From NCBI GenBank assembly GCA_001662655.1, contig KV460206.1: a stretch of DNA of 64,000 bases; one strand, 5' to 3'. Shown here piece by piece: positions 1 to 64,000 of the stretch. The DNA comes from Pseudogymnoascus verrucosus (lineage: Eukaryota). The notes beneath the pieces were generated by a model that was not told the origin of the DNA, made no database searches, and saw only the letters and a program-made list of their open reading frames with translations. Within the stretch, counting starts at the first letter, position 1; every line of letters begins with the position of its first letter. The position numbers and the translations under genes were made by a program.

Positions 1-3000
1 GATCTTCGTTGATACCGAGCACGCAGGCTCCCTCGCACGGTGCTGGGCAAACACGGCCTGTAAACTCAGGGAAGTTGTTTGTCATGATAAGCCTGTTCAA
101 AGCATCCTTCCATTGGTTCTGGAAAACGAGCTCATTCCACTTTGGAATGATGTTCGATATAGGACATCCCGAGTCAGACTGGCAGAAGGGCACGCCACAA
201 TCCATGCAGCGAGCGGCTTGGTACTTGAGCTCATCCTCATCGAGACGTTTAGAAAGTTCAGCCCAATCACGAGTTCTTGTTTTCGCCGAACGGTACTTTT
301 CCGAGCGCCGTTGGTATTTCATGAATCCCTTTGTTTTATCAAGGACCAAGGACCGTTTTTTCTCTGCGGCAGCATCGCCAACTGTCTCTTCTATATCTTG
401 AAGATCCTGTTTCTTTCCATGTGCATGATTGCCCGAGGCACCTTCACGCGACCCTCGGTCTTCAGCTTTATGCAAGAGAGGTAACTGAAATTCGGCTTGT
501 TTTGCCTCAGCTGCTTTCGCGGCTTCTTCAGCAAGAACTCTCTTATAGTCGACGGGCAGTACTTTTATGAAGCGCTTAAGTGCGCGATTGAAGTCTAGCA
601 GAATGCGGGCGGCAAGTTCGGACCCAGTGTAGTGATGGTGATCTTCTACCAGTCCACGGACAAACGCTATTTCCGCAGGATCGTCGATGGCAGAAGCTTC
701 AACCATCTCCATATTGAGTTTGGACATGAAGTCTTGGTGTATATCCAAAACGTAAGCAATACCGCCAGACATTCCAGCAGCAAAGTTGCGTCCTGTACTT
801 CCGAGAATGAGAACTCGGCCACCAGTCATGTATTCGCAGCCGTGGTCACCAACGCCCTCAACAACAGCTGTAACACCTGAGTTACGCACTGCGAAGCGCT
901 CTGCAGCCATGCCTCGAAAAAAGACGGACCCGCCTGTGGCACCATAGAGGCAAACATTCCCGACAATCACATTTTCCTCGGCTTTGAAGACAGCTGCCCG
1001 GGAAGGATAGATAATCAAGCGACCGCCAGAGAGGCCTTTCCCGACATAGTCGTTGGCATCGCCCTCGAGCTCCAACGTAATACCAGGGGCAAGGAAAGCA
1101 CCAAATGACTGCCCGGCAGACCCCTTAATGTTCACGTGAACAGTATCCATCGGTAGGCCCTCCTCGCCATACCGTTTCGACACCTGATAGGACAGCGAAG
1201 TCCCCATAGCACGGTCAGTGTTAATGACATCGCACTCGATGCGTGATGGTAGGCCCTTATCTAGCGTCAATTCAGCTTCGGAAATGAGCTTATTATCAAG
1301 CCTAACATAAAGGCGGTGATCTTGTTTGCGCACATTGAATGTCGCGACACCAGGGCGTAACTGGTGGGCTGGTGTTAAAATCAGCGACAGATCTATGTTG
1401 GCTGTTTTGGGAGTCCGTAAGTCATCGCGGACACGGAGGACCTCTGCATGCCCAACCATTTCATTGATCGTTCGGAATCCAAGCTTGGCCATGATGGCAC
1501 GAAGCTCGTTGGCGATATAGTAGAAGAAATTGATCACATCTTCTGGTGCACCCTTGAATTTCTTACGAAGCTCTGGATCTTGAGTGGCAATGCCGACGGG
1601 GCAAGTATTCAGATGACATTTGCGCATGAAAATACACCCCATTGCAATGAGAGGTGTTGTAGCAAATCCCCATTCTTCGGCGCCGAGAAGACAGGCAATA
1701 GCGACGTCTCTGCCAGTTCGCAGCTGCCCATCGGTTTGTACAACGACACGTCCTCGAAGGTCATTGAGCACTAGAGTCTGATGAGTCTCTGCCAGCCCAA
1801 GCTCCCATGGTAAGCCGGCATATTTGATACCAGTCCACCTAGATGCTCCGGTACCACCGTCATGTCCGGAGATCAAAATATGATCTGCTTTGGCTTTTGC
1901 AACCCCTGAAGCAACAATGCCAACCCCGGTTTCAGATACCAGCTTCACCGATACTCTGGCTCGAGGGTTTGAACACTTTAAGTCGTAAATCAGTTGTTTG
2001 AGATCTTCGATAGAATAAATATCATGATGGGGTGGCGGGGAGATCAGCCCAACACCAGGTGTAGAATGACGTGTCCGGGCAATTGATTTTGATACCTTGT
2101 GGCCAGGAAGCTCGCCACCCTCACCCGGTTTAGCACCTTGGGCCATCTTGATCTGTATCTCGTCTGAGTCCGCAAGGTAATTTGATGTCACACCGAAGCG
2201 TCCGGAGGCAACTTGCTTGATCGCGGACCTCATCGTATCGCCGTTCGGCATTTGCTTGGAACGCTCTGGATCTTCTCCGCCTTCACCAGTATTCGATTTC
2301 CCACCTAGGCGATTCATCGCAACAGCAAGAGTGGAATGGGACTCCATGGATATGGATCCATAGGACATGGCGCCTGTGCAAAATCGGCGAACAATTTCGG
2401 TCCAAGGCTCGACTTGGTCAATCGGAACTGGAGTACACTCATCGAATTTGAAGTCCAAGAGACCACGGAGCGTGCACGACTTAATCGACTCATACTCGGA
2501 AAGCGAATATGCTTCATAAGACTTGTCGTTTTTTGTTCTTACTGCATCCTGTATATTGGCAATCGATGTAGGGTCATTGATATGAGGTTCTCCTCCATCG
2601 CGCCAATGGTATTCACCAGACTCTGGTAACCCAGGAATACTAGTTGTCGAGCGCGAAGGAAATCCTTGTTCGTGGAATCTAAAGGCATCTTCGGCAATCA
2701 GCTCGAAGGTTATACCGCGGATCCGAGTTGCGGTTCCCTTGAAGCATCTCTCTACGACGCTGTCATCTACACCGAGAGCCTCAAAAATTTGAGCTCCTTT
2801 GTAGCTAGCCAATGTGGAAATGCCCATTTTGCTCATGACCTTCAAAATCCCGCCATCTGCGGAGTACTTGTAGTTCCGGATAAGCGTGTCGTCACTCAAC
2901 TTCTTTCTTATAAGTCCTTCGCGGTTAAGCTTCAGGATGCATTCCATAGCAAGATATGGGTTGATGGCGTCGGCGCCGTATCCGAGGAGAACACACATAT

Positions 3001-5397
3001 GATGGACCTCGCGGGCCTCCGCAGTTTCGATAACAATTGCTGCAAGCGATCTCCATTTATTGTTGACTAGATGATGATGGACCATTCCACAGGCGAGAAG
3101 AGCGGAAACGGGAACACGATCAGCAGAAGTGGCCCTGTCGGACAAGATGATAATGCGGTCCTTATTCTCAATCGCTGCCGTTGCTTCGCTGCAGATGTAA
3201 TCCAGGTGTCTGATATACCCCTGAACCCCTTCCTCTTTCTTGAAGGTGAGATCGATGACTTTGACTGTCCATTGCGGATGTAGCGTAGCGATATCCTTCA
3301 AGGCATTCAAGTCAGGGATCGATAGAACTGGCGTGGGGAGAAGTAAACGACTACACTGCGAGGCATCCATTTCAAGGAGGTTACCCTGCGGCCCAACGTA
3401 GCACTCCAAGGACATAACAATGGCTTCCCGAATGGGGTCGATTGGCGGATTTGTCACTTGGGCGAATAGTTGTCTAAAATATTCGTAAAGTAGACGCGGA
3501 GCTTGCGCTAGACATGCTAAAGGAGCGTCGTTTCCCATTGACCCTAGTGCCTCCTTCTCATCAGTGGCCATAGGGCCAAGGAGTAGACTGACTTGCTCGA
3601 AGGTGTAACCAAATGCCTTAAGCATTGGATCTTCTTGGATAGCAGAGCTGGTCGGTTTTGGAGCAAGATCAAGAACACCAGCCGTCGCAAATGTATCGTG
3701 AATTTTAGGCAGGCTTATTAGCTGATCCTGAAGCCATGCTTTGAAGTCATGGCGATTCGATACAGTTGCCTTCAACTCAGCATCATCAATGATGCGGCCA
3801 GCAAGCGTGTCGACTAACAGCATCTTTCCAGGCTGCAATCGACCTTTTTGAACAACACGTTCCGGGTCCACGCTGATGGTGCCAACTTCCGAAGCGCAAA
3901 TAATTCTATCGTCGTCCAAAACGTAGTACCGGCAGGGTCTCAGTCCGTTTCTATCGAGGTTGGCTCCGCAATATCTTCCGTCGGCAAATGTAAACAATGC
4001 TGGGCCATCCCATGGCTCCATCTGGCAGGCAGCCCACTCATAAAAAGCAGCTTTCGCAGGATCCATGGCAGGATTATCTTGCCATGCCTCCGGAATCATC
4101 ATCATGACGGCTTCTGGGAGAGACAGGACTCCATTTATTGTCAACAACTCGAGGACGTTATCGAATGCGGCCGAGTCGGATCCACCATGTTCAACAATTG
4201 GATATAGTAGTTCCAGCTCATCGCCAAAAACATCTGATTGCATCACACCCTCTCGAGCGCGCATCCAGTTCTTATTTCCACGAAGAGTATTGATTTCGCC
4301 TGAATGAGTAGTTAGATACCAAAGTTAAGCATAGTGGTGTAGAGGGTACTAACCATTATGGGCCGCCCATCTCAGTGGCTGAGCCCGATCCCAAGATGGA
4401 AAGGTATTCGTCGAAAATCTCGAGTGCACAAGAGCAAAGTGACCCTCGTAGTCTGCATTTACCAAATCATAGTAATACTGGTATACCTGGATAGGAGCAA
4501 GTTGCCCCTTATAGACGATGTTCTTATTGGATAGCGAGCATAAATAAAACCAATTGTGTGATCCAATGGTGTGGGTAGCACGCTTACGGAGAACATATAG
4601 TTGTCGTTCGAAGTGCTTTTCGTCAAATTGGTCAGGATCTGTAGTCTCTGGCGCATTTCCAGGGCCATACGCAGATGTAAGCACAACAAACGGTTGCAGT
4701 ATGACGGGTTCACGCGAAGCAGCCGCAGGGCCGAGAATAGTAGAATCCCTGGGGGGCTCGCGCCAACCCAAAATACGCAAGCCAAGAGACTCAGCGATAT
4801 TTACTAACTGCTTCTTGGAATCTTGTAAAACCTCTTCGTCTGGCTTGAAGAACAAGTTGCCAACTGCATATTGTCCCAGAGGAGGGAGTTTAATATCGGT
4901 CTCGCGCTCGAAGTTCTTAATGAAGAATTTGTGAGGAATCGATGTCATGACACCAGCGCCATCCCCATCTCGCGCATCAGAACCAACCGCCCCACGATGG
5001 GTCATGTTACAAAGCAAGTTCCGAGCTGCACAAAAAAGATTAGTTATCAAGATATCAAGCAGGAGGGCACACATACCATCGCTAACAATCTTGTGGCTGG
5101 CTTTGCCCTTGATATGGCTATTGTTTTATAAGCCATTGAGTCCAGACTGAAAGGATTATACTCACCAGGTAAATCCCACGCCACAAGCATCCTTCTCTAA
5201 TGCTGGATCATACAAGCCTCTAAATGTAAATTGATTAGTAAAATATAAGATCAATCATACAGAAAGACTTACTGCTTCACAGGAAGAGCTCCAGCCCACG
5301 ACTCATTGTCCTTGGTTTGGTATTCATACTGGTTGTAAGGCTCATTTTCGGCCTCAGTTTGAATATGTCTATCATCGAAATCGTCGACTCTGCCCAT
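1..5397 (-). CDS. GLT1: Glutamate synthase (NADH-GOGAT), 5' part; runs off the window's left edge
   Basis: ATG at 5397 ([13 protein letters not shown]...WAGALPVKQ), then short exons ([15 protein letters not shown]). GATase domain [16 protein letters not shown] / [17 protein letters not shown]. Long exon with FMN-domain motifs ([34 protein letters not shown]) and GXGXG repeats. Confidence 0.97.
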
Positions 5398-5680
5398 GTT
5401 AGGCAAGAGTCCCAACAAACGGGAGAACTGCGGGATGTTGCGTGGAACAGTTGGGTAAGGTAGTCTTGTTCCCAGCTACGTGAATATTGTTGTGTTCCCT
5501 GCTGTTATTTGAGGGTCATTAGCTATTTGGAACCCGCAAATATGTAATTGAAAGAGTTAAAAAAAAAGTGAGATTATGGGCTGATAAAATGGAGGGGTTG
5601 CTTTGTCTCGGATGATAGCTTGGAGCGGTCGCTGATAATCCGGTGCAGCTAAGTCCCAATGCAATCAATCAGTCGGACCC

Positions 5681-5690
5681 CCGTTACCGG
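5681..5690. promoter_or_regulatory. Candidate Leu3/LeuB-type Zn2Cys6 site CCGTTACCGG (CCG-N4-CGG) in the GLT1 promoter, among several GATAA sites
   Basis: Exact CCGN4CGG about 285 bp upstream of the GLT1 ATG. GATAA motifs near 5583, 5634, 5835, 5917, 6016 and 6115. Confidence 0.35.
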
Positions 5691-7450
5691 AAGCCGAGGC
5701 GCAAGAGGTAGCAAACAGGCTGCATAAACTCCTGAATAGATATGAAGATGAATTGATGCCTGGTCGATTGCGACTGATGTTGCATCTCCGGTGCGCGAGC
5801 ACCTTGGGGGTCCTTCTGGCACGAGCGATTGGCGATAAAGAGGAGATTGGTGATTCGTCGGGACCACCAAGCTTCCCCATGCCATGACAACACGAAAGAT
5901 GAACGCCAAACGGTCGGATAAGACCAGGGAAGGGATCTGATGTATTTACCTGCGATATTGATATCCTGAACTTTGTATTGAGCGCAAGACAAACCACACT
6001 GCCTGCGCATCAATGGATAATGTCCAATTCTATTCACAGTTGTCGAAGGTGAGCAGGCAAGAGGTTGAGCAGAGAGGTGATTCTGCAACAACAAGCAGAG
6101 GAAAAACGAGAGGGGATAAGGGAATGGGAAGAGAGATGAGGGAGGGCGGGGGGGGGGCACCAATAGGCAGGGCAGAGAGAAGGAAGTGAGGCTATGGTGA
6201 CTACGGAGTATGGTAAGGGTACTATGGTAAGGGTAGACGGGAGAAATAGGAGCAGCCCGGAAACAGAAGGGCAGCAGAGGATAGAGGTGCGCGGGATGAG
6301 GTTTAGCTGAGGTTTAGCTGAATAAAGCGAGTGGGCTGTATGGATGTTTTCTTCTGCGCTACTATGGTCTACGTACTATAGTGTAATGTATGTAATGTTA
6401 TTGTGGTGTATTATGTAGAGTACTATGGGGAAGATGTTAAAAAGACGATGGACCAAGATCTCCGTGTTGTAGAAGGCGTATGGCGAGTTGCACCGCATGA
6501 AGTTTAGCAGATACAGAGATACAGCATGAGTATAAGCATGGAGTACAAGTAGTTATATGTGGATTGCAGGCCAGTCTGAAGTACTCTATCATTAGTCTTG
6601 GCCTCTGTCATAACGGGGTACCCGGGTACAATAAGGCGGTTGGCGGGGGACAGGAAGTACCCCGCTAGGTAATATAAGCTCCTTCGCTTGTGAGATAGGG
6701 AAAGATGAGGTTTGGTGGTGTAGATACCGGAGGTGGGGGGCAATACATCAGTCACCATACTGAGTAATACCCAAGAGCTATGTGTGTTGCAACTGTAACG
6801 TTGATTCTGAATATACCCCAAGAATCGAAGAATCGAATATATACCTGGGGGAAGCTACCAGACTTGCCGACTCACATAGTAAAAGCAGGAACAGTATAGG
6901 TTATGGCCAATTGGGGTAGTGAGAGACTCAAGGAGTGTACAGAAAGTCATATATCACATGCAACTCGCGCTGCACCACTCCACATCACACCACACCACGA
7001 AAGTTGGAAAGTTGGAAACACCACCGACGTAACAGTAAGTACTGTACTTCCTGTATGTAGCATTGAGGCTCGTCGGAGTCGGAGTTTAAGGCGCGTCTCA
7101 TCCCTGGAAAGGCCAATAGAAGCGCTCGCATTTGGAAGACGCACCGGCCTATCAGATTGGATCTTAGGCGCTTGTCAACTTCCGTCCGTGCTCTGTTCTC
7201 GTTACTCCACATGCATGTGCCAACCTTAAAACTACCGTACTAGTTTCTAGTTTCACAAGTAAGTATAGTCGCAGCCTCGCCTTGGCATTACTCTATTGGC
7301 ATTGCTCTATTTACAAAAGGAAGGCCTATCACGCATCACGCACCACCACAACAAACACCAGCAACGACCTTGGTGATCTGAAATCCTCCCAATACGTCGA
7401 GATCACACAAGCTGCACCGTTGTCGGTCGCCCCTCCTCAGCTTCTTCGAG

Positions 7451-8539
7451 ATGATGTGCTCACTCCCCAGTCTTGCTCCACGAGATGTAGGTTGCCCTGC
7501 TAGCTGGTATCTACGCGATCTCTTGCTCACCTCTCATCTATAGTCTCACACACTGTGGTACTCCTCAAACCACCATACCAACGACTTCCCAGGTCAGCAC
7601 GACGCCATCACCAATGTCGACCACCTTTCTCCCAACGCGAGCTCCGGCCAGAATGCAGGGCCACATCCATTACGGCGGGGACAACAAGGACTTTCCAGTA
7701 GAACACCACTGGCGCGACTGCGTGCTGATGAACTCTATATGGAGCGCCGGAAACAAAACGTCCAAAATTATGGTAGCTCATGGATAAAACCGCCAGGGGT
7801 TGTCAAAAGCCTCCATCAGCTTCGCGAGGAGAAGCGCGAACTTGAGGAGCACCAAGAGGCGTTGCGACGCGAACAACTCGCCCAAGAGCTCGCCGAGGCC
7901 GAGGCGGCAGACGAACTCCTGCAGGGAGAAGGGGGCGATGGGGAGATGGAAGAAGCACGAGATCTTGACGACGATATTCCTGAAGCCGACATCACCGGGC
8001 TGGGCCAGGGTGAGTCGGGCAGCGAGGATGATTTGGACGCTGATGAATCTGCTGGAGCCACAATGGCACAACGAATTCCTGACGAAATGTATCGAGATGC
8101 GCTGGTACGCGGTAACGAAGGCCATAGCCACGGATATGGGAGTGAAGGCGGATTGGCATCTGAAGACGAGGACGGGTCCCAAATGCTTCAAGAGGACGAT
8201 CTCCTTCATGAGCAAGGTCTCGACGACAATGCGGACCTTGATATGGACATGGACATGGACGCTGATTTGGATAGTGGAGTTCCAGAGTCAGCTATGGGCG
8301 GTTACGAACACACGGACACCGAAGAGGAACTAACAAGTTCAAGTGACGAAAGTGAGGGCGAGGGGGGCTTGCCTTTTGGGCGGCGGGCGAATGAAGGTCT
8401 TCGTGAGAGCAGTGGATTCCAGAGCAGCCCAAGGTCGAGTAACCTCGCTCCTCGCACTCTAGGAAGCGACAGGAGGAACAGTTCATTTCGAGAGGTTGAC
8501 GACGATGGGTCTCACCACTCAAGTCAAAGTATCAATTAA
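7451..8539 (+). CDS. Anaphase-promoting complex subunit 15 (Apc15/Mnd2 family)
   Basis: Exon 1 MMCSLPSLAPRD, intron 7487-7543, exon 2 SHTLWY... in frame with ORF 7739-8539 (RRKQNVQNYGSSWIKPPGVVKS, acidic tail). Confidence 0.8.
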
Positions 8540-8753
8540 AAAGTGATAATCCCGGGTTGCATAATATTGATATTGCCCACTGTGGTATAACTGGATATCC
8601 GATTAAGAATATGTAGATGGTCTCGGAACACCACGCATTCTCAACTCTCTTGGCTGAAATGCTCAAATGTTATGCAGAGCTTGAATTGTACTTGACTTCA
8701 TCCCACAACTAGAATATTTATACACCTTCAACGCCATGTACCAATCCCGAAAT

Positions 8754-9740
8754 CTAGAACAGCCAGACGTAGATAAAGAGGAGCATCACGGCGGCGAAAA
8801 AGCCAACCCAAACCCTCCAGCCAACGCCCGTCTTCTCTGCCATGAGAAGCATTCTATTCATAGTTCCCCTTAATCTCACTCTGGTATTGTCAAATGAATC
8901 GTTCATCTTTTCGGCTAGCGCTGAGGATTCGCGGATCTCGTCGCCGATTGCAATCGTCATCTAAAAGCAAATTATCAGTGTCACTTTCCGGCGTTGGAGC
9001 TCCAAGGATACATACATCTTTTAACTGTTTCACCTTTCCCAGAATCCCCTCCACCTGCCCATCGTTTTGGCTTTCTAACTCGTTCAGAGTAGCATCGCTG
9101 TACTGTCCCCTAAAGTTTCCTACGTTATCACCTATCCTTTCGGCTTCGCCAAAGACACATCACGATGTGGAATCGAAGCGTGTGCCGCATATAATAATTC
9201 GTACCTTGAATTGGGTGTTGCTGGCCTATACGATTGCCTCTCGCCTCCCAGCGTTCCTGCTCCTCCACTGCCGCTGTATCCGTAACCACCATCGTTGCGT
9301 GGTGAAGCGTTTCCATTTTTCACCCGGCCAGCCCCGCCGCCATCGTATCCTTCGAAGAGAGCGCTGCGAGGATCTCTCTGGTGTAAAGAGGACGGTCCGA
9401 ACCTGCAAGTTTGAGTTAATGGGCTTCCATTTGGCACTTTCCTAGCTGATGACGTCGCGGAGTGATCAGAGAGGCCCAGGCGCGAACCGGCTGGGTTCGC
9501 CGTGCTCCTTGCTGCGACAGCGCAGACTGACAAGATCGATCATGATGTAGCTGAAGTAAACGCGTTCAGCTAGGCCGGCGACATCTTGGAAATAGCATAA
9601 GGATGCGTATGTTCGATGTTTGAAGCCTGGCTAGCGTGCAGCTCGCAACTTCGATGGCCTTTATCGGGTGATCTGGACACATTGTTTCGCCAAACGCAAA
9701 ACTCTCGGAAGAAGTACACACACACATACCTCGAGGCCAT
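8754..9740 (-). CDS. BET1: ER-Golgi Qc-SNARE Bet1
   Basis: 11-nt exon 1 (ATGGCCTCGAG, 9740-9730), 327-bp intron, exon FGPSSLHQRDPRSALFEGY, SNARE motif (ELESQNDGQVEGILGKVKQLKD-MTIAIGDEIRESS) and C-terminal TM anchor. Confidence 0.85.
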
Positions 9741-10331
9741 AGTTACGGCGGAGAAGATAAACTTGGACAGGAAGCTTGTAGTAGTTTGCCTGACAGACAG
9801 ACAGAAGTAGCTCGCTTCACAACACTAATCCCCGTCTAGATTGTCGATACTGGCTCAGAAAACCTGGGCATGGGCGATTGTCGATTTATGAGACGTATCG
9901 ATAATCCAGTGGCGAGAAATCAATCTTCAACCATCACCACAATTTGTCGTGTTGAAAGTTAAATATACTGGCGATTTGGGAAACCGTGTCACGTTTACAA
10001 TACTTATTACAATGCCAGAACTTTAGCACGTGCTACTTTCAGGAGAGCTCATTGTTGCCACTGCATGTATTTCAAGATCAACACGGAACGGCTGCAAATA
10101 AAGCGCAAAACATAACATCGTATTTGAAGGGCTCTCATTGACACCATAGTTTTATGGGTGGGCTGCTGAAAGGACAGGTTATGGGGGCAAACATGACGAC
10201 ATGAGAGGACGTATACTGCAATAGAAAGAGGAACGTTCATATGTAAGAAGGCTCATTGATCGCTGGCCAGACGCTTCTCATAGATTGATGGTGGATATCC
10301 TCATAGGAGCCCTTGTTTAAGTGCCCATGAT

Positions 10332-10815
10332 CTACTCGTCCATCTTATCTTCATCCGCTGGGGCTTCGAAATCTCCATCATCCTCCTCGTCCTCCTCATC
10401 CTCTGGAAGCTCCTGGGCTGCCTTGGCGAAGTCGATCTGGCGGCCACGAGTACGTCTGCCACCGCTGATGATGTTGCTGGTATCGATCTCCTCCATGTTG
10501 TCCTCATCGGCTTCGTCGACTATATGTGTTAGCAGTGTGGTCGGTCAGCGGTTTAAGCGTTTTCAAGATCATACCGACGGGAGCAGCCTATTATAAATGT
10601 TAGTTTAGTTTTCATGCATAATAAGGGTCGCAAGCTCAAATACTGACCTCATCGACCTCATCGTCACTGGTATCCTCCTCATCATCGTCTTCGCCCATGC
10701 TCACATCTTGGGTGGGGTCGGTAGCCTTGCCCTTTCCCTTGTCGTTTGAACCGGTCTCAGTTCCATGAGGATCGCCACCCTGGGCTTGAGTAGTTGAACT
10801 GTTGATTTCGGACAT
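10332..10815 (-). CDS. CHZ1: Histone H2A.Z chaperone Chz1
   Basis: Acidic spliced ORF from ATG 10815. CHZ motif EDNMEEIDTSNIISGGRRTRGRQIDFAKAA. Stop TAG at 10332-10334. Confidence 0.88.
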
Positions 10816-11428
10816 CGTGGGTGTCGTCGTTGGTACTTGAGGTAATTGACTGTACGATGGAGATTGAGAGTTGTGGCGAAGACAATTGGGTCTCAGCCAG
10901 AACCGTGTTTATGTGGAGTTGAGTCGCGAGCTCTGACGCGTGGGCGAGTTAGGTGGGGCAATATCATGTGACACAGCCTAGATCTTTCGGATTTAGGGAA
11001 CCTGGTTAGGTATGCGACACCGCTCCAGACAGGCCATGATCGCATCACGTTCATCTCGGTATCTCTTGATAAGGAACACCCTCGAATACGCGCTTCTATC
11101 GCATTTTCGTTTCCGGCTGCTTCGATTACTTTATTCTACCCTAATTGTTACTCAACATGATTTATACTTAGAAGATTAAACTACAATAGTATATAGTGGC
11201 ACCTCTGTCGCTCCTCAAGTGTTCGCCCACAACCGCCATCACTGAATTCGAACTGGAAATGATCCCAGAACATCTTGAAGGTTTCCGATTGTGACTGCAA
11301 ACGCAGCTTAGATCAGAGCAATAGCGATTGTCAAATTGATACATTCTGGTTTCAGATCAACACAGATCTAATGGGATGAACCAAGCCTCTATATCTCTGA
11401 CCGTCTTTCACATACAACTCGATAAACG

Positions 11429-14400
11429 ATGGAAACCTCCTTATCCCAGCCGATACTGGCACAGATCCTCCACCCTGGCTCACCTACAGAGCATATCACT
11501 GCTTTAAGGACCTTAAAGAATGATATTATTGGCCACCAACAGAGGAAGGAGACTTGGGTAGGCCTCGGAATTTTGGATTCGATAGTGCAAGCCTCGGCTT
11601 CCACAGAAAGCAGACAGGACAGCAAGTTGGGTCAGGAACCAGCATGGGATACCGAATCATTGAGCGAAGAGGAGACTCTGAGATTACAAGCTCTTTCCAT
11701 CCTTGGGAGCTTGGCATATGGTAAACAACCCTCAAGCCAAACCAAATTATGTTACACTACTAAAGCATATCAGGTGGACCACCATTCATAGAACCGTTGC
11801 ACTGTGCATTCGCTCTTCCTGCCATACTGTCGAACCTTTGTCCGTCTACAAACCCGCCACAATTGGTTGCGGCGGCGCTGCAGGCTCTGTCTAACTTGAC
11901 AGAGTCAACGTGCTTATCATTGGCATCAAGTACCTTCAGCATTACCTCGCTTGCCGATTCTATTTTCTCTACCTCTCATGTTGGCTCTATGTACAAAATC
12001 TTCAGCCAATCCTCGACATTACCTCATACACGCAGCCAAGTATGTCTTGCGGCATCTTTGATAAGTAAACTTTGTCAAAACGAACGCCATCGGTCAATCC
12101 TTGCCAATGCTGGTCTGTTAGATGCTCTTGCCACTAGACTGGCTGGAATTATAGCCATTCAGGGACTGGTTATTCCCGGGGCTGATGCGGCGGTGGAGAA
12201 AGAGGGCCTTTTAAACAAGTTCCCCTACGCAGAAGGTTCTGAGGGTGCCGATCTTGCGATCATTCTGGAATGCATCGGTGTTATTGTAGCCGATTCGAAG
12301 CTGCGAGCTTGCCAGCTTATTTATTCCAGTGCCATACTTGCTGTGTTCCCCCTTTTCCCAACAACTGATTTTGCTCCAAACCGATCAACCAAAGCAGAAT
12401 GGGCTGCCTACAATGCCTCTGACCCATCAGGCAGAGAGTTGCAAATGAATGCCGTCGATTATCTGATCCCCAACGTTTCTACGAGCTACACAAACAGTGT
12501 TTCTGGCATTGGTTCTGCATTTCCTCCCTTGGGAACACAAGGGCCGTCTGATTCCATCATGCAAGACAGCGGTTCCAAGACAGCCGCGTGGCCTCACCGC
12601 AACCTCGCGAGCACCGAACTACCACCAGGTAGTAGCGGGGTAGGTGACGCCGAAGAGCCTGAAAGCCCATTGGTACCATATTTGATATGGCTTACGAGGT
12701 CCAGCACTGACATTGGTCGGCTAATGGCAGCATACCTCCTGGCAGGGCTGTACAGGGCAGGGGTTACAGCTAAATCCAGAGAGATATCAATCGGGCTGCT
12801 GGTCATCCCGATACTGGTCGGTTTACTTGAACGCGCAGCGGAACACTCTACAACCAACGATGCACGACAGACTGCCAAACTGTGGCTGCTCATGGAACGC
12901 ACACCCGCAGTAATTGCGAAGCTGATTATCGACAGCGAATACCTACAAAAATCGGCGTACGAAGCTGGAATTATTAGCAAGCTTGCAAAGATGATGAAAT
13001 CTTCATATGACCGGGTGCCAACCAACCATGAAGCTCGTACGTGGTCATCAGGCGGCTCTTCGTCTGAGGTCGACAAGGATAGTGTGCATACGTCAAGGTC
13101 ATCAAAACTTGGAGACAGTGGGCTTTCCGCCCTTCTTGTTCACAAGATCAGGGTCCGCGAAAGCGTGCTTAGAGCAATTGCGGCTCTTGTTCCCTTTAAG
13201 GATGAATACCGAAAATCTATTGTGGATCAAGGAACTATGCCATTTATCGTCGAGTCACTAAAACCACACCCCGAGAAACCGTCACACAAAGTAAATGAGA
13301 AGTCAGAAACAACCCTGAAAACAAGCGCGGGCGAAGCATCTAGCCTTGACTCTGGGTTTGGTATAAACCCAACTTCTGTCCTCATCGCGGCTTGTGGCGC
13401 TGTTCGCCATCTGTCACGCTCAGTTAGCATATTGAGAACGACCCTGGTGGATAATGGAGTCGTTATGCCGATTTTTAATCTTCTGAGCCATGCGGATATC
13501 GAAGTTCAGATAGCGGCAACTGCGACGGTGTGTAATATTGTGACTGAGTTCAGTCCGATGCGTGAAGTATGATTACGTGAAAGCCACACATTGACTTTGC
13601 TGACAAGCTTCTAGACAATTTCGGCCGCTGGCGTTTTGAAAATCCTTTGCCAGCACGCGCACTCCGCCAACGTAAATCTTCGCCTTAATGCGCTTTGGGC
13701 GTTGAAGCATTTGGTGCAGTCCGCTGGAAATGATATCAAAATGGCGTGTGTCGAAGAACTTGGACAGGGTTGGCTCGTACAACTCATCTGTGAAGATACA
13801 GAGGATGATGCCGCTTATACGTCGTCCACGAGATCGACAGTTGTGGACCAGGACAATGATGTCCATATGAACTACTCAGACGACGAGGACTATAAGCAAA
13901 AAATGGCAGATAATGCAACTGGTGTGAGTTCCGCAAACAAAAGCCCAGGCTTTAGCCGAAAGTTCCCAGAGTCAGAAAGGGCCAAATCAATTTCAGGTTC
14001 CACGAGTCAACTTGTGAATTCTCGATTTGCTGCTCTTCAAAAAGGAGAGCTTAGCCTGGGCAAAAAAGCTCGGGAAAACGATACTGCCGTGCAAGAGCAA
14101 GGTCTTGACCTGATTCGAAATCTTATTGGCGCCTACAATAGTACTGGACCGGCCGAAAACTCCGATATGATTGACTTCCTCTTCCATTCGTTTGGCCAGG
14201 ACCAAATATTTGAAATCTTGGCGTCTAAGTTGAGGCCCAAAGTTATAAATCCTTTCAGCAAACGTGGTTCGGATATCGGAAGCGGCAATGGCGAGACAAG
14301 AATTGTACCTCCTCAGCCTGAAATTATCACATCCGTCGAATACATACTAGCTAACGTAGCTGCAAGTGTTCCTCGGCACCGACAGCAGGTTGTGGCCCAG

Positions 14401-14670
14401 ACAGAACTGCTAAAGCTTGTATTAGAACAGTCCAGCCATCCAGACAAGGAGGTTCGGCTGGCTCTTTGCTGGCTTGTCATCAACCTGACGTGGGTTGAAG
14501 ACGACCAAGACACTGTAACTCGCACTCAACGGGTCCGAGAGTTGACAAAGTTGGGGTTTCTTGCAAAAATGGAAGTTCTTGAGCGTGACTGCGATTTAGA
14601 TGTTCGTGACCGAGCAAAGACGGCACTTTGGCAAATGAAGCAGACGACTGTTCCAGCTTCATCGCGATAA
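11429..14670 (+). CDS. Armadillo-repeat protein, ARMC8/Vid28(Gid5)-like GID/CTLH complex subunit
   Basis: Three exons (introns ~11720-11772 and ~13567-13614). Motifs ALRTLKNDIIGHQQRKE, LSRSVSILRTTLVD, LRLNALWALKH, LDVRDRAKTAL. Confidence 0.85.
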
Positions 14671-14899
14671 ACCCATAGGCACCAGCGCGTCTCAGCTTAG
14701 TTTGTATATAATAGTACATACGTTTTATTAAGTAACTTAACTACTTCAACTTGTTGAAAGCTTCCTTTTTCATTATGTATGGACCTAGTGGCTTAAGTTG
14801 GTGCTGCCAGGTCCGCGACGAAACGACGGGCGAGGTTCCAACGAACTATCCACTTGCGAATCGATGGATTGCAACAACCTTCAATCAAGCTTCATCCCG

Positions 14900-16200
14900 T
14901 AAACTACGTAGTACCCTCTATTAGGAGATGCAGGGGCATTCTATGTCGACTACCTGTGTCTGTCAAGGTTCAATTAGGACGATGTTAGGGTTAGACGTAT
15001 ATTACGTCATTTAGCAAGACCTGTCACTACGATCGGTGATTATGGGCATGGAATACCTCCACCAGCTCTAAACTATCTTACGTTTTCATCTTTATTTTTC
15101 AAGGTAGCTTAAGCGGGATGGGATTATATTTAAGTCCGTAAATTTAATAATAAAAGGCAACATAACTATTTTAATAATGGCATACCATGAGTTAGTTAGT
15201 TAGTTATTTAAGTTAAAGACAGTAGGAATTGCCGTACTTAATACTTACTACCTCTAATTAATGATTATATAATTATATATTACCTATAGTATTTAGGGTA
15301 GCAATTATAATATTTTATATATTTTAGGTTGACTTTTAATATTTATAACGACTAATATTAGAACTACTAATACAAATTAAAACCATTAACGTAAGTCGTG
15401 GCGTACTGCGGGTAATGGCGTACTGCGGGTATGTACCTTTACAGCTAAATTTATATGTAAAGGTACTTAAATCCTAAAAACTTTTAACCTCTAATAACTC
15501 TATTAATAAAATTATTAGAACTTATTCATCTTATAAATAAGATGTTTATATACGTATACGCTATGCTTAATTACGCTATTATGTAAGCTAGCCTTATGCA
15601 GAAGATATTAACAAGTGTAGATTTGCTATACAAATATTTTGTATAGCAAATACTTATACTTCTAATAACTTATGTAACTTAATATAGTTGCTTCTAGTGT
15701 TTTCACATATTAATTATTAGTATATATAGACCCTTTATATAAGAGGAATAAATTATAATAAATTTATTAACAGAGTTATTTAACTTTGAAGTTTTAGGAT
15801 TTAAGTACCTTCACATATAAATTTAGCTGTAAAGGTACATACCCGCAGTACGCCATTACCCGCAGTACGCCACGACTTACGTTAAAGCTTACGTGATAAC
15901 TTAGAACACGAAAAACTTAGTATACAAATGGGGTGGTTGTTGTAAAAGATAAGTAAAATTCTAACACATAGGTGGCTGTTCTGTTATTTTAAAATAGTTA
16001 GTTAGGTGGTAGATTTGATATTTACGATAATTTAGTAGGCAATTAACTGCGTAACAACAAAGAGGGTAAATTGACGAGGTAGGAATTAATTTCCCAAACG
16101 TTGAGATAACTTAGTGGTGGCAGGTGACAATAATGGTTATGGGTAACAGTGCATACAAATTTGATGATCGGCATTTGATTGATTAGCTGCACACAAGACA
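14900..16200. other. AT-rich, TpA-rich intergenic island around the MITE (possible RIP-degraded transposon relic)
   Basis: Sharp drop in GC relative to flanking genes, abundant TA/TAA, no credible ORF. Confidence 0.5.
15389..15882. mobile_element. Non-autonomous pogo/Fot1-type MITE (494 bp), fold-back structure
   Basis: ACGT termini, TA on both flanks (15387-88, 15883-84). 91-bp TIRs (15389-15479 / 15792-15882) with one mismatch, each holding a 17-bp-period direct repeat TGGCGTACTGCGGGTA. No ORF. Confidence 0.9.
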
Positions 16201-16274
16201 TATTTCCGAGGGTATCATGAATCGACCGCCAGCAATCTAACAAAACTAATAGTAGGACAACGAACGCCGATTTG

Positions 16275-18093
16275 TTATACCCCCCCCGGCTTTGGGCTAT
16301 TCGCTGCGCTACCCCCGCCTCTTTTCACTAGACCTGCAAAGAACGATGCCAATGCCTCGTTTTGGGACTTTCCATCTGGTGTTGACACGCTGGGAGTTTC
16401 CGTGTCCAAGTTCCGGTTGTGGTCCTATTTTAATCAGCATGATTGAACCCTAGCGTTATTATTCTCAAGAGGCATTCATATCATACGTACCGTTAATCGT
16501 TTGAGCATATCATCTACGTCGACTTCGATACCCCCCATGTTACATTGTACAGGCCCAATGTGGCTTTCAACTGGAACGATAGCCTCATCCTGGAAGAATT
16601 TCTGCCTAGTCGAGCGCTCTCGCTCAGGTTCTGCAGTGTTACGGATATGATCTAGAGCCTCGAGCTGGGCGGTTAGGAATGCTTGCGTTTCCTGGCTTTT
16701 AATCTCTAATTTCTGGCCGGTGGAGTTGACGTGCATATTGGAAGCGCCATCGCGTCGAGGATCTCGGATAGCCTCTTCGTAGGTGGATATGGCACTCAAA
16801 CGTCCCCCAGATGTTTGGGAATCCGTTCGGGGCTCGCTCTGATCACTTTCCATCTTTTTTTTGCTGGTGTATACTGGATCTTCCTCAATGTCACAAGTCC
16901 ACCCTTGGCTCATTCGCTCGACATCGAAACCATCTCTGAGAACTCGGATCTTTCCCCAAGAGTCCCAATTTGGCGGAACAACAACCTTATCCCGATCGAT
17001 GACGTTATGCTTCAAAGTCAGTTTTTTTAATAGTGGTTGAATACCAAGTGACGAGTGTATCAGAGGTCGGAGTTGACTTGGCGCAGAAGGTATTGTATAT
17101 ATGAGAGAGGCGCCATCTAAGCCTCAACATTAGCATGTGGAACACTGCAGGCGACAAGGAGGTATTACGTTTAAGTAATATGGTTCGCAGCGTCTGCAAA
17201 ACGAAGTCGAACTCTTCTTCCTTCCAGGCACTCTCCCTTTCCAGTGTCTCCATTTCGTCGGACTGTTCATAATAAGTATTATAACAGTATCTGTGATCAA
17301 GAACTACTCACATTCTGACAAACGACACACAATGGCAGCCCTAATGCATCCTCCCATTCTCCAGGACCTAGGGGCAGACTGACTTCACCTTCAGATGAAA
17401 GAGAACTTCCACCATCCAATGCCGTTCCCTTTCCTCTGTCACGCCAGCGGATCATGACTTCTTCCATCTTGGCCTTGCACTCAGGACTCAGTGAGACGAG
17501 TAATACCCGCAGTAACTTCACCCAGTCCCTCAATTGTTGCAACCAGAGCCATGGCTCAGACCAGTCGAGTAAAACGACAATCAAGGTATTTGGTATTGAC
17601 TCGGGTGTGAGGAGCGACCGCAAGAGCGGAGTGAAGGTTGGAGATGAATCTGCCAACAAGTACAAGGACAGCCGGGCTATGGTATCTTTGATGTGTCAGT
17701 TAGGTGAAGCAGCCCAGGATGTCAGAAGTTCATACCCTCATGGTCAGCGTCCAGAACGTCGTGGTAGGTATACCCAAGTGCAAAATCGTTTGCCACAGGC
17801 GGCTTCCTGTTTCCATGCCGGCCCTGGGATCTTTTCGTTGATGATTCCGAAGATAGGGCCTCCAAGAACTCTTTTTGGCTCTCAGACGAGCCTCCTGTGG
17901 GTTTATTAGAAGGTCGTCCATGTGAACATCTCGGTATTTTTGGCCTACCTAGAACAAAAACATTCCTCTCTGGAAGGCGCTTTCCACTAGCTACACTGTC
18001 CAACATAGAGGACCACATCTCCTTCTTCGACGTGTCCTGGCTCTTATGCACGTCATCTTCCGTGAATTGGGGGTTTGGTGTGTGTATTGACAT
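16275..18093 (-). CDS. Cytoplasmic dynein light intermediate chain
   Basis: Multi-exon. MWSSMLDSVASGKRLPE, PPVANDFALGYTY, LLDWSEPW, LGLPLCVVCQN, DRDKVVVPPNWDSWGKIRVL, C-terminal NEALASFFAGL helix. Confidence 0.92.
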
Positions 18094-18419
18094 GATTGTT
18101 TATCGTGTTTCCAATTGCAGTATCTCAAAGCTTGCCCAGAGTGGATCAGGCCGTATGTGTGGCTCACAACCAGTTGCTCATTTCTCTACTAACAGAGGCG
18201 TCAATAGGCTCCATATGCGCTCATTTATTGCTGTGAAATGTGAAATGCTCTCTTCGGAAGTTGGCGTGGTAGGCCTCCTTTTGGTTGACTTTACTACGGA
18301 GTTGAAGGTACCTATCCGTCGATAACGGGACCTCCCGTGTGTCAGCCTTGCAGATAATAAATAAGTAACAGGTCCTCCTGGGCACGACAACAACGTCAAT
18401 CACACACAGTCCCGTAACC

Positions 18420-19253
18420 ATGAATAGCATACGCCAAGTCCAAGAGCTGAACAGGAGAGAGCTAGAAAATGGAGTGTATGTTAAGGAAACTCCATTGAAC
18501 TTGAGTTATAGTGGTTCACGCCTTCTAACGAGCATTAGTTCCCCAGAGGCGTCATGGCATTCCGACTACAAAGATACGGCGTATATTTACATAGGAGGGC
18601 TGCCGTTCCAGCTGTCTGAGGGCGACATCATAACTATTTTTTCTCAGTATGGCGAACCGACTTTTATAAATCTTGTGCGCGACAAAGAAACAGGGGAATC
18701 CAAAGGATTTGCTTTCCTGAAATACGAAGACCAAAGGAGTACAGACCTTGCCGTTGATAACCTCGGTGGCACAAAAATCATGAACAGAGTCCTTAGAGTT
18801 GATCATACAAGATACAAGAAGCAGGATGAGGAGCCAGATAAAGGACTTGTCCTGGACGATAAAGGCATTCGCTCGAATATAAACGACTCTGCGGGGCCCA
18901 ATAACCACGGGAAGGAGAGAGAACGACTGATGTCGAAGGAGGAACGTGAGCTTAAGGCTCTCGAGGACGAACATGATGATGAAGACCCCATGAAAGAATT
19001 CCTTATTCGCGAGAAAAGGGAAGAGGTTGCGGCGAGGTTGCGGCGAGGTCAAGATGAGAAACCCAGATCCCGGGACCACAGAGAGAGGCACCACCACCGG
19101 AGTCGTCGCTCTTCCAGGTCACGTAGTCCTAGAGAAAGGGCTCACCACTCTCGTCGGGATAATTCTAGGAAAAGGTCACGTTACGACAGCCACAGGACCG
19201 TACGTGAAGATGAAGAGGTGAAATATGCACGTGGGTCGAAGGAAAAGTTCTAA
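18420..19253 (+). CDS. IST3: RES-complex RRM protein Ist3/Snu17 (RBMX2 homolog)
   Basis: [55 protein letters not shown]. In-frame intron ~18476-18538. RS-rich tail. Confidence 0.93.
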
Positions 19254-19551
19254 GTTATTTCATGGCTGGAATTGATATGTGGTAACAACTAGGCCAACTA
19301 CAACCAAAATTCGCATTTCCAGATACCAAGCCGGACGATAAGGATCTTGATCAACCGCCGCAAATATTATGTCTACTTCCAAATACTCGTATGTTTGCTG
19401 AAGAGATGCCGTAGATTCCCGGCTGCTTATTGGCTTGGTTTGAGTGGAATGCTCTTGGAATCGAACATCCATCGCCCAATTTTGGTCACGTTGATTGAGC
19501 ATGCGCGGCCCAATCGTAATACCAAGTATTATTCCCTGATCGAGAGCCTCA

Positions 19552-20946
19552 TCATGATGGGCCAAGATACCTCTTCCAGCCATCACGGACGCAATATCGC
19601 TTTCCATCCTCGCCTTCTGCAAGGATAAATTTTTCCCACCGCCCGTCACGTCCAGCACTAATGACAATGAGGCTGTGGTCACTGGTCCAGCCGATAACTC
19701 CCTTCCGCGGTCTAGAGGCTCCAGAAGTGCTGTCAAGAAGTGAGGACTCTTGAGGTACGGCATCGCCCATCTCGAAATGTGCCGATGCGAAAGAATAGAT
19801 ATCTGAGAACACACGTGGTAACATGGGTATTCTGCTGAGGATACCCCACTTCTGAGTTGGAGCTTCATCTCCCACCGGCGAAGGACTGCCACTACCCATC
19901 GATGTGAGGCGTCGGTTAGGATTGCTTGAATCTGGTCTTGCCACCTTTGAAGGATGGGGCATATCAAAGACATGCAACGTCGACTTGTCTGAGGTAACTG
20001 CCAGCATTTGGCTGGACGGTGAGATAGATATCGAAAAAATAGACGCATGGTCAACGCCCCGCCTTAACTCGGCAATACGAGCACCATTGCTTGTTCCAAA
20101 TACGCGTATCAATGTGCCCTATGACGAATGTCAGACACTCCGGTGCAGGATATAGGACGAGAGATACTCACCGTCTCGCTTGCCGTTGCCATGATCTCAC
20201 CGTCGGGACTAATTTCAATAGCCCGCAAGGGAGATGTATGTGCCGGGATGATTCGCACACCTCCCGTTTCCAGTTCAACCAAATGCACCTGACCTGGAGT
20301 ACGCCCAGGGAACGCCAGCAATTGTGACGATAAGCAACAGAGGCCCAGGGGGTTGTCGGCAGTCTCGGAAATAGAAACCTTTTCTGGAGGGGAAGAGAAA
20401 ACATACACATGGACGCTGTTCTGTAGTACGACGACGATCCGTTGTCTCGTTAATCGAACCCTTCGGACTGCAGTCCCAAATTCAAGAGTTATTACAGCCT
20501 TCTGTTTCGCATCATCCCATATTATCACCTGGCCGTCTCAGCGTATGTGGTGTTGAATCTCTGTGAATGTCTCACCTTATTGAGTGGGAATTTGGGTTGC
20601 TTCCCCCCTCCAACCAGTGCTATATAATTCGCTCTGGCCAACATGTCCACGGCTCCCACCCCGCCATTGAAATCTATGGCCGTAGGTTAGTTTTTAATAA
20701 TGAGTGTGAACGTTCAACAGTCCAACAGGCACCCATACCTCGTGATGCCCGTAGCTCGCACGGGTCAGAATTGAAAACTACAAGAGACCATTAGAATAGT
20801 TCATAATTCAACATCAGCGGATGACTCCCCAACATACTACAAAACCCAGAGTCCAGCCCAACTGAAAAGCACGTTGCGTCGTCGTTGAAGGCTGCGTACA
20901 ACGCCACAGGGCTAACCGACGGCTCGATGGTTGGCCTTGTATTCAT
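19552..20946 (-). CDS. HSV2: PROPPIN WD40 protein Hsv2 (Atg18/WIPI family)
   Basis: [10 protein letters not shown]...[40 protein letters not shown] lipid-binding motif (ELRRGVDHA), [10 protein letters not shown]. Several introns. Confidence 0.9.
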
Positions 20947-21780
20947 ATTCAGTAAATCTTGGCAGCTACGACTGCTATGAGGGCTAAAACAAAGGCAAAT
21001 CTAGAAAGGGAAGCCTTTCGTTCTTGCTAAGCTAGGTCCTGTAGGCGCATTGCGGTTCTGTATGTGCTGTGGCGAAGAAGGTTTAACCCCGCCAGATCAG
21101 AAGGTTACGGTAGTTCCTGTCAAACACGGACTGATTTGACAAAAGGTCCCCGCCCTGGGCACGCGCGCCTCGACGTTCTAGCGGCAAATAACGTGATAGA
21201 ATGTTTTAGGAAGTTCCTATTTATAAGTTTGCGTGATAAGTATTTTCTTTTCTCTCGAATTGGACGTCCTTGATGAGAATATAATGGGTAACTGAAGCCT
21301 TGTCAATTTTGCCTTTGGTCACAAGAGTGGTGGTATGGTAGGTGGTATGGATGGTATGGTAGTGTAGTAGCACCAAGATTGGTAGTAGCACCATAATAAT
21401 ATGGTTGAGAGTACTGGGAGTACTCCCTATGACATGGTACATCTAACTTGGTAAGGATGGTAAGGATTACCACTGTTAGTGCCTCTTCAGCCTCGTCTCT
21501 GCAAGTACCTTACCATAGTAGTACTACAGTAAACGTTAGTAGTGTATTCTGAAAGGGAGGTGGACCAAATAGGCTAGTCCCAATTTGACCCCATCACCTT
21601 ACCTTGGGCCCTGAATTTCGCTACTTCCCAGTGCCAACCCCTAACTTTCATATCGGAGACCTCCCCATTAACCTCTTCTACACTCGGGAGCATCAACATC
21701 TCACTTACACCTCCTTCCACCATACTCTATTACTCTTCGAATTCAATTGCGCATCCCGATATCTAGATTGTCCGACAGCC

Positions 21781-23304
21781 ATGTCTTCTCCATTGGGCGC
21801 AGTGAGCACTCCCTATCGCATACCGAACAAATCATTGTGCTAACCTTTAGATGTCCCAGATCCGGATCCGCAAGAAGAAGAACGTGAAGAAGTATGGCCT
21901 TGATCTGATTTACGCTTGAGATCTGCTGCTAACCTGTCTGTTTCCTTCAGAGGTATCCAATTCAGCATTGCTGTCGTGGGCGCATCTGGCTCTGGTGAGA
22001 GGATCTCCCTCAAACGCGTCTATCAGTGTCGGGAACTAACATTTTGAGAAGGCCGAACAACTTTCGTCAACACCCTCTGCGGCAAGAAGGTGCTTCCTGG
22101 CAAGGACGATGATGATGCAGCGAATGCGCATATCGAGGAAGGCGTCAAAATCAAGCCAATCACTGTCGGTGAGCAAAGCCTCGAATATACTGCCAACGGA
22201 AACAACACTGATTCGGATAACAGAACTCGAGTTGGACGAAGAGGGAACGCGTATTTCTCTAACTGTTGTCGATACACCCGGTTTCGGAGATCAAATTGAC
22301 AACGAGGCGAGGTAGGAACTCATCAGAGATAGTCTCCTTATACGAGTTTACTGACAACGGTATAGCTTCGGCGAGATTGTTGGCTATCTCGAGCGACAGT
22401 ACGATGACATTCTCGCAGAGGAGTCGCGCATTAAGCGTAACCCACGATTCCGCGACAATCGTGTTCATGCTCTTCTCTACTTTATTACTCCTACAGGACA
22501 CGGGTATGCACCCCCTCATCTAAAGCGATATTCGATCTGACTGGTATAGACTACGTGAACTAGATATTGAACTCATGAAGCGACTTTCACCAAGAGTCAA
22601 TGTGATCCCTGTCATCGGGAAAGCTGACTCTCTTACGCCCGCTGAGTTGGCCGAATCCAAGAAGCTTGTCATGGAGGATATCGAGCACTATCGCATTCCA
22701 GTGTACAACTTCCCTTACGACATCGAGGAGGACGATGAGGATACTGTCGAAGAGAATGCTGAGCTTCGAGGTCTCATGCCGTTTGCTATTGTCGGCTCTG
22801 AGGAAGTCGTTGAGATCGGTGGTCGCAAAGTTAGAGCCAGACAGTACCCGTGGGGTGTTGTAGAGGTTGATAACCCCAGACACTCTGACTTCCTTGCTAT
22901 CCGTAGTGCTCTTCTGCACAGTCACTTGGCGGATCTGAAGGAGATTACTCATGACTTCCTCTACGAAAACTACCGTACCGAGAAGCTCAGCAAGAGTGTT
23001 GATGGCGGCGCTGGAGCGTAAGTTCCCCAGTGAGGAGATACAGTCGTATGTTTACTGATATTTTACTAGGGACTCTTCTATGAACCCCGAGGATCTTGCC
23101 TCACAATCTGTCAGGCTCAAGGAGGAGCAACTTCGCAGAGAAGAGGAGAAGCTGCGCGAGATCGAGATCAAGGTGCAGCGCGAGATCAACGAGAAGAGAC
23201 AAGAACTTTTGGCCCGCGAGAGCCAGCTGAAGGAGATCGAAGCAAGGATGCACCGCGAACAGACTGCGCATCTCGAGGCCACGAATGGCCACGCCGAGGA
23301 GTGA
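21781..23304 (+). CDS. CDC11: Septin Cdc11 (AspA group)
   Basis: Spliced G1 motif GASGSGRTTFVNTLC, DTPGFGD, GKADSL, septin unique element RQYPWG, C-terminal coiled coil. Confidence 0.9.
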
Positions 23305-23785
23305 GGTGCTAAAATGATTCCATTGCCGCGTTGTCAATCTTATTCTGGGACGATAGCGTTTCCCGACCGCCGAGCGATACCTCTTTGTGGATTGTTTTTG
23401 CATGGGAGAGGTATTTTTTGTACTCTCAAAACTCATGTAGCTTTTCTTTCAGTTTCTATTTTGCAAACAAGGAGACTCGGTTAAGCTGCCCTCAGTCTGT
23501 TACTAATATGCTACGAATGTTGAACGATGGTGTTGTACTATGTTAGAGTGTTATTCATGAAAATCTTCCCCCTGAATTGTTGCCCCCAAAAAAAATAAAG
23601 TGATATGCTACGTGGATGCCATACTACTGAGCCTGTTGGAGCATCGGCCTATTGAGGTATCACAGGAGAGACTCAAGAGGTTATATTATGACATTGAAGT
23701 GCTGCACTGTACAACTAAACGGATAGACGGTTACCGTGGCCCGTACCACAGCCTTACTACTTACTGCTTACTATACTGGACTATG

Positions 23786-23887
23786 CAAGTAAGCTAGGGA
23801 AAGAAAGAAAGAAGCTATATTCAAAGACTATACGGCACCTACACAAGCAAGTAAGCTGGGGAAAGAAAGAAGCTATATTCACAGACT
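23786..23887. repeat. Short direct duplication (~45-bp copies, ~61 bp apart)
   Basis: GCAAGTAAGCT(A/G)GGGAAAGAAAG(AAAG)AAGCTATATTCA(A/C)AGACT occurs twice. Confidence 0.75.
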
Positions 23888-24165
23888 GGAGAAGGTGTGG
23901 AGCCGCGGCTGCATGAATGATGGGTACGTACCTCTAGTATCGTACATGGATATTGGAGCAAGCGAATCATGACTAAGAAACGGTGACGACCCCTGTCGCC
24001 ACTTGGTGGGACTCCCGTGGAGGATGTTGGAGCCTGCCGCTGACCTGACATCGCCTTGAACCTTCACAGATCAGATCAAGAGTATAGCTCTACTCCGTAA
24101 CGGACCGCCAAACGAATTACCATACTACGAGGCTCAGCGGCTGGCTTCTATAACGCCTTGTGACG

Positions 24166-25247
24166 ATGGCCGATACCACGAAATATACTCAGGCGCGCCA
24201 GCGCGATTCCCTCGATGACGCCCACTACACCCAGGCCCCACCATCGTATGAAGACCAGCCCAGCTCAAGCAGGGACGAAGACGCACTGCTCGGTGGCCCA
24301 AGGAACAGCGAGGATAATGTTCCAGATGACTTCAAGGTATTTGACCACGCTGGTCTAGTCCAGACATGATCATGACTGACTCGATTTAGTTTGGGGGATC
24401 TGTGGCGGAGGCCACAATCGATATTCGAATGCAGTTCGTACGAAAGGTCTACGCTATCCTGTAAGTTGCCCTTCCTCGCCCACCAGAGGGCTCTTTACTG
24501 ACATAACCAAGCACTGTGCAATTGCTAGCAACCGCCGTCCTGAGCTCGATATCTTTCTTCCACAGTGGCTACAAGGACTGGATTCAGAGTAACCAGTGGA
24601 TGATGTGGACTTCTGTATGCATTTCCGGCCCTTCATCCTGTTGATTTTTCGGTTTTGGGTTATCTTACAAATATTGAGCATCGTGCTGACATAGTCCCAG
24701 ATGTTTGGTGCAATCGGGTTCATGTTACTCACGTATTGGAAACGGAAGTCCTATCCGACCAATCTCCTTTTCCTGGCCGGTTTCACAGGTCTCGAGGCAT
24801 ACGCCATCTCCGTGGTCGTGTCCTTCTACCAATCCCGACTTGTTCTCCAGGCTGTTTTGATAACCGCGGGGCTCTTCATTGGCCTGACCCTTTTCGCCTG
24901 CCAAACCAAGTATGATTTCACCTCGTGGATGCCATACCTGTTCGGTACGCTGTGGGCGGTGATATTGTTTGGCTTCATGGCAGCATTCTTTCCACATAAC
25001 AGCACAGTTGAGTTGGCATACTCGGGAATCGCTGCGCTGCTTTTCTCGGCGTATATCCTTGTCGATACGCAGCTGATTATGCGTCATTATCACGTGGAGG
25101 AGGAGATTGCAGTAAGTGCAGCAGCCTTTGTGGAAATGACACCTCATTCTAACGGTACGATTGTAGGCAAGCATTTCCCTATACCTCGATATTCTCAACT
25201 TGTTCCTCGCCATTCTTAGGATCCTCAACAACCAGCAGAATAATTAA
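24166..25247 (+). CDS. BXI1: Bax inhibitor-1/TMBIM family protein
   Basis: DNVPDDFKFGGSVAEATIDIRMQFVRKVY, KRKSYPTNLLFL, FACQTKYDFT, YILVDTQLIM, SLYLDILNLFLAILRILN. Multi-exon. Confidence 0.92.
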
Positions 25248-26282
25248 GGGCGGCACCGATTCAATATCCTGGGTTACAAGTAACCCTCTCCGCTCCAAGA
25301 TATGGGGAAGTGAATAGCGTTTAATAGTGAAGATTACAGGGACAGGGTTTGGCGTCGACTACTGGGGATCAGTAGATGTTTTTTGGGAACTATCTTATGT
25401 TGTCAAAACGTATCCGTAACTTTTACTTTAGCACGCGTTGTCGTATCTGTATTCTAGGGCCTCTGAAGAATACATGCCAGTACCACGTATAATTTCATGT
25501 GGTTCATATAGTGAAGTAATCGCCGAGGTTTTCCACTTTCCCCTACTCAAGCCTTTGTCGTCAGTTGGTGGGTGCTGAGCTTATGCACTCCCACGAGCGG
25601 CAAACGCTCATCTGGGCCATATCAAAAGTTCACATGTTAGTAGCACTAGCATCATAACGCTCCCTGGGCGTATTGATGGGAAGGAACTGCTGGGAAGATT
25701 TGGGCATGGCAAGGGCGTTTGAAGGGTGTCTCCATAGAGTAGGCCCATAGAGCGAGCAGACCTCTAAATATACAGGCACGATCTGCAAATGGACCTCTGC
25801 CGTAGCACTCTTGACATCAATATTACAACACACTCTCCAGCAGCCTCCAAGCCAACCACAGACATATCAGGGGCCATATCAACAATATCTATAATTGTCA
25901 TTTACACTTTTCAATTTCAACCAGTGAGTGTATTTATGTAACATTTTCCTGAGTCCACCACGAGATGGGAATGCCTGACGGCGAGTAGCCCAGATGTATG
26001 TGCCATATTCCCCCATCATCAATCCAACGCCAGTTGCAAGTCCAACAAGATGTCTTCCCTAGAATAAACCGCTAATACAGAACTTCCCAGCAGCCTCGAC
26101 CGCACACGGACGAGGCGAGGCTGGCACTTTAAAAGGAACATGTCCCGCTCTCGTGCCTTTCGTGCCAGAGCCGCGGGGCCAGAGGGCAAGAATACATTAA
26201 CAAAGGAAATTGATACCCGTACGATAGGGTGTGAGTACATAATCAGTCGTCATTACTTAAACCTGACAAATTCGCCATCGCA

Positions 26283-27369
26283 CTATAATAGAATGAGATA
26301 ATTCGAAGGGGCAATGCCCGTGTCGCCGTTGGCCTTCTTCGCTTGCCACCACCTTCCGCTCACGTCGGAAACCTCCAGGATCTCGTGTTTCGAGAAGCTG
26401 ATCTCGTTGGCGTCGTCGGGGTTCGCCTCGTATGAGTAGATGGCCTTCGCCCTGTAGGGGTATTCTGTCGGTGCAACAACCTCAGGGACGGTCTGCTCGG
26501 GAATCTGGCTCGGTGCGCCGGCCCCAGAGTTGACGGGGGCGGGGCTGTTGCCGAAGCGCTGCTGGATAGATCCCTTATCGGTTCCCATCCCTGCGTTGGT
26601 GAAGCCGGACTGGACAGGTGACGAGGTTTCGAATCCATTGAGTTGCGCGGAGGTGTACATCTGTGGAGCCTGGCGCGAAATAGAGGTATCAGGTCGGCCG
26701 GTTCCGTAGGCGTGAGACATGCCGCGGTTGCTGCTCGCAGAAGGCTGCTCTTTGTGGAGAGCGAACGAGTCGAGGTAGGCGCGGGATACCGCAGATGGAG
26801 TAGATCCGAAGTAAAATATCCAAACAACCTATAGCGAGTCAGTATTATGTGCAAAACGGTGCACGTCGAAGGAGATCTTACGATAACCATGCAGAGAAGT
26901 ATGTTTCCCGCAGCCATGGCATTCATCGACCCAACGGATTTGAAAATAACGCCGTTGACAGCTGAGCTTGTCAAGGTGAATCCAATAGCCAGGAAGCCAA
27001 CGACTGCTACGCTATAAGTCGCAGAAGTGTTGGAAGCGATAACCACAAAGACGCCGATAATGCAGGCAAGCATGTAGAAGACGGCGAACCAGGCGTAGCT
27101 CTGCACGTCGCCGTTCACATCGGTGACAATCGACCCAATAAGGGCGATTAACCAGGCCAGCTAATGGGGAGTTAGTTGGTGAGATGGCATTCTGTTGTTT
27201 CGGCAAGACTTACCAGCGCTATGGAGAGTGTGGCCAGAGCGAAAGGGTCGCCGAAGACATTATCCATGCTCATCCCGCCCATTCCCCCAGAGCGCCCTCT
27301 CATCGACGAGCCCATATTGCCGTTCATTTTGCGTAGTGATGGGGAGTGCAGCTCTCCGTAAGATGGCAT
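26283..27369 (-). CDS. SHO1: Osmosensor Sho1 (4 TM + SH3)
   Basis: [15 protein letters not shown] segments, C-terminal SH3 [27 protein letters not shown]...APSNYLILL. Two introns. Confidence 0.95.
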
Positions 27370-28634
27370 AAGGAAAGCCGGATCACTGATGGTATCCCGA
27401 ATCCCCTTCCCAGATTATGCCGTGGGGAAGTCGGGTCGCAATTCAGTCGTCGGGTCCGTCGATAGGTACGGGTCAAAGGCTGAAGGAAGAGTGTCGCGCG
27501 TGATACGAGGCTGGTGATGAGCGACAAGGAAAGGACCGCGTGGAAAGGAAGGCGATGGAGAGCTCGACTAGCGGTATCTCTCAGGCGCGAATGCGAATGC
27601 GAATGGAATCAGCTGGCGACGTTGCTGGCTGAGGACGACGTCGTGGTGGCTGGCGGTGGGTTTGGGGTTGACAGTTGGCGAGACGGGGGAGAGACAATCT
27701 CGGGATAGCAGCACAGACCACACACACCACGGAGGAGTCCGTGTACGAGAATTTGAATCCGTATTTGAGGATTGGTGACTTGCGATTTTCAGGGCCAGTA
27801 TGTATGTAAGTACAATGAGTACAAAGCAAAGCAAGTGGGTATAAGCCAAGGTAAATGGGCGATAGGCGGTAGTGAGCGGCAGAGGCAAAGGCAGAGGCAG
27901 AGGACAAAGAGAAGCAAATTGAATTGTGACGAGTTGTTAGACGGGCCAAGAGAGTGTGATGGGGGGAATTGTATGGTGTATGGGGTGTATAGTATGCGAC
28001 GCGATGGGTGATGTGAGACGTGGGAGAAAATGAAATTGGGTAAGGGGAGCGTTTCGAAATAGGCTGGTTGGACGTGTTGACTGGGCTGTGGACTGGGCTG
28101 TGGACTGGGCTGTGGGTGGGTGTGGAGGAGGACTTTGGGCTGTGGGCTGTGGACTGTGGGCTGCTGTACTCCAGTGGACCTTTGGGAAACAGAGGAATAT
28201 TGAGTTTTTAGCAGTACGACCAAGACGGTCCAGTAGGATGAAGCCAAAAGCCAATCAATGGTTCTACAGAAAAAGGGGTATTTTGGTGTGTCGGAGAAGA
28301 AAGGATGAAAAGAGAAGCCGGGTGGTGGGTGAATGGGTGAATATTGGGGAGTCGGAGAGAAAGAACAGGAGGATGAGAGGGATAGAGTGAGAAAGAGCAC
28401 GAGGAGGGACGAGGAAGCACAAGCAAGCAGCACAGGGCTGGGTACAGCAGCAAATTGTAGTAGTATTCTAGAGAGTAATACGGGAATAAATACTTTGCGT
28501 GTGCAGCACTGGACCATACAAAAGTCAGTACCCTACACCACTCGGGATGATGGAGAGTGCAGTGCGGCAGTGCAGCGGATAGTGCAGCGGGCAGTCGCGT
28601 TAGTTCAGGGCCGGGACAGGAGGATGTGTTTTAA

Positions 28635-28694
28635 GGATGGGAGAGGATGGGAGAGGATGGGAGAGGATGGGAGAGGATGGGAGAGGATGAGAGG
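28635..28694. repeat. Minisatellite (GGATGGGAGA) about 6 copies, in a low-complexity intergenic region
   Basis: Read directly. Nearby are (TGGACTGGGCTG)x3 at ~28078-28115 and (CTCCT)n at ~29310-29340. Confidence 0.9.
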
Positions 28695-29588
28695 AGTATT
28701 CACAGGGGGGTGCTCGGAGGGTGTCAGGTACAAGCAGGGCTGAGATTAAATACAAGGAGTGTGCCTGAAGTACTACTGTAAGTGTATGTGTATAGTAGGC
28801 GTATAGGAGGTAGCATTTTATTACTGTGGCGCGTGAAAGGAGTATTTGGTACTGGGCAGTATACGAAAAATATGTGTGGGATGGGATGGGTGGGAGTGGG
28901 ATGGGAGATGGATAGCCGTTGGGTGGTACTATAGGTGGATGGATGCGGTGGGATGGGATGGGGCAGTGGGGGAGTTTGGCGGAGGATGAATGGGACTGGA
29001 AGAAGAAGGGTGAATGGGACTGGATGGGACTGGATGGAAGTCGACGGGAGTGGATGGGAAGTGGGTTGGTGTGCATGGCATGGTACAGGTACAGTACACA
29101 CGTACGTATACGCGGTCGTCGTGGCTGGTGGATGGCTGGTGGATGCGCCAGGAGTGTTTGAGAAATTGTATATTATCGCCCCGCCTGCCTCCTCCGTCCA
29201 TCGCGTCGCCCTTTCTTTCACTTCTTTGGTTCGCTTGCATGGGACACGCTCCATCCGTTACTCCTCCTTCGTTTCAGAATCCTTACTTACATACTCCAGC
29301 CACTCCAGCACTCTCCTCTCCTCTCCTCTCCTCTCCTCCTGGCCTCCGCTAATTGCCATATCATATTAGATTAGCCACAGCCCAGTCAGGTGAAGGTTCA
29401 AAGGGTCGGTCAACGGTCAAAACGGTCTTCTGCCTTCTTCACTGAATACCCTGATCCGTACATCATATTGTACTATTATAATCGTAACTCATCATAAATC
29501 TGCTGCTCGCCCTCGGAGTCTCTGACTCGAAGCTGCATCTTGTATCTCCCTATTCCTCTCACTCACACCTCAGCCGCCGTTGTCTGTC

Positions 29589-30265
29589 TCATCCAGTAGC
29601 TTCCTCCTCCTGCCGCGCGATTTCTGCTCGGCGTACGCCTTGCTCCATGGTGTCAATCCTGCCCTCTATCTCTGCCCAGTGCTCGCCGGATTGTAAGATG
29701 TCCACAGAGTACCACCGCTGGAGGACGGCGGCTGTGCGCTCCTTCAGCGACGCAATAGTCTTCGTCTGCGCGGCCTGGAGTGCCTCGAGCTCCGAGACTT
29801 GAGGTCTTGTCGCGATGATCTTGGCGGACCGCTCGGCCTCAGGTATAGGGGTATCGCGTATCGACGTCAGGCTCGAGGCGGTCAGCGGGAATGAGGCTGC
29901 CGAGGAGAGGACGATGGCTGATTTGGAGGGTAGGTCAAGCAGAGATGGCGGGACCTCGCTATCGGGGCTGTAGAAGAGATCGGGATGTCGCGCACCTAAC
30001 CGCAAAATGTGAGCTCATTGGTCGCCAACTACCACCTTCGGGGCATAAACTCACGAAGCTTCAATAGGTCCTGAGCAACCTTGGACTTCGCAGTGATCAC
30101 GTCCAGACCCTTCTCTAGCTCGTGAAGCCGCTCTGCCACTGACTTCCGCTTGCGGCTGTTGGCATTGCCATCGAGATGTCCGTAGATTGTATACTCAGCC
30201 TGGCGTAGCCGGGCCTCCAGGAGATCAAGAGTCAGCCTAGCTGTATCATCCGCATCGTGATCCAT
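29589..30265 (-). CDS. Nuclear distribution protein RO10 (dynactin p24/p22-like)
   Basis: TLDLLEARLRQAEY, one intron (~29997-30054), FPLTASSLTSIRDTPIP, VLQRWY...GEHWAEIEGR. Confidence 0.8.
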
Positions 30266-30758
30266 TGGTATTGCATTTGGGTTCTATCGGTTTATTATAC
30301 TCCGAGCAGTTGCTGGAGGACAATTGTTAGATATGCACTGACCATTTCCCCGATAACCAACGCGCCAAGGAAATGACAAGGCTGAGCATATTGTCAAACG
30401 GACCACATTGGGAATCATGACCTTGGAGTCTTGGGGTCGGCGCTAGCACTGAGCCTACATACTTGGCCCAATCTCGAGCGAAGAATAACCTCTCCCCAGA
30501 CAGAACGCAAACCATTCTTCATAATTATACAGTTATCGCTCTCTTCAGCAACCAAGGCATTTGGTTGTCACGGCGCATGTAATGCGTCTGTTCCTACCCT
30601 TCAAACACCGACACTAAACCAGTATTTGTACCAAACCTCGTCGACATCCCAGATTGTCACGCCACCCACGATAACAGCGACCACATAAATCGTCAGACTT
30701 TCGACTCCGGCGACAAGATATTCCTCCACGCTCGTCAAGGGATATCGTGATTGATGCA

Positions 30759-32599
30759 ATGGCCGCCTATTCCACCATCAATACGTCCGACGCCCTGAAC
30801 CCCATGGACGGCCCTGAGGTTGGAGGGGGGAGACGGTAAGCATGCACACTATGGGTGGTGGTCTTGTGAGCAACAGCTGCTGATATCACCAACTATTCAG
30901 GCAGCGGCCTAAAAGGACATACAAAGATGCGGCTTTTTCAGGCCAGGCGTCGTGGATGAGCAGCAATATCAACTTGGTAAATACGAGTATGTTGCCATCA
31001 TGTCCGTCGCCCAAAGGCCCTTACTGATTTTTACAAGTTATCGGCGCTGGAACTTTGGCAATGCCCCTCGCGATGGCCCATATGGGTATCCTCCTTGGAA
31101 CAATCGTCATCATATGGTCGGCAATTACTGCTTCATTCGGCCTTTACCTACAATCTCGATGTGCACGCTACCTTGAACGAGGCCATGCATCATTCTTCGC
31201 CCTCTCTCAGATGACATATCCAAGTGCGGCAGTTATTTTCGACGGCGCAATAGCCATAAAGTGCTTTGGTGTTGGAGTCAGCTACCTCATCATCATTGGA
31301 GACTTGATGCCCGGAGTCGTTGAAGGATTCAATCCATCTGCGGCAAACGTACCATTTTTGGTTGATCGCCATTTTTGGATAACAGTCTTTATGTAAATAC
31401 CCCCACCTGCCTATCCCTGAAGACTCAAATCTTGCAATCGCTACTAACTGATATCAGGCTGGTCGTGATACCTCTATCTTTCCTCCGACGCCTGGATTCA
31501 CTGAAGTATACGAGCGTTGTTGCTCTCATCTCCATTGGATATCTGGTCATCCTGGTCGTGTATCACTTTGCAAAGGGAGACACTATGGCAGATCGAGGAC
31601 CAATCCGCGTTGTGCAGTGGGAAAGTGCGATCGCCGCGCTCAGCAGTCTGCCTGTGATTGTCTTCGCCTATACGTGCCACCAAAATGTGAGTCTTCCCGA
31701 TTGAGCGCTTCTGACATGCGGCCTAACAATAAACAGATGTTCTCCATTGTCAACGAGATTAAGGACAACTCCCCTCGCACGTGAGTTTTTTTTATAGATG
31801 CCAATTTGCTCATCTGCAAATGCTAATAAACGTTTGCAGTATCAAGACCGTCATCGGCGCGAGTATCGGGTCTGCTTGTTCTACTTACATCCTAGTCGCA
31901 ATCACCGGGTATCTGTCGTTTGGCAGTGGTGTGGGCGGCAATATTGTCGGGATGTGTATGATATATGCTTTCTTTAACTTTGTGCTTTGCTGACATTTCC
32001 CAGACGTCCCTAATGTTGCCTCTACGATTGCAAAGGCTGCGATAGTCGTCCTCGTCATATTTTCATTCCCACTTCAAGTCCATCCCTGCAGGGCATCTGT
32101 TGTTGCCGTGCTTAAATGGCGTCCAGCCAGATGGACAAAGTCGAGAGAAACAAGCGTATCACCTTCGAGGGCTGCACCGCTACTTCCAGGGTCTACTGGC
32201 CACTCTGGCCGTGCTGAGGTCATTGGCGACGTCAAGTTTGCTGCCATCACGACCGTGATTGTTGTCCTCAGCTATATTGTAGCTATGTCTGTGTCGTCAT
32301 TAGACACCGTCCTTGCTTACGTGGGTGCGACTGGCAGTACCAGCATCAGCTTTATCCTCCCCGGCATCTTTTACTACAAAATTTCTTCGCCTGATTCCAT
32401 TCACCACCAGAGACTTGCAAAGGATGACGAGGATAGTGCTTCGGCCACGAACGGACTCTTTGAGGAGAGTGGCGCAGTCAGGAAGGCTTCTCACAAGGAA
32501 GCCATTATTCGCTATTTGGCATTGGGTTTGGTCATTTACGGTTTCATTGTCATGGCGACTTGCCTAATTACTAATACTTATTTCTTGATAGCGCGTTGA
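30759..32599 (+). CDS. Vacuolar amino acid transporter (AVT5/6/7 family, Aa_trans)
   Basis: SSNINLVNTIIGAGTLAMP, AIAIKCFGVGVSYLIIIGDLMP, FAYTCHQN, GATGSTSISFILPG. Many introns. Confidence 0.92.
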
Positions 32600-32869
32600 A
32601 TTGAGCTTGGGTTTATGCTAAGTTGGGGGATAGTCTAGCGACAGCATTGTGTTGGGGTTGGCGTTTGTTTGGGGTTCTAAACAGATCGGTTAGATAGAGT
32701 TTGTCATTGGGGTTTCACGAGGCATGATATATGGATGGGAATCATAAGATTGTACATAAAATTACATAGAGGTCGATAACACAACAGTCATCTTGGACTG
32801 CAAATACAGATGCCTCGAGCCCCCTAATCTGACAAAACGCCACGCTATGCACTGCCCGAGTGAACATCA

Positions 32870-33365
32870 CTACACTGCCTTCCCTGGTTCGCCCGTAGCC
32901 GGTTTGGCGCTCTGGTTTCCCCGGAATTTCGGCTCCATAAGCCCAACCTAGATATAAGTCAGCCTCTGTGTGATTCAGTCGTTATCCAAAATGAGCTCTC
33001 ACCATAGAAAGCAGTCTCCAAGCTGGATCCGACGGCTGTGCGCCAACTCCGAGCCAGTATCTCGCCCTCACGGAGTCCAACCGAATGTCCTTAAACGGCC
33101 TTCCCTCGCCATCCTCTGGCTTCTTTGGTATCGGGTCATATGTGCCTGCTAATTGTTAGTGACCTGCTCCTCCCCAGCCATCAATCCTTCACATACCGAG
33201 CACCTCGAGCGGCTTGCTGTTTCTAGCGGTTCTAGAGCACGATCAATTAGTCTTCGTTCCCCCTCAGGTACGCTCCAGACCGACAAACCTCGCTTGCGCC
33301 ACCACAATGTTGTAGAATGGGGCCTTCCGCTTCCCAAATCGTGCTAGGCGTATCTTGACAACCAT
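32870..33365 (-). CDS. MRPS16: Mitochondrial ribosomal protein S16 (bS16m)
   Basis: Spliced: [43 protein letters not shown]...RARYWLGVGAQPSDPAWRLL. Confidence 0.92.
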
Positions 33366-33750
33366 GATGTGCGGATTGACAATGGTCGGGGCTGTGAGGT
33401 GGTCGTTCGAAATCTCGGAAACGCGATGCGACAACTTTTGGCGGTTGGCGGTTCATCGGGAAATTATATCGCCGACCCTCGTTTTGGCACTTTGCAACTG
33501 ATGGATTATGTAAGCATGGGTTGGGTTTCTGGGCGGTATCATGACATCAGATTTGACGGTATCTGGTGCGATTGAATAATTATAAGAGCTAGGTTGACGC
33601 ATGGTTACTGACCTGTTTATTGTTTTTGACCGAAGATATTGTTCTTTCGAGGCACTTTACAAGTGGCTTTGTTTAAGCTACATTTTAATTCTCACCTTCC
33701 CGTACTTAGTGGGTTCCGCGCAATATATCCATTATATTCCACCCTCAGAA

Positions 33751-34951
33751 ATGGCTTTGAAGGTGAGATACTGTCATTTTTCTGGTATATACCAATCTTC
33801 AAGATTGAGGCTTACAGGATGAAGACTCTAAGCGCCAAGAGCGCCGCTGCTCTCGATCAAGACCTGATGACTGTCGGTGCCTTTTCCATCGATCAGCTGA
33901 TGGAACTGGCAGGCTTGTCAGTATCACAAGCTGGTATGTGCGACGGGAATCTTGGGCCGTTGGTCCCACAAGGCTGCTCAGTCTTCTAACTTGTACCAGT
34001 CTACCGTCTTCATCCTCCGAGCAGAGGTCGCCGCATCTTGGTTGCATGCGGCCCTGGTAACAATGGTGATAGGCCTCCTCCAATTAAGTCACCCAGAGAG
34101 TAGAAGATACTGATATGAATACGAAGGCGGAGATGGCTTGGTCGCAGCCCGGCATCTTTGGCACTATGGCTATAAACCGACAATATATTATCCCAAGCAA
34201 AGCAAGAACGACCTGTATCAGGTAGGTTTGAGTATCTCTCTATCTCAGAATGCCCCCAGTCCCAAGCTACTCATTCCCATTCCACGGAAAGAAAGAGCTT
34301 CCATGGGCCGGTTTACCCATATTGCTTAGTTTAATGTTTCGCCACGTCTCTCCGTGCTCAATCTGCGTTGCCTTCTGGTGATTTGGACAAATGCTAACAT
34401 GCTCCTCGACAGCGTCTATCTACTCAGTTGAAAGCCCTAAACATTCCCTTTGTAGATGACTTCCACTCTGCTATTGAAGAGACAGATCATGTGGTCGATG
34501 CGATCTTTGGTATGTAATACCATGAAGTTATCAAGGCTTGACATCTCATTGGCCGCAAAAATAGGGTTCAGTTTTACTGGCGAAGTGAGAGACCCATTCG
34601 GTCCTGTTATAGAGGCTTTGGCAAAGTCCAGGGTAGAAGTAACTTCTGTTGATGCCCCATCCTCATGGAACATTGAATCAGGTCCTCCAAGTTCGGGACC
34701 AGGAAAGGATTTTAATCCTACCTCACTTGTCAGTTTAACGGCTCCAAAGCCGCTGACGAAGTGGTTCAAGGGAAGGCATTTCTTGGGAGGCAGGTGAGTG
34801 GTTGAGCACATTTCTGGGACTTCGAGAATCGTAGCTGACAGTCAGAAGATTCGTCAGCCCAGGTATTGCGAAGAAATATGACCTGTCAATTCCAGAGTAT
34901 CCTGGGATTGATCAGGTTGTGGAGCTTGACAATCCCAACGGAAAGCTATGA
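33751..34951 (+). CDS. NNR1: NAD(P)H-hydrate epimerase (YjeF_N)
   Basis: [70 protein letters not shown]. Confidence 0.93.
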
Positions 34952-36170
34952 GGGAAAATTATGCGAATTATAATATATTTAAATTGCCGGTTATTGACCA
35001 CCGGTGAAATTCATCCACTCTCTCATCAACTAGTGAATTTACCATTTCTATCTAAGCCAGACATATGATTATCCCATAGAGATGGCATAGAGGACCCGTA
35101 TAGAGCAGCCGCCCAGAGATGTCTATTTTGAGCTTTGAGAGATGCAGCACGACAGCACCTGCAAGGGCGAATTAACGACCATGCAGAGCGCCCGATGCAC
35201 ACCCACCATAACAGTCGGGCTCACCGGGACGAGCCCTTTACAGGTAGACGAGGATTATTGACGTTTCAACTCGCAGTAATCGGTGTTATGGGTATCAATT
35301 TGTATATTTTAGGAAAATAAAGTGACGTTGCAGACTGAAATAATAAGAATAAGATACCTCTGTGCCCCGCCATCCCGACTACACCGCGGTAGCTCCCTAG
35401 GACCCCTATACATAGCAGTTATGACAATACATGCCCGGATTATCGAAATAAAGATGTCGATCGTGTCATATGCCAACAACCGCTTCTTGTAGTTTTAGTG
35501 TGGGAAAGAAAAAGGAACCCCTCAACTTGTCTACGTGCCAAGGAGGGCCAGTCCAAAGCGACAGAGTCTGTCATGCAATACATATGCATGGGATCTTCCC
35601 GTACAGCCGTAGTCTGGTGGAGAGAACCATCATATATGGGTTTGGTCTCCACAAACCCTATTCAAACCTTTCCCCCCAATATTAATATGTGAAAGGCTCG
35701 CAGCAAAACACGACCGCCCCGCAATCTCCAGTTCTGTTGTCAGCTATTACTAGCCATTGATAGCCACTGTGCTGACACTGCAAAAGGTTACGCGCTCCCT
35801 CACCGAGCTCCTTCCGACGCAGGTACGAAGCTACACGACAGACACAGCGCCCGTTATCTGCTAGAATTTCGCGCCCCAATCTACCTTCCTTTTCGCAATT
35901 TTGCAGGGCCCCAAAACTTCCGTCCGTCGGGAAATTTCCCACGCACAAGAAAATTCGCCCGAGCCATTTTCACGTGACGTGACCTAGATTCTCTGCCAAG
36001 AGGGGAGACCGCTGCTGGGGCCATCCACTCCCTATTCCATACTCACATAAGTAGAGAGGGGCTGAGAGATAGGGCTGTGGAGCCACAACTAGACCCTTAG
36101 AGAAGGCTATCACGGGAGGCAAAACGCAGAGGTACAGAGCCAATTGGCTCAATCGGACTACTCCTTGATC

Positions 36171-37284
36171 ATGTCCAACAGGTACCAGAGGTTTGACGCC
36201 TTGACACCGCCGGGGACGTGCTGTTTCTGACCGCATATTATAGCAACAGGAGGGACTATCATATCGTCGTTCTGGGCGCAGGTATGACCCCCCCCAACAC
36301 GGACCTGAAGAGCAGCTGAAGCTAACGAGGCACAAGGTGGCGTGGGCAAGAGTTGCCTTACTGGTACTTTGTCTACATGACACTGAATCCCAGCAGCGTA
36401 AACGAGTATCTGACACCCAATATAGCACAGTTTGTCCAAAATGTGTGGATAGAGAGCTATGATCCCACCATCGAGGATTCGTACAGGAAGCAGATCCAAG
36501 TCGATGTAAGCCCTCCCTATCAATGTCTTCGTTTCCCAACTAACATCGCTGTCCACAGGGGAGGCAATGCATGCTAGAGATGTACGGATCCCCCAACCCC
36601 CTGACCAGGCCCCCAAGAGCCCCCAACTCACGCCTCACAGTCTCGACACCGCAGGAACTGAACAGTTCAGTAAGTCCACTTAGAGACCTCGATCACGCGA
36701 TCCTCTCTTGCTGACCCTCCCACCTAGCCGCAATGAGGTAGGACCAGTCTCTCCGCCGCCACCCCCCCCGTGATTCCAGAAACCTAATTCCGCTCCTAGG
36801 GAACTGTACATGAAGACGGGCCAGGGCTTCCTCCTCGTCTTCTCCATCACCAGCCGCAGCAGTCTCGAGGAGCTCTCCGAGCTGCGCGAGCAGATCATCC
36901 GCATCAAGGACGACGAGCACGTGCCCATCGTCATTGTGGGGAATAAATCCGACCTCGAGGGCGACCGCATGGTGAGTCGGTCCAAGGCGTTCGCGCTGAG
37001 CCAGAGCTGGGGCGATGCGCCGTATTACGAGACCTCGGCGAGGCGACGAGGTGAGTTTGCGTCCCTACCCCGTCCATGCCATCCGTGAAGGCAGTCACCA
37101 CGTGCGGAATCTCATGCATACAGCGAATGTCGATGAGGTCTTCATCGATCTCTGCCGGCAGATCATCCGCAAGGGCAACGACGTGACGCAGGAGCCGGAA
37201 TACGAACCCGAGGTGCCAAAGAAGGAGAAGACGCGCCGGCACCTGCTGCGCCGGAAGGACGGTCCTCGGTGCACGATTTTGTGA
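36171..37284 (+). CDS. RSR1: Ras-related GTPase Rsr1/Bud1 (Rap1-like)
   Basis: Nine short exons. [33 protein letters not shown] (T at position 61, Rap type), GNKSDL, ETSA, CAAX box CTIL. Confidence 0.92.
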
Positions 37285-38554
37285 GCGTGGAGCGGGTATG
37301 GCTCGAGGAGGGGGGCGAGGGGCAGGGGAAGGGGGATGATCCGCGCGGCCCTTAGATAGTTGGTGCGAGCCTGAAGGAGTCTGGAATAGACAAAATCTCA
37401 GGAGCGCGATTTGATGGATCTAGATCATAATTATATGTACAGGGATATGATCTCTACAGTCTTGTCTCCTGGCGAATAAAGCACAGTGTTATCTATATGC
37501 CTCGGCTAATGCGTCACTGCTTGTATTTGCGGCACTCTGCCTGGTGCCAGATATGATATTGCATGTGTTATGCTACCAGTGCGCGTGCCCGACCATGTGC
37601 GACTTTCTCAAGAGGTATCACCAGGTAGACTTAATAGTCGCGGAAAAAGCGTACCAACAAATGATGTGATGATGTGAACCTGCAATCGAAACCGAACAGA
37701 AGTATGCCATGGAGCAACAACAAAAATCTATATGTAGGTATTCCGAATCAACTGAGCACACTCCCTAGCTATGTGGGCATCCGGACTCTAAAATGATCGA
37801 AAACAAAAAATCAAAGTAGACGCCGTGAATCCGAGCACCCCTCGGATTCTCCGGCCAAACCCAAAACAAGACAAGACTGCAGCAAATAAAAAGGGACTGA
37901 GTAGCTTTCAACACACAGCCACTTCCGTTTAACATACATATGCTCCCAGCGCAAGAAGCTAGCCGTGTCTCCCCAGGGAGGAGGGGAATAAAAAGGTATG
38001 CCTGCCTGTCCATGCGCCCAACATGCAAATCCCACATGATGCGCCCAGATCGTACAGACGATTTCAAAAGTTTGCAAAAATAAAAAGCAGAAACAAAAGG
38101 TAATTATGTTGACACCGTCCCTCACCTGCTGCGCCATCCCTAAAAATGAGAGCAAGAAACGAAGAATTTGTTTCGAAAAGGACAGAACACCAAAATCGGA
38201 GAAAAGAAAATTGAACTCCTTTGCTAGCCATGCAATCCCATGCCCCCATAAAAATTGTATCGTCCCACAGAACCTTGTGCTAATGTGTGTCTGCCGATAT
38301 TGTGCGCTCCGTTGTTGTAGATGCGTATGTGACATCATGATTCGAAAAGCGCCACGCTATGAAAGATGCACCAAGTGTAAATGCGACCAGATAAATCCGC
38401 ATTATTGCATGCCAGTGTAGGAGGATGGTAGGGGATGAGGTCCTGCACTTCCCGAGCCCATAAACACCAGATTGCTTTATTAATTGTGCCGCCAAATCCA
38501 CATTAAAAACGAACCCAAACGCCGTGTCAGCAGGACCACGCTGCTTCTTGCCAT

Positions 38555-40351
38555 CTATCTTCCCATCATGTAGGCTGGAGGGAAGCCATTATTTGCGCCG
38601 TTTGTTGTCGCCGCCTGGCTCATGGCAGCAGCCATGGGGCCATTGTAAGGAGGGCCATTCCACCCATTCCCTGCACCGCCACCGTATGCTACTCCGTAGT
38701 GGCCGTTTGTCACAGCCATGGGATTCATGATAGAACCGTATTGAACCCTACTCGGCCCAAGACCCGGAGGTGCCGCAAGGCCTGGTGGGGGTCCGTTTGC
38801 CGTGCTGAAACCAGGCCCAGAGATGTTGTTGTTCATCATGCCATTCATGCCATTCATGTTTTGCATGATGCCGGGAGGTGCAGGAGGGCCTGGTGGGCCC
38901 GAACCTTGGCCAGATCTGACGCCGAGAGGGTTCTTGGAAAAGCTCAATCGAATGCCTCCTTTGACGCTGTTGTGCAACGGGTGTCCATAGAGCTCATGTA
39001 GAGCCTTGGTGGCAAATGATACGTCTTCGAACTCGACGAAACACATGGGCCCATTTTGCTTTGTCCTAAAGCACAACCGCTTGTAGCCGCGCTGCTTTGA
39101 GAACATAGCCTTGAGTTCGTCCTCCGAAGTGTCTATTGGGAGATTGCCGACATAGAGGGTATTGCATGGAGGGTTTTGATCTGCTGGATTCACAGGTGGG
39201 AAGCTATGCCTTGGATAGTGCTGATTTCCAAGCTGGTACGGAATCGGTGGCGCGCCGTTACTCATCATAGTAGGTGACATGGTAGCCGTCTGGGGTTGCA
39301 TGGATGGCATGTGCGTCGATGCCGTGTAGTTGGGTGCTGAAGGTGCCGGGGTAATGTGATTCGTGTTTAACGACAAGCTGTTCATTCTCGAAATTGGTAA
39401 CTGTGGGATTGTTGCACGCCGCGGTTGAGCTGATGCAGCTCCGTTCTCTGCGTAAGCGACTGGGTCTTTCAGAAGCTCACCCGTCTCATCATCGTCCATG
39501 GTGTCGTTGTTTATCAGTGTCTTGCCACTGATATGCGTTCGCTCGCTCAAATGATTGCCGATAGGAGACTGCGGTGAGAAGAGACTCTGATAATGCGTAC
39601 CTGAATCGGGATTTGGTAGTTCGTTGCTCCCATAAAGGGTAGTGTTTGTCGGCGATATTCTTTCCATAGTCTGAAACGTATCGTTGAACCTGGATGACTG
39701 GCGCGGTGTTGGCCCTGCTGATGAAGCTGAAGATGTATTGCTTGCAGGACCTCCGTTAAACGTCGAGTTTGATGCGCCATCCACGGTGTATTTCCTCGGC
39801 ATGGGTGGACTGCTTGGGAATATCTCGACGACCATCTGCGCGTCGTTGGAAATATTCGGCTTGCCGTTGAGGAGTCGCTGCGCCTCATGCGCACCTGCAG
39901 GAGATTTGAAATGTAGGATCGCAGATCTGAATCCCGCATCCTCTGATTTTTCTATTGGGAGAACCTCTGCCTCGGTGAACTCCTTTGACCATACGACCAT
40001 GGAGCGCAGCGAATCTTCGGTTGTTTTGAGCGGTAGCTTGCGGATGAGAATGGCCGAGGTCGACGACAACAGCGTAGATGCGCCCTGCTGGCCAGGGTTT
40101 GACGCGCCGTCGCGATCGAACGCGGTCATGGAGGACATTTGTAGTTGTTGGTACGCTGCTTGGGATCCGTTCGGCGCGGCGCGATATTGCTGCCCTTGCG
40201 GGACAAAGACCGGGGCATCCATCGCATGCTTCACCGTCGCGTTATTCAGGAAGGGACTCGTATGGCTCGAAGAGAGCGGCTGGTTCTGGGCCGACGACAT
40301 TCGCGGGCTGGACCTGCCCGAGCTGAGGCTGCCGACGTTCATGCCTTGCAA
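38555..40351 (-). CDS. WHI3: RNA-binding protein Whi3/Whi4 (Scw1) family; start codon uncertain
   Basis: C-terminal RRM NPADQNPPCNTLYVGNLP...GYKRLCFRTKQNGPMCFVEFED...GIRLSFSKNPLGVR. First in-frame ATG at ~40342. Confidence 0.9.
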   Translation of the reverse strand: MQGMNVGSLSSGRSSPRMSSAQNQPLSSSHTSPFLNNATVKHAMDAPVFVPQGQQYRAAPNGSQAAYQQLQMSSMTAFDRDGASNPGQQGASTLLSSTSAILIRKLPLKTTEDSLRSMVVWSKEFTEAEVLPIEKSEDAGFRSAILHFKSPAGAHEAQRLLNGKPNISNDAQMVVEIFPSSPPMPRKYTVDGASNSTFNGGPASNTSSASSAGPTPRQSSRFNDTFQTMERISPTNTTLYGSNELPNPDSGTHYQSLFSPQSPIGNHLSERTHISGKTLINNDTMDDDETGELLKDPVAYAENGAASAQPRRATIPQLPISRMNSLSLNTNHITPAPSAPNYTASTHMPSMQPQTATMSPTMMSNGAPPIPYQLGNQHYPRHSFPPVNPADQNPPCNTLYVGNLPIDTSEDELKAMFSKQRGYKRLCFRTKQNGPMCFVEFEDVSFATKALHELYGHPLHNSVKGGIRLSFSKNPLGVRSGQGSGPPGPPAPPGIMQNMNGMNGMMNNNISGPGFSTANGPPPGLAAPPGLGPSRVQYGSIMNPMAVTNGHYGVAYGGGAGNGWNGPPYNGPMAAAMSQAATTNGANNGFPPAYMMGR

Positions 40352-40943
40352 GGCGGCGCAGAGATAAGATGAAACCGAAGTACCAGGGCTGGCTCGAGGT
40401 GATGCGACAGGACGTATCTCGGGCGCAACAAGGCTCAGACTTTGCGCGCGTCAGGATGGACGGTCACCATTGACCTCCCCAATAAAAGCCGCGATATAAA
40501 TAGTCGAAAGGTGACAAGAGCGTCGCAGAATATTTTTTGTCGTTATCAAGATGCGATCTTGGGCTTCGAGAGGTGGGGGGTTTGGCCGGCGTGTATCGTT
40601 GATGAAGGCGGTGGGTGGTCGTAGCGGTATGTAGGTTGCCAGGTCGGATTCGGGTACCTTGCGTTGGTCTGTGTCTTGAGTGGCCGCGCGAAGCCGACCA
40701 CCTTGTGGATAAAGTGGGCAGGTATATCGTTTGGATCGTAAGTATACTTGAAGTATGTGCAGACGTGCAGGTGTGTAGATGAGAACAAGACGACGACAAC
40801 GCGAACAAAAGTCGCGCCCTGGTTATCGCGATATGAGTCGCGTAATCACGGAAGAAAGGTGTGGCGATTGAGGCGGAGGTGAGAAATAAGAGGAAGAGGA
40901 GGAGACAGGCTGAGGACTATTTTTGAAGGGGGGGGGGGGGGGG

Positions 40944-41054
40944 NNNNNNNNNNNNNNNNNNNNNNNNNNNNNNNNNNNNNNNNNNNNNNNNNNNNNNNNN
41001 NNNNNNNNNNNNNNNNNNNNNNNNNNNNNNNNNNNNNNNNNNNNNNNNNNNNNN
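40944..41054. other. Assembly gap (N run) next to a poly-G tract
   Basis: 111 N bases preceded by 16 G. Confidence 1.
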
Positions 41055-43479
41055 ATGAATGGAGTGAATGAATGGAGTGAATGAATGGAGTGAGGCAGAG
41101 AGGGAGATGATAATTATTGGGGAAATGAATATGATTTGTTGGGGGGGGGGGGTAGGGGGAGGTAGGAAAGTAGGCAGAATGTAGGCAGGTATGGTATGAA
41201 GAAGGTACACGAGGGAGTAGTAAGTGTGGTGTGTAGGTAGCTCTCTCTTCTTGGTGGTGGTAGGGGAGGTGGAGGTGGAGGAGAGGGAGGCAGGCAGGCA
41301 GGCAGGTGAAGAGAGGTGGAGGAGGAGGGAGAGGGAGGAGGGAGGAAGGAGGGAGGAGAATGGGACTGGTACCTGCTGTCTGGTGGGCTAGACTGGTAGT
41401 GCAGGTGTTAGATGGAGGTACTCTTGAAGTATACCCTGTGCATGAGGTATGAGATGGATCAGTGGTGAGGTGGGTTTTTAGAAGGGGCGATAGGTGGACG
41501 ATGCGACGGCGATGAGTGGGCGACAGGTGTGATTCAGCATTCAGTGTACCTGGCAGGTACAAGAAGCTTGGATTGATCGGGTGTTATGTATCTGGCGACA
41601 CCATATGAAAAGTGGTACCGTGACGGGAATAGCAGAGGTGGTGTACTAGCAGAGGTGGTGTACTGCAGAGGTGTACTAGTAGACGTGTGCTAGCACGAGA
41701 TGGTAGCTCAGCAGCATATTATACTAAGATTAGTAGAGAAAGGTACGATACTATGATACTATGATACGATGATACGATGATACGGCGATAGGAATACTGT
41801 ATATAAAATGGCTGGCTATTTGACGTTTATTTGGCGCATTAGTGTTATTACGGTAATACTCGAACACTCTACTCTGAAGCAAAACAACAGCAGCAGCAGC
41901 CATCAGACAAAGACAAAGTACATGCATGTCAGCACATTTCCTAGTCGAGTAGTCGAGTAGTCGAGTTAGTCGAGTAATACTCGCACCCTACTGGTACCTC
42001 GTACTATGCCCGCGCTCTCTTTCTTCCCGGTCGATGGCCGGAAAGAGCTCATGGCTTAGACTAGTCCATGCCCCATATAACCAACTCTCTCGGTAGATTG
42101 GTAGAAGGGGGCCATATGGGCTTATGGGGGAGAGTCTAGCTAGACTTCGCCTCTCCTACTCTACTGGTGGTTGGTCGTAGTTTCTTGCTGCTAGTTGCTG
42201 TTAGTTGCTGCTACATAAAGTTGCTGGTAGCTGAGTAGACTAAAAAGCTCAGGTGTGTGCCTTTCGCCGCCTGTCATTCGCCAAGCTACCAGTAAGTCCG
42301 GTAAGTATGAGCCGGAGTTGTATAAGCTACCAGACTTAGGAGCCACTTAGGTAAGTATAGTATTGTGTGTATAGTACTGTGCGTTATCGTATTGCGCGTC
42401 GTACTTTATCACACATCTACTCAACACCGAAGTTAAGAGAAAGTACACTTCTCTAACACCAACCAGATGCATAAGGCTAACAGGGATACTCAACCACCCT
42501 TCTCCTCCTACCTCCTCCCTCTGCCGCCCATAACCCTCTCAGCCCTTTCAACGGCCGAACCCAGACACACCACAGACCGACCAACACCCAGACCACCCAG
42601 ACCTTCTTCATCTCTACCAAACAGCAATCCCTACCCCTTCCCTGCCCCTTCCTGCCCTTCCCTGCCCAACTCTGCATCCTGTACTGTAACTTCAACTCTC
42701 CGATGCAATACCACTCTTCCCTGTCGCATACACTACCAGCCACGAGGTCTGACGTCTTTGCTGTAGAACCCCCCCGGACTACCTCAAACGACACCATCAT
42801 GTTTCTTCGCAGGGCGCTTCGAGAACTATCCCCTTGCTCTAGGCCCTCCTCACCGATATGCGCGTGAAATATAGACCAGGTACCCTATGGCCTGCCGTTC
42901 CACCTACCTACTATTTACGGGGTGCCGGATCTGACGTGACGACGACGACGCTGGTGGTGTTGGTCCTGCTGCACCGAAGCGGAAGGAATCGCTGCTGGCA
43001 AGGACAGGGTCCCTGGACCACCACCACCACCGCTCACACACATCCTGACAACCCACCACGACGCAGGCAGCGTCGTATCCATCCTTATCAAACCAACCTC
43101 TGCCCTCGCTCGGCCCGCGGGTGCGTGAGGAAGGACCGGCCGGCTGCTGCTAATACTGCCGGCCATCTGCGCGAGACGGTGCTGACGACACCCCGCCAAC
43201 GTTGCGGCATCCCGTGGACAATAAGCCGTTTAGCCGTTACTGTTGATGCGGTTGCCGTCAGAGGAGGAAAAGCCTGAGCCAGCGATGCTGGTGTTTTGAG
43301 TAGACGGTGGTGATTTATCTTCATATGATCTATTTCTCTATTTATGGAGCAAGAAGGCTGCACTGGCTGTGCCTTGCTATTTGTTCACACGGTTGTGCTT
43401 TATCTACAACATGTGCTCTTTGATATATCCATGTCCTCGCGTTAATCTACCTCCACCACCAACGCTCATACTCCAGCCC

Positions 43480-44452
43480 TCACAGTTGGTGGACAGGAGC
43501 TTCCGTCACCACCAAGCTCGACTTGATCTGCCCGATCTCGTCGTCGCTCAATTCGCAGTGCTCGCGGATATACCCTTCAGCCCCGCCATACCTCTCCCGG
43601 ATCATCGCCAGCGTTGCCATCATATTCTCAGCCCTGCATCCCGTTAGTCTCCACCTCTTGAGTATGGAAGTGAACTTACCTCGCACTGAGCATATTCAAC
43701 GCGCCGGTCCTATCAGAAGGTATTGTGTGCGACGCCATGAGGCCGGCGACGACCTCTTCTCTCCAATGAGCCAGCCCGACTTCCGTCAAGGAGTACTCAC
43801 GCGCAACGGTCTCGTCGTCCACACCGCAGAGGGAGAGAATCAACGCGCAGAGGACACCAGTCCTGTCTTTCCCAGCTGTGCAGTGGAGGAGCAGCGGCGA
43901 CGTCGGCCACTGTGCGATGTGGCGTAGAATTTGCGTGTATGACTGCGGGGCATTTTTGAGAATATCCTCATATGCCGCCGTGAACCCCTAGACGAACTTA
44001 GCTATTTCCCTATCCCTCCGAGCAATGCTTCTTCAAGCTGCCTGCACTATTCACTGGAGAAAGCTTACCTCGGGGCTACCGCTCTGGTAATTCTTGAACC
44101 GCACCATGAGGTTCTGCGGGCTGTAATCAACATCCGTAAATACCGGCGCAAACACCCTCTTACTGCCCTCAAACTCTACTACACCACCCCTACCAGCTGC
44201 CTCAGCCTTCTCAATTTCAGGATTCGACCGTAAGTCATAGACATGGGTGATTCCCAGCGACTTAATCGTTGTCCATCCATCCTCGTCGATCTTGCTGCTG
44301 GGAGCACCAGCGCGATAAATTACCCCGCGACGGATGGAGTTCTTGGAGCCAGGTACGGGATACCCGCCCAGATCGCGCAGATTAGGCAGACCTTCTACCT
44401 GGATGAAGGGAGGTGATGGCAAGGCCGCACTGCTGGAGGTGGAGGTAGACAT
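43480..44452 (-). CDS. Tyrosine/serine phosphatase, Y_phosphatase3 (IphP-like) family
   Basis: PNLRDLGGY, YDLRSNPE, catalytic HCTAGKDRTG, REYSLTEVGL, RYGGAEGY. Two introns. Confidence 0.9.
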
Positions 44453-44838
44453 TTTGGAATGTTGAGTTCTGAGAAATGTAAATTTACTGCTGTTCCTCTG
44501 ATGGGTCTGGACGTAGATAGACCGACTATCACAGCCGAGGTTCATTAATCGTAGCTTGGTAGACCGCATTGCTCTTTCAAATCCTTGGCAATTATACCGA
44601 TCTGCCTAGCTTTTGGGACCCTGAGACTACCATAACGACAGTGCAGCTTGCAAAGTCTATCTTGCATCTTAGACATCATGGATTGGTACCTGAATGGAGA
44701 GGGGAAATCGAAAGATATGAGATAGGTCACGTGATCATATGAGCTCAAAGCTCGAGTCTTGCCACCCTCAATATCAACTTAACATGATGACTGGGGGAGT
44801 ACTATCATTCATCCTCTCACATCGAAAAATGAGGCACA

Positions 44839-45580
44839 ATGCCTAACGAAAGCTACCCCCCTTCCAGAGAAGCACCTCCCCCCGCGCCGTCCCAAAACCA
44901 GACATCCGATGCCGACCCTCATACCACCACCACCGCCGCCGACCCCTCCTCGCCTCCCGACGAAAAGAGACAACGCATCCGCGTAAAGAACCGCAGGAAA
45001 ATGTACCTCGACACTCACCCCTCGTACTTCGACTCCCCCGACCTCGAAATAGTCGGTAAGTAACTCCCCCCCACCTTCAGCGAAGCACCATCTAACCACC
45101 CGCCCAGACCCCCTCCTCTACGACCGCTGCGTGCGGCGCTTCCAGACCAACGCCGAGCGCGAGGCCGACGGGCGGGCGAAGGGGTACTCAGGGGTGCTGG
45201 AGGCGGATCTGTATCGTTCTGAAGCCAAGCTCGCTGCGCTCTCCGGACGCGGGATGGGCGATGATGGCGCGGAGAGGCGGCAGGAGGATCTAGCGTATGT
45301 TCCTGGACCTGATGGGCAGGTGTTGCCGGAGGATGAGGATGAGGTGCCGAAGACGAAGGAGGAGGGGATGGAGAGGTGGAGGGAGGCTATGACGTTACGG
45401 TTTTTGAAGGGGGGGGATGAGGAGTTCGATTATGGGGAGGTGGATGGGAGGGAGGAGTGGGATGTTATTGAGCGGGAGGACGCGGAGGAGCATTGGTTTG
45501 AGGAGGAGGAGCCGGGGTGGGCGGAGGGAAGTCCGGAGGATAGCGAGAAGAGGGGGGAGACTGGAATACAGGATTTCTAA
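44839..45580 (+). CDS. CCDC97 (DUF2052) family protein
   Basis: RIRVKNRRKMYL, PLLYDRCVRRFQT, RFLKGGDEEFDYGEVD, EEHWFEEEEP. One intron (~45056-45107). Confidence 0.8.
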
Positions 45581-45760
45581 TATAATTATTATCGAGTATC
45601 AAATGTAGAGAAGGAGTCAGGAGAGGAACATCATGTGACGGGGATACACGTGACATGGGATTGACCCGCTAGACGAAATTTGCGTGAAGCGAGCTTGTAG
45701 CTTCGAAGAGACCACCGAGAAAATCTATTTAAACTCCGTCCACATCCCACCCACCTTAAA

Positions 45761-47022
45761 ATGCCACCCTCCTTAATACCGAAGAATTGTTCTTCAATTC
45801 TATCTTCTTCCCAATCGTCATGTAGGACGGGAACCATCAGAGTTGCGCAGCCTCTGCGCTCGTTCTCTGCCTCAACCAAAAATCAAGGTCCTACGTACCT
45901 TCGCCGGAAGCTGTACGCATGGCTCCATGGACCAGGAGCGGCATTCAAGGAGCCGATAGAGGGGGCTAACTATCTCGGAGCCTATGACAACAAGGGCAAC
46001 CTGAAGAGGGCGGCGACTGCTACTCCTGGAGAACCTCTGCCGCCGCCAAGGGCGTCTGATCTCAAGCCGTTCCCGAAAAACGATGATTTCGTGTCACAAC
46101 CTGTCACGAGTGAAGCGTTGAGGGAAGCGGTGTGGGAGAGGATTATGAAGAATGGCCTCTCTGTCAAGGAAGTCAGCAAGGAGCTCGGAATCGAGATGAG
46201 CCGCGTTGGCGCTATTGTGCGGTTGAAGGAAGTCGAGAAGGCATGGCAACGTCAGGTAAGACTCCACATTTCTCTACTACTCAATCCCACCAGCCTTGTC
46301 ATCAAGGACTGAAGACACTTTATGATGATTGTATAAAATCGATTAGTCTATAAGACAAAACACATGGTTACAATACACACGCATGCGAGCCTCTCTGAAT
46401 AGTGTTCCCCAACATTTTGGATTTTAACAGACTGCTTTCTATATTCAGCAAAGCTAACATTCAATCCCAGGGCAAACGTCTCGCGAAACCATACTCGAGA
46501 GCAGTCATGGCAATGCTGCCCCAGACTCCCTACCCGAATACGTCATGGACCGGCGTAGTGCAACCCCACGAATCCATCAACGACCTCCCCGTCCACGCTG
46601 CCACCCAACAGCAGATCTTCTACCCCACCTCCGAATCCAGACAATTCACCCGCGTCGACGCCGCCCGCATCTTCGCTGACGGCCTCCTCCCCGCTGACTT
46701 GCGCGTCCCCCACCCCGAGTTAATCGAGGACGAACGCCTCCGCCTCGAAGGCGTGGGCGCCAAGGACATCGCTGAGCGCGCCGAGGCGCGTAGCAAGGAG
46801 GCCTATGAGAAGAAGGCTGCTTTCGACGAGCGCAAGCGCGCCCGCGAGGCCGCGGCTCTCAAGGTTGTCCCGGGTGTGAGGTGGGACTTCAAGTTCCGCG
46901 AGGTCAGTGTCGATGCTGCCGGTGAGACTGGCAGGGGCAAGAACGGTACGGGCTGGAGATATGGTGTCCCGCTGTACGACAGGCGGAGGGGCGAGATCAA
47001 GATCCCTACCAGGGTGGCCTGA
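45761..47022 (+). CDS. Mitochondrial small-subunit ribosomal protein mS45 (Mrps35/Bot1-like)
   Basis: Basic N-terminal presequence, PFPKNDDFVSQPVTSEALRE, RVGAIVRLKEVEK, SESRQFTRVDAA, GWRYGVPLYDRRRGEIK. Intron 46256-46470. Confidence 0.85.
46314..46406 (+). ncRNA. Intronic box C/D snoRNA with two LSU rRNA antisense elements
   Basis: Box C ATGATGA 46322-28, box D CTGA 46395-98, C'-like ATGGTTA 46364-70, terminal stem GACACT/AGTGTT. Guides TCGATTAGTCT and TGCGAGCCTC match conserved 25S rRNA AGACUAAUCGA and GAGGCUCGCA (rRNA sequence recalled, not searched). Confidence 0.8.
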
Positions 47023-47441
47023 GTGTGTTTGGATAAGAGGCCTGTATAAAGTAAAGTTGCTGTTAAGGGCGTTTTTTTGGGAGCATTCATTCAGCCTTGT
47101 ACAGTACGATTTGTGGATGGGAGCATTTTCACTGAGCGTTAGAGCGCCAGGTATTATAGCCTTGTAGGATGAGAGATATTATATGTATAGATTGATTGGG
47201 CCATTGATGGCTGTATCTCAAGAATCAAATCAAATTCAAGAGATATATGAACGAGTTTACTAGAGTGTTGCTACTATCTAAAGAGTGTTTGTTGTTGCCC
47301 GTGGAATTTGGTTATCATTGTTGTTGATTGTTGTTGATTTCTGCCCTCTTGATTATATCAGGTTATAAGGGGCAACATAGTCCAATATTTAGCATAAATT
47401 ATATAATTTTTTTTAGATCCCAACGTAACTTGTTTCTACAT

Positions 47442-49291
47442 CTACATCCTGAAGACACCAAACTTGGTGGGCTTGACCTCGTTCTTTCCACCCATCGCAG
47501 CCATCAGTCCCAGTCCCAAAACCTTCCTCGTTTGGCTGGGCAAAATCACACCATCGTCCTATCTCCAAGTTAGCAAATGACCTCGCAGAGCCACCAACAC
47601 ACGGGATCAAACTCACCCATAACCTCGCACTCGAGAACACTGCCTCGCTCTCCCTCTCTATCCTCGACTTCAACTCCGGATCCACCTTCTTCCCCACCGC
47701 CTCCATCACCTTACTCAACTGCTCCCCTCCCATCACCCCAATCTTCGCATTGGGCCACATCCACATAAACCTCGGGCTATACGCGCGTCCACACATGCCA
47801 TAGTTCCCCGCGCCATTACTCGCGCCCACCACGACCGTGAACTTGGGCACATTCGCGCACGCGACCGCCGTCACAAGCTTCGCGCCATTCTTTGCGATCC
47901 CCTCACGCTCCGCATCGAGCCCAACCATGAACCCCGAGATATTCTGGAGGAATACGAGCGGGACGCCGCGCTGGGCACACAGCTCGATGAAGTGCGCGCC
48001 CTTGAGCGAGGACGACGAGAACAAAATCCCATTATTCGCCACGATGCCCACCTTGTGGCCGTAGATGTGCGCGAACCCCGTGACGAGGCTAGATCCGTAG
48101 TCCTTCTTGAACTCGGAGAAGTGCGAGCCGTCGACTATGCGGGCGATGATCTCGTGGACGTCGAGCGGACGACGCAGGTTGGTGGAGGCGATGCCGATGA
48201 GCTCCTCTGGGTCGTGGAGGGGTTCCTCGTAGGTGCTTGGCTCGGGGAAGGGCTTCTGGGGCCAGTTGAGGTTGGAGATGGAGCGGCGCGCGAGGATGAG
48301 CGCGTGCGCGTCGTCGACGGCGAGGTAGTCTGCCACGCCCGAGGTGGAGGTGTGCATTTGCCCGCCGCCGAGGTCCTCTTGGCTTACTACTTCGCCGGTG
48401 GCGGCTTTGACGAGGGGTGGGCCCGCGAGGAAGATGTGGCCCTGCCCGTCGACGATGATGCTCTCGTCGCTCATGGCGGGGACGTAGGCGCCGCCTGCGG
48501 TGCAGGGACCCATGACTACGGCGATCTGGGGGATTCCTTGGGAGCTCATCCGCGCTTGGTTGTAGAAGATTCGGCCGAAGTGGTCGCGGTCGGGGAAGAC
48601 GTCTGCTTGGTGGGGGAGGTTGGCACCGCCGGAGTCGACCAAGTATATGCAACTATTGTTAAGGCATCGTTAGCTGGCTGTTGCGACGGCTCCACGAGAG
48701 GTTATTAAGAATCCCTTGGAAGAGTACTTACGGTAGGTTATTCTCCTCTGCAATAGCCTGCGCCCTCAAGTGCTTCTTCACCGTAATTGGGTAATATGTG
48801 CCGCCCTTCACCGTACTATCATTTGCAACAATCATGCACGTCACACCCTCCACAACACCCACGCCCGTAATGATACCTCCCGCCGGCACGTCCTCCCCAT
48901 ACAATCCCTCCCCCGCCAGCGACGACAACTCCAGGAACGACGTCCCTGGATCAATCAGTGCCGTCACACGGTCCCGCGGCAGCATCTTGTTGCGCGCGAT
49001 ATGCTTGTCCCTGGCCTTGGGCGGGCCGCCCTGGCGAACCTTCTTTGTGAGCGTCTCGAGCTTCGCGATCACCTCGCCCATCTGCTTCGCATTCTCCTGG
49101 TACTCCGGCGACGAGGGGTCGACGTTCGTGGGGAGCACGGAGATGGCATTGGCCTGGTGGGGAGGCACGAAGGTCGCTGCTCCGCGGATTGAGCTTCTTG
49201 AGGTGAGAAGGGTTGCTGTTACTGGTGCGCGGTGCTGGGATGCGCGGAGGGTGCTGGCGAGCAGCTTCCGTGAAGCGCGGCTTGCAGACAT
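47442..49291 (-). CDS. mccB: 3-methylcrotonyl-CoA carboxylase beta subunit
   Basis: [65 protein letters not shown]-terminus FGVFRM. Two introns. Confidence 0.96.
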
Positions 49292-49607
49292 GATGTTCTA
49301 TTCGATACTATCTCGAGAGTTCTCAAAAGTAATTAAACCTGCAAGAATCCAGAGTTAAATGTTTTCGTGACCTGCATTCGTTCGTCAGTGTCTATGCCGC
49401 CCGAGGTTGGCAGCGGAGGAAAGGCTATTGGCGGCTTTCTGCGGCAACCGTGGTTATCAGCGACGTTCGGCTTAGTGCGGTCTCCCCGCCATAAATGATG
49501 ATTGCAGATGAAACATTTGTACATTTCAACCTTGTATAATATAAAGTTTCTCAGTTCGAGATTCTATATTATAACAATTACAGCTATAACAGCACGAATC
49601 TCACATC

Positions 49608-50949
49608 ATGGCTGCCCCCTCAGTCCTCTTACGCCGAACTCTCCGCCCTCTCTCGAACATCAAACCCCAATCCCTCGCTCCGCTCATAGCCTCCCGCAAC
49701 GCCTCCTCCAAACACCCCAAAGGCTTCGTCGCCCCGACCCCCTCAGACCTCGCCGAGCTGCGCGAACGAGTCCAAGAGTTCACACGCCGCGAGATCCCCG
49801 AAGAAGTCGCCGCCCACACCGACAAATCCAATGAGTTCCCCGCGACAATGTGGAAGAAGCTCGGCGACGCAGGCCTCCTCGGCATCACAGTCGACGAGGA
49901 CGTCGGCGGTCTCGCAATGGGCTACCAAGCCCACGCCATAGTGATGGAAGAGCTTTCCCGCGCCTCCGGCAGCATCGCCCTTTCCTACGCCGCACACTCC
50001 CAGCTCTGCGTCAACCAACTCCAGCTCAACGGCTCGCCCGCGCAGAAGGAGAAGTACCTCCCCGGCCTGATCGCAGGCGACAAAGTCGGCGCGCTCGCCA
50101 TGTCCGAGAGCGGTGCCGGCAGCGACGTCGTCGGCATGCGCACGACAGCCAAGAAGGTCGATGGCGGCTACGAACTCAACGGTACCAAGATGTGGATCAC
50201 CAACGGCCCCGACGCGGACTACATCGTCGTGTACGCGAAGACCGAGCCCGAGGCTGGATCCAAGGGCATCACAGCCTTCATCGTCGAGACGGCGACCTCG
50301 CCCGGCTTCGCTGTCTCGCGCAAGCTCGACAAGATGGGCATGCGCGGCAGCAACACCGGCGAGCTGGTCTTCGACTCGGTGTTCGTGCCCGAGGCGCAGA
50401 TCCTCGGCTCCATCAACCGCGGCGTTAAGGTGCTGATGGAGGGCCTCGACATCGAGCGTCTCGTGCTGTCAGCGGGTCCGCTGGGCCTGATGCAGGCGGC
50501 GCTCGACGTGACGCTGCCGTTCACGCACCAGCGTAAGCAGTTCGGCGCGCCGATCGCGCACAACCAGCTCGTACAGGGCAAGCTGGCGGATATGTACACG
50601 AAGCTGCAGGCGAGCAGGGCGTATACGTATGAGACTGCACGGAGGGTGGATGAGGTGGGGGAGATCCGCACGCAGGATTGTGCGGGGGCTATTCTGTATG
50701 CGGCGGAGCGCGCGACGGAGTGTGCGCTCGATGCGATACAGTTGTTGGGCGGGATGGGGTATATGGAGGAGATGCCGGTGAGCAGGATATTGAGAGAGTG
50801 AGTCTTGTTCCTGTGTTATTTTGGGTGAGCGGGTGCTAACTGTGACGTTTAGTGCGAAGCTTTATGAGATTGGAGCGGGGACGTCGGAGATCAGGAGGAT
50901 GGTTATTGGGAGGGCCTTCAACAAGGAGTATGCTGGGCAGGGGCTATGA
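49608..50949 (+). CDS. ivdA: Isovaleryl-CoA dehydrogenase
   Basis: [47 protein letters not shown]. Last exon [18 protein letters not shown] after intron ~50798-50851. Confidence 0.95.
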
Positions 50950-51491
50950 GGTCATGGTTGGCATAGAATAGACGGCGCAAGTGGCTCTGAACAGGAGGTA
51001 TTGGAAATCAAACAGCATCATTACACGGATATGGGAGTCATATGAAAGGAAGTGTGATTGTATATAGAAGCCGGCTGTAGGAACTATCGGCGGAATGAGC
51101 GGCCTATGGCGTCAAGTTATCGACGAAGGCATTACAACAGTTAGCGAAGCACATTGTCATCACGAAGCGTCATTGTATTTGAAGTATTTTTTGTGTTATT
51201 AACTGTGATAATGAATCTATATGTGGGTATCATGTGTATCTCGCTCTACTACGCCTCCAAAAAGGAAACGTTTGTGTGTGTGAACACAAAGGCAATCAAT
51301 CTATGCCATGTCTTCCTCCACATCTGGTGTGTATGCTCCGAGTGTTTCCAATTCCACGTATGTCCCGCCTGCCTTGGCCATGCATCCTTCCCGTTACTTT
51401 GGTAATCAAAATCCTTCCCATCCAAACTAGGTGTATATGCATCTTCAACTAACCAATTTTAGAGTAGTGAATATCCAATCCTGCATCCACA

Positions 51492-53069
51492 TCATAACGA
51501 GCCAAGTGGCCTTCCAAAATTCGGCGTCTGCTTAAGTTTAAGCATGGGAATATCATCCGTCGACGCTATAGCGACCAGGCCCTCGCCATCTTCATCGTCA
51601 TCTCTCCTTGATCCATTTACCCGCCCAATAGCCCGTAGTGCATTCTGTAGCACCTGCCCATCGCTCAGCTCCTGCTCATCCAACTCCTCTGTCCTCTCGC
51701 TCTCCGCCACTTCCTCAAGCTTGCTCGTCAGAGCAGCGAGGAACTGCTTATCCTCAGGCGCATCATTAGTCAGGCCCAGCGGACCTGAGAGTTCTGGGTC
51801 CTCAATTGGAGACTCATCCTGCTCGACAACAGTAGGTATGGATTCCTGGCTTCGCGCTGAGGACTTCGGCGTTGTGACCCCACTATCGCCGAGATCGAAG
51901 TGAATCACCGAATGGTTCGGCGTATGTCCTGCGTGCATCGTAAGCCTGCGGCCCTCGGGCTGCTTGATAATATCCCGGGCCTTTCTTGGGCCCAGCATCG
52001 GACTGTGGCGGTCGTAGCTTTGGCTGGGTCGCGGCGGCGGTGCAGTATCAGGGGAGAATTTATTAGGCGACATAATGGTGCTGGATGGACTGCGTATTTG
52101 GGCCGCGAACATGGGAGCCACCGCGGATGACTTGATGGGTACGCCCTCCAGTTCGGGCTGGATGAGCGAGATGTCGATGCTGTCGCCTATCACGGTGTCT
52201 TCACGAGGTGAAAACTGCTCGCCTGAATCGGGGCTTTTTTGGAAGTCTGATTCACTGAGTTCTTTGGATGTCACACGAATGCCGGTCTCGCGTAGAGTAA
52301 ACATGTCATCGACCCGCTGGTCTATAGTGGATGTGCCCTCGAATGTCCTTGATGGATGTTGTGGGGCAGGGGCATAGAAGGGGCTGCCATCAGGATTGCG
52401 GCCAGATTCCTGGGTCACCGATCTCGAGAGCGGGGACCCAAGATTGCTACCTCGAGAGGTGGCCGCATCTGAGGTAATGCTTGGGCTCTGCTGCACATAT
52501 GCTTTCTGCGTAGCATCAACAGGGGGTGGTAAAGCAGAAGTGGCAGGAGATTTTCGAGAAGGACCAGTGAATGCCGCAAGTTGTGCTTCGAGTTCCGCGA
52601 TGCGCTCCTCATACAATGCGCGCTCCTTGTCCCAGAGTGACCGCTCCTCCGCCATCACCTCTTCGGCTCGAGCCCTGTCCGCCTCCATGTGTGCCTTCTC
52701 GCCCAGGAATTGTTCTCGTTGCCTCCTTGTAAATTCTCGCCAGTCGTCGACCTGCTCGACACCTTTACCATTGAGAGACGTCGAGCGGCTGATCGGTGGG
52801 GAGACGAGACGGCCCTTCTGGTAGTAGTGCGGGGATAAGGCTGAGGGTGAGGTTTTGATGGTGGAAGGCGGGGAAGGAAGATCGTTCGTGTAGTTTCGGC
52901 TACTGGGTATGTTCTTGCTGGAAGGTTGGTTGACGTAGGCAGGTGCGCCTCCTGGAAGGGTGAACCCTTTCGGCGAAACAGGTGACTCTGAGGGGTGTTG
53001 CCGTTCGAGCGGCTCGGACTGCTCCATATGACTGACCGCGGTGAAGTGATCGGGTAGTTGTGTTGCCAT
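51492..53069 (-). CDS. Hypothetical protein (525 aa, S/P-rich, one coiled coil)
   Basis: Long uninterrupted ORF, coiled coil RRQREQFLGEK...ELEAQL, motifs RLTMHAGHTPNHS and NFGRPLGSL. Confidence 0.8.
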   Translation of the reverse strand: MATQLPDHFTAVSHMEQSEPLERQHPSESPVSPKGFTLPGGAPAYVNQPSSKNIPSSRNYTNDLPSPPSTIKTSPSALSPHYYQKGRLVSPPISRSTSLNGKGVEQVDDWREFTRRQREQFLGEKAHMEADRARAEEVMAEERSLWDKERALYEERIAELEAQLAAFTGPSRKSPATSALPPPVDATQKAYVQQSPSITSDAATSRGSNLGSPLSRSVTQESGRNPDGSPFYAPAPQHPSRTFEGTSTIDQRVDDMFTLRETGIRVTSKELSESDFQKSPDSGEQFSPREDTVIGDSIDISLIQPELEGVPIKSSAVAPMFAAQIRSPSSTIMSPNKFSPDTAPPPRPSQSYDRHSPMLGPRKARDIIKQPEGRRLTMHAGHTPNHSVIHFDLGDSGVTTPKSSARSQESIPTVVEQDESPIEDPELSGPLGLTNDAPEDKQFLAALTSKLEEVAESERTEELDEQELSDGQVLQNALRAIGRVNGSRRDDDEDGEGLVAIASTDDIPMLKLKQTPNFGRPLGSL

Positions 53070-53123
53070 GTGGAGGTGGCTCCGGTAATATCAACGAAGC
53101 CTGCTGCAGGCCATATGGTAGGA

Positions 53124-53216
53124 GGTGAATGTTGAGGTCGGCGATTCGAGATTCAGGCTTGTGAACGGTGAATGTTGAGGTCGGCGATTCGAGATTCAGG
53201 CTTGTGAACGGTGAAT
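53124..53216. repeat. 43-bp tandem repeat, 2 perfect copies plus a partial third
   Basis: GGTGAATGTTGAGGTCGGCGATTCGAGATTCAGGCTTGTGAAC at 53124 and 53167. Confidence 0.92.
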
Positions 53217-54683
53217 ATCGAGGTCTCGTGGGTACTTGGAGATCGGTGCCGCAGGATGGGAGAGGGTTGGTGGTGTGTGAGAGTTGTCGTGTGAAGCTAT
53301 CGTAGGATGTCGGGTGCTGTTACACGGAGCAAATTTTGTCTGTATAGCAATAGTGAACAGAAGATGGCTGGTGGGTGAAGATTGAAGCCGACGATGAATT
53401 TTGGTTTGTCTAATTTCTTGTCGCTGGCGCCGAGGCTCGTGACTTCCTTACGTGTTCATACATGGCAGTACATGAAATATAGTGGTTGGTGGAGGCACGA
53501 GTGAAGTATTGTTGGTGTAGCGGAATGAGGATATGCGTGGTGGTAGTGTGGTATTTACTGTACACCTGGGAGTAGTTGGAGTAGTTGCAGCACTGTAGTT
53601 GGAGCACTGTAGTGGGACTCTGTAGTGGGACTCTGTAATGGGACACTGTGCGAGTCGGGTGTGGAGAAATCCAACAGGGTGTCGCAACTGTGAACAGCTT
53701 AGCTTTTCTCCAATTTTTACTCGTGATACCACCGTATATATGCCGATGTCGATATGATGATCTATATCTGCTAGATTAGTGTATATATGTGCTACATAAG
53801 TGTTATTATAATACAATTTGTATATAATAGTAGGCTTTAAAAGGAGACCCAATGCCCATCACGTACATATATACTCCGTAGTATACATAACGTGCTTTCT
53901 AGTTTCTGGTAGACCTCTCCTAACATGAAAGAAAACTAGGGCTCGGCTTAACAGGCAACACCCATTCGGCCGATATGCCGCTCTGTGCCGCTTTGTTCCT
54001 ACTTGGAGACTTGGATGAGGATTATAAAGATAGCGTACTCCAATAGTTTACTCTGGTATACCTCATACCTATACTAGGTAGTGCGTGTGAGTGTTCTCAC
54101 ACCAGCCTTCGATGGCGAGCTACTGCACCCATCTTGGCTCCTCCCTCTCTGAGACTAGTGCCACGACTTGACCTCACAACATATAAGTTTGAGGGCCCCA
54201 AGTAGTTGCAATGCATCGTATTAACAAAAGGGGTGTGTATTCACTTCATTATTTTGATTCTCTGGACGTGTCGTGACGTTCCTGTGTTCTCGTTCGATTT
54301 CTATAACCTAACGGGGTTGCTCTACCCCCGCCAACCGCGCCTGCCCAGCAAATTGGGCAGTTATGATATCCGATGCTAGAAAACAGTACTCACATGGGAC
54401 GCCAACAAGACATGCTGTGTACCAGAGAAACCAACGAGAGAACCTCATATGATACGTCGGCGATTATCCAAAGATTACCCTCAATTTTCGAGATATCAAT
54501 CACTATTATATGCATGAAATGAGTTTAAAAGGCAAGTCAATCTTAAATATAAATCATTCTCGTTATGTTTCTAGCAGTAAGAGCTATAAAGTACTTTTCC
54601 CCCGCTTTACTCTTTCTCTGCCTTTGCTTTTCGTTCCTCTCGACTCATATCTTCCTCCATTTTTGAACACATCCCTCCCCATT

Positions 54684-55460
54684 CTAAGAGGTAGGCCCGC
54701 AGAATTGCTGGGTGCATTTACCGCCTGGAGCAGTGCAGACCCCGCAGCTACTGTTGCAGCATACCTGTCCAGATGCGCAGACATTCGGACCGCAGGTTGC
54801 GCGAGCCTCAGTCGCCTTAGAGCATAATTCCTGGGTGCAAAACCCGCCTGGCTTGGTGCAATAGCCACAGCTATCGTTGCAGCATACTTCGCCGAATGGG
54901 CAGGTGTTTGGACCGCACACTGGGCCGCACGCTTCTTGGGTGCAGGCGACTCCAGGTTTGGCGCATTTGCCACAGCTCGCATTACAGCATACCTCGTCCG
55001 ATGCGCAAGTGTTCGCACCACAAACTGGGCCAGTTGTAGCTGCAACTGCTGCGTTGGAGCCTAGGATACAAACCTCGCCGGGTTTGGTGCAAATGTCCAT
55101 GAGGGGGTTGCAGCACACCTCGCCCGTTGCGCAAGTCTTTGAACCACAGACTGGGCCAGCTGAAGCTTCAACTACTGGGTCGGTCACCGGGCAGCCTTGG
55201 ATGCAGAACTGGCCGGGTTTGGTGCAAATGTTGCAGAGGGCGTTGCAACATACCAAGCCGGCCCCACAGACAGCCGTGCCGCATTTCTGGCCGCCAACAC
55301 ACTGCGCAACGTTATCGATGACTTGGCAAACGGTGCCAGAAGGGCAACGGACGACATCGCAAGAGATGGCTCGGTCTTTGAGGACGGGGTTGGCGATGAC
55401 GCCGATAGCCGCAGTCAGAAGCACCACAGCTTTGATAGAGAGAGGATTGAAAGACATCAT
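54684..55460 (-). CDS. Secreted cysteine-rich repeat protein (258 aa, five ~32-aa repeats)
   Basis: Signal peptide MMSFNPLSIKAVVLLTAAIGVIA, 4-Cys N module, five CG..C..G.VCCN..C..C..PG..C.Q..C repeats. No intron. Confidence 0.88.
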   Translation of the reverse strand: MMSFNPLSIKAVVLLTAAIGVIANPVLKDRAISCDVVRCPSGTVCQVIDNVAQCVGGQKCGTAVCGAGLVCCNALCNICTKPGQFCIQGCPVTDPVVEASAGPVCGSKTCATGEVCCNPLMDICTKPGEVCILGSNAAVAATTGPVCGANTCASDEVCCNASCGKCAKPGVACTQEACGPVCGPNTCPFGEVCCNDSCGYCTKPGGFCTQELCSKATEARATCGPNVCASGQVCCNSSCGVCTAPGGKCTQQFCGPTS

Positions 55461-56589
55461 TTTGATTGGTTGAGGTGACTGGATGGTGATGGCGAGCTTG
55501 GATTCAAACCCTCAATCGTGTCAGAGGTGAAGCCGAAATATATACGAACTGCTCTTGGCATCCGACACATCAATTTCACTCATCCAAAGATTTGGTCGGC
55601 TAAGATAGAACAATGGGATAATAGCAAAGTTACGACCCCGCAAAATATACGAAGTAATAAGCAGCTGAACCCACCAGTACCGCGCCAAGATTACTACCTT
55701 ATTGCAGCTCGTCGAATTACGGAGTCAAAAATCCTGTCGTGCGACTGGTTTTGACGTCGAGCGTAACTGCTAAGCCTTGGCTTCGGGTCATCGATTACCC
55801 CGCCGATGAGAATAGGAAAAAGAGATTCTGGATACGAAGTCAACCAAGAGCCAAGGTAATTACAGGACGCGGGCCTGACGGGAGAATTCGCAGTGGGAGG
55901 CATCAATGGCTGGATAATTGACGTGGGATTGAGGTGTGATTGCAGCAAGGGGAAGAAGGGGGTTGCATGCTTCGGTTGGGCATGCAGCCTGTACACCGTT
56001 GGGGTCTGGAGTGTGCTGAGTGAGACGGACAGATCACCGTCTCCGATGCGGACAAGACCGACACAGGAGCGATATAAGCTGACGACGAAGCCCAGCTTCA
56101 TTCTGTTCGTTGGGCTATGGGCGTTTTGATAATGGTTCAGCTCGAGCATTTGTTGACATATATTTCAATATGCCAAGCGTGGCGGGCTGACGGGTCAATC
56201 TAAACCAAAATCCAATTGGGGGGTTCTTATGTTTCGGCACTGGAAAAGCAGGTCCTCAATCTTCCCCGCAAATGACTCCAAACCCCCGGCCAGCTATCCA
56301 TGTAGCATTCTCTGCTTATTGTTCTCGGGTGAGAAGTGAGAGGAGAGTGGTAAATGATTTACATTTGCTTACGCGCCATACGAGATTCATACATGCCCCT
56401 TACTTCTATATCAACTTGGCACCGGTCCAAGTGTGAATCAACCCACTTAACCCACTTATAACAAGTTTACAATCCTACTGCCATCCAAAACTAAAATAAA
56501 AAAAAGAAACCCAGCTATCAGGGCATCAGCGGTCGCAAGTGACGTTACTTTAGAAACGGAAGGTTATAACCCAAAAAAGTAGCAAAAAA

Positions 56590-56655
56590 ACATACAACAG
56601 TAGGTATTCGCTGGTGGTCACCCACCCAACTACTAACCCACCGATCTCAAGCCTT
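56590..56655 (-). pseudogene. 5'-truncated 5S rRNA gene (3' ~66 nt plus T-run terminator)
   Basis: Minus strand reads GCTTGAGATCGGTGGGTTAGTAGTTGGGTGGGTGACCACCAGCGAATACCTACTGTTGTATGT followed by Ts, typical of the ascomycete 5S 3' half. No 5' half found in the window. Confidence 0.88.
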
Positions 56656-57390
56656 TGTAGTGGATTAATACCCGGGAGGGTGCTATCCGGACTAGCGGGT
56701 GCGCGCCACCTCTCCAAGTTTTGAAGCCCCTACGATCATCTGGTTATCTCCTTTGGCTACCTGATGGCGACCATGTCGACACACACGAAGTAGGCCTTGA
56801 GTTAAGACGAGATGAACGCGATGCACAGCGACTTTTGATAGCCATGGTTAATCTGGCGGTATAGATGAGCGGGTGGGCAAGGGTGAGCAGGATAACCGGG
56901 GGTGGTGCGAGGGTGAGAATCGTAAGGTTTGAAAGTAGTCTAAGTACAAGACCCCCCGACACCTTCAGCTTTTGCAGACTGGTTTTTGTATGCGCTATAC
57001 CACAGCTAGGCTGGCGATCTGTACCCTAGGATGGGAACAGGGACGGCTTGGGAATGCCACTTGAGGCAGCGAGGCGGGCCTGCGTGGTCGGTCCATGGTA
57101 GATTTCACGCCATATGCCGCACAGTTTTTGGACTTGAAGTGGACTCGTGTGGCAGCTGTAGTCATATGGCCGGCGACTTCCTTGCTCAGCGACATTTGCT
57201 ATAAGACGGTGACCGTGACGGTTCACCGATGCACGACAGCAACGGGATAGATATGGAGCCACTTACCTAGGCAGCCGCTAATGGTAGGCTACTCTATGCC
57301 TAGAATAAGGGCGGCTATGCTGCCCACTAAATCTTAGAACTAAACCAATAGCTACTAGCACACTGCACACGGCACAAGCCGTACACTACA
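56656..57390. mobile_element. Putative solo LTR (735 bp)
   Basis: Bounded by TGTAGTG...CACTACA (7-bp inverted termini, TG...CA) and starts exactly where 5S homology stops. Flanks GCCTT / GCGAT are not a perfect TSD. Confidence 0.55.
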
Positions 57391-58365
57391 GCGATCTAAC
57401 CATTAAAAAGCTTGTTGTCCCGCTCTTACTTAAGCACGGACTACTGGTCTATAATAACATCTGAACCAGTAGATCTAAGAATATGAAAAGCTTCACCGAT
57501 CGCAACCTTGCAGCTAATATGAAGCCGTATGTTGCCACCGCTACTGTACGTACGAACGCAGACTAACACAAGCCAAACGTTTGGATTGGAGGGATAGATG
57601 GTGGACAGTTGTCTAAGTCCGTCAGATACTACTACCTTAGAATTGTAGCATCACGATGGGGGACAGAGCAAGCCGAAGGACGGGAGAATCAGCGCTCCAG
57701 GCCACATTAGTAGCATTATGACTTGAGAGAGAGTATTGAAAAGTTGGTATGACGGTAGCTATAGATAGCATAGATCAGCAGGGAAAGATTAGATAGCTCA
57801 ATGAATGGTCTTCTGTTAGGGCTGTGTAGGCTGTAATCGAGCACTATGAGAGTGACACTCATTCAAAGAACAGTCCAGACCAACTAAGTTCAAGAGTCAC
57901 TCCCATTAAAAAAACAGTCTATATAGGGATCTAGGATTGTCCCACACAAGTATGGTAGATGCTAAACCTAGCTGCGTCATATATTGATTCGATGGTCTGT
58001 GTCAATGTCAACTCAAAGGAAAAACAACATTAACTTCCTATTCCCCCCAAATCATGTACAGAGGCAAACAACTCACATCGTTTGAATAGCACACTGTCAT
58101 ATTATGATTTGACGTAATATTGTCTCACAATAGCTCCTTTACCAAATCGGGCACTGTTCGATCACTTCTCATTCATGCCAGATCTTGGTTGCACTATCAG
58201 CGGATATGGCTACCATTACAGTGTTAGAATGCAACGGCTGACATTACAACGAGACGCCAATTCAAGCCTTCGTATAAAAAGTCGTTGATACTACCTTTGA
58301 CGTCTATTTATCTTTTACAAGGTCTCTAAGAGAATGGTTCTATATCAAGGAACGATTCACTTACC

Positions 58366-60601
58366 ATGGCAAAACTTCTTATAGTCACCTTGCTTGTACT
58401 CTGTTAGTCTCCCAACATATTTATGATTGCAACTCTATTTCTCTATCACGGCGCGCTAACTTGAAAAGCCGTGGCTGCTAATCCGCAGGGCGGCGGCAAC
58501 AGTGAATGCGCACAGTGGTGCGCCGCGAACTTCGCCCATCCCGGAAATATATGTACAGCACCAGCCGCTCATGGCGAGGGCCCATGCTACGTCTGCGGCC
58601 CAGGCAAGGCCTCACCAACAGAGCAGCTATGCAACGGTGCGTGTAGCGAAACCAGCTCCGATCCTAAAAATTGCGGCGCTTGTAACAATGTGGTAAGATG
58701 CGAGTTTCGAATAGCTTCCTGTATGATTATAACTCAATTCTAATACCGCTGCTCATATATAGTGCCCTTCTGGCAGCACCTGCAAGTCAGGAGCTTGCAT
58801 ATGCACTAATAGCAACTTGGCACCATGCAACGGTGCTTGCCCAGACCTAGGATCTGATAGCAATAATTGTGGAACGTGTAATAACAAGGTAACATGATAG
58901 TTGTTTGTAAGCATCACAGCTTATTCTAATATGTCTCCAGTGCCCTACTGGCAGCACCTGCAAGTCAGGAGCTTGCATATGCACTAATAGCAATTTAGCA
59001 CCATGTAACGGTGCTTGCCCAGACCTAGGATCTGATAGCAATAATTGTGGAAAGTGTGATAACAAGGTAACATGATGATCATTTGTGAGAACTTTACAAC
59101 TTATTCTGACATGTCTCTAGTGCCCTGCTGGCAGCACCTGCAAGTCAGGAGCTTGCATATGCACTAATAGCAATTTAGCACCATGTAACGGTGCTTGCCC
59201 AGACCTAGGATCTGATAGCAATAATTGTGGAAAGTGTGATAACAAGGTAACATGATAATCATTTGTGAGAACTTTACAACTTATTCTGACATGTCTCTAG
59301 TGCCCTGCTGGCAGCACCTGCAAGTCAGGAGCTTGCATATGCACTAATAGCAATTTAGCACTATGTAACGGTGCATGCCCAGATCTAGGATCTGACAGTC
59401 AGAATTGTGGCAAGTGTGGGAATATAGTAAGTCGGTGCATCTTCTACACAGAATTCCGAATGCTCACTTGGCGTTACATCTAGTGTCCGACTGGCAGCAG
59501 CTGTAAGTCAGGAGCTTGCATATGTACAAATAGCAACTTGGCACTATGCAATGGTGCGTGCCCAGACCTAGGATCCGACAGCCAGAATTGTGGCAAGTGT
59601 GGGAATACAGTAAGTCCTTGCGTCTTCCACACATAATTCCGAATCCTGAATACTCACTTGTTACATCTAGTGCCCGACTGGCAGCACCTGTAAGTCAGGA
59701 GCCTGTATTTGCACGAATAGCAACTCAGCTCCTTGCAATGGCGCATGTCCAGACGTGGGATCCGACAGCCAGAATTGTGGCAAGTGTGGGAATATAGTAA
59801 GTCCTTGCATCTTCTAAACAGTATTCCGAATACTCACTTATTACATCTAGTGTCCAACTGGCAGCACCTGCAAGTCAGGAGCCTGTATATGTACAAATAG
59901 CAACTTGGCTCCATGCAATGGCGCATGCCCAGACCTAACGTCTGATAACAACAACTGTGGGACATGTAATCACGCGGTACGTTTCCTATGATGATATATT
60001 TCTTGAACTTGGCCCGTAGATTTTACTAACATGCCTGTGCCTGGAAGTGCGGTGCGTCCGCAACCTGCAAGAACAGTATCTGCGTACCGAATTGTGCTCC
60101 CCCGAAAATGGTGTGTAATGGCGTATGCTTAGATGTCCTCACAGACCCAAACAACTGCGGGACCTGTGGAAAGAAGGTACGGACACTCCCAACAGAGTAT
60201 CAAACCGAAATAAATACACTTGAATGCTAATAATGAGAAATTAGTGTGCATCTGGCGTGTGCAACAATGGGGCTTGCACAACTCCAAGCTGCACCGGCAA
60301 GACGTGTTCCACATTCGGGCCATGTGGCCCTGGTGGATCTTGTGTCTGTGGCAGTACCACAGCAGGCACTGGGTTTTGCGTCGATGGTCAAACACCTTGC
60401 GACGGCCTCCCAACTTGCAACGCTAACTCCGATTGTTCATCCGGTCAGGTTTGCATTGTTAACAGCTGTTGCGTTAAAAATGTTTGCGTCGGTGCAACAT
60501 TCTGTGGCGGTAACACACTGCGCGTTCGTGATTGGTTCTTCCCCACGGTTCCTCGCGCAGTCATGGCAACCATCGGCCATGCGGGCGTTTTGAGGGTTTA
60601 A
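58366..60601 (+). CDS. Secreted cysteine-rich tandem-repeat protein (Stig1-like D..NCG.C repeats), 11 exons
   Basis: Exons 58366-58402, 58469-58692, 58763-58888, 58941-59066, 59121-59246, 59301-59426, 59484-59609, 59671-59796, 59851-59976, 60048-60176, 60245-60601, all GT-AG. Signal peptide MAKLLIVTLLVLSVAA. Confidence 0.88.
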
Positions 60602-61083
60602 AGGAGATGCCTTTGGGGACATGTTAAAAAGTATTCTGAACTCTGGTCTAAACTATGACAAATATTCCGTCAGTCTCGTCTATTTAGGTTCTGTCCTCTG
60701 GTTACAAAAGTTCTTTGCCTAACTACTTGCAAGCTGAACGTGCGCAAAGTCTGCATTCGTTATTTCGCCTTAACTATCTATCTTTTAATTAATGAGAATT
60801 AAGCTTTTTCAAGTAGTATATACTTGTATCATGACCCACACAGTATTACTCTCTTGCTGCGTAAATCATAATCTCCCAAGGAGGACCTATCAAGTCCTAG
60901 AACCTAGAGTGGACTCAGAGACGGTTCTTCCGACCAAGACGAGTTAACTTTCCCTACTCAAGACGTCAAAAGAATAGGGTGAAGTGAGAGTTTCACCTTA
61001 TTCTTTTTGAATTTTTACTCCACTCCCTTTGCCGACCTGCAGAGCTGAAGGATTCCGTAGCTGCCTCGTAGATCCCCTGTCGT

Positions 61084-61511
61084 TTGTTCTCACTATGATA
61101 CCTCGAGGCGGGCGTCACAAACGTTGACCTTTGGACCAAACAAAGACCAAAAAGTCGAATGACTATTACAGTCTAATTTTGGTTGCAGTTGGAATCTGGT
61201 TGTCTCGGGTTAACCGACTGCGGTTCAAGCACTGTTATCATTTGACAGTTGACAAAGAAGCATGGCACGCTGTGGTAACAAAGCAAAACGTCTCGTCTTG
61301 TTCTCACTGTGATGCCTCGAGGCAGGGGTCACAAACCCTGACCTTTGGATCAAACAAAGACCAAAAGGTCGAATGACTGTTACAGTCTAATTTTGGTTGC
61401 AGTTGGAATCTGGTTGTCTCGGGTTAACTGATTGTAGTTCAAGCGCTGTTCTCATTTGATAGTCGACAAAGAAGCATGACACGCTATGGTAACAAAGCAA
61501 AACGTCTCGTC
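61084..61511. repeat. 214-bp tandem duplication, 2 diverged copies
   Basis: Copies start at 61084 and 61298 (TTGTTCTCACT...AAAACGTCTCGTC). Differences are mostly C/T and G/A. Confidence 0.9.
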
Positions 61512-61600
61512 TTATTAGAAGCCATGGTTCGGCGACCAAGCTGTAAGACAAAATCTCCAACACTTCGATGTAAAGCGGCTATTAATGTGATGCTTTGCCC

Positions 61601-63269
61601 ATGGTAATCATGACAGAGTTAAACCCCGTAGCTCGACAGCCACGTCGAAATCACTCACTTGTGCATCAGCGAGTTTCTAGCCTTCAAACCTTCCCAGAAC
61701 AAATCCGCGCGCCCAATAATACACAAATCGAGAACAAAGAGATAGTGGAAGTCCCAAAGGTGCGTATTGGAAATTCTCACTATACCAATCAGAACCTAAC
61801 TATATAATCTTCAGCCCACTGAGCTACAGCGAAGTCCTCTACACTCGAAGCACCTTCGTGCCACAGTCCCAGAGAGTATCCCGCCATCAAAGAGCCAAAT
61901 CATTCACGGATGCACCAGAGAGCGTGCTATTGACAGTGTCAAACGGTGGTTGGAGCCCGTTTCGGGATCAAAATTGGGATCCTGTCAGGAACGACGCTCC
62001 CACTCAGACTCGATCCAAAATCACTCTGAAGTTACCTACTCTGGCAACATCCCTATCCCTCGAAACTGCACAAACTCGGCGCCAGTCGAAGGGGGAACTC
62101 GAGATACCGAAAAGTTTGCTCAGGCACTTGCCATACCTCTGATACAATCTAGTCGGAACGGAGAGGATCACGGTACTCATTGCGACGATTGTTCATGCTC
62201 TCGATCAGCTACGCCAGAAGATGCATCTACAACCTTTACTATGTTAAGTAGGCAATCTCTTGTTGAGAATCCTATGTATAGGGCACATTTAAAGCAGAAC
62301 GGCATCGATTTACTCCCTTCGTACAACCATTTGCCAGGGAATATTTCAGACTTCGTCAATCATCTATGGAAATATCGCAACCCGATAGGGCCATTGGAAA
62401 GTCAAATACAATCGGATAAGCGACTAGCAAAGCTTAGAACGGGTTCCGCAGAGAGCGAGGTCGCATCATATTTCCAGGAACAGCTATTCCTGGTGTCCGA
62501 ACAGACAGATATCCTAAAGGGAAGCCTCAAGTTGCCAATGTCTAAGCTTGTTGTCCCAGGCGTCGATTCAGAATTGAGGGTTAGCATCCCAGTCCCTGAT
62601 ATTCTCTACGGTTACGACTGGTTAGGCGCTTTCACCGACGAAGAACAAGTCCAACTTAATTCAATGGTGATCCCGGTCTTTGGTAACAATGACGGCTTGG
62701 TATTTCCCTTCTTCGCAATAGAGCAAAAGGGGGATGGTCCAGTCAGTCGAGGGAGCTTATGGGTTGCAACGAACCAATGCCTAGGTGCCTCTGCATCGTG
62801 CGTCAACATAGTTGAGCGATTTAACCAGCTCCTGAGACAGTGCAACGATAACAACGACGACATTAAAGGCGGTAATATTGACGTCGGTCTACCCAATAGC
62901 ACATCTTTTAGTATAGCTATGAATGGCTCCGAGGCGCGCCTCTACGTTACCTGGAAGCACGACGAGTTTAAATACCACACTGCAATCGTCGATAGCTTCC
63001 TCCTCCAAAGACCCATGGATTTCCTCAAATTCCGCAGGTACGTCCTGAATATACTCGACTGGGGCATGAGTGCACGCCTCACAGCAATCCGGAACTCGTT
63101 GGGCCACCTTCGCGAGGAGAGCAGGAAGATGGCCTCAAGACGGGCTAAGGCCCGACTGTCGCCTTCGATGGAGGACCGAGATAACGGACAGGCTCAAAAA
63201 CGGCGCAGGGGCTACCGACGAGCCGTTGTGGATGACACGGAGTCGAGCATGGATCCACTGACACTTTAG
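61601..63269 (+). CDS. Fungal PD-(D/E)XK-like protein of unknown function (DUF7924-like); start uncertain
   Basis: Upstream exon (MVIMTELNPVARQ...VPK) and intron ~61760-61815 join in frame to ORF 61950-63269. Motifs PVPDILYGY, FPFFAIEQKG, ATNQCLG, RLYVTW. Confidence 0.65.
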
Positions 63270-63485
63270 GTTTGAAGTGATGGTGGAGTTGGATACGAGG
63301 CATCGGGCGTTAAATGTCTGGGAGATAGAGAGTTGGCTGAGCTGGAAGCGAGGAGTGCGAGAAGGGGAAATATTGTTACAGGCACTGTAACTGTCGATTA
63401 TCTTGCTTTTGTTAACATATCTTCAGCTTGCGGTTATAACAACAGAAATAACAATAAATTGATATCAGTTATTAAAAACCTGTCT

Positions 63486-64000
63486 TTAGACTTCATGCTT
63501 TCGACTGTTTAAATGCCCCCTCTTCATTAGTCGGTGCCTGTTATCGTACAGCTCTTTAAGTCCCCACCACTGTCGATTCAGCCGGCTTTCGGAGCCGGTG
63601 TAGATAAAGGCGTCGTACAAGAAACCCCCAAACGCACATCCACAGAAGGGGGCCACCATAGGAATCCAGAAATAATAGCCACCCGCAGACCAGACCCCCG
63701 GACCATACCCAAGAATATATGACATAAGACGGGGTCCAAAGTCACGAGCAAGGTTAATGGCGTATCCGGTATCCCAGCTAGAGAATATAAGCCAGAGGCT
63801 GCAGCACCTTGATGTGTGTTAACGTACCCAAAGGCGGCTCCAAGTCCAAAAATCAGAAAGAATAATCCAAGGGGAAATAGCGGTCCTGGGCCAGACTTCC
63901 CCATGGCGCCGGGATTTGAGACATCCTTCAATGCAAAAATGGCAAACATGAGGATCGAACTTGCGACGAACTCGGAAACGAACTGGCTCGTTTTCGCGAG
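63486..64000 (-). CDS. Aquaglyceroporin (MIP family), 3' part; runs off the window's right edge
   Basis: [62 protein letters not shown]. Intron ~63778-63826. Confidence 0.92.

Follow-up and report, generated by a model that had tools for sequence, protein, structure and literature searches.

How a fungal gene comes to hold seven consecutive exons of one length, each encoding nearly the same Cys-rich module, and what sets the number of these modules, are the questions raised by a locus in contig KV460206.1 of Pseudogymnoascus verrucosus (assembly GCA_001662655.1). We analysed a stretch of 64,000 nucleotides from this contig, referred to here as the window. Our overall explanation, which we consider probable, is that the locus is an intact gene for a secreted-type Cys-repeat protein, and that its array grew by recombination of 180-bp units.

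Gene model and repeat exons

An earlier note on this DNA had proposed a gene built with one repeat per phase 0 exon and absent from the plain ORF track, and both points held. Eleven exons on the plus strand (58366–60601) join into a single, stop-terminated open frame of 542 codons, separated by ten introns of 52–71 bp that all begin with GT and end with AG. An in-frame stop is present in every one of these introns, so the frame is open in the spliced form only, and the six-frame list of ORFs of at least 100 aa between 50000 and 64000 recovers just the last exon, as 60246–60593 and 60257–60601. A TATAAAA motif at 58273–58279, 87 bp upstream of the start codon, may represent a TATA box. Exon 1 (58366–58402, 37 bp) holds the start codon and a hydrophobic leader that resembles a signal peptide, in line with the secreted-type start suggested earlier. 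Its junction with exon 2, across intron 1 (58403–58468, 66 bp, GTTAGT..AAG, with a CTAAC branch-like motif), restores a leader that is found uninterrupted in the intron-less relative P0014/L034. Exon 2 (58469–58692, 224 bp) encodes a conserved N-terminal Cys domain and a first NCGxC half-unit, and is followed by intron 2 (58693–58762, 70 bp), which shows no kinship to the repeat introns when these are compared. Downstream of the array, intron 9 (59977–60047, 71 bp, GTACGT..AAG, with a TACTAAC motif) leads to exon 10 (60048–60176, 129 bp, phase 0), a diverged eighth Stig1-like repeat that brings the whole protein to nine NCGxC motifs. Intron 10 (60177–60244, 68 bp) then leads to exon 11 (60245–60601, 357 bp including the stop), which encodes the conserved Cys cassette of the C-terminus, whose tail is of the TIGH type. 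No paralogues were found within the window, where none of 30 tblastn HSPs falls outside the gene.

Tandem Repeats Finder detects an array with a period of 180 bp at 58760–59937 on the plus strand (6.5 copies, 84% matches, score 930), with a core of 4.7 copies (88% matches, score 1135), which bears out the proposed growth unit of about 180 bp that includes the intron. The seven repeat exons, at 58763–58888, 58941–59066, 59121–59246, 59301–59426, 59484–59609, 59671–59796 and 59851–59976, are each 126 bp long, in phase 0 and flanked by AG and GT, and each encodes 42 residues with eight Cys, as had been described. Repeat exons 2 and 3 share 99.2% identity, and the seventh is the most diverged of the set. 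The count of seven units comes from the assembly of the window itself, as the short-read contigs (X1, X2 and X3) all break within the array and neither bear out nor contradict this number. Introns 4 (59067–59120) and 5 (59247–59300), both of 54 bp and noted before as near-identical, differ at one of 54 positions (98.1% identity), and form a first lineage with intron 3 (58889–58940, 52 bp; 76–78% identity to introns 4 and 5). The second lineage that had been proposed was also recovered, and comprises introns 6 (59427–59483, 57 bp), 7 (59610–59670, 61 bp) and 8 (59797–59850, 54 bp), with 79–84% mutual identity. Between the two lineages the identity is 56–70%, not far from the 48–66% of unrelated introns in the gene. 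We see in this locus the features of tandem exon duplication with symmetric phase, namely homologous exons equal in length and phase, together with homologous introns.

Pairwise comparison of the seven exons gave a pN/pS of 0.06–0.27 in 20 of the 21 pairs, while the remaining pair has a single difference, which is non-synonymous. Across all pairs, pS reaches 0.76 and pN does not exceed 0.142. Because the differences between repeats are mostly synonymous, the frame is under protein-level selection. These values bear on the possibility that the array is a decaying or silent duplicate, left by a recent tandem duplication at the DNA level and devoid of protein function. Such a reading would fit the observations that, among the listed runs that contain the stretch, none is on record as RNA, and that the window's own product is absent from the matches in the protein collection searches. 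The single contig of X20, a run guessed to be RNA, is 242 nt long, covers 58468–58709 and enters intron 2 by 17 nt. A silent duplicate is extremely unlikely, given that GT and AG are kept in all ten introns, that the frame stays open along its full length, that pN is low where pS is high, and that all eight Cys are retained in all seven units. The repeats also lack the transition excess typical of repeat-induced point mutation (1–25 transitions versus 0–14 transversions per pair). The pseudogene reading was rejected on the open frame, the intact splice sites, the low pN and the conserved Cys. As read from its sequence, the locus carries an intact gene with 11 exons from a filamentous ascomycete, and the pattern is not due to chance, since the joined exons form one open frame and differ from each other mostly at synonymous positions.

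Age and growth of the array

The earlier note took the array as a record of recent stepwise expansion. This stands for units 1–3 and the 5' half of unit 4, which share 95–99% identity (units 2 and 3 differ at 2 of 180 bases), but not for units 5–7, for which pS is 0.45–0.76 both among themselves and against the young units. The gene contains duplicates that differ in age, ranging from 99% identity to saturation of the silent sites. Repeat exon 4 is a mosaic of a young-lineage 5' half and an older-lineage 3' half: the 5' half of this unit is 98.4% identical to unit 3, and the 3' half is 88.9% identical to unit 5 and only 81% identical to unit 3. This indicates that the breakpoints of the latest events lie inside exons, and not at exon/intron edges.

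It had also been claimed that any repeat exon could be gained or lost without a frameshift. The arithmetic of symmetric phase 0 is true, but as the latest unit borders lie inside exons, the reading frame would be preserved by in-register recombination of the 180-bp period, and not by intron phase as such. We infer that the array grew by unequal, in-register recombination of misaligned 180-bp units, each comprising an exon and an intron, and the same process would probably also shrink or homogenise the array. With the whole unit as the recombining period, the frame would survive. The newest junction falls within an exon, and selection maintains the protein sequence of every module. In the X3 contig of a relative there is an in-register joint of 58875 to 59234, which skips 358 bases and takes unit 1 to unit 3; as a short-read contig, it gives a hint only.

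A fungal family with variable repeat number

The modules carry the signature C..C.D...D..NCG.C, which occurs nine times in the gene model. A search with the Stig1 profile (PF04885; 85 positions, gathering cut-off 24.1 bits), as the earlier note had proposed, matched six of seven single-exon pieces at 17.4–22.2 bits, all under the cut-off, with each match spanning only part of the profile and exon 10 giving the top score of 22.2 bits. Several relatives exceed the cut-off (P0103, 75.5 bits; L005, 73.7; P0016, 63.9; P0156, 31.7; P0019, 30.6; L040, 27.1), and P0014 falls below it at 18.9 bits. Our literature search on Stig1-type secreted Cys-rich fungal proteins and PF04885 returned a single fungal study, which gives Stig1 among the Pfam domains of small secreted proteins in a nematode-trapping fungus (PMC3828140), and no work on the family members described here.

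The family follows a common plan of a conserved N-domain, a number of Stig1-like repeats and a C-terminal cassette. Its named members are all annotated as 'hypothetical protein' (Fusarium oxysporum FOQG_17832, P0156; Dactylonectria B0J13DRAFT_564330, P0019; Cladorrhinum QBC43DRAFT_304259, P0103), and relatives are encoded in 61 of 210 candidate metagenome stretches. The Cys-rich terminal domains are distinct, as suggested before, and each has its own set of relatives. The N-terminal Cys domain of exon 2 is 52–73% identical in P0156, P0019 and P0103, is common to six proteins at 62–78% identity and also to 60 metagenome loci, and retains 23 invariant columns in an alignment of nine family members. 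The C-terminal cassette has 31 invariant columns across 17 sequences, with identities of 61% to P0016, 61% to P0156 and 71% to L040. P0016 and P0156 align with both ends of the model and are alike in cassette and domain order. The same cassette also ends fungal proteins with a phospholipase A2 domain, and its reuse on these secreted proteins hints at a common targeting module.

The arrangement of the repeats was surveyed in the 23 loci that have at least two motifs. Motif spacing is 170–266 nt in 11 of these, and an exon scan of five wide-spaced loci (L001, L002, L003, L009 and L050) found 24 repeat exons of 123–129 bp with introns of 47–140 bp; the scan keeps only AG|..|GT frames with a length that is a multiple of three, and cannot alone prove phase. 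Nine loci have a spacing of 81–144 nt in one frame, eight of them on contigs of 1022–1426 nt, and in the short intron-less contigs the repeats lie exactly 126 nt apart in the same frame. Judged by their length and layout, these intron-less contigs probably derive from mRNA. Among 60 loci, there was no genomic/intron-less pair of one gene at 93% identity or above, and one 223-nt match at 80% or above. The L005 contig encodes a single ORF of 374 codons with the domain order seen here, and a spacing of 126 nt that ends in 129 is found in L002, L005, L006, L011 and L040. P0018 reads through introns at matching module borders. One module per exon, with introns at the module borders, is found in the window and in all five scanned loci, and the comparison of these gene layouts shows this to be the ancestral arrangement of the whole family.

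Repeat number varies among the related genes, as had been anticipated, with 1, 2, 3, 4, 5, 7 or 8 motifs compared to nine here; members of the P0156, P0019 and P0103 type have 1–5. Arrays are also visible at the DNA level in two relatives, L002 (period 176, 3.2 copies) and L009 (period 199, 5.7 copies). In a tree of 26 units, the seven units of the window form one clade (95/95), as do the five units of L002 (91/91) and the L005/L006 units (99/97). As the units cluster by gene and not by position, each lineage has enlarged or homogenised its array on its own; the tree cannot tell these two processes apart. Pure concerted evolution, in which an ancient array of constant number is made to look young by gene conversion, would give the same by-gene clustering, which is seen for each of the three genes that contribute at least three units to the tree, and gene conversion would also yield a mosaic unit 4. 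We nonetheless see little chance of it, as motif number differs so widely across the family and the X3 contig leads from unit 1 directly into unit 3, although the latter is only a hint.

Array length might alternatively be tuned by splicing, as the earlier note had envisaged, with phase 0-0 repeat exons being skipped to give isoforms of differing length. Eight exons in a row are indeed symmetric in phase 0, and the near-identical splice sites of adjacent units could in principle mispair. Introns as short as those found here, however, are in the size range proposed for intron definition in a survey of 23 fungi (PMC3925392). Skipped exons make up 3% of alternative-splicing events in that survey, compared to 61% for intron retention, which gives exon skipping a low prior. 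Furthermore, the intron-less contigs of relatives carry regular, complete arrays, and in the one irregular contig (L046) a 183-nt spacing reflects an extra in-frame piece, with no missing exon. We therefore regard a splice-tuned stalk as very unlikely. Under the preferred account of recombining 180-bp units, the genome would determine array length, which would vary between lineages and not between splice isoforms.

Recombination could, in a stronger version of this account, act as a 'length dial', with array length changing often, even between strains, and being selected in host or competitor interactions. The intron in each module would then give the 180-bp units the length and similarity that misalignment needs, and some of the crossover points would land in sequence that is spliced out. 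We think this version unlikely; if it were true, the gene would act as a contingency-type locus that encodes an extracellular rod, arisen independently in many lineages (the window, L002, L005 and L009).

Predicted protein and comparison with known systems

The product has 542 residues, of which 90 (16.6%) are Cys. Eight Stig1-like modules lie contiguously, without a linker or spacer between them; each comes from one phase 0 exon, and all have 42 residues except for one with 43. An AlphaFold2 model of the relative L005 gave a block-mean pLDDT of 84–94 over the repeats, with a predicted β-hairpin per module and a pTM of 0.45, as expected of an elongated chain, while the model of the C-terminal cassette was of low quality, with a mean pLDDT of 53.4. 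For the L005 model, Foldseek found no PDB match at E ≤ 0.001 (best 0.3) and VIA-align found none at Z ≥ 2 among 48,161 chains; a PDB sequence search had no match at E ≤ 1. The weak Foldseek rows, all with E of at least 0.3, comprise NELL2 and Notch EGF and TNFR-type repeats. The ESM Atlas gave best values of 0.82 for the C cassette (DUF7107/Dickkopf_N-type clusters) and 0.77 for the N part (plant Stig1 clusters), both below the 0.9 level and leads only. We tentatively suggest, with considerable doubt, that the protein is secreted and that its linker-less modules form a stiff, disulfide-bonded rod. Such a rod would space the N-domain from the target of the C-terminal cassette, or display many copies of one binding surface. 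The role as an adhesin, effector or wall protein that the earlier note had raised would be a candidate function at most.

The array could also be a polyprotein precursor that is cut into 42-residue Cys-rich peptides, like progranulin or the Kex2-processed fungal repeat proteins. Many near-identical, small disulfide-rich modules do lie in one secreted-type chain, and plant STIG1 members are small, secreted, single-domain ligands of receptor kinases. The Kex2-type dibasic sites that separate such repeats are lacking here, as the seven borders of the 126-bp repeats contain no such site and the sole K/R pair is at residue 423. The modules also abut, and the repeat borders vary from unit to unit, which makes processing into peptides highly improbable. 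Relatives that look soluble have kept the C-terminal tail.

Overall, the locus belongs to a family of predicted secreted proteins, rich in Cys, that is widespread among ascomycetes from soil and from plants. Three or more further lineages in the family built their own arrays, providing a natural series on the in-frame expansion of intron-bearing repeats. Protein growth by tandem exon duplication is textbook knowledge for animals, and to our knowledge is seldom documented in fungi; the present gene is a clear example of this known route.

The motif C..C.D...D..NCG.C is shared with plant STIG1 and GRIM REAPER (PF04885), but here it forms a module repeated eight-fold in tandem, with a different domain on either side. 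A motif of about 40 residues also recurs in the long multi-repeat proteins P0021, P0027, P0082 and P0098, with up to 18–20 matched stretches in each, although these have other flanking domains and lack the N-domain and C-cassette; some of them have lipoprotein-like leaders and are probably bacterial. Repeats of the FLO1 and Rsp3 type are Ser/Thr-rich. The product described here lacks the Ser/Thr-rich glycosylated repeats of Flo/Als-type wall adhesins, as it contains 10.0% Ser, 7.7% Thr and no N-x-S/T sequons. It resembles yeast FLO1 (PMC3537727) and Ustilago maydis Rsp3 (PMC5923269), which are surface or secreted proteins with intragenic repeats and length polymorphism, in being of secreted type, with a central tandem array that could be lengthened or shortened in frame by recombination, but the repeats of those proteins lie within one exon, whereas here every unit contains an intron and the modules are Cys-rich. 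The metazoan EGF-repeat proteins and progranulin (PMC4527844) likewise have small disulfide-rich modules whose number changes as exons of symmetric phase are duplicated in tandem, and the weak Foldseek rows fall in this class. The present gene differs from these in being fungal, in its 52–71-bp introns and phase 0-0 exons, and in a 180-bp unit that is still recognisable in the DNA.

A multi-exon gene with one repeat module per exon

Reading the region and then placing AG/GT borders gave a model with 11 exons, all on the + strand. Exon 1 (58366-58402) holds the start codon and leader, and exon 2 (58469-58692) the N-terminal domain. Seven 126-bp repeat exons follow, exons 3-9, which we refer to as units 1-7 (58763-58888, 58941-59066, 59121-59246, 59301-59426, 59484-59609, 59671-59796 and 59851-59976), then a 129-bp repeat exon 10 (60048-60176) and exon 11 (60245-60601), with the C-terminal cassette and stop. 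The spliced exons (1629 nt) form a single open frame of 542 codons, with 90 Cys and a stop at the end, and all ten introns are GT..AG, 52-71 bp long and interrupted by an in-frame stop. The 126-bp exons and exon 10 are phase 0 at both ends, and every 126-bp exon specifies a 42-residue module whose 8 Cys occupy fixed positions. An earlier note had described seven such exons, and the gene model bears this out in every checkable detail; the repeat count needs one addition, as exon 10 is a diverged eighth repeat. The NCGxC motif occurs nine times in the whole protein. It was also correctly noted that the ORF track misses the gene, from which the six-frame list at ≥100 aa shows the last exon alone. 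At the DNA level, Tandem Repeats Finder reports an array at 58760-59937 (period 180 bp, 6.5 copies, 84% matches), with an inner section of 4.7 copies at 88% matches.

Nei-Gojobori counts (custom script) for the 21 pairs of 126-bp exons gave pN/pS of 0.06-0.27 in 20; in the last pair, units 2 and 3, the exons are one base apart, and that change is non-synonymous. With pS up to 0.76 and pN at most 0.142, the frame has long been under protein-level selection, and the gene is intact, selected and multi-exon. No strong transition bias, the mark of repeat-induced point mutation, was seen between repeat units. The 64-kb window contains no further copy of the gene or repeat (0/30 tblastn HSPs outside the gene). 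In the spliced model the modules abut with no linker, no N-glycosylation sequon was found in the 542-residue product, and its sole dibasic site is residue 423, which argues against both peptide processing and a mucin-like stalk.

Nearby, a second, unrelated tandem repeat lies at 61080-61513, ~480 bp past the stop (period 214, 2.0 copies, 90% matches), and an inverted repeat at 60968-61007, ~370 nt downstream of the stop (18 pairs, AT-rich stem, 4-nt loop), was returned by a bacterial terminator scan in this eukaryotic host. The adjoining ORF 61950-63269 (+, 439 aa) matches Pfam DUF7924 at 80.7 bits. ORF 49608-50801 (+) carries all three acyl-CoA dehydrogenase domains and could belong, as a single exon, to a larger gene.

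Ages and borders of the repeat units

Pairwise exon identity among the seven units ranges from 72% to 99.2%, with units 1-3 mutually 95-99% alike. Between introns 4 and 5 there is a single difference in 54 positions, intron 3 is 76-78% alike to both, and introns 6-8 form a second lineage, mutually 79-84% alike. The two intron lineages proposed earlier are thus present, but recent expansion does not extend to units 5, 6 and 7, where pS values of 0.48-0.66 indicate that these units are old. The mosaic unit 4 shows 98.4% identity with unit 3 over its first 63 bases, whereas its last 63 are 88.9% alike to unit 5 and just 81.0% to unit 3. This places the edge of the newest expansion, or a conversion, inside an exon. 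The period is exon plus intron, and the segment that recombined is half exon, intron, half exon, as in-register unequal crossing-over between misaligned 180-bp units would produce.

Gene layout and module number in relatives

Scanning metagenomes with the N-domain alignment confirmed 61 of 210 candidate stretches, giving 60 loci. On the + strand of these, one or more motifs occur in 48 loci, and 23 have at least two that are well separated. Spacing is 170-266 nt, with the frame usually shifting, in 11 of these 23 (contigs of 2240-8222 nt), 81-144 nt in a single frame in nine (eight of the contigs being 1022-1426 nt), and mixed in three (L005, L046 and L048). Five intron-bearing loci were subjected to an exon scan, which lists AG- and GT-bordered frames with a length that is a multiple of three, so that phase is preset; an exon of this kind is present for every motif. 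Repeat exons number five of 126 bp plus one of 129 bp in L002 (introns 49-77 bp), five of 123 bp in L009 (71-76 bp), eight of 123 bp in L050 (47-75 bp), three of 126 bp in L003 (51-57 bp) and two of 126 bp in L001 (140 bp). The related protein P0018 is a gene call reading through introns, with insertions at the same module borders. The one-module-per-exon layout is family-wide.

The short contigs resemble mRNA assemblies, an origin we infer; no genomic/intron-less pair of one gene was found among the metagenome loci. In L005, a single 374-codon ORF opens with the leader and N-domain, continues with three modules of 42 residues, two of them identical, and one of 43, and closes with the C-cassette; its motif spacing of 126, 126, 126 and 129 is the rhythm of the exons in the window gene. 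The leader of P0014/L034 is unbroken where the window gene has intron 1. In the otherwise intron-less L046 (ORF P0148; motifs 299-860), spacings of 126, 126 and 126 are followed by 183 nt, an in-frame insertion of ~19 residues at a module border, suggestive of a single intron kept in a contig derived from mRNA. L005 1-103 and its near-twin L006 454-556 are 100% identical over 103 nt, at the 5' end in L005 and within the ORF in L006, probably a repeat-caused assembly wrap-around.

DNA-level tandem arrays that include introns were found in L002 (period 176, 3.2 copies) and L009 (period 199, 5.7 copies), and none in L050 or L003. The L009 array is independent and young; at 3419-4538, five 123-bp repeat exons alternate with introns of nearly constant length, 76 bp (period 199, 85% matches). 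In a maximum-likelihood tree of 26 repeat exons (126 columns), units group by gene, with single clades for all seven window units (95/95), all five L002 units (91/91) and all L005/L006 units (99/97). In each lineage, therefore, the array either grew separately from few units or is still being homogenised, and both require ongoing in-register recombination. The NCGxC count is 9 in the window gene versus 1-5 across nine relatives, so module number truly changes.

Contigs from four public sequencing runs were also compared with 58300-60700. Those of X1 are identical in sequence but fall into 12 pieces, with breaks inside the array, and X2, under another organism label, shows a few substitutions within repeats and no joint. 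In X3, a more distant relative, one contig passes directly, in register, from 58875 to 59234, so that 358 bases (~two units) are left out, and a second covers part of the missing stretch; the joint is a hint only, as repeats cannot be counted from short-read contigs.

In short, module number is variable and a mosaic junction is present. We propose that array length would be set by unequal recombination of 180-bp units. In-register crossing-over of misaligned units preserves the reading frame irrespective of intron phase. The splice-tunable stalk suggested earlier would draw on the same phase-0 exons, but regulated exon skipping is unlikely as a length dial, given that in a 23-fungi survey skipped exons make up 3% of events versus 61% for intron retention (PMC3925392).

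Domains, predicted fold and known systems

Protein searches identified six relatives among eight candidates with exon 2 (62-78% identity), one among two with a repeat exon and 13 among 94 with exon 11; the window gene's own product was absent from the matches of all three. Named N-domain relatives, from Dactylonectria, Fusarium oxysporum and Cladorrhinum, are each a "hypothetical protein". P0016 and P0156 have the full architecture of N-domain, modules and C-cassette, with alignment reaching both ends of the model. The C-cassette, with one Stig1-like unit always in front of it, likewise terminates fungal proteins with other N-terminal parts, including several that carry PF06951 (phospholipase A2 domain) or are named phospholipase A2. 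This shared module of one Stig1-like unit and a ~90-residue Cys cassette with a TIGH-type tail, for which no Pfam family was found, looks like a reusable, mobile C-terminal module. Proteins ending in the C-cassette include P0004, P0006, P0007, P0009, P0011 and P0013 (fungal, ~570 aa, phospholipase A2 domain or name); in P0001, P0003 and P0005 it stands behind other N-terminal parts.

The ~40-residue motif is very widespread, with 7396 cluster representatives at E ≤ 0.001 in a full HMMER scan with P0014 (2419 at ≤ 1e-10, 213 at ≤ 1e-30) and at most 18-20 matched stretches per protein. P0021-P0027 and others are very long proteins, the largest of 5297 aa, in which 11-20 Stig1-like stretches were matched. 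The lipoprotein-like leader of P0021 indicates large motif arrays outside fungi too. Against Pfam Stig1, six of seven single-exon pieces score 17.4-22.2 bits, all below the cut-off of 24.1, as is P0014 (18.9 bits), and multi-module relatives score clearly above it (27-76 bits). The AlphaFold2 model of L005, built with 11 family sequences, has block-mean pLDDT of 84-94 over the modules, each with a beta-hairpin pair, and pTM of 0.45; the N-domain (three short helices) and C-cassette are of lower confidence. No solved structure matched by sequence or, using the L005 model, by fold, and weak Foldseek rows point to EGF-, TNFR- and follistatin-type disulfide rods. On this sequence and model evidence we tentatively suggest that the product might be a secreted, stiff disulfide-bonded rod between the N-domain and the reusable C-terminal module, acting as a spacer or multivalent binder.

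On fungal Stig1-repeat proteins, literature searches turned up nothing beyond one domain list (PMC3828140). The duplication mechanism is known already from animal extracellular proteins, where tandem duplication of symmetric exons is classic, progranulin being one example (PMC4527844). Length-variable secreted repeat proteins are likewise reported from fungi, with FLO1 and Rsp3 as examples (PMC3537727, PMC5923269). The combination is less usual: a fungal gene, an intron in every unit, duplicates of several ages within a single array, and parallel arrays in relatives.
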